Source: Anolis carolinensis (Eukaryota). Taken from it: a stretch of 64,000 bases of DNA. Location: the NCBI RefSeq assembly GCF_035594765.1, contig NW_026943826.1, forward strand, positions 13,495,325 to 13,559,324. Direction: 5' to 3'. This document shows positions 1 to 64,000 of the stretch, one piece after another. The notes beneath the pieces were generated by a model. The model was not told the origin of the DNA. It saw nothing but the letters and a program-made list of their open reading frames with translations, and did not search any database. How positions within the stretch are numbered: position 1 is the stretch's first letter; each line of letters opens with the position of its first letter. The position numbers were made by a program, and so were the translations under genes.

Positions 1-17095: not shown

Positions 17096-20000
17096 TAGCT
17101 GTGCCCGGCCACGCGTTGCTGTGGCAAAGTGGTGGTGGTATTGGTTAAAAATTGTTGTGTAATTTTTATTTGACTTTATTTGCATTTTTTAATTAATTTT
17201 ATTGTAAGTTATCTTTTTATTTATTATATTTTATTATTTTCTTGTATTATTTTTAGTTATTTTCTGTTATTATAGTATTTAATTGTATTAATTTTTAGTG
17301 GTTTTTTTTTATTGGGTTGCTAGGAGACCAAGTTGGAGGAGCTTAGCCTTCCAACTGGCAGCAATTGGATAAAAGCAATTATTCCTCTCTCTCTAATTAG
17401 GACTTTATTTTTCTTTTCTTTTTGTTGTATCAACCTAGAGGCGTGGATGATGGGTTGTGTTGTCAAATTTCGAGGTTGGGGGACCTGTAGTTTTGTTGTT
17501 TTGTGGGTTGCCGTGATGCCATCACTCTTTTATATATATATATATAGATATATATTAATGCAATTCTTAGATGTCACCACAAGAGGGCGGCATAGAGGTA
17601 GAAAGAATCAGCTCTATCTATATATATAAAAGGGGAATGAAATTTCGGCGTAGGGCAAAACAACAAAACTACACATCCCAGAAACACTAAACTTGGCAGC
17701 ACAACCCCTCATCCATGCCTCTACGTTCATGCAACAAAAAGCTCCAGCTACTCCAGAAAATGGCCAGGCTCTGAGACTGCAAGGCTATTCACTGCTATTC
17801 CACCTGGCCAACAAAGGATTCCCATAAGCCACAGCAACGCGTGGCTGGGCAAAGCTAGTAGGTATATATATGGACACAATTCTCAGATGCGGCCACAGGA
17901 GGGCAGCATAGAGATAGAAAGAATCAGATTCTAGTTATATAGATGAATGCAATGCTCAGATGTAACCACAAGGGGGCAGCATAGAAATGATTAGTTTCTA
18001 GGTTTGTATGCATGCAATGCTCAGGTGCGGCCACAAGAGGGCGGTATATGTGAAAATTGCGTATTTCGCAGGCCGTGAAGGAGCTCCAGACGTCAACGAG
18101 AGAGGCCATCGTCCTCCTGAAGGCCATGATCGAGGAGGTGCGCAACAGCGCGGACGAGGAAGAGAGCGCCATCAACTCCCTCTTCAGCAGCATGCAGGTG
18201 GGTGGGCGGGCTTCTCCCATGCTTTCCTTACATCGTTGTTGTTGTTGTTTTCCATGATTGTTTCCTTCCTTTCCCTTCTTCCTCCAGGAGAAGTTGGCCG
18301 AGAGGAAGAAAATGCTGTTGAAGGTGGTCCAGAGGTAGGAGATATATATGTGTTGATTAGGGGAGGGACTCCCAAAGGGCATCTAGACGGTCTCATAAGA
18401 CTCTAGGTAAGGAACGATATCTATAAAAACCATCTAGACGATCTCCTAAGACCATAGCAAAGGAAGGAGACCTCCAAAGAACGTCTAGATGGTCTCCTAA
18501 GACCATAGATAAGGAAAGAGACCCCCAAAGGGCATCTAGACGTTCTCCTAAGACCATAGATAAGGAAAGGGACCCCCAAAGGGCATCTAGATGTTCTCCT
18601 AAGACCATAGATAAGGAAAGAGACCCCCAAAGGGCATCTAGATGTTCTCCTAAGACCATAGGAAAGGAAGGAGACCTCCAAAGAACGTCTAGATGGTCTC
18701 CTAAGACCATAGGTAAGGAAAGAGACCTCCAAAGACCATCTAGACGGTCTCCTAAGGCCATAGATAAGGAAAGAGACCTCCAAAGACCATCTAGACGTTC
18801 TCCTAAGACCATAGATAAGGAAAGAGACCTCCAAAGACCATCTAGATGTTCTCCTAAGACCATAGATAAGGAGCCCTCCAAAGAACGTCTAGATGGTCTC
18901 CTAAGACCATAGATAAGGAAAGATACCTCCAAAGGGCATCTAGACGGTCTCCTAAGACCATAGATAAGGAAAGGGACCTCCAAAGACCATCTAGACGGTC
19001 TCCTAAGACCATAGATAAGGAAAGGGACCCCCAAAGGGCATCTAGACGTTCTCCTAAGACCATAGATAAGGAAAGAGACCTCCAAAGACCATCTAGACGT
19101 TCTCCTAAGACCATAGATAAGGAAAGGGACCCCCAAAGGGCATCTAGACGGTCTCATGGGACCATAAATGAGGAAAGAGACCTCCAAAGGGCATCTAGAT
19201 GATCTCCTAATATTATAGATAAGGGAAGGGACCCCCAAAGGGCATCTAGACGGTCTCATGGGACCATAAATGAGGAAAGAGACCCTCAAAGGGCATCTAG
19301 ATGGTCTCCTAATATTATAGATAAGGGAAGGGAACCCCAAAGGGCATCTAGACAGTCTCACAAGACCATAGATAGGGACCTGGACCTATTATTATTATAC
19401 ATATATAATATAAATATATTATATTTCTCTTTTGTGTTGGCAGTCAATATGAAGAGAAGGAGAAGGCCTTCAAGGAGCAGCTGGCCCACTTGGCCTCTCT
19501 GCTGCCCACTTTGCAGGTATACACGACTGCATGCTTGCCTATATATATAATATACCATACGGTCTATATGGTTTTCAGAAATACAAAATCTATGGGACTT
19601 CCTTCTTTCTCGTTCTTTCTTTCCAAGGTCCACCTGGTCACCTGCTCTGCTTTCCTCAGCCTGGCCAACAAGGCTGAATTCCTGGACCTGGGCTACGTAC
19701 GTTGGGCGTTTCTTAATTAATAATAGTAATAATAACACTAATAATAATTTATTATGAAATTTATTAATGTCAGTTTCATGTTTCTATCTATGATGATGAT
19801 GATGATGATGATAACCACTTTGTTTCCCTAGCAATTGATGGAGAGATTGCAGAAGATCGTCAAACTGCCCCACCGGTTGCGCCCGTCGCAGACCAGCAAG
19901 GTGAATAACCACGTTTTTGTACTTGGGTTGTGTTATCTTAGTGTTTAATTATAACCCTGCCTTCGTATTTCTGCTTCAATTCTCTTCAGTAACTATTCCG

Positions 20001-23000
20001 AGCCTTTGCTAGTTTTTGACCTTAGTACGGTGTCGTTTGCGTAGCTTAAATTACATTATATAATATATTATTATAATTATATGCGATTATATTATATTAT
20101 TATATTTATTATAGTATATTTTTATAATTATATACTATAAGAGTGTACTATCATTCAATTATATGTATTATTATATTATATTATATTTATTATATTAATT
20201 GTATTATATAATTATATGTATGTACTATAATATTATTTTATTAATTATATGTATCATTATATTATATTTATTATTATATTACATTATAATTTTATTATAT
20301 TACAGTAGAGTCTCACTTATCCAACATAAACGGGCCGGCAGAATGTTGGATAAGCGAATATGTTGGATAATAAGGAGAGATTAAGAAAAAGCCTATTAAA
20401 CATCAAAATAGGTTACGATTTGACAAATTAAGCACCAAAACATCATGTTATACAACAAATTTGACAGAAAAAGTAGTTCATTAGACATTAATGCTATGTA
20501 GTAATTACTGTTTTTACGAATTTAGCACCAAAATATCACGATATATTGAAAACATTGACTACAAAAATGCGTTGGATAATCCAGAACGTTGGATAAGCGA
20601 GTGTTGGATAAGTGAGACTCTACTGTATATACTATAAGAGTGTACTATTATTTAATTATATGTATTAATATATTATTATATTATATTTATTATTATATTA
20701 ATTGTATTATATAATTATATGTATATACTATAATATTATTTTATTAATTATATGTATCATTATATTATATTATTATATTACATTATAATTGTATTATATT
20801 ATTACAATTGCCGATGCTCAATCGTTGAGTTGTCTCCGACTCTTCGTGACCTCAATTATACACTATTATATTTCAATTTTTTCAGTTTTGGTTCCATTGT
20901 GTTGTACGTGTTGTTATTGATAGATCAACACGGAATACCGGGCGGAGTTTTCCCGCTGTTTGGAGCCGCTCCTTCTCCTGGCACCGAGGCTCTCGGTCGG
21001 GGTCAATAGTGGATCCGGAATGGGCAGCAGCAACATGTAAGCCCATTGGAAGGGCATCCAGTCCACCCCCTGGGATATTTTTGCTCCCGAAGACTGTATG
21101 TGAATGATATCTTTGCTTGCAGGATGTCGGGGGGTCCTTGCTCCAAGACCCTCCTGGTTCCTGGCTGTGGCGCCTCCTCTGCTTGCGGGAGCGTGATGTC
21201 CTTGGTGCGGAAGCCCACCTTGCACCGCTACATCAGCACCAAGGTCCTTCTCGCCGAAGGGGCCGAGACCGCCTTCGCCCGGCATTGCCGCAGCTACGAG
21301 GACCGATACCGGGTAAGGGAGGAAGGTGGGAATTTGTACATGCAGGCATATATATTAGGCTTGTGCATGTTTTTCGTTAGTCCTTGTAAGTCGTGTCAAA
21401 TTCCTTCTTTCCTTCCTTCTTCTCTGTGTTGTGCGTGCCATGTGATATCTGTCAGCGTGGAGTCTCAGAGTGAGCGCTGGGTGGGTTTCTTCAAGCTCCA
21501 TCAATCATCTGCACACCAGCACCCTGACGAATTGGTGAATCGACCGCCTCACCAATTCTTCTCCAATGTTAGACTCCTAAGACATGTGTAGTCTGAAGTC
21601 CAAACTTTTATTTCAATACCTACATATTTACAAAGCACAGCAAAAGCCATTCTCTTTACAGCCTCTTCACTCGGCAAGCACAGTTCAACTCACTCAGAGA
21701 TAAGAACATTCCTCAGTCCGAAGGAAGTTCCCGACCTCCTGATAGGTCTGATAGGTCATAGCAATCACAACAGGCTGTCAGTCAAAACTAGCCTGCTGTT
21801 AACGGTTTCATTACTGAAACACACACTCTTGCCTAACAGCAGAAAAACACTTGATTTACATTTCATACACATACAACCATAATCCAACAATATCTCCTCC
21901 TCCTTTCCTTTCCCTCATTCCTTCGTTCCTTCTGTGTGTTGTGTGTGCCATGTGGTATCTCCTCCTCCTCTCCTCCTTTCCCTCCTTCCTTCCTTCCTTC
22001 TGTCCTTCCCTCCATCTCTGTGTTGTGTGTGCCATGTGTTGAGAACACAGAAATGCCAAACCATTCTGACAACCATCATGTCAGACAACGCTAGTGATTT
22101 TATGCCCATCAACACTCTTTTAGGCCAGTAGGTGTTCTTGAAAGTAGTGCAGTGTCATCTGCATAGAGGAAGGTCTTCCTGCACGTTTTGCGAGGTGGAA
22201 GTCCACGTTGAGAAGGCGATCCACCGGGTCCAGGATGGGAGCCTCTCCATTTGGGGATCTTACACCCTTGGGGTGGATGTCTCGCCCCACAGGCGCTGCA
22301 GGCGGAGGTCCAGGGCCTGAAGGACCAGGTGCAAGAGCTGCACCGCGACCTCACCAAGCACCACTCTCTCGTCCGCACCGAGCAGGTGGCCCACATCCTC
22401 CAACGCTCCCTCCAGGCCGACGTCCACATCGCCTCCCAGTACTCCGCCGTGGAGATGATGCGCAGCCTCTTCGAGGAGGTAAGGAGGGAGGGGGCGCCTA
22501 GAGGGCATCCAGACCACTCCTCCCAGGCACAGTCGGGATGGCCATTAAGAACGAGAGATGACTCGGTCCTTTGCCTTGCAGACCTGGGAGGAGACCTACC
22601 AGCGAGTGGCCAATGAGCAAGAAATCTACGAAGGTCAGCAGAGAAGTCCTAGCATTCCGTTCCTTCCTTCCCTTCCTCTTCACTCTCTTTCCTTCCTTCC
22701 TTTCCTTTCTGGGGCCGGGCTGTGGCGCAGCTGGCTAGTAACCAGCTGCTATAAATCACTACTGTCCGAGAGGTCATGAGTTCGAAGCCCGGGTCGGGTT
22801 AAGCCTTCGACCATTCATAGCCCCGGCTTGCTGTTGACCTATGCAGCCCCGAAAGACAGTTGCACCTGTCAATTAGGGAAATTTAGGGACGCTTTATGCA
22901 GGAGGCTAATTTACAAGACCATAAAACTGCCAGCAAAACACGAGGAAAGGAATGAGGAAGTACAGCCACTTCTGGACGGTGAAGCAACAGCTCCCCCTGT

Positions 23001-24782
23001 GGCCGGAATCGTGAAGCTGGAAAAATGTTAAAAATGCCTCTGAGTCTGTCTAATGTATGTTGTTTGTCTGTTGGCATTGAATGTTTGCCATATATGTGTT
23101 CATTGTAATCCGCCCTGAGTCCCCTTCGGGGTGAGAAAGAAGGGCGGAATAGAAATACTGTAAATAATAAATAAAATAAATTTCTTCTGCCCCACCTTCC
23201 TCCCTTATTTCCTTCTTCCCTCATTTCCTTTCTCCTTCTCCTCTTTCTTTCACTCTCCTCGGGCAGCCCAGCTCCATGACCTGCTGCAGCTCAAGCAGGA
23301 GAACGGCTCCTTGACCACCATCACCAAGCAGATCGCCCCTTACGTCCGCTCCATCGCCAAGGTCAAGGAGCGCCTGGAGCCCAGGTCAGGAACGGGGTTG
23401 GACTGGATGGCCTTGGGGGTCCCTTCCGACTGCCTTGGAGTCTGGTGGAGGCCTTGCCGTGGAGTCTGGACGGCCACCAGTGGGGAGGTCTTGGGTGGGA
23501 TTGGGAAGAGACCCCCAACCAATCTTCCTTTCCATTCAGGCTGCAGGAAGCCAAGGAGAAAGAGGAGACCCCCGAAATCCTCCTCAAATCCTCCATTGAA
23601 GGGGCTGCAGAGACCCCACTGAGGTATGGTTCACTTCATATATATACTAGCTGTGCCCGGCCACGCGTTGCTGTGGCAAAGTGGTGGTGGTATTGGTTAA
23701 AAAGTGTTGTGTCATTTTTATTTGACGTTATTTGTATTTTTTAAATTAATTTTATTGTAAGTTATCTTTTTATTTATTATATTTTATTATTTTCTTGTAT
23801 AATTTTTAGTTATTTTTTGTTATTATGGTATTTTATTGTATTAATTTTTTAGTGTTTTTTATTATTTTTTAGTGTTTTTTATTATTTTTTATTGGGTTGC
23901 TAGGAGACCAAGTTGGAGGAGCTTAGCCCAATAACTGGCAGCAATTGGATAAAAGCAATTATTCCTCTCTCTCTAATTAGGACTTTATTTTTCTTTTCTT
24001 TTTGTTGTATCAACCTAGAGGCGTGGATGATGGGTTGTGTCGTCAAATTTCGAGGTTGGGGGGCCTGTAGTTTTGTTGTTTTGTGCATCGCCGTGATGCC
24101 ATCACTCTTTATATATATAATAAAGTTTTGCAGTGATACATAGACATAACCTAAGGGGAAGAAGTGAGGGGGGGATATGGATATTTAAGGTGGGGGGGGG
24201 AGGGAGAGAGGGGTAAGAAAGAGAAAAGAAAGAAAAAGAAAAAGGAGTAAATATAATGTAGATTTTTTAATCAAAAAAGTCAGTCTGTCCATATTTTCAA
24301 TGTCCATTAGCTTCTCTAACCACAATTCTTTAGTAGGGCTTTCCCTCCCTTTCCAATTTCTCGCTAATACTCTTCTGGCTGCAGTTACAACATAAGTAAA
24401 GATTTGCTTCTTATTATCTTTTTCTTTCTGTGAAATCGTATCTCTCCCTTCTTAAAAGTTATATAATGCTAATAAATAATATTCTGGTTTACAATCATTT
24501 TTTTTTAAAAAAATATTTGCATTCCATATGGATTGTTCTCCAATACTTTTTGATTACTTTACTTCTCACTTTTGATTGAGTTTTAGTATTTTAATGCTGG
24601 GGAAATAAGAACCGGAGAGAGAGGGAAGAGAAGAAAGGGAGAAAGAAAGGGGGAAGGAAACAACGAGAAAAGGATGAGAAGAAATACTTATCCGCTTCCC
24701 TCTCTTCTCTCTTCTCAAAAGGGACGATGCCAACAAAGAGGCCAAAGAAGGCAAAGAGGAAGCGGAGTCGCTCCCGAGCTGA
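14094..24782 (+). CDS. RNF207: RING finger protein 207 (RING-B-box-coiled coil), ~604 aa, 17 coding exons
   Basis: Exons 14094-14287, 15948-16077, 16518-16662, 16791-16872, 16969-17044, 18072-18197, 18288-18334, 19444-19516, 19628-19696, 19832-19900, 20924-21036, 21123-21312, 22293-22478, 22582-22633, 23267-23384, 23540-23623, 24722-24782 (last exon tentative); phases join without frameshift. C3HC4 RING (CFLC..CLLDCYHHFCASC..CPLC), B-box (CNTCNQPLCAKCREETHRARMFARH), KPTLHRYISTKVLLAEG and WEETYQRVANEQEIYE match RNF207. Confidence 0.95.
14570..15400. repeat. (TATCTGCAAATATTAT)n / (ATT)n minisatellite
   Basis: Dozens of ATCTGCAAATA units with variable ATT spacers in the first RNF207 coding intron. 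Confidence 0.9.
15825..15910 (+). mobile_element. R4/Dong-like non-LTR retrotransposon 3' end in a (TAA)n tract
   Basis: CACTTGGGAAGTGTTCGACTTGTGATTTTGTGATACGAAATCCAGCATATCTATCTTGTTTGCTGTGTCATAATAAAATAATAA, flanked by TAA repeats; same sequence in reverse at 45864-46240. Confidence 0.55.
17095..17548 (-). mobile_element. Nonautonomous Helitron-like element
   Basis: Reverse-strand TC...hairpin-CTAG termini matching the 6957 copy. Confidence 0.8.
17559..18046 (+). promoter_or_regulatory. Four tandem CTCF sites, most with upstream TGCAAT motif, in an RNF207 intron
   Basis: Cores CCACAAGAGGGCGG (17577), CCACAGGAGGGCAG (17893), CCACAAGGGGGCAG (17966), CCACAAGAGGGCGG (18031), each preceded by (TG)CAATKCTYAGRTG. 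Confidence 0.65.
17617..17858 (+). mobile_element. Short nonautonomous Helitron-like element
   Basis: TCTATATATATAAAA ... GCCACAGCAACGCGTGGC..CTAG|T; near-identical to the copy at 36078-36318. Confidence 0.8.
18365..19375. repeat. ~50-bp minisatellite in RNF207 intron
   Basis: Unit GACCTCCAAAGRNCATCTAGAYGKTCTCCTAAGACCATAGATAAGGAAAG, about 20 copies. Confidence 0.95.
20303..20625. mobile_element. Tc1/mariner-type MITE (same family as 7798-8120)
   Basis: Same TIRs, TA target duplication. Confidence 0.9.
22090..22230 (-). mobile_element. Degenerate LINE reverse-transcriptase fragment
   Basis: Minus-strand translation ...FLYADDTALLSRTPTGLKEC* contains the RT YADD motif in LINE-like context; the upstream NVDFHLAK is in another frame. 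Confidence 0.55.
22711..23180 (+). mobile_element. tRNA-derived SINE (Anolis/Sauria-type)
   Basis: A-box-like TGTGGCGCAGCTGG, B-box GAGTTCGAAGCC, LINE-like tail TGTAATCCGCCCTGAGTCCCC...AATAAATAAA; related copies at 25023 and 39700. Confidence 0.8.
23647..24118 (-). mobile_element. Nonautonomous Helitron-like element
   Basis: CTAG-hairpin end at 23647; internal sequence nearly identical to 17095-17548. Confidence 0.8.
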
Positions 24783-25022
24783 AGACAGTTTTTCAATGAA
24801 TACTCCATCAAGTCTCAACCGATTCAGGAACAGATATTTCTTTTCAAATTTTGATATAGTGTAATAATAATATAATATACATATACGGAGGTGTTCTCTC
24901 TCCCAAGCGTGGGACTTCCAACATTATTTCTTGTACGATTGGGAAGAATAAGCACAGTAAAGCGATATGTGAATAATACAAATCGTACTTGAAAAAAAAT
25001 TAATGATTTTTTAATGATTTTT

Positions 25023-25290
25023 TGGGCCGGGCTGTGGCGCAGCTGGTTAGTAGCCAGCAGCAATAAATCACTGCTGACAGAGAGGTTGTTGGTTCGAAGC
25101 CCGGGTTGGGGTTGAGCTCTTGACCATTAATAGCCTAGCTTGCTGCCCACCTAAACAGCTCAAAAACAGCTGTGTCTATAAGTGGATTATTCTAGGTACC
25201 GCTTAATGTGTGGAGGCCAATTTAACTTCATTTATGATGCCATAAAAAACTTCTGGCGGCGTGCGAAGAACATGAGGAAGTACAATTCAC
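25023..25290 (+). mobile_element. 3'-truncated tRNA-derived SINE
   Basis: Same head GGGCCGGGCTGTGGCGCAGCTGG...GGTTCGAAGCCCGGG as the 22711 copy. Confidence 0.7.
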
Positions 25291-26004
25291 CGGCACGAGT
25301 GGGCGAATAACGAAATGAAACAATAACGAAATTTTCGGAATTTTGTATTATCGAACGCGTTGCTTACGAATTTTGTAAAACACTTTAGAAACAAAAATGG
25401 GGTGTTGCCCGGTTTGTGTAAATGCAACCGAAGCAGATTTGGGGTGTTTTGCACACCTCTACTATTCAGTGATTGTATTGGTACATCTTTGATCGAAATT
25501 TTGCACGCTTCTACTACTCAGTGATCGATGTGTCGAAATCTTCAATCGAAATTGTGTCGATGGGATAACGGCACAAAATGGTGCGGACACAACCCGGATA
25601 TCAGAAATCGTGTCGATGGGATAACAACACAAAATGATGTGGACACAACCCGGATATCAGAAAAGGCTCCAAGGCTTGGATGGGGTGTAAACGGTGGTTT
25701 CCAAAAATCCAAAAACGGCTTAGCGGGCGTCAGAAGAAACTACTAATTACTACAAAAACCGGTAGGAAAAGAAACTGTGAGGTTGAAATACCATAATAAT
25801 AATAATTATGCTGCTCGCATATAATTAAGCTAATCCCGGTCTCTCTCGCCCACGTTGCTGCAATAACTGTCTGCTTTGGTCTACGTCTACCTGACAACTG
25901 AATATCGACATCTACACGATGACAGAGAATGAAAAGATTTTTTACGGAGCTTTGGTTACCGATACCGCGGCAATGGTATTGCTCGAAAGGCACTTGTTCT
26001 GTCT

Positions 26005-26834
26005 CTATAAATCTTCCAAGAACTGTATTAAGTGATTCAAAGTACTGCGCGAGATTTGCAAATCAAACGGGCCGTAGTCAACAAAGAACGCGATGCCGTG
26101 GAATCCGTCCTTCACATGACACCACGTGACCGGCACGCCGTTGTCCTCGAGCCGTTTCTTGTACAGCAGCCCGTCGTCTCGGACGACGTCGTATTCGCAG
26201 GTCAATAGGAACGCCTCCGGGAGCTGCCGGAGAGTCTCGTCTTCGGCTAAAAGCGGGGAAAACATGGGGTCGAGGCCCTTCGTGCAGAACGGGGGGAGAG
26301 CCTCACAAAACGGAGAAGGCTCCGCCGGGACGTAGCCCCGGGCCTTGAATTCGTCCGGGATGTGGTCCGCGCTGATCCATTTCTGGTACTTTGCCTGCAA
26401 ATCCCGGGTCATGTGAGCGTTCTTCATGAGATAGCCCACGTGCTCGCTCGTCCCCATCAGGTACATTAAGCCGAGCTTCACCGCCCTTTTCTTGAACAAC
26501 GGCGGGATGGAGCAGTTTTGCTGGTAAGAAGGCAAGTTGAAGTCCACAGCTTGGAGGAACGGGTAGAGCAGGGCCTGCGCTCGGATCCGCGGGAGGTCTT
26601 TCCTCGCCGTCAGACGCTGGCAGACTGCCGTGGCGAACGTCCCTCCGCTGCTGTCCCCTCCGACGGTGACGTGGTCGGGATCGACTCCGTAATCCGCCGC
26701 ATGCTTCAAGAAGTGGATCACGGCCGTGCAGCAGTCGAGCAACGGGACCGGATAGAGATGCTCAGGAGCCAAACGATACCTAGAACCAAAGTGAGAACAC
26801 GAACTGAAACCAGAAGCTACTTTACAATATCTGC

Positions 26835-26882
<48 letters not shown>

Positions 26883-29490
26883 TTTATTTATATCCCGCCT
26901 CCATCTCCCCCGAAGGGGACTCGGGGCGGCTCACAGCAAAATCAGATACAAAACAATGATAAAATAAAATATGAAACATCAAAGAACAATAATAAAAACC
27001 AATAATAATATATACACAGCAGCTGAAAAAACGCAACGCGGTACTAAAACATTGAATTAAAAACAATGAGGTTGCAATCGATTTATAGATGGAATTATGA
27101 ACCAAGAGGGGGAATGTGTCATAAATATCATGTGCGAGTTGAATGAAATTGTACAAAATGGACACAACCGGCAGTGATCTCTAATTGGACGAGAATGGAC
27201 ACAACCAGCAGCGACTACAATTCCCAGAACCCTCTTCTAGGAGCCTGTGGCGTTGTGGTTGGCAAAAAAATCTGAAAGATCCAAAACCCGTGTTGATAAA
27301 TGGATCAGTGCACAACCCTATTATCTACTCAGGAAATAAAATGCTGGGCCGTAGAGTTGATTGATTCAATTCGGTTTCCAAAAACAGCGAAGGTAGACAT
27401 AACGCCACTTACCCAACGCTCACCACCACGAACCCGCTTTCTCGGGCGATGTAGCGACACACTCTTTCATACGCCGCTAAAATATAAAGAAAACAGCCAG
27501 ATTACTTCCTAAACTCCTAAACCCACAAACGCTTGAATCCCAGGGTATTTCCAGAGGAATGGGTTGCTGACGTCAAGGAAAGCATTACAGCTTTCGGGAA
27601 TTTTCTGTGAAGGGAAGGTTTGCTGAAACAAGCCACGGCTGGAAATCTCTGGATAAAAAGGGGCCTGGAAGAGCTAACTCTTTGTCAGTAGATAAAGTGG
27701 TAATTTGGTCTTCCTGTCCTCGATCTTGGCTGTATTACTCCCGACCTTGTTTCTGTAATCCTGTTGTCCATGCTGCTGTTCCTGTCACCTTATTGTTGTA
27801 TTCTGAAACCTAGCATCTGGATTTTGGACTAACTTAATGGACTTGAGCTTCATTTTTTACCCCTGATGATTAGGCTCAACTTTGGAAAATTGGCTCCGGT
27901 TTGTATTCCTGAATTTTTTTCTCCTGAACTGGCTTACATAGTAGTCGGTTTGTCTACGTTAATTGGACTCTTGATTTGTTTTACCCTGGCTGTGTAAAGT
28001 GGATTTCACACCTCTATAAACTATATAGACTACATAGTGTCTGATATCGTGTTGTAAGTACGAATCTGACGAATTTGATCCGACGTACGAAAAAATGCAC
28101 AGCTCTAATAGATAAGACAGAGTCGGAATAGGATCTCAAGCTCTTCTAGAGCGAGATTGTTGGACATGCCAAAGACTTACAGATACTTCCCAGCAGGCCG
28201 ACTCCTCCAGGGATGTAGACGATGGCCCTGCTCTTCTCTGACGGTCGGGATTTGGACTGATACATCCGCACCGGCACCCCATCGAACCGCAAGTCCTTAA
28301 TGACCAGCCCCGAATCTCCCAACGGCGGGATGCCGTTCATTACTAGTCGCCAGATTTTGTAACGGCTACAGATGCCGAGTTTCTCGATCCCTAAGGCCTG
28401 TTCAGAGAAACAGAGAAACGGTGAGTGGTAAAGTAGTGTCTTCGTCTGCGAGGAGCGTCCTTCAACCCAAAAGGCATGTCATCCACTCGCAACACTACGC
28501 AACACAGTCTGGAAAAGCGTTCTGTTCTTGGTTTGAAAGTACTATTCCTGCTTAATGGTGGAAAGTAGTTGTAATAATGAGAGTTGTAATCTCACTCCAT
28601 TCAGTGACATAACCACCACAGTAAACTATAAATCCCAGGATAATGGGAGTTGCAGCCGCACTCCATTCAGTGACATAACCACCACGGCAAACTATAAATC
28701 CCATGATTATGGGAGTTGTAGTCCCACTCCATACAGTGACATAACTACGATGGCAAACTATAAATCCCAGGATAATGGGAGTTGAAGTCCCACTCCATAC
28801 AGCGACATAACCACCACGGCAAACTATAAATCCCAGGATTATGGGAGTTGTAGACCCACTCCATACAGTGACATAACCACCACAGCAAACTACATATCCG
28901 AGGATAATGGGAGTTGTAGCCCACTCCATACAGTGACATAACCAGGATGGCAAACTATAAATCCCAGGATAATGGGAGTTATAGTCCTACTCCATACAGT
29001 GACATAACCATCACAGGAAACTACATATCCCAGGATAATGGGAGTTGTAGTCCTACTCCATACAGTAACATAACTACCATGGCAAACTATAAATCGCAGG
29101 ATTATGGGAGTTGTAGCCCCACTTCATTCAGTGACATAACCACCACGGCAAACTACAAATCCCAGGATAATGGGAATTGTAGTTCTTGTATACGAAAATA
29201 TACGATGCCATACGAATCCTGGGATTTGTCAGCTGCGCAATTGATTATTATGATTGTATTGATGGGTGATTGATTAGCGTGACCCTCAAGGGACCGGGTG
29301 GAAGGAGACTCACCAGCGCCAGCAGGACGTTCATCAGGAGGGTCATCCATCGGACTCTGTTGCGCTGTTTGATGCCCGGGGGGAGGTGAGTCCTGGTCAG
29401 GTTGTAGTACACGGCCCGCGCAAACAACCCGCAGAGAGCCCAGGCCCCCAGGGACCGAGCCAGTGCCCACAGACTCCAGGCCAGCTCCAT
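26005..29490 (-). CDS. Arylacetamide deacetylase-like 3/4 family esterase, paralog A (410 aa)
   Basis: Exons 29490-29314, 28397-28181, 27476-27413, 26779-26005 (177+217+64+775 nt), GT-AG and in frame. N-terminal hydrophobic anchor, YRLAPEH, nucleophile GDSSG, DFNLPSYQQN, EYDVVRDDG (Asp), DGFHG (His). Confidence 0.92.
28560..29185. repeat. ~66-bp minisatellite with inverted ACTAYAnnTCCCA / TGGGAGTTGTAG pairs
   Basis: Unit CAAACTATAAATCCCAGGATAATGGGAGTTGTAGTCCCACTCCATACAGTGACATAACCACCACGG, about 10 copies in esterase A intron 1. Confidence 0.9.
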
Positions 29491-29829
29491 CCCGTTGGAG
29501 GCAAGAGGACCAAGGAAGCTCTCCAGATGCCGGGAGATGTCCTTCAGCTTTGGTTGGGTTTCCCAAAGTTTTGAAGAGACACCCTGTGCGACGCCCACGG
29601 GAGAAGGCACTAATTACCCGACGAGCAGCTCAGTGAGTTCGTGAGTGAGGAGTTTGTGATTTGTGTCCTAATGACAACATTCTGGACCGCAGTCCCGCTC
29701 AGGGACTTTTCCACCCATTGCCCTTATCTCTTGGGTTACATCACGACTGCTCGTGGTGGTTGCACCATCCCCAAAAGGTAGGAAGAAGGCCACGATAATA
29801 CAACACCACGCAACACGATGCGTGCTCCC

Positions 29830-31190
29830 GGATTTGGTTCAGGCCCATCATTCGTAGAGGTTGTGGGTGGACTACAACTCCCAAGTCTCCTCAAACTTCT
29901 CCAGTAGGTTGAGTTACTCGTGGGGGTTCTGTGTGACAAGTTTGGTCCAGGTCCATCATCCATGAAGATAACAGGATCCCTGGTTGTGAGTGAACTACAA
30001 CTCCCACTCTGGTGAGTCAGTTCCCACCAAACCCTTCCAGTAGGTTGAGTTACTCATGGGGGTTCTGTGTGACATGTTTGGTCCAGGTCCATCATTGGTG
30101 GAGGTCACAGGATCCCTGGTTGTGAGTGAACTACAACTCCCACTCTGGTGAGTCAGTCTCCTCAAACTCCTCCAGTAGGTTGAGTGGGTCATGGAGGTTC
30201 TGTGTGCCAAGTGAGTTCCAGGTCCATCACTGGTGGAGTGCAGAGTGCCCTTAGGTTGCAGGTGAACTATACATCCCAGTACCTACAACTCCTATAAATC
30301 ATGAGTTCTCCCCAAAGCTCTCTAGTGTGTCCAGTTGCCAATCAATTCCTCTGTTTACTGTGTTAAGGGAGGGGCAGTGGGCGGAGACATGCAAATTCCA
30401 CACCAATGATGAGAGTCAAAAACACTGGGATGCCTGTGGTGGAGGAAACACAGAATTTTGGAGGAAATGGCCTTCACTTGGGTGGTAGGCAGTGTGGTGT
30501 CTGTGGAGGACATTGGCCGGGCTCTTAGATACGTTCACGGTGCTCACCATAACCTGCAATGCCATTGGAGGGAGGGCTATTGGTGTCTCCTGAGCCCTGG
30601 GAGCTATAGTAAGTACACTAGGGTGTCTGGGGTGGAGGAAAAACAGAAAATCTAGGAGGAAATGGTCCCTGGACATATTCACGGCGCTCACCATAACCTG
30701 CAATGTCATTGGAGGGAGGGCCATTGGTGTCTCCCGAGCACTGGGAGCTGTAGTAAGTACACTGGGGTGTCTGGGGTGGAGGAAAAACAGAAAATCTAGG
30801 AGGAAATGGTCCCTGGACATATTCACGGCGTTCACCATAACCTGCAATGTCATTGGAGAGAGGGCCATTGGTGTCTCCCGAGCACTGGGAGCTGTAGTAA
30901 GTACACTGGGGTGTCTGGGGTGGAGGAAAAACAAAAAATCTAGGAGGAAATGGTCCCCGGACATATTCATGGTGCTCACCATAACCTGCAATGTTATTGG
31001 AGGGAGGGCCATTGGTGTCTCCCGAGCACTGGGAGCTGTAGTAAGTACACTGGGGTGTCTGGGGTGGAGGAAAACAAGAAAATCTAGGATTTTCTGCAAT
31101 GTCATTGAAGAGAGAGCCATTGGTGTCTTCTGAGTAGTGGGAGACATAGCTCTTTGTGCAAGTGGGAGCTTATCTGTGGACCACACACGT
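29830..31190. repeat. Interspersed repeat with internal tandem duplications (~130-bp and 150-bp units)
   Basis: Three copies of the ACTACAACTCCC..CCAGTAGGTTGAG unit, then about 4.5 copies of a 150-bp unit (30530-31130). Confidence 0.75.
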
Positions 31191-31909
31191 ACATATACTT
31201 TTATTTTATATATACATATATTTATAATATTATAATATAATATAATGCACTGCATTTCCATGTTTTTATGAGAGGACCAATTAGGACACGGCCTTGATAA
31301 CCCAGTAATCAAAACCGTGTCATATAGTGCAATATATTATAATAATATTATAATATAGTACAATTATAATATAACATGATATTAAATCAAATCAAATTAT
31401 GGTAATATAATAATGAACATAATTATTATAAGGACATAATCCAAATATAACATAGTATAATGTGTTGCAAAATCCCGGGGTTGCACCTCATTGTGTTGCG
31501 TGGAAGCCGGTTGTTGGGTGTCCCGAGTTCGGGGGCGTTTGCAAACAAGTGGGAAAATCACAACAAACCAACCCCGCCGAATGGTGGAACTGCTTAAACC
31601 GGATTGCCTGATAAAGATCCAGCTGAAAAATACACGGAAACTGGATCCGAAAACCTGTGTTGTAACTCGGGAGGAAGCTCACCCGAAAACCTCGAGCCCA
31701 CGTCACCAGTTTTTTAATTGGTTTCTAAAGACAGATGAGATAATAGAGATGTGCGATGCATTAAAAATAGTACAAAACTAGGGGGGCGCTGATACTCGCT
31801 TCTAATGTGTTTATAAAGTATAGTTTGCGAAAAATTCATTACTATGGCGAGAGTAACGAAATTTTGTTACTATTTTTGTTGTGGTGATTGCACATAATTA
31901 ACTATAATT

Positions 31910-33420
31910 TACTAAAGACTAAAGACATCCAAAGCACATACGACTTTCAGCACAGCTAGCTACTAAGACCACATACAAATTATTTGTTTGTACGAATCTA
32001 ATGAAATACTAATGACATACAAAGCACATATGACTTTTTGCACAACCCTACTAGCTACTAAGACGACATGGAAATGATTTGTATGTACGAATCTAACGAA
32101 ATACTAACAACATGTGAAGCACACATGACTTTCTCCACAGCCCTACTAGCTACTAAGACCACATACAAATGATTTGTTTGTACGAATCTAATGAAATACT
32201 AATGACATCCGAAGCACATACAACTTTCTGCACAGCCCTACTAGCTACTAAGACGACATGCAAATGATTCGCATGTACGAATCTACCAAAATATTAACAA
32301 CATCCGAAGCACATAGTTACTAAGACCACGTAAAAATGATTCATATGTATGAATCTAACAAAATACTAACGACATCCGAAGCACATACAACTTTCTCCAC
32401 AGCCCTACTAACTACTAAGACCACATGCAAATGATTCGTATGTATGAATCTAAAAAAATACTAACGACATCCGAAGCACATACAACTTTCTCCACAGCCC
32501 TACTAGCTACTAAGACCACATGCAAATGATTTGTTTGAACGAATCTAATGAAATACTAATGACATCCGAAGCACACATGACCTTCTGCACAGCCCTACTA
32601 GCTACTAAGACCACATGCAAATGATTCGTACATACGAATCTAACGAAATAATAATGATATCCGAAGCACATACAACTTTCTGCACAGCCCTACTAGCTAC
32701 TAAGACCACACGCAAATGGTTTGTATGTACGAATCTAACGAAATACTAATAACATCTGAAGCACATATAACTTTCTGCACAGCCCTACTAGCTACTAAGA
32801 CCACATGCAAATGATTCGCATGTACAAATCTACCAAAATATTAACAACATCCGAAGCACATAGTTACTAAGACCACGTAAAAATGATTCATTCGTATGAA
32901 TCCAACGAAATACAGATGATATCCGAAGCACGTACGACTTTCTGCACAGCCCTACTAGCTACTAAGACCACATGCAAATGATTTATATGTACGAATCTAA
33001 CAAAATACAAACAACATACGAAGCACACATGACTTTCTGCACAGCCCTACTAGCTACTAAGACCACATGCAAATGATTTGAAACTACTAACGACATCCGA
33101 AGCACATACAACTTTAGCACAGCCCTACTAGCGACTAAGACGACATGCAAATGATTCGTACGTACAAATCTAACGAAATACTAATGACATCAGAAGTACA
33201 TACGACTTTCTGAACGGCCCTACTAGCTACTAAGACCACGTGCAAATGATTTGAAAATACTAACGACATCCGAAGCACATACGACTTTAGCATAGCCCTA
33301 CTAACTACTAAGGCCACATGCAAATGATTCCAATGTACAAATCTAATTAAATACTAATGACATCCAAAGCATATATGACTTTAACACAGCCCTGTTAGCT
33401 ACTAAGACCACATACAAATA
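31910..33420. repeat. ~95-bp minisatellite between the esterase paralogs
   Basis: Unit ACGAATCTAACGAAATACTAAYGACATCCGAAGCACATACRACTTTCTGCACAGCCCTACTAGCTACTAAGACCACATGCAAATGATT. Confidence 0.95.
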
Positions 33421-33964
33421 CTTTCAAAGTACGCCTCTAGTTTGGATTGCGCTGCAACAGCTGAAAGGCGCAAACTCCCATCGAGTTAAAAATGTTGTGA
33501 CTAAAACGGGCGAGGAACCCCGGTTGCCACATACAAGGTGGATCAAGGAAAAACGCATTGTAAATTTGCATGAGGCTCAGGTCGTGAAGATAACTTGTAC
33601 GCAAGGATTCGTCATGGGAATATGATGCCAGATGAACGGATAAGGCTGTTTAGGTCGACCCCACTTGCTCAATGCAATGCAATCATGAGAGTTGTAGTTC
33701 GTACTCATTAGTGTAAACTACAACGCCCATGATAGCGTAGTATTGAGCGGTAAGGATGCTCTGGCGCTCTGTACACGCAAAATAACTGACGCCAGATTCG
33801 CTGAGCAGAGCTTGACGACTGGCACTCCGTACATGCGCAATAACTGATGTAACTGAGCGTCGTTGGACGCCTGACTCATTTATTATTCACCCCACAGCTG
33901 CGCATTCCAGAGATCCCGCTCGCAATCCCTTCTGAGTTTCAGGCAACGGAGACGAGCAAAGGCC

Positions 33965-34015
33965 TCTCTTCTTCTTCTTCTTCTTCTTCTTCTTCTTCTT
34001 CTTCTTCTTCTTCTT
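33965..34015. repeat. (CTT)n microsatellite
   Basis: About 15 CTT units. Confidence 0.95.
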
Positions 34016-34194
34016 TCTTAAGGCATGTTGTCGTGCTTCAAAGGGTTTCTATAACAACAACACACTTGCGCAAACTTAGCTGAGCACAAGCAGTCACCTT
34101 GCTGAGCCGTATCTATCGAGCGGCTTTGCTTCTCACTCAAAAGATTTCAAGGTGGGATGGAAATAAATCTGCCTGCCTGTACGTCAAGGGCCGT

Positions 34195-34700
34195 AGCTAG
34201 GTGAAGTGGCCCTTCGCGCTGTCACTGGGTTGGTCATTGCTAGGTGAAGTGGCCCTTCACCAACATCACCTGGGAAGAAAAGTGACACTTGTACGATATG
34301 AGAGAAGCAAAGAGCCACAAAGAGAGCCGCGTTGCTAAGGAGACGTTGTGAAGTAGGTGAAGTGGCCCTTTACAGTGTCACTGAGTTGGTCATTGCTAGG
34401 TGAAGTGGCCCTTCACCAACATCACCTGGGAAGAAATGTGAGACTTGTATGATATGAGAGAAGCAAAGTGCCACAAAGAGAGCCGCATTGCCAAGGAGAC
34501 GTTGTGAAGTAGGTGAAGTGGTCCTTTACAGTGTCACTGGGTTGGTCATTGCTAGGTGAAGTGGCCCTTCACAACATCACCTGGGAAGAAAAGTGACACT
34601 TGTATGATATGAGAGAAGCAAAGAGCCACAAAGAGCTGTGTTGCTAAGGAGACGTTGTGAAGTAGGTGAGGGGCTGGCTATTGCTAGGTGAAGTGGCCCT
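34195..34700. repeat. ~155-bp tandem triplication
   Basis: GCTAGGTGAAGTGGCCCTTCACCAACATCACCTGGGAAGAAA...GTTGCTAAGGAGACGTTGTGAAG repeated three times. Confidence 0.9.
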
Positions 34701-34905
34701 CTGGGACGTCATGAGGGAAAGAAAGATGACACAGGAGTGATAGGATTTGGCATTGAACTTCCCCAGAATGACAGTCTTGGTATTTCTATTTCATGTTATA
34801 ATGTTTGGATCTAACCGAATACTACGTCTCCGACTACGTTCCTTTTACGCCGACGGAGGGACCGTCAGGACTTCCCGGACTTCCTCACCGTCGGCCTATT
34901 GAACG

Positions 34906-37900
34906 TTACAACCCTTCCAAGAAGAGCACCACGTGTTGCAAACTACGCCGCGCGTTGGGGAACTCGAGCAACCCAAAGTCGATGGTGGACGTCATTCCGT
35001 GGACGCCGTCCTCGATGTGGTGCCACGTGACCGGCACGCCGTTGTCGAGCAGGCGCTTCCGGTACAGAATCCCGTCGTCCCGGAGGATGTCGTACTCCGA
35101 GGTTACGAGGAGCGTCTCCGGGAGCTGGCGGATGACGTTGTCTTCGGCCAGGAGCGGCGAAAAGAGACTGTCCAAGCCTTTCTTCAGCGACTCGTACTGC
35201 TCGTTGGAAAACGGAGCGGGCTCCACCGGCCGGTAGCCCCGGGCCTTGAACTCGTCCGGGACGTGGTCCGCGCTCACCCACTTGCTGTACTTCGCCCGCA
35301 GATCCTCCGGGATGTGGTTTCCACTGATAATTCCTTCCACGTCGATGGCTTTCCCGGTGAGATACATGGTGCCATGCGTGAGGGTGAATTTCCGAAACAA
35401 GGGCGGAACGGAGCCGTTCTGCTGATACGACGGCAAGTTGAAATCGACGGCTTGGAGATACGGGTACAAGAGGATCTGAGCCCGGAGTTTTGGGAGGAGC
35501 CGCTTTCCCGCCAGGACCTGGCACACGGCCGCCGAAAACGAGGCCCCGCTGCTCTCCCCCCCGATGCTGATACGGGCCGGGTCCACGCCGTAGTCCGCCG
35601 CGTTCTTCAAAAAGTGTTCGGTCGCGACGCAACAGTCCTGGATTTGGGCCGGGCACGGATGCTCCGGGGCGAGGCGGAAACTGAAACGATAAAGACAACG
35701 CTGCCCATTATGTCTATCCCGCTTTATCGTTCCATGCGGAGACTCACAATCAAAAACATTGCGCCTTAAAATATACAATAAAATAGTATATCATTATATA
35801 CTGTATATACGCGAGTATAAGCCAAGTTTTTCAGCCCTTATACTTGGGTGAGGGTCCTGGTTGGCTTATATTTGGGTCGGCTTAGACTTGAGTATAGATC
35901 AGTGATGGCCAACCTATGCCACGCGTGTCAGCACTGACGCGCCTAGCCATTTTTGCTGACACGCTGCCGCATGCAGATTGATTGGATGACTAATGTCTTT
36001 TGTGGCCAAATTTGGTGTGATTTGGTCCAGTGGTTTTGTTGTTTACTCCATGGGAATTATGCACATTACATTTATTTTATATATATAAAAGGGTAATGAA
36101 ATTTCGGCCTAGGACAAAACAACAAAACTACACATCCCAGAAACACTAAACTTGGCAGCACAACCCATCATCCATGCCTCTAGGTTCATACAACAAAAAA
36201 GCTCCAGCTACTCCAGAAAACGGCCAGGCTTTGAGACTGCAAGGCTATTCACTGCTATTCCACCTGGCCAACAAAGGATTCCCATAAGCCACAGCAACAC
36301 GTGGCTGGGCAAAGCTAATATATATATATATATATCATTCTATTATTATTCTATTATTATTGTAGTATATTATTATGTTACTATTATATTATTATTATTA
36401 TTATATTATTCATGACTACATTGAAACTACAATAGAGAGAAATCAGCGTGGAAACTGCAAGAGGTACCATAGATTGTTGTACATGGAAATAATGGCAGTC
36501 AATAGTTTTTGATTTATTAAATACAGTTATATATTACAATTCTATATTTTTGTTATTTAAACTATATATATTGTGAAATTATGTTTTTTTTCCTCTCAAA
36601 GTGACACACCACCCAAGTCAAGTTTTTTGGTGAATTTTGACACACCAGGCGCAAAAGGTTGCCCATCGTTGGTATAGTTATTATTTTACTCTATTAGTTA
36701 TTGTTATTACATTTATTATTTTACTCTATAACTTTTGTTAGTATAACATTTATAGTAATATAAACAGTTTGTTGGAACAGAAAACAGAATGGCGTAACAG
36801 CACGTGACAATTCTTGTCCCGAATCCTACGTGTCCTGTTTCTAAACAACTCGAGTGAAATGACTTACCCAACGTTCACAACCACGGTGTTACTTTCCCGG
36901 GCGATATAACGGCTCATCCTCTCGTATGCCTCTGAAAAACAAATAATTTGTCGCTGATGGTATTATTTGTTGCATTTCGTAACTGTTTCAATAATCAGTT
37001 GGTCCTGGCATAGAAGTGGGATGGAATATTTAACCTATTAATACCTAGGGACCAGTGACTCATGTTGGGATGCTGGCATAGAAGTGGAATGGACCCATTG
37101 CATGAAAAAAGGCGACAAGAATATTGTGATATTGTGAGACATCGAAGGTATCTAACTCCTTAATAGCTAGGGACGGATGATTCATGTTGTGGAATCAGAC
37201 CCATGGTGGGATGTACACGTTGTCATGTAACAGGGACTGTCGCCAAAATGATGGTCCAAACGCAATGCCTCGCGTAATAAAGTCCCAAGTGTTACGACGG
37301 TATGTTGTAGGCTCCTTTTGCAGAACTTACGGATACTTCCGCACAGCCCAAACCCTCCGGGAACGACCACCATTCCTCTCGCATTCCCAGCAGGCAGCGT
37401 CCGGGGCCAGTAGACCCTCACGTTCACCCCGTCGAAATCCAGGTCTTTCGTGATCAGCGCCGAACTCTTCCTCGGAGCGATGCCTTTGAAGAAGAGTCTC
37501 CAGGCTTCGTAACGGTGACAGAGGCCCACCTTTTCCAGAAACACCGCCTGTTCAGAAGAAGATTTCACAGCACGTTACTATCGATTAGGGATGAGCATAG
37601 TTTCGTTCTCAATTCGTACTTCGGATCCAATTCGTTAAATTCGAAATTATGCATACCCTTACTCTTCATGGCCAGTATAACGAAGTTTAAGATTTCACAG
37701 CACGTTACTATCGATTAGGGATGTGTATAGTTTCGTTCTCAATTCGTACTTCATTAAATTCGAAATTATGCATATCTGTACTCTTCATGGCCAGTATAAC
37801 AAAGTTTAAGATTTCACAGCACGTTACTATCGATTAGGGATGTGCATAGTTTCGTTCTCAATTCGTACTTTGGATCGAATTTGTTAAATTCGAAATTATA

Positions 37901-38526
37901 CATATCCTTACTATTCATGAACAGTTTAACGAAGTTTAAGATTTCACAGCACGTTACTATCGATTAGGGATGTGCATAGTTTCGTTCTCAATTCGTACTT
38001 CGGATCGAATTTGTTAAATTCGAAATTATGCATACCCTTACTATTCATGGCCAATATAACAAAGTTTCTAGAGTAAATAGAACAACTACTTTCAGAGTAA
38101 GAACTGCACAATTAAACAAGGAACAGATATTATTAGTTAAGGGGGTCTCAAAGTGGTATAATTCTACAGTGCGGACATAACCCCCTTTGTTCTCTGTTCC
38201 TCCTGATCCTGGGCTCACCAGTTGATCGGCGTGACTCTTATGTGATGCTTGTTTTGCATACTTCTCGTCTAAGCAATTAGGACAATCCTCACGTTGGAAA
38301 TAAATCAACAGAGGAGGAAAGGAGAATCGTGACAAAAACCCAGGTTGCTTACCAATCGACGTGCGAAATGCATGCCGACCGTCAAAACGAGGAGTTTCCT
38401 TGATGGGTTGATTTCCGCCGGGATGTGAGTCCTGGTCCTAAGGTAATGAACCGCCCTCCCGAAGTAGAAACAGAGGACAGAAACGCTCAGGTAGAGGAGC
38501 AGCCACAGTGCCGAGAGCCCTTCCAT
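34906..38526 (-). CDS. Arylacetamide deacetylase-like 3/4 family esterase, paralog B (409 aa)
   Basis: Exons 38526-38353, 37547-37331, 36931-36868, 35680-34906 (174+217+64+775 nt), same phases as paralog A. FRLAPEH, GESSG, DFNLPSYQQN, EYDILRDDG, DGVHG. Confidence 0.92.
35900..36671. mobile_element. Nonautonomous hAT element containing a nested Helitron (36078-36318)
   Basis: TIRs CAGTGATGGCCAACCT / AGGTTGCCCATCGTTG; 8-bp TSD GTATAGAT / GTATAGTT (7/8 match). Confidence 0.8.
37558..38070. repeat. ~125-bp tandem repeat abutting the esterase B exon 2 acceptor
   Basis: AAGATTTCACAGCACGTTACTATCGATTAGGGATG...AAGTTT, four copies. Confidence 0.9.
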
Positions 38527-39699
38527 CCCTGCAGCCGCGAAGCCGAGGACGGCAGCTGGAGGAAGGCAGCTGTTCCGACTTGCAAGGCGGCTGTGGCTGG
38601 AGCAATATCTCGGGACACTTTCCCAGGTTGGGAAAAGAAAGCGAGATGAAAGATATCCGTTAGGAAGACGCCCTTCCCACCCACGGAAGACATTGATAAA
38701 AGGACTTTCTCCCCCCCAAAGCATGTGACAAAGCGATTCGATCCGAATCACGAGGACATCCATCTCCAGAAGCCGCATCGTGAGGTGCATCACTTCACTG
38801 ACCCAAAGTGTTTCTTGCCCCAACGAGGTAGATACGTCACAAATCCTCTCATCCTTCCCCGATTATTTTCTCCTTAGGAAAACTCTAGGAAGCAAATCCA
38901 TTGTGGGCTTTGTTTGCTTGTTTCTGCAGCCCATGGTGAAGGCACCACCACAATCATCCATCCATCCACAATCCGCCATGCCAATCATGCCCATGGTGAA
39001 GACACAATAGTCTATCCACAATCCACCATACCAATCATGCCCACAGTGAAGGAACCACCACAATAGTCCATCCACAATCCATCATGCCAATCATGCCCAT
39101 GGTGAAGACACCACAAGTCTATCCACAATCCACCACAACTATCATGCCCATGGTGAAGGCACCATCACAATCATCCATCCACAATCCGCCCATGGTGAAG
39201 GCACCACCACAATTGTCCATCCACAATCCGCCATAGGCAGGGTTCCCAGTCATATTCCTCCTCCAATCGGAATAACACTTTCAAACCAGGAGCAGAAACG
39301 TTTCCTTCGCAGATGAGGAGGAACCGGTTTGCAGCTTTGCTCCATTATCGGCAAAGTGAGCACACTCTTTCCTTGCCAATTGCAGTGCATCATCAAAACC
39401 CCACCCGATTTTTCCTCCTTCTGCGTTATTTGGGAAACAATGCCGCCTCCATCTGCAGAAGTCATTTCCATGACTGATAAGATGATGCTTCAGCCCCACC
39501 TCCGTCAAGCTCTCCTTCTGCAGCTCTTCCAAATGCAGGAAGTATTCGATTATCATGACATCCCGATAAGATTCCCCAAAATGTAGAAGTCCCATCTGTG
39601 AAATGCTGGAAAAAATTGTGTTTCTTAATATTGTCTCATATGTACAGATCTTACAAAAATAATACGACTTCTGCACAGTCCTATTGTGCATTACATTGT

Positions 39700-40180
39700 G
39701 TGGACTGTGGCACAGCTGGTTAGAAGCCAGCTGCAATAAATCACCACTGACTGAGAGAGGTCATGAGATCGAAGCCCGGGTTGGATTGATCTCCCGAACA
39801 TTAATAACCTAGCTCGCTGTTGACCTAAGCAACCCTAAAGATAGTTTTATCTGTCAAGTAGGAAATTTAGGAACTGCTTTATGTGGGGAGGGCAATTTAA
39901 CTAATTTACAACACCATAAAAACGTCCAGCAGCATGTGAAAAGGAATGAGGAAGTACTCCATCAAGGAATCAGTGTCACAAGTGGCAGCTCCCCCTTGTG
40001 GCTGGAATCGAGCATACCCTCATGAAACCGGAAGCTGGAAAATGTTAAATTGCCTTTGTGTCTGTCTATATGTCGTATATCATATGGCATTGAATGTTTG
40101 CCATGTCTATGTGTATTGCGATCTGCCCTGAGTCCCTTTCAGGGTGAGAAAGAAGGGTGGAATATAAATATGTAAGTAAA
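39700..40180 (+). mobile_element. tRNA-derived SINE (same family as 22711)
   Basis: CTGTGGCACAGCTGGTTAG...GAGATCGAAGCCCGGG head and CTGCCCTGAGTCCCTTTCAGGGTGAGAAAGAAGGG tail. Confidence 0.75.
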
Positions 40181-40333
40181 TGTTACAAAATAATACGACA
40201 TACGAAGCAATACGAAGCACACATGACTTTTGCACAATCCTAATGCGCATTTCTCGCGCATTCGAGGTGAGAACAACTACAACGATGATGCCCTTTCCCG
40301 GCGGACAAAACAAGGCTCGTTGTGGGACTTATC

Positions 40334-40349
40334 TTTATTTATCTTTATT
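40334..40349 (-). terminator. Candidate distal KCNAB2 polyA signals (3'UTR about 3.5 kb)
   Basis: Two minus-strand AATAAA at 40334-40339 and 40344-40349 ending a long repeat-poor tract after the stop; another AATAAA near 41657. Confidence 0.45.
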
Positions 40350-43300
40350 GGTTCATTCCGTAAATATAGAAGCGATCTTTTCAGTCCAGTTCTTTTGTCG
40401 AGAAGCATGGTCGGTGTGTGTGCCCAGCAGCCGGTGCCTAGAAGATAACGCAGCTAAATAGCTTGGGATTCACAGTCGGAGAAGTCGTTCCAGACATCAG
40501 TTGTCGTTGGGTTCGTCGGTTGGTTTTCTTGCGGGACATATATATATATACATATATATATACATATCATTTTTTTTAGAAAAAGGGGGGAAGCTTTGTT
40601 TTCCAATTTACATACATGGAATCCAAGAATAACAACAACAACAAGAACAAGACCAGAAGATTAAACAAGAGCGGATTCACAGATTCCTCTGGCGTCAACA
40701 AGGATTTCTAGGGTTCCCTGAATGTCGTCGTCACGAATGGCTTACGCTGCAGAGATCGGGGGTTTTTTTTTTTTTTGCAGGGATAAATAAAAGTAACGAC
40801 GATGACCGTGTTCGTTAATTTAAAAAAATAGAAGAAAACACATGGACACACTTGAATATACAGTACTGGCGCTACGATATGTGCTGTTGATGCGACTGGC
40901 GACTGACGCCGCTCAGCATCCGTTTTGCCTTGTGCTCTTTTCGCCTCCAAGCGGGAATGTGATGAAAAGGTTTTCCTCTGCCCTGAGCTATCAGAAATGA
41001 TTCTTACAATAATCTGAAAGGATTTCGCACCCCCGAAATGCCCTTTTACTACGTTCTGCCCTTAATAGCATCAGTCGCAAGAGGTCAACAATATATTTTG
41101 AGTGGATCGTGATGAGTAATTCCTCTCTATTAGGAATGTGAGCACGACGATCAACAAGTAGGAAAATTCGGGAGGTGGGACGGGGGCCAGAATTGCACCT
41201 CATCATGTATATATGTCCATCTCCTTCCATTTCCTGGAATTGAGGTCATGTCACTTCCAGTTGCCATTTTGGAGCCAATTTTCAAATTTTGGGAAGATAA
41301 ATTAAGGGGAAGCATTGGAGACTTCAACCACTATTTTTGTGCTCGTTCCATGCAAAAAAAAAAAAGGAATTGCATGACAAAAGGATGCAAAAGTAATTTT
41401 TTAAAAAAGGAATAGAGTCCCCATGTCTCAGAAATTAAGAGCTTTCAAGGACTAAATTAGGTGATGTTGGTCCAGATTGTCGGAGGGGCTAATACGATGT
41501 TGTGGTTATGCCACTTGGATTGAGCAGGACCCCACAAATTTCTTCATGGGAAAGATCGCTTTGAGGTCACTCCCTGCAAGTAACGGGAGTGCACGTGTAA
41601 CGGGGAACATGTGTTCACATGGAAATGCCCTTGAGGGATGTGCATATAATAGAGCCTTTATTCATGTGACATGACACACGTCTACAACTGGAATCGGACA
41701 AAAGGGAGGCATCGCAGCAGCAACCAGACTAGGAGGGACTCCAAATGCAGTTTCTAAAAGCTCGACACGGAAACAAGGACCAGGTTGGGTCCGTCCACAG
41801 GTATTAACGGAAAGCCACAAGAAACTGAAATTGCAAATCTATGGCTTGATGCAACGGAAGCCGACCTCCGCATAGATGCCGCTTCCCCATTCAGTCAAGC
41901 AACGTTCGGTCAAGCATCGTTGCTACGATTCCAAGGCAAATGCAAAGGGATTGCTAGTATTTTCCTTCGACTCTACTATCTCTGCCCAACAATACTACAA
42001 ATTGACTTCATCTCTTTCTTTGGGGTTCCTCTTTCTCTCTCTCCCTGTTGTACTGTTTTGAAAATCGATTTCCCTCCCATAAATGTCTGGATGCAGACAA
42101 TTGTTTAGGAAGAGCATGCGAAAGAAAGAAACCTCCCTTCTCGGGAGAAAGGATTGAGCCTCACAGGTTGCTCAAAGGATGGAAAACTGAGGAAGCTATT
42201 TCATCACATGCAAAAAAAAAAAGAGGAGAATAATGCAACGCCCTCGGATTTTTGAAAAAAATCATAAGGAATCCGTATCGGATCTGGACTAAAGTAAAGA
42301 GGGAGAGGAATAAGACAAACTGGATCTTTTAACATATGGGACAATTTGAAGATGGGGAAGACAGAGTTTATAATTTTCCTAAATTCATTCTGCGTCTCGC
42401 TAAGGCACGGTTCATGCATTTTGCAGCAATGAGCAGCCGGAGGGAGCAAACTGCTTTTCCACAGCCACTTCCTACACCCTTTGAGGCCGCTTCCTACTTC
42501 CCGGACGGGCTGTGGATCACGTTCATGATGCAACGGAAACAAAAATGCACAGGGAAGACAACGGAATTACTCTGAACAGTTACCGTAATTTGGACTACGA
42601 AACAAAACCTGGAGAAGCACCCGGTCCAGACAGGGTGACTCTCCCTAAGGAATGTCAATATGGAAACAGGATGCCTTTGTTGGAAATGCAACAGCACTCA
42701 GAGGTTACTAAACAAGAGTAGCAGTGTTATGGTCGAAGACACAAAATCTCCTCAGGTCTTATTCTAATGGCTCCGAGATCTAGACCAATATTTTTTTTCG
42801 CCCCATTTATGTTGTCAAAGGCTTTTTCTGTCTTTTAGTCCTCTTCCTCTTCTAACATCCCTATCTCCAAAAATAACTGTTTTCCACTGTTGTGATACCA
42901 CAATACTCCTTCTAAATCACGACAGGATTTCATATCGGCCTTTCTATTCCTTTCCAATCTGAATATCGTATTTTCCTTCCTTCCGCTAAGCATTTTCAAC
43001 CCGCGTCCAATTCAAACTCCTCGCTGTCCAGACTTTCCAGCTCGTAGCTGTCGTAGAATCCTAGAGTCAGAAGAGACCCCCAAGGGACATCTAGTCCAAC
43101 CCGTTTCCTTCCGACATCCTTGCAGACGTTTACAGACAAGACTGTCCTCCCTTCTCTCTCTAGAAACCGAATTATGGAAAGAACGGCTCACACCGGCTAC
43201 GGACCCTCGTAAAACTCACACGGGAGATCCTCTTGGACTCCATGTTTGTCATCCGCAAACATTTGATTTGGGAGGATTTTTTTGGGCGGGTGAGTGGTCG

Positions 43301-43798
43301 CGTTGCATGCAACAGTGACTTTATAATGCATCTTTCGGCGCACCCCGAGCCAGACGTCGAGAGCACAAATGCTGTTATTTAACTCATTATAACGGATCCG
43401 GCCGGTCAATACTTTGTGCATAACGTTGTCGGGAGAAAAGAACTAAAAAAAAAGATAAGAAAGGGAGAAAAACAACACGGTGCGTTTTTCTCCTTTTCCA
43501 AAAAAATAAAAGGCATCGTTTGGCCGGAAACGGACTACGCGTTCCGGTATTAATAGAACCCAAAAGAGACGCTAAGAAGCCCGCGCAGTCCGTCGATGTT
43601 TCGGAAACGAGCAAAACAAAGAAGGACGTGGTTTCTTTCCCCCACAGGACGCGCCGGTTAAGGTGTTTAATTCTTGGGCGAGGGCCGCTAACTCTTCGCT
43701 TGGCTTCGATGTAGCTTTAAGCAAGCAAACGGGAGAGGCGAGGAGTCGAGGGAAAAGTCCCAGGCAAGCGGGGTCCGTCTGTCCGTCCGTCCGTCCGA

Positions 43799-44935
43799 TT
43801 AGGATCGGTAGTCCTTTTTGCTGTAGGGTTTATTGCCCAAGATGCTATCGATCTCGTGGATGATCGAGGAGGAAAGTTTGGGGAGGACCTGTCGGGGAGA
43901 GAGAGAGACAGTCGGTTGGATTTTGGCTCTTTTTTTCAAGAGAAGAAGGGCTGAAAAAGTCGGCTTATACTCGAGTATATACGGTATATCAAAATGTACT
44001 GTTTGTTTGAAGGACGCAGTAAACAACAAAACCACTGGACGACGTTGGGCCACAATACACCTATTAATGCAATGTATGACCTTCACTCAAAAAAAACATC
44101 CAAAAATATCATATATCATTGATAACCCAGGAACAAAAATAGTGTTACATGGTGTACTATATACCGTATATACTCGAGTATAAGCCGACCCGAATATAAG
44201 CCAAGGCAACTAATTTTACCACAAAAAACTGGGAAAACACTGACTCCAGTATTAGCCGAGATACCAATACAATTACCGTATATACTTGAGTATAAGCCGA
44301 CCCGAATATAAGCCGAGGCACCTAATTGTACCACAAAAAACTGGGAAAACACTGACTCCAGTATTAGCCAAGATACCAATACAATTACCGTATATACTTG
44401 AGTATAAGCTGACCCGAATATAAGCTGAGGCACCTAATTTTACCACAAAAAACTGGGAAAACATTGACTCCAGTATAAGTCGAGGGGGTTAAATTTCAGA
44501 AATAAAAATAGATACCAATAAAATTACACTAATTGAGTCATCAGTAGGTTAAATGTTTTTGAATATTTACATAAAGCTCAAATTTAAGATAAGACTCTCC
44601 GACTCTGATTAAATCATTATTCTCATCTTCTTCAATGTAAATGTGCTTGTGTATCCTTTTAAGAATAATAGNNNNNNNNNNNNNNNNNNNNNNNNNNNNN
44701 NNNNNNNNNNNNNNNNNNNNNNNNNNNNNNNNNNNNNNNNNNNNNNNNNNNNNNNNNNNNNNNNNNNNNNNNNNNNNNNNNNNNNNNNNNNNNNNNNNNN
44801 NNNNNNNNNNNNNNNNNNNNNNNNNNNNNNNNNNNNNNNNNNNNNNNNNNNNNNNNNNNNNNNNNNNNNNNNNNNNNNNNNNNNNNNNNNNNNNNNNNGT
44901 AATAATAATAAGATCAGAGTGAAATAATAAATGTA

Positions 44936-44984
<49 letters not shown>

Positions 44985-45951
44985 CAGGAAAATAATACAT
45001 GTAATAATAATAATAAGATCAGAGTGAAATAATAAATGTAATAGTAGTAATAATAATAAATACAGGAAAATAATACATGTAATAATAATAATAAGATCAG
45101 AGTGAAATAAATAATAATAATAATAAATACAGGAAAATAATACATGTAATAATAATANNNNNNNNNNNNNNNNNNNNNNNNNNNNNNNNNNNNNNNNNNN
45201 NNNNNNNNNNNNNNNNNNNNNNNNNNNNNNNNNNNNNNNNNNNNNNNNNNNNNNNNNNNNNNNNNNNNNNNNNNNNNNNNNNNNNNNNNNNNNNNNNNNN
45301 NNNNNNNGTAATAATAATAATAAGATCAGAGTGAAATAATAAATGTAGTAATAATAATAATAAAAATAGAGTAAAATAAATGTAATAGTAGCAACAATAA
45401 TAAAAAAATAATAAATGTACCATATATTCTCGAGTATAAGCTGACCCAAATATAAGCCAACCAGGACTCTCACCCAAGTATAAGCCGAGCGGGGCTTTTT
45501 CAGTCTTAAAAAGAGGGCTGAAAAACTAGGCTTATACTCGAGTATATACAGTAATAGCCATAACTCCGGAGGCGGATTCACCTGTATTGCTCCGATGTTT
45601 TCCATTAGTTGGTCTGCGTTGGAAGCTCCCAGAAGGACCGAACTGACGCCTTCGTTCCGTAAACACCAGGCTGCCGGGAAGAAGATACGGTAGTTATTGA
45701 AAATCTAACAGCAAAATGTGCCTCTAGCAAGATGTCCCTCCAAGCAAAGTTTTGCAATTTTAATACACTTTCCCCATGTTTTGATGATAGAACCAATTAG
45801 AAGACGACGTTTGTTTTTGCTGGAATCCGCCCGTCCCCTCGGGATTTATTATTATTATTTTATTATGACACAGCAAACAAGAGAGATATGCTGGATTTCG
45901 TATCACAAAATCACAAGTCGAACACTTCCCAAGTGTCTAGGGCTGTGTGAT

Positions 45952-46003
<52 letters not shown>

Positions 46004-46089
46004 ACAGCAAACAAGATAGACATGCTGGATTTCGTATCACAAAATCACAAGTCGAACCCTTCCCAAGTGTCTAGGACTGTGTGATGTAC

Positions 46090-46137
<48 letters not shown>

Positions 46138-49100
46138 GACACAGCAAACAAGATAGACATGCTGGATTTCGTATCACAAAACCACAAGTCCGACACTTCC
46201 CAAGTGTCTAGGACTGTGTGATGTATTTTCGGATCCCAGCAGAGAGTTCTGTCTCCTTCTTCAGGGTCCCATTTGTGAGCCAGAGGTCTTCTCCTTATCA
46301 GCTTTTCCTTAAATTTTGTCAAAGAACTTTCCATGCAATGTTTTGTCGTGCCAGCTGTCAGCTCTAGTTTGTAGTGCGGTTTTCTTGTACTTATTTGTAG
46401 TGCGGTTTTCTTGTACTTATTATTATTATTTACTCACCAATGGCCAGCTGGGGCAGCGTGCATCCCAGCCGCTCCGCGATGGCTTGCAACTCTTTCAGCT
46501 TGGCTTGTTGCCGCCTGCCTTCCTCGCTCAGGATCTTGTCCTTCAGCCACTGGTAGCCCTGCAACGGAGGAGGCGGACACAACAATCAGAGGGCAGCCAC
46601 GGTGCTGACCCCCAATTCTGAGCGTTCAGATGAGGAAGGAGGGGATACTGGGAGAGACTCAGAGGGCCCAGAGGACACTGGAAATGTTTTGGGATCCCCT
46701 GGCAGGTCCCATGTGACTGGAGAAGACAATACCAGTTCTCACAAGAACCCGTCAGAAGTGCAGGCTGAGAAATGTGGGAGACGAATGATTCTCTAGGTCA
46801 AGGAGATTGAAATTGAGGAGTTAAGAAATACTCGTTTCTCACAGCGAACGAGAGATAAGGAGTGGGAAGGCAGGCGCAGGAGAAACGATCTAATGGGAGG
46901 GATTCTGGCTGTGGTGTGGTTTGTGGTGAAAAGAGACTTCGAGGTCCTGGTAGTGCAGTGGTTCCCAACCTTTGGACGTCCAGGTGTTTTGGACGTCGAC
47001 TCCCAGAATCCGATTCCTGAAGTCCAAAACATCCGGAGGCCCGAAGGTTGGGATCCGTCCTAAGAAAACGCCGACCGTCAATCAGGCCGATTGAGACTCA
47101 CTTTGAGCGACGCCCGCGAGTAAGGCGGGATCCCGCCGTCGTATTTCCCCGACACGATTCCGCACGCCAGGGGGGACCACGTCATCGCGCCCACGCCTGT
47201 GGGAAGGAAAGGAGACCAGGTTGGCTTTCCCAGCATCCATATTGCTGGGCCAGTGGGGGAGCGAATGGCACGCACCGATCTTGTGGAAAAGCTCCGGAAG
47301 CTGGACCTCGACTTTCTCCCGCTGGAACATGTGGTACTCGGCTTGTTCGCAGATGGGAGGGATGAGGTTGAATTGCCGCGCCACCGAATAGGCTTCCTGC
47401 AGGTGTGTTACATAGGGTAACATATCATAATTATTTAATAACACAACTATAATATTAGAATATATACTATACTATAATATTTTTTAAATATTTGAAATAA
47501 TTTGGAAATGACATATCCCACTGGCTATTTCCCGAGCCAAGGGTTTGCGACTCGCATCACTCAGGAATGAAAATCATAGTGTAATATATTATAATTATTT
47601 AATAGTACAACTATAATATTAGAATAAATACTATACTATAATATTTTTAATATTAGAAATAATTGGGAAATGACATATCCCACTGGCTATTTCCCGAGCC
47701 AAGAGTTTGCCACTTGCATCACCCAGGAATGGAAATCATAGTGTTGCATAGTGTAATATAGTGTATCTATTTAATACTATAAATATAATATAATATTTGT
47801 AAATATTAGAAACAATTAGGAAATGACATATCCCACTGGCTATTTCCCGAGCCAGGAGTTTGCAACTCGCATCACCCAGGAATGGAAATCATAGTGTTGC
47901 ATAGTGTAATATAGTATAATTATTTAATAATATAATATAATATAATATTTTTAAATATTAGAAACAATTAGGAAATGGCATATCCCACTGGCTATTTCCT
48001 AAATCAAGAGTTTGCCACTCGCATAACTCAAGAATAGAAATCATAGTGTTACATAGTGTAATATATTATCATTCTTTAACAATACAACTATAATATTATG
48101 ATATGTACTATAACATAATACATTAATATTTTTAATATTAGAAATGGTATTTCCCACTGGCCATTTCCCGAGCCAAGAGTGTGCGACTCGCATTGCTCAG
48201 GAATTACATAGTGTAATATAATTATTTAATAATACAATCCTTGATCCGGTCAGCGTCTTCCGAAAACGGGCACAAATCTCTCCAGGGCAGCAAAAAAGGA
48301 CAGATGGACGAGCAGATTGAACCGCGCTTGCGAGAGTCCCTTTTTGCTTGGAACGACATCGGTCCCTTCGTGGTCGCCAATCGGGAAGAGTGACGAGCGA
48401 AGGTCTTTGGCTTCTCGCTCAAGGGACGGGTTCTCCCCTCCCCGCGCCCGACTCCATATCCACCCTCCTCCTCCTCATGAGATCTGAGCAGCAGCTAATG
48501 AAGCAGAAACACATCTGCAAGCAACACACGGCGCCGGAGCACCGCTGTCTCCTCACATCAGGCTGAGATGTTTTGCCTCCAGACCTCCGGCCTCACAGGC
48601 AACCGCCACGGCTTCCGTGCTGAACGACCGGATCACAACATCTAGCAGACCAGCAAGACAGGCCTCTCTCCTCTAAGTGGTCAGACATCCATTTCCAGTT
48701 GTGAAAGGAAACACTGCCGGGTCTCATTCATATTAATCATACAAAGGAGGGTATCCCATTCTGATTAGTAATCCAGAGATTTGTATTAACGAATTCTACA
48801 AATCTCTGAATCATGAAAACAGATTTCCGAAGCATTTGCACAATCCTAATATGTGCGTTAATAGATTTTGTGTGTGTGTGTGTTTAACTCTGTCTTGAGA
48901 TAGGAGAGGTGGGTAAGAAATACAATTATCATCATTATTATTATCATTGTTATTATTTATAATTCCTTCAGAGATTGTATTAACGAATCCTACAAATCTC
49001 CGAATTACAAAAATGGATTTCTGAAGCACTTGCACAACCCTAAGAACTACATTAATAATTTTTTGCGTATGTGTTTAACTCTGCCTTGAGATAGGAGAGG

Positions 49101-51343
49101 TGGGTAAGAAATAAAATTATCATCATTATTATTATCATTGTTATTATTTATAATTCCTTCAGAGATTGTATTAACAAATCCTACAAATCTCTGATTTAGG
49201 AAAGATTTCCGAAGCACTTGCATAACCCTAATATATATGTTAATAGATTTTTTTTTGCGTGTGTTTGTGCCTTGAGATACGAGAGGTGGGTAAGAAATAA
49301 AATTATTATTATTATTATTTGTAATTCCTTCAGAACATGGCTGCGAATTCAGCGTTACCATAATCTCCATGGAGCTCCACCGCGACGTCCCCCAATACAT
49401 GGCCATGCCTTGGTTGATGACGTGGGTCATTGCCCGGACCGTCTCTGCAAGAAAGAAGGAAAGAACGAGGAAAAGAGAGAAGACGAGAGACGCTTAGGAG
49501 AGACGGGAAAAGCAAGCGGAGCCGTCTGGTCCAATTAAGGCCACGACGACACCCAACGGGAAACAACTCAAACGTGGAACTAAAACGAGGAGAGAGCGGA
49601 CGGGTCTTCCAACTACTCAAGACATCTTGCAAGCAGCGTGAATCCAGGTTGGGATGGAAAGAAGGAAGGAGCGAACGAACTGAACGAATGAACGAACGAG
49701 AGCTTTCCAGATAGAAAATCCCGCTCGTGTGTTTGCGGAAGGAAATAACAGAAACCAAGAAAAGGGACAAAGATGGAAGGCGGTTGTGTTGGATAGAGGA
49801 GACGTGGTAAAGAGAAATGGTTTTCGAATCTGCTGCCAGAATCACTGGGCTGCTGTGAGTTTTCCGGGCTACCTGGCCATGTTCCAGCAGCATTCTCTCC
49901 TGACGTTTCGCATGCATCTGTAGCTGCATCTCCAGAAGTTTGTGGAAATGAGGCCAGTGGGGTGTATAATTAATAATATATAACAATACTAATAGTATTA
50001 TAATAATACTAATAATATATACATGATTTCGCTCACTTACTGTTATCTCAGCCCCATTTTTAACTAGTGGTCAAAAAATGGCCTGTATGTGGGTGTATGT
50101 ATATATATCTATATCTATATAGATATTATATATTATTAATATTATTATTAACTCAGGAATGGCCTGTGTGTGAATGTATATATCTATATCTATATAGATA
50201 TTATATATTATTAATATTATTATTAATTCAGAGATGGCTTGTGTGTGGGTATATGTATATATCTATATCTATATCTATATAGATACTATATATTATTAAT
50301 ATTATTATTAACTCAGGGATGGCCTGTGTGTGTATGTATGTATGTATATCTATATCTATATAGATACTATATTATTATTATTATTAACTCAGGGATGGCC
50401 TGTGTGTGGGTGTATGTATATATATTTATATCTATATAGATACTATATATTATTAATATTATTATTAACTCAGGGATGGCCTGTGTGTGAGTGTATGTAT
50501 AAATATCTATATAGATACTATATATTATTAATATTATTATTAACTCAGGGATGGCCTTGTGTGGGTGTATGTATATACATCTATATCTATATAGATACTA
50601 TATATTATTAATATTATTATTAACTCAGGGATGGCCTGTGTGTGGGTGTATGTATATATATCTATATCTATATAGATACTATATATTATTAATATTATTA
50701 ACTCAGGGATGGGCTGTGTGTGGGTGTATGCATATATATCTATATCTATATAGATACTATATATTATTAATATTATTATTAACTCAGGGATGGCCTGTGT
50801 GTGGGTGTATGTATATATATCTATATCTATATAGATACTATATATTATTAATATTATTAACTCAGGGATGGGCTGTGTGTGGGTGTATGCATATATATCT
50901 ATATCTATATAGATACTATATATTATTAATATTATTAACTCAGGGATGGGCTGTGTGTGGGTGTATGCATATATATCTATATCTATATAGATACTATATA
51001 TTATTAATATTATTATTAACTCAGGGATGGCCTGTGTGTGGGTGTATGTATATATATCTATATCTATATAATATTATAATCTCCAGGCGGAGTACGATGC
51101 CACTGCATTTGCTCAAAGGGAAAAAAAAACAAGTTCCTGGTTTTAGGAGAAAAAAATAAATATTTTTGCAACACGATGCAAAAATAATAATAATAATAAT
51201 ATATATATATATAGAAAGCATTGCAAATTTGGGAAATGCCAACCGGTGCAAAAAAATAAACAAAACACACAATCCCCGAATGTCGCAATGGTGCAATGCA
51301 GCCCAAAACAGCAGCGAACCAGAGCTCAGAGTCTGCCTCTTTA

Positions 51344-51380
<37 letters not shown>

Positions 51381-51716
51381 CCCACTACAATTCCCATTTG
51401 AGCGCAACACAACAAAGGGAGGGGATGATGGGATGGCATGAGTGTGACGCTTGCAAGATGCTTCTAAAGGAGGCTAAAGGGTCCGTTTGGATGTTTCCGG
51501 TCTATTGTTTGGATTGACAGATGTATTATTATTTCTTCCCCCTTCGTTCTTTCTTTGCTTCCTTTTGGGCATTTTATGGAGAATTTCATGGCTTGTATAG
51601 AAATATATATACAGTATATATAAAAAATCAAAATAAAAGGATCGTCTGAGTTCCAGGAAGGAATGGGCTGACAATAATAATAATAATAATAATAATAATC
51701 AAAATAAAAGGCTGCC

Positions 51717-51747
<31 letters not shown>

Positions 51748-51801
51748 TATTTTGAATCAAAATAAAAGGCGGCCAATAATGATAATAATAACAATAATAA
51801 C

Positions 51802-51832
<31 letters not shown>

Positions 51833-52013
51833 TTTTGAATCAAAATAAAAGGATTGTTTGAGTTCCAGAAAGGAATGGGCTGCCAATAATAATAATAATA
51901 ATAGGATCGTCTGAGTTCCAGGAAGGAATGGGCAGCCAATAATAATAATATAATAGTAATAATAATCATCATCATCATAGGATCGTCTGAGTTCCAGGAA
52001 GGAATGGGCTGCC

Positions 52014-52050
<37 letters not shown>

Positions 52051-52103
52051 TAGTAGTAATAATAATATAGGATCATCTGAGTTCCAGGAAGGAATGGGCT
52101 GCC

Positions 52104-52149
<46 letters not shown>

Positions 52150-52480
52150 TAGTAGTAATAATAATATAGGATCATCTGAGTTCCAGGAAGGAATGGGCTG
52201 CCAATAATAATAATAATAATAATAATCAAAATAAAAGGCTGCCAATAATAATAATAATAATATATTTTGAATCAAAATAAAAGGATTGTCTGAGTTCCAG
52301 TAAGGAAAGGGCTGCCAATAATAATAATATTAATATAATAGTAATAATAATAATAATAATAATAGGATCGTCTGAGTTCCAGGAAGGAATGGGCTGCCAA
52401 TAATAATAATAATAATAATAATAATATATTTTGAATCAAAATAAAAGGATCGTCTGAGTTCCAGGAAGGAATGGGCTGCC

Positions 52481-52526
<46 letters not shown>

Positions 52527-52578
52527 TATTTTGAATTAAAATAAAAGGTTGCCAATAGTAATAATAATAATAATAATA

Positions 52579-52617
<39 letters not shown>

Positions 52618-53466
52618 GGATCATCTGAGTTCCAGGAAGGAATAGGCTGCCAATAATAATAATAATAATAATAATATATTTTGAATCAAAATAAAAGGAT
52701 CGTCTGAGTTCCAGGAAGGAATAGGCTGCCAATAATAATAATAATAATAATAATAATATATTTTGAATCAAAATAAAAGGATCGTCTGAGTTCCAGGAAG
52801 GATTGGGCTGCCAATAATAATAACAATAATAATAATAATGAGAACCGATTGTCCAAGCAGCCAAGCGCAGGGGGGGGGGTCTGGTTGGGGGTCCCATAAA
52901 ATGCCGCATGTGGGTGCAGGGAGCCAGAAAGGAAGGAAGGGGCGGGCGGAGTACCTTCGATGATGAACGTTCGTGACTTGGAAGAGCTAAAAGAGTTCCC
53001 TGGTGACAAAAGAAAGATTTGAGAGAGACCACAGTTGACACGGAGCGTATTATCCGGGGGGGGGGGGGGTCTGGGCACGGTTCTTCCCGCTCCCCATCAC
53101 AACAACAACAACAACAACTAACTCCGCTCTGGGAAGACAAGGAAGTTGGTATGAAAGACCCCAAAGAGATCCTCAAACGATGAGCCCAAAAGAAGTCTTC
53201 AAACCACGGGCCGCATATGCCCCCCCCCCCCCCCCAAGTCTTTCCCCATCCCAAAGGTCTCCAAACTATGGACCACATACAACTAACCAAGGTCTTCCCC
53301 ATCCCAAAGCAACCCCCAAAATATGGCAAAATAGGGCCAAAACCAACGCAGTCTCCAAACCATGGCCCGCGGGCCACATACAGCCCAAAATGCATTTCCC
53401 ACGTCCCAAAGCATTCTTCAAACTATGGGCCACCTCGGTCTTCCCCGACCACAAAAAGGTCTTCAA

Positions 53467-53511
<45 letters not shown>

Positions 53512-53601
53512 TACAGGTCCATCCAGGTCTCTCCCCCAAACCAAAGCATTCTTCAAACTATGGGCCACCTCGGTCTTCCCCGACCACAAAAAGGTCTTCA
53601 A

Positions 53602-53640
<39 letters not shown>

Positions 53641-53731
53641 CTACAGGTCCATCCAGGTCTCTTCCCCAAACCAAAGCATTCTTCAAACTATGGGCCACCT
53701 CGGTCTTCCCCGACCACAAAAAGGTCTTCAA

Positions 53732-53779
<48 letters not shown>

Positions 53780-55406
53780 TACAGGTCCATCCAGGTCTCT
53801 CCCCCAAACCAAAGCATTCTTCAAACTATGGGCCACCTCGGTCTTCCCCGACCACAAAAAGGTCTTCAAAATAATAATAATAATAATAATAATTATTATT
53901 ATTATTATTATAATAAACTACAGGTCCATCCAGGTCTCTCCCCCAAACCAAAGCAATCTTCAAACTACGGCCCACGGGCCACTTACGGCCCTCCAAGGTC
54001 TCTCCCCGTCCCCAAACAATCTTCAAACTACGGCCCGGAAAAATGTTTTCACACGCGATGTTCAAGCTACATACGGCCCAAGGTCTTTCCTCAAACCAAA
54101 ACGATCTTCAAATAATAGGTCACCTACGGCCCAAAAAACGAAAGAGCGAAAGTCGGGAAGAGAGAGGGAAGGCATTCGTAAAGAGTGGCGCAAGCGGGCC
54201 GAACCTGGGACTATGGCTCTGAAATGTGGCCCGGGTTTATTGTTATTATCGTTGTTGTTGCTAGTGAGTCCTAGGCAAATGTCTCCCATTTGTAGGAACG
54301 GGAAACGCAACGGTTGCGACTTACCGTTCACCGATTCAACCAGACTCCCTGCTCTGAGAGACTTAATCGCTTGCATCCAGACCCGGGAGAAGTCCCAGAA
54401 TCCCCCTTGAGTAGCAACCCGTAGAGGTATTTCCGGACGGGGAGACGGGTTGGGGAGCCGTGCCTTACCTTCCATGGGCGTGTTGGGGTCCGGCCGGTTG
54501 GCAAACACCACGTCCACGTATTCCAGCTGCAGACGCTCCAGGGAGGCCTTCAAGCCTGGCGGAGAGCAAGGAAGAGGCTGTCTGTCTGTCTGTCTATCCA
54601 TCTAAATATCTAAAGGCAGTACCTATTTATCTACTCACATTCCCGCATGGGAAAATTCGCTCCCTCGATCTCTCCCAGGAGGAAAGCCACACACGCTTTT
54701 ACTCACCTTCTATGATGTGTTTCCGGGAAAGGCCTCGCTCCGTCTCGGCCCTGGAAGGAAAAGAGGCCGAGGTGAGGACGTGGTCACCGCTTTTTAATAC
54801 TGTTCACAATTAATATTCCGTTTTAACGTTTGCATCCTTTTGTAAATGGTATTGCCATGGGCTCTACTGTCAGCCACTTCAGGATACAAATAATAATTAA
54901 AATAATGCAGTAATAAAAATTATAATATAAAATAATAAAATCTATATATATAAAAGAGTGATGGCATCACGGCGACGCAGAAAACAACAAAACTACAGGC
55001 CCCCCAACCTCGAAATTTGACAACACAACCCATCATCCACGCCTCTAGGTTGATACAACAAAAAGAAAAGAAAAATAAAGTCCTAATTAGAGAGAGAGAG
55101 GAATAATTGCTTTTATTCAATTGCTGCCAGTTAGAAGGCTAAGCTCCTCCAACTTGGTCTCCTAGCAACCCAATAAAAAATAATAATAATCACTAAAAAT
55201 TAATACAATAAAATACTATAATAACAGAAAATAACTAAAAATAATACAAGAAAATAATAAAATATAATAAATGAAAAGATAACTTACAATAAAATTAATT
55301 TTAAAAAATACAAATAACGTCAAATAAAAATTACACAACAATTTTTAACCAATACCACCACCACTTTGCCACAGCAACGCGTGGCCAGGCACAGCTAGTA
55401 ATAATA

Positions 55407-55449
<43 letters not shown>

Positions 55450-55592
55450 AGTAATAATTTTGATTTATGTCTGAATGGCAGGATTCACGGCTAATATGAA
55501 AAAGCATTGAAAAGGGTTTGTGACTTACTTTCCTCCCCAGAAGATTTTGGTTGTGATCACCAGGCTGGAGCGTCTGCAGGGAAAATAATACA

Positions 55593-55623
<31 letters not shown>

Positions 55624-55678
55624 TATTGCTATTATTTACATCTTGGCTTTCTTGTAAGTTTTGTATTCTTTTTAAAGG

Positions 55679-55729
<51 letters not shown>

Positions 55730-58700
55730 TTAGATGGTTACCTCCATCCTTTCTTCTTGATGATATTCCCCAGGACCACCTCAGCCCTGGAAAGAGGGAA
55801 AAGAGAGATATCTAATATAATCTTATATATTTATATATTTAAAAAAGGGTAATGGAATCACGGCACCGGACAAAACAACTAAACTAAATGCCCCACAACC
55901 TCGAAAATTGAAAGCACAACCTCTCATCCACGCCTCTACGTTCATACAACAAAAAGAAAAGAAAAATTAAGTCCTAACCACAGCAACGCGTGGCCGGGCA
56001 TAGCTATCTATATATATAAAAGGGTAATGGAATCATGGCACCGGACAAAACAACTAAACTAAATGCCCCACAACCTCAAAAATTGACAGCACAACCTCTC
56101 ATCCACGCCTCTACGTTCATACAACAAAAAGAAAAGAAAAATAAAGTCCTAATTAGAGGGAGAGGAATAATTGTTTTTATCCCATTGCTGCCAGTTATAA
56201 AGCTAAGCTCCGCCCACTTGGTCTCCTAGCAACCCACTCAGCCCAGGGGACAGGCAGAGTTAGGCCTCACTTAGGCCTCTTCCACACTGCCTATAAAATA
56301 TAGATTATCATATTTTAACTGGATTACAGTATATGGCAGTGTAGACTCCAAGGCCCTTCCACACAGCTATATAACCCATTTATAATCTTATATTATCTGC
56401 TTTGAACTGGATTATCTTGACTCCACACTGCCATATAATCCACTTCGGTGTGCATTTTATACAGCTGTGTAGAAGGAGCCTCATATAATCCAGTTCTAAG
56501 CAGATGATATAAGATGATAAATATAATATGTAATAATTACTGTGATATAATAATACAGAACAATATAATCTCTAAAATCAAGACGGTAAATAAAGACTCT
56601 GAAAGCATAAGCCACAGCAACGCGTGGCCGGGCAAAGCTAGTATCATATATAACATAATAGCCAAAAACTACGGGCCACATATGGTCCACCATGGTCTTC
56701 TACAAGGAAGGCCTGGCCACGGGCCTCGCACTCACTTCCCCGCGGCGTAAACCTCGGCCGTGTCGAAGAGGTTGATCCCGTTGTCGTAGGCCAGCGTCAT
56801 CAGCTGCTCCGCCATCTGCAGGGAAGCAAATGAGATGAACTCGAGCTCTTAACACACGAAGGCAAAAGCTAAGCAGGCCCTCTCTGTTTTGGAGGCAAGT
56901 CCCTACTCAATTCATGGGCTTGGTGTAAGACTACACACACGTCGATGCGTAGAGGACGAGGAAGGAATGAGAAGAACTTGACGGACTCATGAATGTGGGA
57001 TTCAAAAGCCTTACCTCGTCTGTTATCTGTCCTCCAAACGTCACCCATGTCCCTGCAGATCGAGAGAGAAAGAAACAAGAGATATATTTACATAGATATA
57101 TATAAATATACTTATGTATATAGTATATATATTTATATATAAAATTTCTATTTTTACATATAAATATATATATTCATATTTATATAATATATATATTCAT
57201 ATTTAGATATAAAATAATCATATACCTATATATTCATATTGATATAAAATAATTATATATATATATAGAAAAATATTCATATTCATATTTATATAAATAT
57301 ATGTATATTTCTATATACACTTATAAATATTTACACACATATATATTTATATATAAAATTTCTATTTTTACATATAAATATATATATTCATATTTATATA
57401 ATATATATATATATAATCTCATATATATATATTCATATTTAGATATAAAATAATCATATACCTATATATTCATATTGATATAAAATAATTATATATATAT
57501 AGAAAAATATTCATATTCATATTTATATAAATATATGTATATTTCTATATACACTTATAAATATTTACACACATATATATTTATATATAAAATTTCTATT
57601 TTTACATATAAATATATATATTCATATTTATATAATATATATATATAATCTCATATATATATTCATATTTAGATATAAAATAATCATATACCTATATATT
57701 CATATTGATATAAAATAATTATATATATATAGAAAAATATTCATATTCATATTTATATAAATATATGTATATTTATATATACACTTGTAAATATTTACAC
57801 ACATATATATTTATATATAAAATATTTCTATTTTTACATATAAGTATATATATATATTCATATTTATATATAAAATAGTCATATTTATATATAAAGTATT
57901 CATATTTATATATTAGATATTAAAATAATCATATTTATATATACATATTTATATAGAAAAATATTCATATATATATATATATTGATGTAAGTTAATAATA
58001 AATTTTTAACTGATTTATATTTCACTCTATAATTTTTATATATGCGTTTTATTGTAAGCCGCCCTGAGTCCCCTGTTGGGTGAGAAGGGCGGGATATAAA
58101 TATTTCAATAAATAAATAAATAAACATGTATACTTATATATACTTATAAATATAAATATATATTAATATATAAAAATAATCTCATATATATATATATATA
58201 TACTAGCTGTGCCCGGCCACGCGTTGCTGTGGCGTTGTCTGGTGGTGTTGGTGAGAAATTGTTGAGGTCGTGGTGGTATTGAATGTCTGTTGTATGGTTG
58301 TCTTTATGTTTAGTATGCACACTGAAGTGGATTATATGGCAGTGTGGACTCAAGATAATCCAGTTCAAAGCATATAATATAAGATTCTAAATGGGTTATA
58401 TAGCTGTGTGGAAGGGCCTTGAGTCTACACTGCCATATAATCCAGTTCAAATCTGATAATCTGTGGAAGAGGCCTAAGTGAGGCCTAACTGTGCCTGTCC
58501 CCTGGGCTGAGGAGGTTGCTAGGAGACCAAGTGGGTGGAGCTTAGCCTTCAAACTGGAAGCAATTGGATAAAAACTATTATTCCTCTCCCTGTAATTAAG
58601 ACTTTATTTTTCTTTTCTTTTTGTTGTATCAACCTAGAGCCATGAATGATGGGTTGTGTTGTCAAATTTCGAGGTTGGGGGGCCTGTAGTTTTGTCCGCT

Positions 58701-59869
58701 GCCCTGACGCCATCACTCTTTTATATATATAGATTCACATTTAGATATAATCATATATATATATATTTATATAGAAAAAAAAATCATATATATAAATAAA
58801 TATATGTATATTTATATATAAATCTTTATACACATATATATATATATGCGTGCAGAGAAGCAAGCACAGTTACAGAACGTATTGATCTGTGGATCTATGG
58901 ATGTCTCTATTAGTTTTGTCCGCTGCCCTGATGCCATCACTCTTTTATATATATAGATTNNNNNNNNNNNNNNNNNNNNNNNNNNNNNNNNNNNNNNNNN
59001 NNNNNNNNNNNNNNNNNNNNNNNNNNNNNNNNNNNNNNNNNNNNNNNNNNNNNNNNNNNNNNNNNNNNNNNNNNNNNNNNNNNNNNNNNNNNNNNNNNNN
59101 NNNNNNNNNNNNNCAGTTACAGAACGTATTGATCTGTGGATCTATGGATGTCTCTATTAGTTTTGTCCGCTGCCCTGATGCCATCACTCTTTTATATATG
59201 TAGATTNNNNNNNNNNNNNNNNNNNNNNNNNNNNNNNNNNNNNNNNNNNNNNNNNNNNNNNNNNNNNNNNNNNNNNNNNNNNNNNNNNNNNNNNNNNNNN
59301 NNNNNNNNNNNNNNNNNNNNNNNNNNNNNNNNNNNNNNNNNACAGTTACAGAATGTATTGCTCTGTGGATCTATGGATGTCTCTATTAGTTTTGTCCGCT
59401 GCCCTGATGCCATCACTCTTTTATATATGTAGATTNNNNNNNNNNNNNNNNNNNNNNNNNNNNNNNNNNNNNNNNNNNNNNNNNNNNNNNNNNNNNNNNN
59501 NNNNNNNNNNNNNNNNNNNNNNNNNNNNNNNNNNNNNNNNNNNNNNNNNNNNNNNNNNNNNNNNNNNNNNNNNNNNNNNNNNCAGAATGTATTGCTCTGT
59601 GGATCTATGGATGTCTCTATCCTTTGGGGCTTTACCTAGTCCGAGGCAGGACACCCTCAGTCCCGACTTGCCGAGGTTTCTAGACGGAGGAGGAGGAGGA
59701 GAAGGGATATTATTATAACAGGGAAATATTAATAGATCGGCATAAACAAAAGGCGAGGAACAGGCACACCATTTGCCAGCCCGGGGGCGATGCCTGCCTT
59801 CCTTCCTCCTTCCTTCCTTGCGCGGAGCAGATGTCGCCCCGGCTTCCCCGGCTTTGCCAGTTTCCAAAA

Positions 59870-59912
<43 letters not shown>

Positions 59913-62900
59913 GAACGAACACATGAACGAATGAACGAGAAAAAACAGGCTCCGATCTCGTCCAGATGGGGGAACCTCGGCTCCTCGGGGTTGAGGACCT
60001 GGATTGCACTCCAGCCTATTATACACGACTGTCATTCATATCTATCTATATATCTATATATATGATGGACTACAACTCCCATCGTTCTCCATCACCCCCA
60101 TTGACCCTATATGAACTACAATTCCCATCATGCCCCACGATCCCTCCTCCGGTTGACTCCAGACTGGACTACTGTGGATGGACTACAACTCCCATCATTC
60201 TCTACCTTTCCTCAAGATCATGGACTACAACTCCCATCGTTCTCTATTGCTCTCCTCTTAATTCGAAGCCAAGACCTGGACGTGGGTGGACTACAACTCC
60301 CATCGTTCTCTACCTTTCCTCAAGATCATGGACTACAGCTCCCATCATTCTCTATCGCTCTCCTCTTAATTCTAAGCCAAGACCTGGACGTGGGTGGACT
60401 ACAACTGCCATCGTTCTCTACCATTCTTCAAGATCGCAGTGCGGGTGGACTACAACTCCCATCATTCTCTATCACTCCTCTCGAAAACCTGAAACTGATA
60501 GTAGACTACAACCCCCATCACCCTCCCATTAACCCAAAAACGATATGTAATGGACTACAACTCCCATCATCCCTCCCATTGACCCAAGACCTAGATGCGA
60601 GTCGACTACAACTCCCATCATTTTCTATCATCCCTCCCATTAACCCACAACCTATATGTTGGCGGACTACAACTCCCATCATCCCTCCCGTTGACCCAAG
60701 ACCTAGATGTGAGTCGATTACAACTCCCATCATTCTCTATCACCCCTCCCATTAACCAAATACCTAGATGTGGGTGGACTGCAACTCCCATCACTCTCCT
60801 GTTAATCCAAGACCTAGATGTGAGTCTACTACAACTCCCATCATCCCTTCCGTTGACCCAGGAATTAGATATGGGAGGACTACAACTCCCATCACTCTCC
60901 CGTTAACCCAAGACCTAGATGTGGGAGGACTACAACTCCCATCACTCTCCCGTTAACCCAAGACCTAGATGTGGGTGGACTGCAACTCCCATCACCCCTC
61001 CCGTTAACCCAAGACCTAGATGTGAGTCGACTACAACTCCCATCATCCCTCCCGTTAACCCAAGACCTAGATGTGAGTCTACTACAACTCCCATCATCCC
61101 TCCCGTTGACCCAAGAGTTAGATATGGGAGGACTACAACTCCCATCACTCTCCCGTTAACCCAAGCCCTGGATGTGCGTCGACTACAACTCCCATCATTC
61201 TCTATCACCCCCTCCCACCAACCCAGGATCATGGACGTGGGTGGACTACAAGTCCCATCACACTCTGTCATCAGTATTATAAGCTGTGTGCCATGTTTGG
61301 TGGCCCAGATTCATTATCCGTCAGATTCGTGCAGCTGTCTGGATGGGGCAGGACTACAACTCCCATCATCCTGTATCAGTCCTGTCCCCCCAACGTCTCA
61401 CAGTATTTTAAGCTGGATGATGAAGATCCATTAAACATACATAGATATATATAAGCAGACACACATTATGTTGCATAAACTTTCCCCATGTTGTTATGAT
61501 CGAACCAATTAGGAAGACATGATCTTTATGAGCCGGGAACGAAAATCGTGTTACGTGGTGTCTCTGCCCCGAGGCACCCGGAGGCCCATCGCTCCTGTCA
61601 CTTTCTGCACAACCAACGCGGATGCGGACGCAGATCCCGTGTGGCGGGTCTGCCGCCTCTCGGCGCTCGCTGACCTTCCGCACGAAGGCCCTCCCGCCCG
61701 GGGCAACCGAGTCACGGCAGCTTCCAGAAAGGCGGTGAAGCGGCCGCCTCGCCGGAAGATTCTCATACACAGGGCTCCCAGTCTTCCTTTGGGTCATTCA
61801 CACCACGTTAACCAGATTTACATGGACGTAGTTTCAACTTCCCAATGCTATGGAAGCTGGGAAGACTTACATGGACGTAGTTTCTCCTTCCCAAGGCGAT
61901 GGGATCTGGGAAGGCTTACATGGACATAGTGTTCCCTTCCCAATGCTATGATATCTGGGAAGATTTACCTTCCCAATGCTATGTAGTTTGGGAAGATTTA
62001 CATGGATGTAGTTTCACCATGTAGTTTCACCTTCCCAATGCTATGTAGTCTGGGAAGATTTACATCGATGTAGTGTCCCCTTCCCAATGCTATGATATCC
62101 GGGAAGATTTACATGGATGTAGTGTCTCCTTCCCAATGCTATGCCATCTGGAAATATTTATATGGACGTAGTGTCCCCTTCCCAATGCTATGATATCTGG
62201 GAAGATTTATACGGACGTAGTTTCCCCTTCCCAATGCTATGATATCCGGGAAGATTTACATGGATGTAGTGTCTCCTTCCCAATGCTATGCCATCTGGAA
62301 ATATTTATATGGACGTAGTGTCCCCTTCCCAATGCTATGTTATCTGGGAAGATTTATACGGACGTAGTTTCCCCTTCCCAATGCTATGATATCTGGGAAG
62401 ATTTATATGCATGTAGTTTCCCCTTCACAATGCTATGTAGTCTGGGAAGATATACACGGACGTAGTGTCCCCTTCCCAATGCTATGAAGCCTGGGAAGAC
62501 TTACATCGATGTAGTGTCCCCTTCCCAATGCTATGGGATCAGGGAAGTTTTACATGGATGTAGTGTCTCCTTCCCAATGCTATGCCATCTGGAAATATTT
62601 ATATGGACATAGTGCCCCCTTCCCAATGCTATGATATCTGGGAAGATTTATACGGACGTAGTTTCCCCTTCCCAATGCTATGTAGTCTGGGAAGATATAC
62701 ACGGACGTAGTGTCCCCTTCCCAATGCTATGATATCTGGGAAGATTTATACGGACGTAGTTTCCCCTTCCCAATGCTATGTAGTCTGGGAAGATATACAC
62801 GGACGTAGTGTCCCCTTCCCAATGCTATGCCAAAGCGGACCAACAACAGCTCCTCGGACCCCACTGTATTGATATCTAGACGCAGCGTAGGCGCCGTACC

Positions 62901-63116
62901 CTACCTGTACTTCATTCCGCTCTGTTTGGAGCCGCCGGCCTCGCTGGCCACGTGGCTGTTCTGTGCGGAGAGGTGTCCCAGGCTGCGGGCCACCATGGCC
63001 ACGGCCCGGAAGCGCCCCCGGGTGCTGGGGCTGCTGCTGGCATTCTGCCGGTTGAGCCGGTCCTCGGCGCTCCGGCTCTTGATGTTGTGGTCCGAACACA
63101 CAAACGAGACTTGCAT
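43799..63116 (-). CDS. KCNAB2: Voltage-gated K+ channel beta subunit 2 (aldo-keto reductase fold), 398 aa (413 aa with cassette exon)
   Basis: Exons 63116-62905, 59679-59636, 57052-57015, 56815-56736, 55786-55742, 55573-55529, 54750-54707, 54555-54469, [52999-52955], 49444-49359, 47396-47276, 47196-47102, 46558-46438, 45670-45582, 43888-43799; all GT-AG and in frame. Beta2-diagnostic peptides: [59 protein letters not shown]. Confidence 0.95.
44164..45551. mobile_element. Tc1/mariner (pogo/Tigger-like) nonautonomous element with triplicated 5' end
   Basis: Termini CCGTATATACTCGAGTATAAGCC / GGCTTATACTCGAGTATATACAG flanked by TA; 112-bp 5' unit repeated at 44164, 44276, 44388. Related fragments at 43910-43985 and 35800-35895. 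Confidence 0.75.
45864..46245 (-). mobile_element. Three tandem R4/Dong-like 3' ends separated by (TAA)n
   Basis: Three copies of the ~85-bp tail, each bounded by TTA repeats; the longest extends into a coding-like KYITQS* end on the minus strand. Confidence 0.6.
47410..48230. repeat. ~150-bp tandem repeat in KCNAB2 intron
   Basis: GAAATGACATATCCCACTGGCTATTTCCCGAGCC...AATCATAGTG, five copies. Confidence 0.9.
49825..49945 (-). mobile_element. Penelope-like element terminal repeat fragment
   Basis: Minus strand CTTCTGGAGATGCAGCTACAGATGCATGCGAAACGTCAGGAGAGAATGCTGCTGGAACATGGCC resembles PLE pseudo-LTRs carrying a minimal hammerhead core. Confidence 0.55.
50065..51070. repeat. ~80-bp minisatellite
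   Basis: AACTCAGGGATGGCCTGTGTGTGGGTGTATGTATATATATCTATATCTATATAGATACTATATATTATTAATATT, about 13 copies. Confidence 0.95.
51625..52840. repeat. Minisatellite GGATCGTCTGAGTTCCAGGAAGGAATGGGCTGCC+(AAT)n
   Basis: About 12 cores with variable AAT spacers, immediately 3' (transcript sense) of the cassette exon. Confidence 0.95.
52955..52999 (-). CDS. KCNAB2: KCNAB2 45-nt cassette exon ([15 protein letters not shown])
   Basis: cag|GG AAC TCT TTT AGC TCT TCC AAG TCA CGA ACG TTC ATC ATC GAA G|gtac; phase 1-1, fits between NTPME and ETVRAM; resembles the insert of the long mammalian isoform as I recall it. Confidence 0.8.
53400..54040. repeat. ~135-bp tandem repeat with (AAT)n
   Basis: CCAAAGCATTCTTCAAACTATGGGCCACCTCGGTCTTCCCCGACCACAAAAAGGTCTTCAAA(ATA)n, four or more copies. 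Confidence 0.95.
54941..55398 (+). mobile_element. Nonautonomous Helitron-like element
   Basis: A|TCTATATATATAAAAG ... GCCACAGCAACGCGTGGC..CTAG|T. Confidence 0.85.
55840..56641 (+). mobile_element. Two Helitron-like elements head-to-tail
   Basis: A short copy ends GCATAGCTA at 56006; TCTATATATATAAAAG of a longer copy follows directly and ends CTAG at 56641. Confidence 0.75.
57085..57990. repeat. AT-rich low-complexity tandem array (~230-bp period)
   Basis: Very AT-rich; repeated TAATCATATACCTATATATTCATATTGATATAAAATAATT blocks. Confidence 0.9.
58203..58733 (-). mobile_element. Nonautonomous Helitron-like element
   Basis: Reverse-strand termini as above; the adjoining tandem units at 58867-59620 repeat its 5' end. 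Confidence 0.8.
60062..61375 (+). repeat. ~50-bp minisatellite built on GGACTACAACTCCCATCA
   Basis: About 24 copies including variants, in KCNAB2 intron 1. Confidence 0.95.
61815..62830. repeat. ~52-bp minisatellite
   Basis: GGACGTAGTKTCCCCTTCCCAATGCTATGATATCTGGGAAGATTTAYA, about 19 copies just downstream (transcript sense) of KCNAB2 exon 1. Confidence 0.95.
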
Positions 63117-63539
63117 GGCGGCGAGATCCCGGGTTTTCGCGGGTCAAAACGCTTCTCTCACCTCTCCAAAAAATCGAAGGAGAGCGCCTTCTTTTCCTAA
63201 AACGAGGAACCTCGGAATCGATTCACCCCATTATGACCGAACCGTCGCTGTTTTCGGGGTTGAGTGGCAACCGTCCCATCCGTAATCCGTAAAATTCAAC
63301 CAGGCTCAGACCGAATCCCCTTTTGTCCCCAAGTTCGTTGAAGTATTTCTCGAAAGTCTCGGAGTCAAATTCAGCCAGTCTCAATCCCAATTCTGGTTAG
63401 ACTCCCTGTCGAACTACTAATTCAGCCCGACTCAGGCGTCTAAATATTTCGCCCAGAGAAAGATCTGCGCAACACTCAGCCAGACTTCTTGGCTCAGATA
63501 TGAAATATTTCTCCCAGAATTGGGGGGAGATTCTGCGAG

Positions 63540-64000
63540 ACTTAAATCCCAATTCCCTTTCGACTCCAGTTCAGATGCTGAGTTGAAATGTTTCCACTGG
63601 AGAATCGGGGGGAAAATTCGTTCCAGTTCGGCTCCCGAGTTGAAATATTTCACGTGGAATTTTCAGGGGAAGTTCAATCGGATTCAGACAAGCGATCCGG
63701 AGGGGAGAGGATTTCTTTGGTCTCAGACCCAAATCTCTTCCGACTCCAGTTTGGCTCCCAAGTTAGAATTTTCAGGGGGAAGTTCAATCGGATTCAGACC
63801 GAAATTCTCCTACCGAATACAGTCTCTGCTGCAACCTTGTCCTCCCGAACAAGCGATCCGGAGGGGAGAGGATTTCTTTGGTCTCAGACCCAAATCTCTT
63901 CCGACTCCAGTTCAGCTCCTGAGTTGAAATGTTTCCATGGGAGAATCAGAGGGAAAATTCGTTCCAGTTCGGCTCCCGAGTTGAAATATTTCACGTGGAA
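63540..64000. repeat. Local tandem duplications upstream of KCNAB2 exon 1
   Basis: Blocks GAGTTGAAATGTTTCCA...TTCACGTGGAA (63580, 63921) and AAGCGATCCGGAGGGGAGAGG (63690, 63851) are duplicated. Confidence 0.8.

What the first reader, a model, noticed from the sequence alone, without database searches (positions are those of the whole stretch)
28181..37380. Both AADACL paralogs replace the HGGG oxyanion motif with PGG while keeping the Ser-Asp-His triad
Seen: paralog A reads IVYIPGGVGLLGS and paralog B reads MVVVPGGFGLCGS at the position where HSL/AADAC-family esterases have (F/Y)HGGG. The nucleophile (GDSSG/GESSG), Asp (EYD..RDDG) and His (DG.HG) are intact, and both ORFs are uninterrupted. 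The shared His->Pro in two well-diverged copies implies it predates the duplication and has been maintained. Inference: a subfamily with a remodelled active site, e.g. altered specificity or acyltransferase activity, possibly in skin lipid or semiochemical metabolism.
Basis: partly seen in the sequence, partly recalled or inferred. Interest (0 to 1): 0.7.

Follow-up and report, generated by a model that had tools for sequence, protein, structure and literature searches.

The report
Lizard esterases with rewired active sites
Two intact lizard genes for membrane-anchored fat-ester-cleaving enzymes carry a proline where almost all vertebrate relatives examined have a histidine; they likely still work as esterases with a retuned pocket, while seven neighbouring copies in the same gene cluster have also swapped the catalytic serine for cysteine, whose effect is untested.

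Summary
Observation confirmed. Genes A (29490-26005) and B (38526-34906) are intact four-exon AADACL4-like genes, 54% identical, reading PGGVG/PGGFG for HGGGW, with Ser-Asp-His kept. A is spliced in 3 of 4 runs laid. Pro is iguanian: 13 of 26 iguanian rows, 0 of 166 others; orthologs in Sceloporus (A, B) and Pogona (B) keep it. Interpretation only partly holds. The His is not an oxyanion-hole donor; bacterial esterases of this fold with solved structures use PGGG. The change touching the hole (third Gly to Val/Phe) is shared by most sauropsid subfamily members. A single origin before the A/B duplication is unresolved (no free tree joins them; AU 0.04-0.79), and His was lost at least twice (AU 0.033). 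Best reading: working serine esterases with a retuned pocket in a 17-gene cluster; acyl transfer and skin role untested. More surprising: seven cluster paralogs outside the window pair Pro with a Ser-to-Cys nucleophile, shared with Anolis sagrei, one shown spliced. My paper searches found no description; the scan had not noted this before.

The parts
29314..29490 (-). Gene A exon 1 (ATG, hydrophobic N-terminal anchor)
   Evidence: its 3' end appears as the loose end at 28398 in contigs of X1 and X13
28181..28397 (-). Gene A exon 2, ends with IVYIPGGVGLLGS; Pro122 codon CCT at 28211-28209
   Evidence: covered by spliced contigs
27413..27476 (-). Gene A exon 3 (64 nt)
   Evidence: joints on both sides in 3 of 4 runs
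26005..26779 (-). Gene A exon 4: Ser196 (26652-26650), Asp350 (26190-26188), His380 (26100-26098), stop
38353..38526 (-). Gene B exon 1 (ATG, hydrophobic N-terminal anchor); frame is open further upstream, and P0129 is modelled 88 aa longer
37331..37547 (-). Gene B exon 2, ends with MVVVPGGFGLCGS; Pro121 codon CCC at 37361-37359
36868..36931 (-). Gene B exon 3 (64 nt)
34906..35680 (-). Gene B exon 4: Ser195 in GESSG (35553-35551), Asp349 (35091-35089), His379 (35001-34999), stop

Best explanation
Genes A and B are intact AADACL3/4-type genes in a lizard tandem cluster whose proteins keep the Ser-Asp-His triad and the key oxyanion-loop glycine, and they likely still act as membrane-anchored serine esterases on lipid esters, with a pocket likely retuned by the changed loop. 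Mechanism: Ser196 (A) would attack the ester, His380/Asp350 act as base, and the backbone NH groups of Gly124 and Val125 (Phe in B) plus the residue after the serine would hold the oxyanion (inferred from HSL-family structures). The His->Pro change sits one residue before the loop glycines, at the end of the beta strand; it removes a side chain and likely stiffens or repositions the loop but takes away no oxyanion donor. The size swap GGGW -> GG(V/F)G, shared with most of the sauropsid subfamily, is the likelier driver of substrate preference. Shown: gene structure, motifs, splicing of A, taxonomic spread, purifying selection. Inferred: activity, geometry, substrate, tissue.
For: Intact frames and triad. 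Spliced transcripts of A in 3 of 4 runs, 3 studies. dN/dS A vs B 0.32 (0.23-0.44). Orthologs 80-82% identical in A. sagrei, 66-72% in Sceloporus, 54% in Pogona, all with Pro and triad. AlphaFold2 model of A: mean pLDDT 93.8, HSL fold, best match Est8 Z 39.8, rmsd 2.0 A over 299 residues; strand ends at 121, loop from 122. Gly124 invariant in 90 of 90 aligned and in 122 of 124. Oxyanion residues are the second and third Gly in LipN (PMC10099132 passages) and Gly107/Ala108 in active LpEst1 (PMC3963902 passages). 76 of 80 bacterial ICPGGGY proteins match the AADACL profile at E<1e-3 and 77 of 80 have GxSxG 70-92 residues on; PDB 6A6O, 4Q3K, 3HXK, 3BXP read PGGG and 3BJR PGGS at this site; 3BXP scores like 4BZW, the characterised carboxylesterase Cest-2923 (PMC4949240 passages). 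Third Gly kept in only 15 of 97 squamate rows.
Against: No activity data on any of these proteins. In LipN, Gly->Ala at the two oxyanion positions cut kcat/KM 15- to 140-fold, so Val/Phe at the third position may weaken catalysis. The bacterial PGGG enzymes differ around the site (GFSAG/GSSAG, no acid before the serine), so they show tolerance of Pro in another context. His is kept in 164 of 166 non-iguanian rows and 128 of 130 readable distant representatives, so it matters in most backgrounds. The model's pLDDT dips to 83 for residues 111-120 and atomic geometry could not be measured. Expression of B and tissue of expression were not tested.
Confidence: 0.55

Rival explanations
1. His->Pro is a near-neutral change, fixed after duplication and then entrenched; A and B work like their His-bearing paralogs.
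For: One-base change; His is not catalytic; Pro also appears in 2 of 130 distant animal-like representatives with intact triad and widely in bacteria; the cluster tolerates many other changes here (Ser, Ala, HPG, YGG).
Against: His is lost at least twice within iguanians (AU 0.033) but almost never elsewhere (164 of 166 His); Pro is kept in all 7 A/B-clade rows.
Confidence: 0.2
2. One reading: Pro reshapes the active site so that A and B favour acyl transfer (for example wax- or sterol-ester synthesis in skin) over hydrolysis.
For: HSL-family enzymes can show promiscuous acyltransferase activity (stated in PMC10099132 introduction); relatives are skin-linked (AADACL3 in mammals, PMC10277264 passages; AADACL4B in chicken keratinocytes, PMC8742010 passage); repeated His loss in one lineage suggests selection.
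Against: The same paper ties acyl transfer to the cap domain, not the His; a PGGG bacterial relative is a plain carboxylesterase; no tissue or substrate data for the lizard genes.
Confidence: 0.13
3. A and B are weak or non-catalytic lipid-binding proteins on the way to pseudoenzymes, as the Cys-bearing neighbours may be.
For: Three changes in one catalytic loop; B also lost the Tyr two residues before the His site and has Glu for Asp before the serine, an Asp-Tyr contact that holds the loop in LpEst1; A/B dN/dS 0.32 exceeds g14/g15 0.14.
Against: Ser, Asp and His are all kept in 7 of 7 A/B-clade rows across three genera; dN/dS is like that of His-bearing g01/g02 (0.29).
Confidence: 0.12

Closest known systems
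Vertebrate AADACL3/AADACL4 (arylacetamide deacetylase-like) family
   Same: Sequence (44-82% over exon 4 to named AADACL3/4 hits), length about 410 aa, N-terminal hydrophobic segment, triad, Abhydrolase_3 domain, tandem cluster; gene A is already annotated as AADACL4 (P0056).
   Different: His of HGGG replaced by Pro; seen only in iguanian rows among named hits. Seven cluster paralogs also have Cys for the catalytic Ser.
Sauropsid HGG(V/I/A)G-GDSSG subfamily of AADACL4 (birds, turtles, crocodilian, lizards, snakes)
   Same: A and B nest in it and share the lost third Gly and W->G change.
   Different: Pro at the His site; B has Phe at the third position and GESSG.
Bacterial PGGG esterases of the BD-FAE/HSL-like group (Cest-2923/3BXP, MGS-M1 4Q3K, 6A6O, 3HXK, 3BJR)
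   Same: Same fold, Pro at the same place, same spacing to GxSxG.
   Different: Soluble, about 270-330 aa, GFSAG/GSSAG elbow, remote in sequence: convergence, not kinship.
Cys-Asp-His alpha/beta hydrolases (dienelactone hydrolase, PHA synthase; recalled, not tested)
   Same: Cys at the nucleophile elbow, as in paralogs g07-g13.
   Different: g07-g13 are nested within AADACL4 and got Cys by AGT->TGT; P0097 and P0080 hit Abhydrolase_3/BD-FAE, not DLH.

Membership tests
HSL-family (Abhydrolase_3) serine hydrolase | Abhydrolase_3 domain and HSL fold | tested here: met
   PF07859 157.6 bits (A), 143.8 (B via P0129), cut-off 25; VIA-align Z 39.8, rmsd 2.0 A, 299 aligned to 4YPV
HSL-family (Abhydrolase_3) serine hydrolase | GxSxG nucleophile elbow with Ser, plus Asp and His of the triad | tested here: met
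   GDSSG/GESSG, EYD, DGxHG in A and B
HSL-family (Abhydrolase_3) serine hydrolase | Literal HGGG oxyanion motif | tested here: not met
   PGGV/PGGF. The literal motif is also absent from 146 of 192 readable AADACL3/4 rows, so it does not define this subfamily
HSL-family (Abhydrolase_3) serine hydrolase | Ester hydrolysis | not testable with these tools
   needs assay
AADACL3/4 | Groups with annotated AADACL3/4 proteins in a tree | tested here: met
   nested among lizard, turtle, bird and frog AADACL3/4 rows; AADAC, AADACL2 and NCEH1 were not in the trees as named outgroups
AADACL3/4 | Shared exon structure with cluster paralogs (217/64/about 775 nt) | tested here: met
AADACL3/4 | N-terminal membrane anchor | tested here: inconclusive
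   hydrophobic windows peak 2.05 at residue 4 in B, 1.9 at residue 51 in A; long N-terminal helix 2-33 in the model; topology not tested
AADACL3/4 | Skin-biased expression | not testable with these tools
   runs are coded, tissue not given
   not recovered in free trees; AU 0.79, 0.32, 0.055, 0.040, 0.24
   AU 0.033 with the better search; 0.35 with the quick search
Acyltransferase-type HSL esterase | Acyl transfer favoured over hydrolysis in water | not testable with these tools
   needs assay

The most novel reading that the evidence does not exclude
Loss of the HGGG histidine is a repeated, permissive first step in iguanian AADACL4 genes that let anoles evolve a Cys-Asp-His enzyme class from a serine esterase: paralogs g07-g13 (and A. 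sagrei counterparts) use a thioester intermediate to transfer acyl groups, building skin or signalling lipids, with A and B as the Ser-bearing intermediate state.
Probability: 0.15. Interest if true: 0.8.

Novelty: new variant of a known kind. Interest (0 to 1): 0.42.

Why it matters
AADACL3/4 are poorly studied, skin-linked lipid enzymes with no known substrate. One lizard cluster holds a natural series at the active site (HGGG/Ser, HGGV/Ser, PGGV/Ser, SGGA/Ser, PGGG/Cys) among close paralogs. That makes two questions directly testable: what the conserved HGGG histidine does, and whether a vertebrate esterase can switch to a cysteine nucleophile and stay useful. The window's own two genes are the milder end of that series.

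Tried and rejected
Assembly or frame artefact: rejected. Pseudogenes: rejected for A and B. PGG widespread in ordinary orthologs: rejected for named sauropsid, amphibian and fish rows; no named mammalian AADACL3/4 came up in the three searches, so mammals are covered only by unnamed representatives. Gene conversion of exon 2 between A and B: no sign; dS is 1.11 in exon 2 and 1.07 elsewhere, and their lower dS against each other goes with high GC3 (0.75, 0.80 against 0.57, 0.64). The careful treekit search did not finish (quick tree used) and one IQ-TREE script timed out (its free tree was read). No run was on record as RNA (no RNA holder listed); I relied on splice joints. Run X3 covered exon 4 of A only; X9 and X11 had nothing on g07: no evidence either way. 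Paper searches for PGGG precedent and for the EST2 G84S study found nothing usable; one search was mostly noise. Look-ups of earlier findings by sequence and words were empty. Four distant matches on contig C3 were not examined. No complex was predicted.
Full report
Observation. Six-frame translation finds the stated motifs on the minus strand. Exon ends read from the sequence give two four-exon genes: A at 29490-29314, 28397-28181, 27476-27413, 26779-26005 and B at 38526-38353, 37547-37331, 36931-36868, 35680-34906. All introns are GT-AG, the proteins are 410 and 409 aa with no internal stop, 222 of 410 positions are identical, and no third copy lies in the window. The finding's coordinates omit A's triad-bearing exon and B's first exon. 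A equals P0056, named AADACL4 of Anolis carolinensis by its source; B matches P0129 at 408 of 409. The window is therefore from an anole and both genes are already modelled in public sets. Contigs from 3 of 4 runs laid (three studies) join A's exons 2-3-4 at the predicted sites, two show the exon 1 end as a loose end, and the three cover the Pro codon with no difference listed there. The runs are only guessed to be RNA and carry no tissue label. B's expression was not tested.

The cluster. A search of the own genome gave 24 matches, 20 of them near full length. I fetched the stretches holding the 18 outside the window and built exon 2-4 models for all 20. Seventeen lie at C17:13.33-13.53 Mb; A and B stand about 55 kb from the other fifteen. 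At the His site 7 of the 17 have His, 1 Ser and 9 Pro. The motif series is HGGA, HGGA, HGGG, HGGG, HGGI, SGGA, PAGG, PGGA, PGGA, PPCA, PSGG, PGGG, PGGG, HGGV, HGGV, PGGV (A), PGGF (B). Seven genes (g07-g13) read GECSG, with TGT Cys at the nucleophile position.

Spread. Two homolog searches listed 213 distinct database proteins (best 120 of 610 and of 453). I dropped 21 that lack or mis-model the motif region (4 of them by hand). Of the 192 left, 26 iguanian rows have Pro 13, His 6, Ser 4, Ala 3; 166 others have His 164, Tyr 2, Pro 0. The iguanian rows include A. carolinensis proteins that repeat the own genes, and rows are not independent. A third search (best 120 of 566) added 32 rows: 31 His, 1 Tyr, no Cys nucleophile; shark, fish, amphibian and tuatara rows there keep HGGG(W/F), apart from one caecilian HGGAF. 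Of 149 new unnamed representatives from the profile search, 130 were readable: 128 His and 2 Pro, the two being distant (28-29% identity) with triad intact; none of 145 readable nucleophiles was Cys. But exact HGGG is itself a minority (46 of 192): the third Gly is Val, Ile or Ala in a subfamily that spans birds, turtles, a crocodilian and squamates (kept in 15 of 97 squamate rows).

Origins. A groups with A. sagrei P0063 and Sceloporus P0020; B with A. sagrei P0005, Sceloporus P0007 and Pogona P0053. Trees used 124 of 233 rows, then 56 and 35, thinned for coverage and redundancy, with the His/Pro and nucleophile columns removed in the last two sets. No free tree joined A and B; the best search put A with His-bearing g14/g15 and the anole clade (bootstrap 95). 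Forcing A+B together cost only 1.6 log units (AU 0.32; 0.79 against a poorer quick tree); on DNA of 10 own paralogs AU was 0.055 overall, 0.040 for exons 2-3 and 0.24 for exon 4. H122P is the only derived residue that the A and B clades share, and it is a one-base change. Forcing all iguanian non-His genes together was rejected (AU 0.033; not rejected in the quick run, 0.35). Thus His was probably lost at least twice, perhaps three times; 'predates the duplication' is possible but not shown. Selection: A vs B dN/dS 0.32 (0.23-0.44), g14/g15 0.14, g01/g02 0.29 (Nei-Gojobori, near saturation).

Mechanism. The AlphaFold2 model of A (pLDDT 93.8) has the HSL fold, with strand 115-121 ending just before Pro122. 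In this family the oxyanion hole is made by backbone NH groups of the second and third Gly positions and the residue after the serine: Gly144/Gly145 in LipN (PMC10099132, passages), Gly107/Ala108 in LpEst1 (PMC3963902, passages), Gly53/Gly54/Ala127 in TtEst2 (PMC4655241, passages). In A these are Gly124, invariant in 90 of 90 aligned, and Val125. The His is not among them. Solved relatives read PGGG (6A6O, 4Q3K, 3HXK, 3BXP) or PGGS (3BJR); 3BXP scores almost as 4BZW, the characterised carboxylesterase Cest-2923 (PMC4949240, passages), whose own alignment I did not see. Pro at this site is thus compatible with an esterase. Against a simple reading: Gly->Ala at the LipN oxyanion positions cut activity 15- to 140-fold, and the bacterial enzymes lack the acid before the serine. 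The residue after HGGG tunes chain-length preference in several enzymes, which points to the GGGW->GG(V/F)G swap as the likelier specificity switch. I commit to working esterases with a retuned pocket (0.55). A skin-lipid role rests on analogy: AADACL3 is reported in human skin, breast and placenta and is lost in pangolins and cetaceans (PMC10277264, passages); AADACL4B rises in chicken keratinocytes (PMC8742010, one passage).

The cysteine paralogs. In the 124-row set Cys occurs in 13 of 26 non-His rows and 0 of 98 His rows; all 13 are anole genes of one clade, so this is one or two events, not thirteen. All seven own genes have open exon 2-4 frames where about 19 stop codons would be expected under neutrality (rough estimate); six have an intact first exon, g10 has none that I could find. 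Mean dN/dS is 0.65 (0.49-0.87), relaxed or diversifying. g07 is spliced in 1 of 4 runs laid, and contigs of 2 runs cover its Cys codon without difference. Its model from P0097 keeps the fold (pLDDT 89.4). Signs of decay also exist: g11 has Glu for the triad Asp, g10 reads PPCA, and stray exon-1 copies lie in the cluster. From general knowledge (recalled), Ser->Cys usually cripples esterases, while some alpha/beta hydrolases use Cys naturally; both outcomes are open.

Novelty. The family and both genes are known; the motif variants seem undescribed. Searches of the held library for AADACL+squamate (1 chicken paper), arylacetamide deacetylase+lizard+skin (0), AADAC with family-expansion terms (listing only; 19 of 20 listed lacked AADAC) and AADAC+lizard (1 chicken paper, listing only) found no account of them. 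Subscription journals are mostly not held and no supplements were read, so genome-paper tables could mention the expansion. The scan's notes held one parallel case in this genome, a cholinesterase-like cluster, which I did not check. Verdict: a real, lineage-restricted new variant of a known enzyme family; the His->Pro change alone is modest, the neighbouring Ser->Cys clade is the part most worth an experiment. Interest 0.42.

Noticed in passing
G000:C17:13387497-13449167 (L007-L013), genes g07-g13: Seven AADACL4-like paralogs with Pro at the His site and Cys (TGT) for the catalytic Ser (GECSG); A. sagrei proteins P0013, P0071, P0084, P0086, P0088, P0089 also have Cys; g07 is spliced in one run.
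   Followed up: partly
G000:C17:13384760, 13426576, 13427567 (L006, L011): Stray first-exon copies without a matching gene, two of them broken; g10 has no first exon found. Signs of birth-and-death turnover.
   Followed up: partly
G000:C17:12202451-12211726 (L018-L019) and C4:90917541-90924365 (L020): Three further AADACL3/4-like genes outside the main cluster, all with His (HGGAG, HGGGF, HGGCA).
   Followed up: partly
database rows P0011, P0014, P0017, P0091, P0100, P0221: Lacertids show other changes in the same motif (HPG, YGG), Pogona one YGG; several lacertid paralogs also vary next to the catalytic His (DACHAT, DAGHAG).
   Followed up: no
database rows P0345, P0382: Distant unnamed AADAC-like proteins (28-29% identity) with PGGGW and an intact triad: independent His->Pro outside lizards.
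   Followed up: no
window 8942-9301 (-), 16371-16718 (+), 47085-47471 (-), 54065-54601 (-): Neighbouring genes: a ribosomal L22e exon (weak Pfam hit), a B-box zinc finger exon, and aldo-keto-reductase-like exons; the names RPL22, RNF207 and KCNAB2 are recalled, not tested. The first two lie between gene A and the rest of the cluster.
   Followed up: partly
window 38526-38862 (-): The frame of gene B's first exon stays open upstream of the ATG; P0129 is modelled with 88 extra N-terminal residues, probably an annotation choice.
   Followed up: no
window 28590-29190, 30590-31100, 31900-33420, 34190-34700, 37570-38060: Tandem-repeat-like arrays in the introns and between the two genes, seen by eye.
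   Followed up: no
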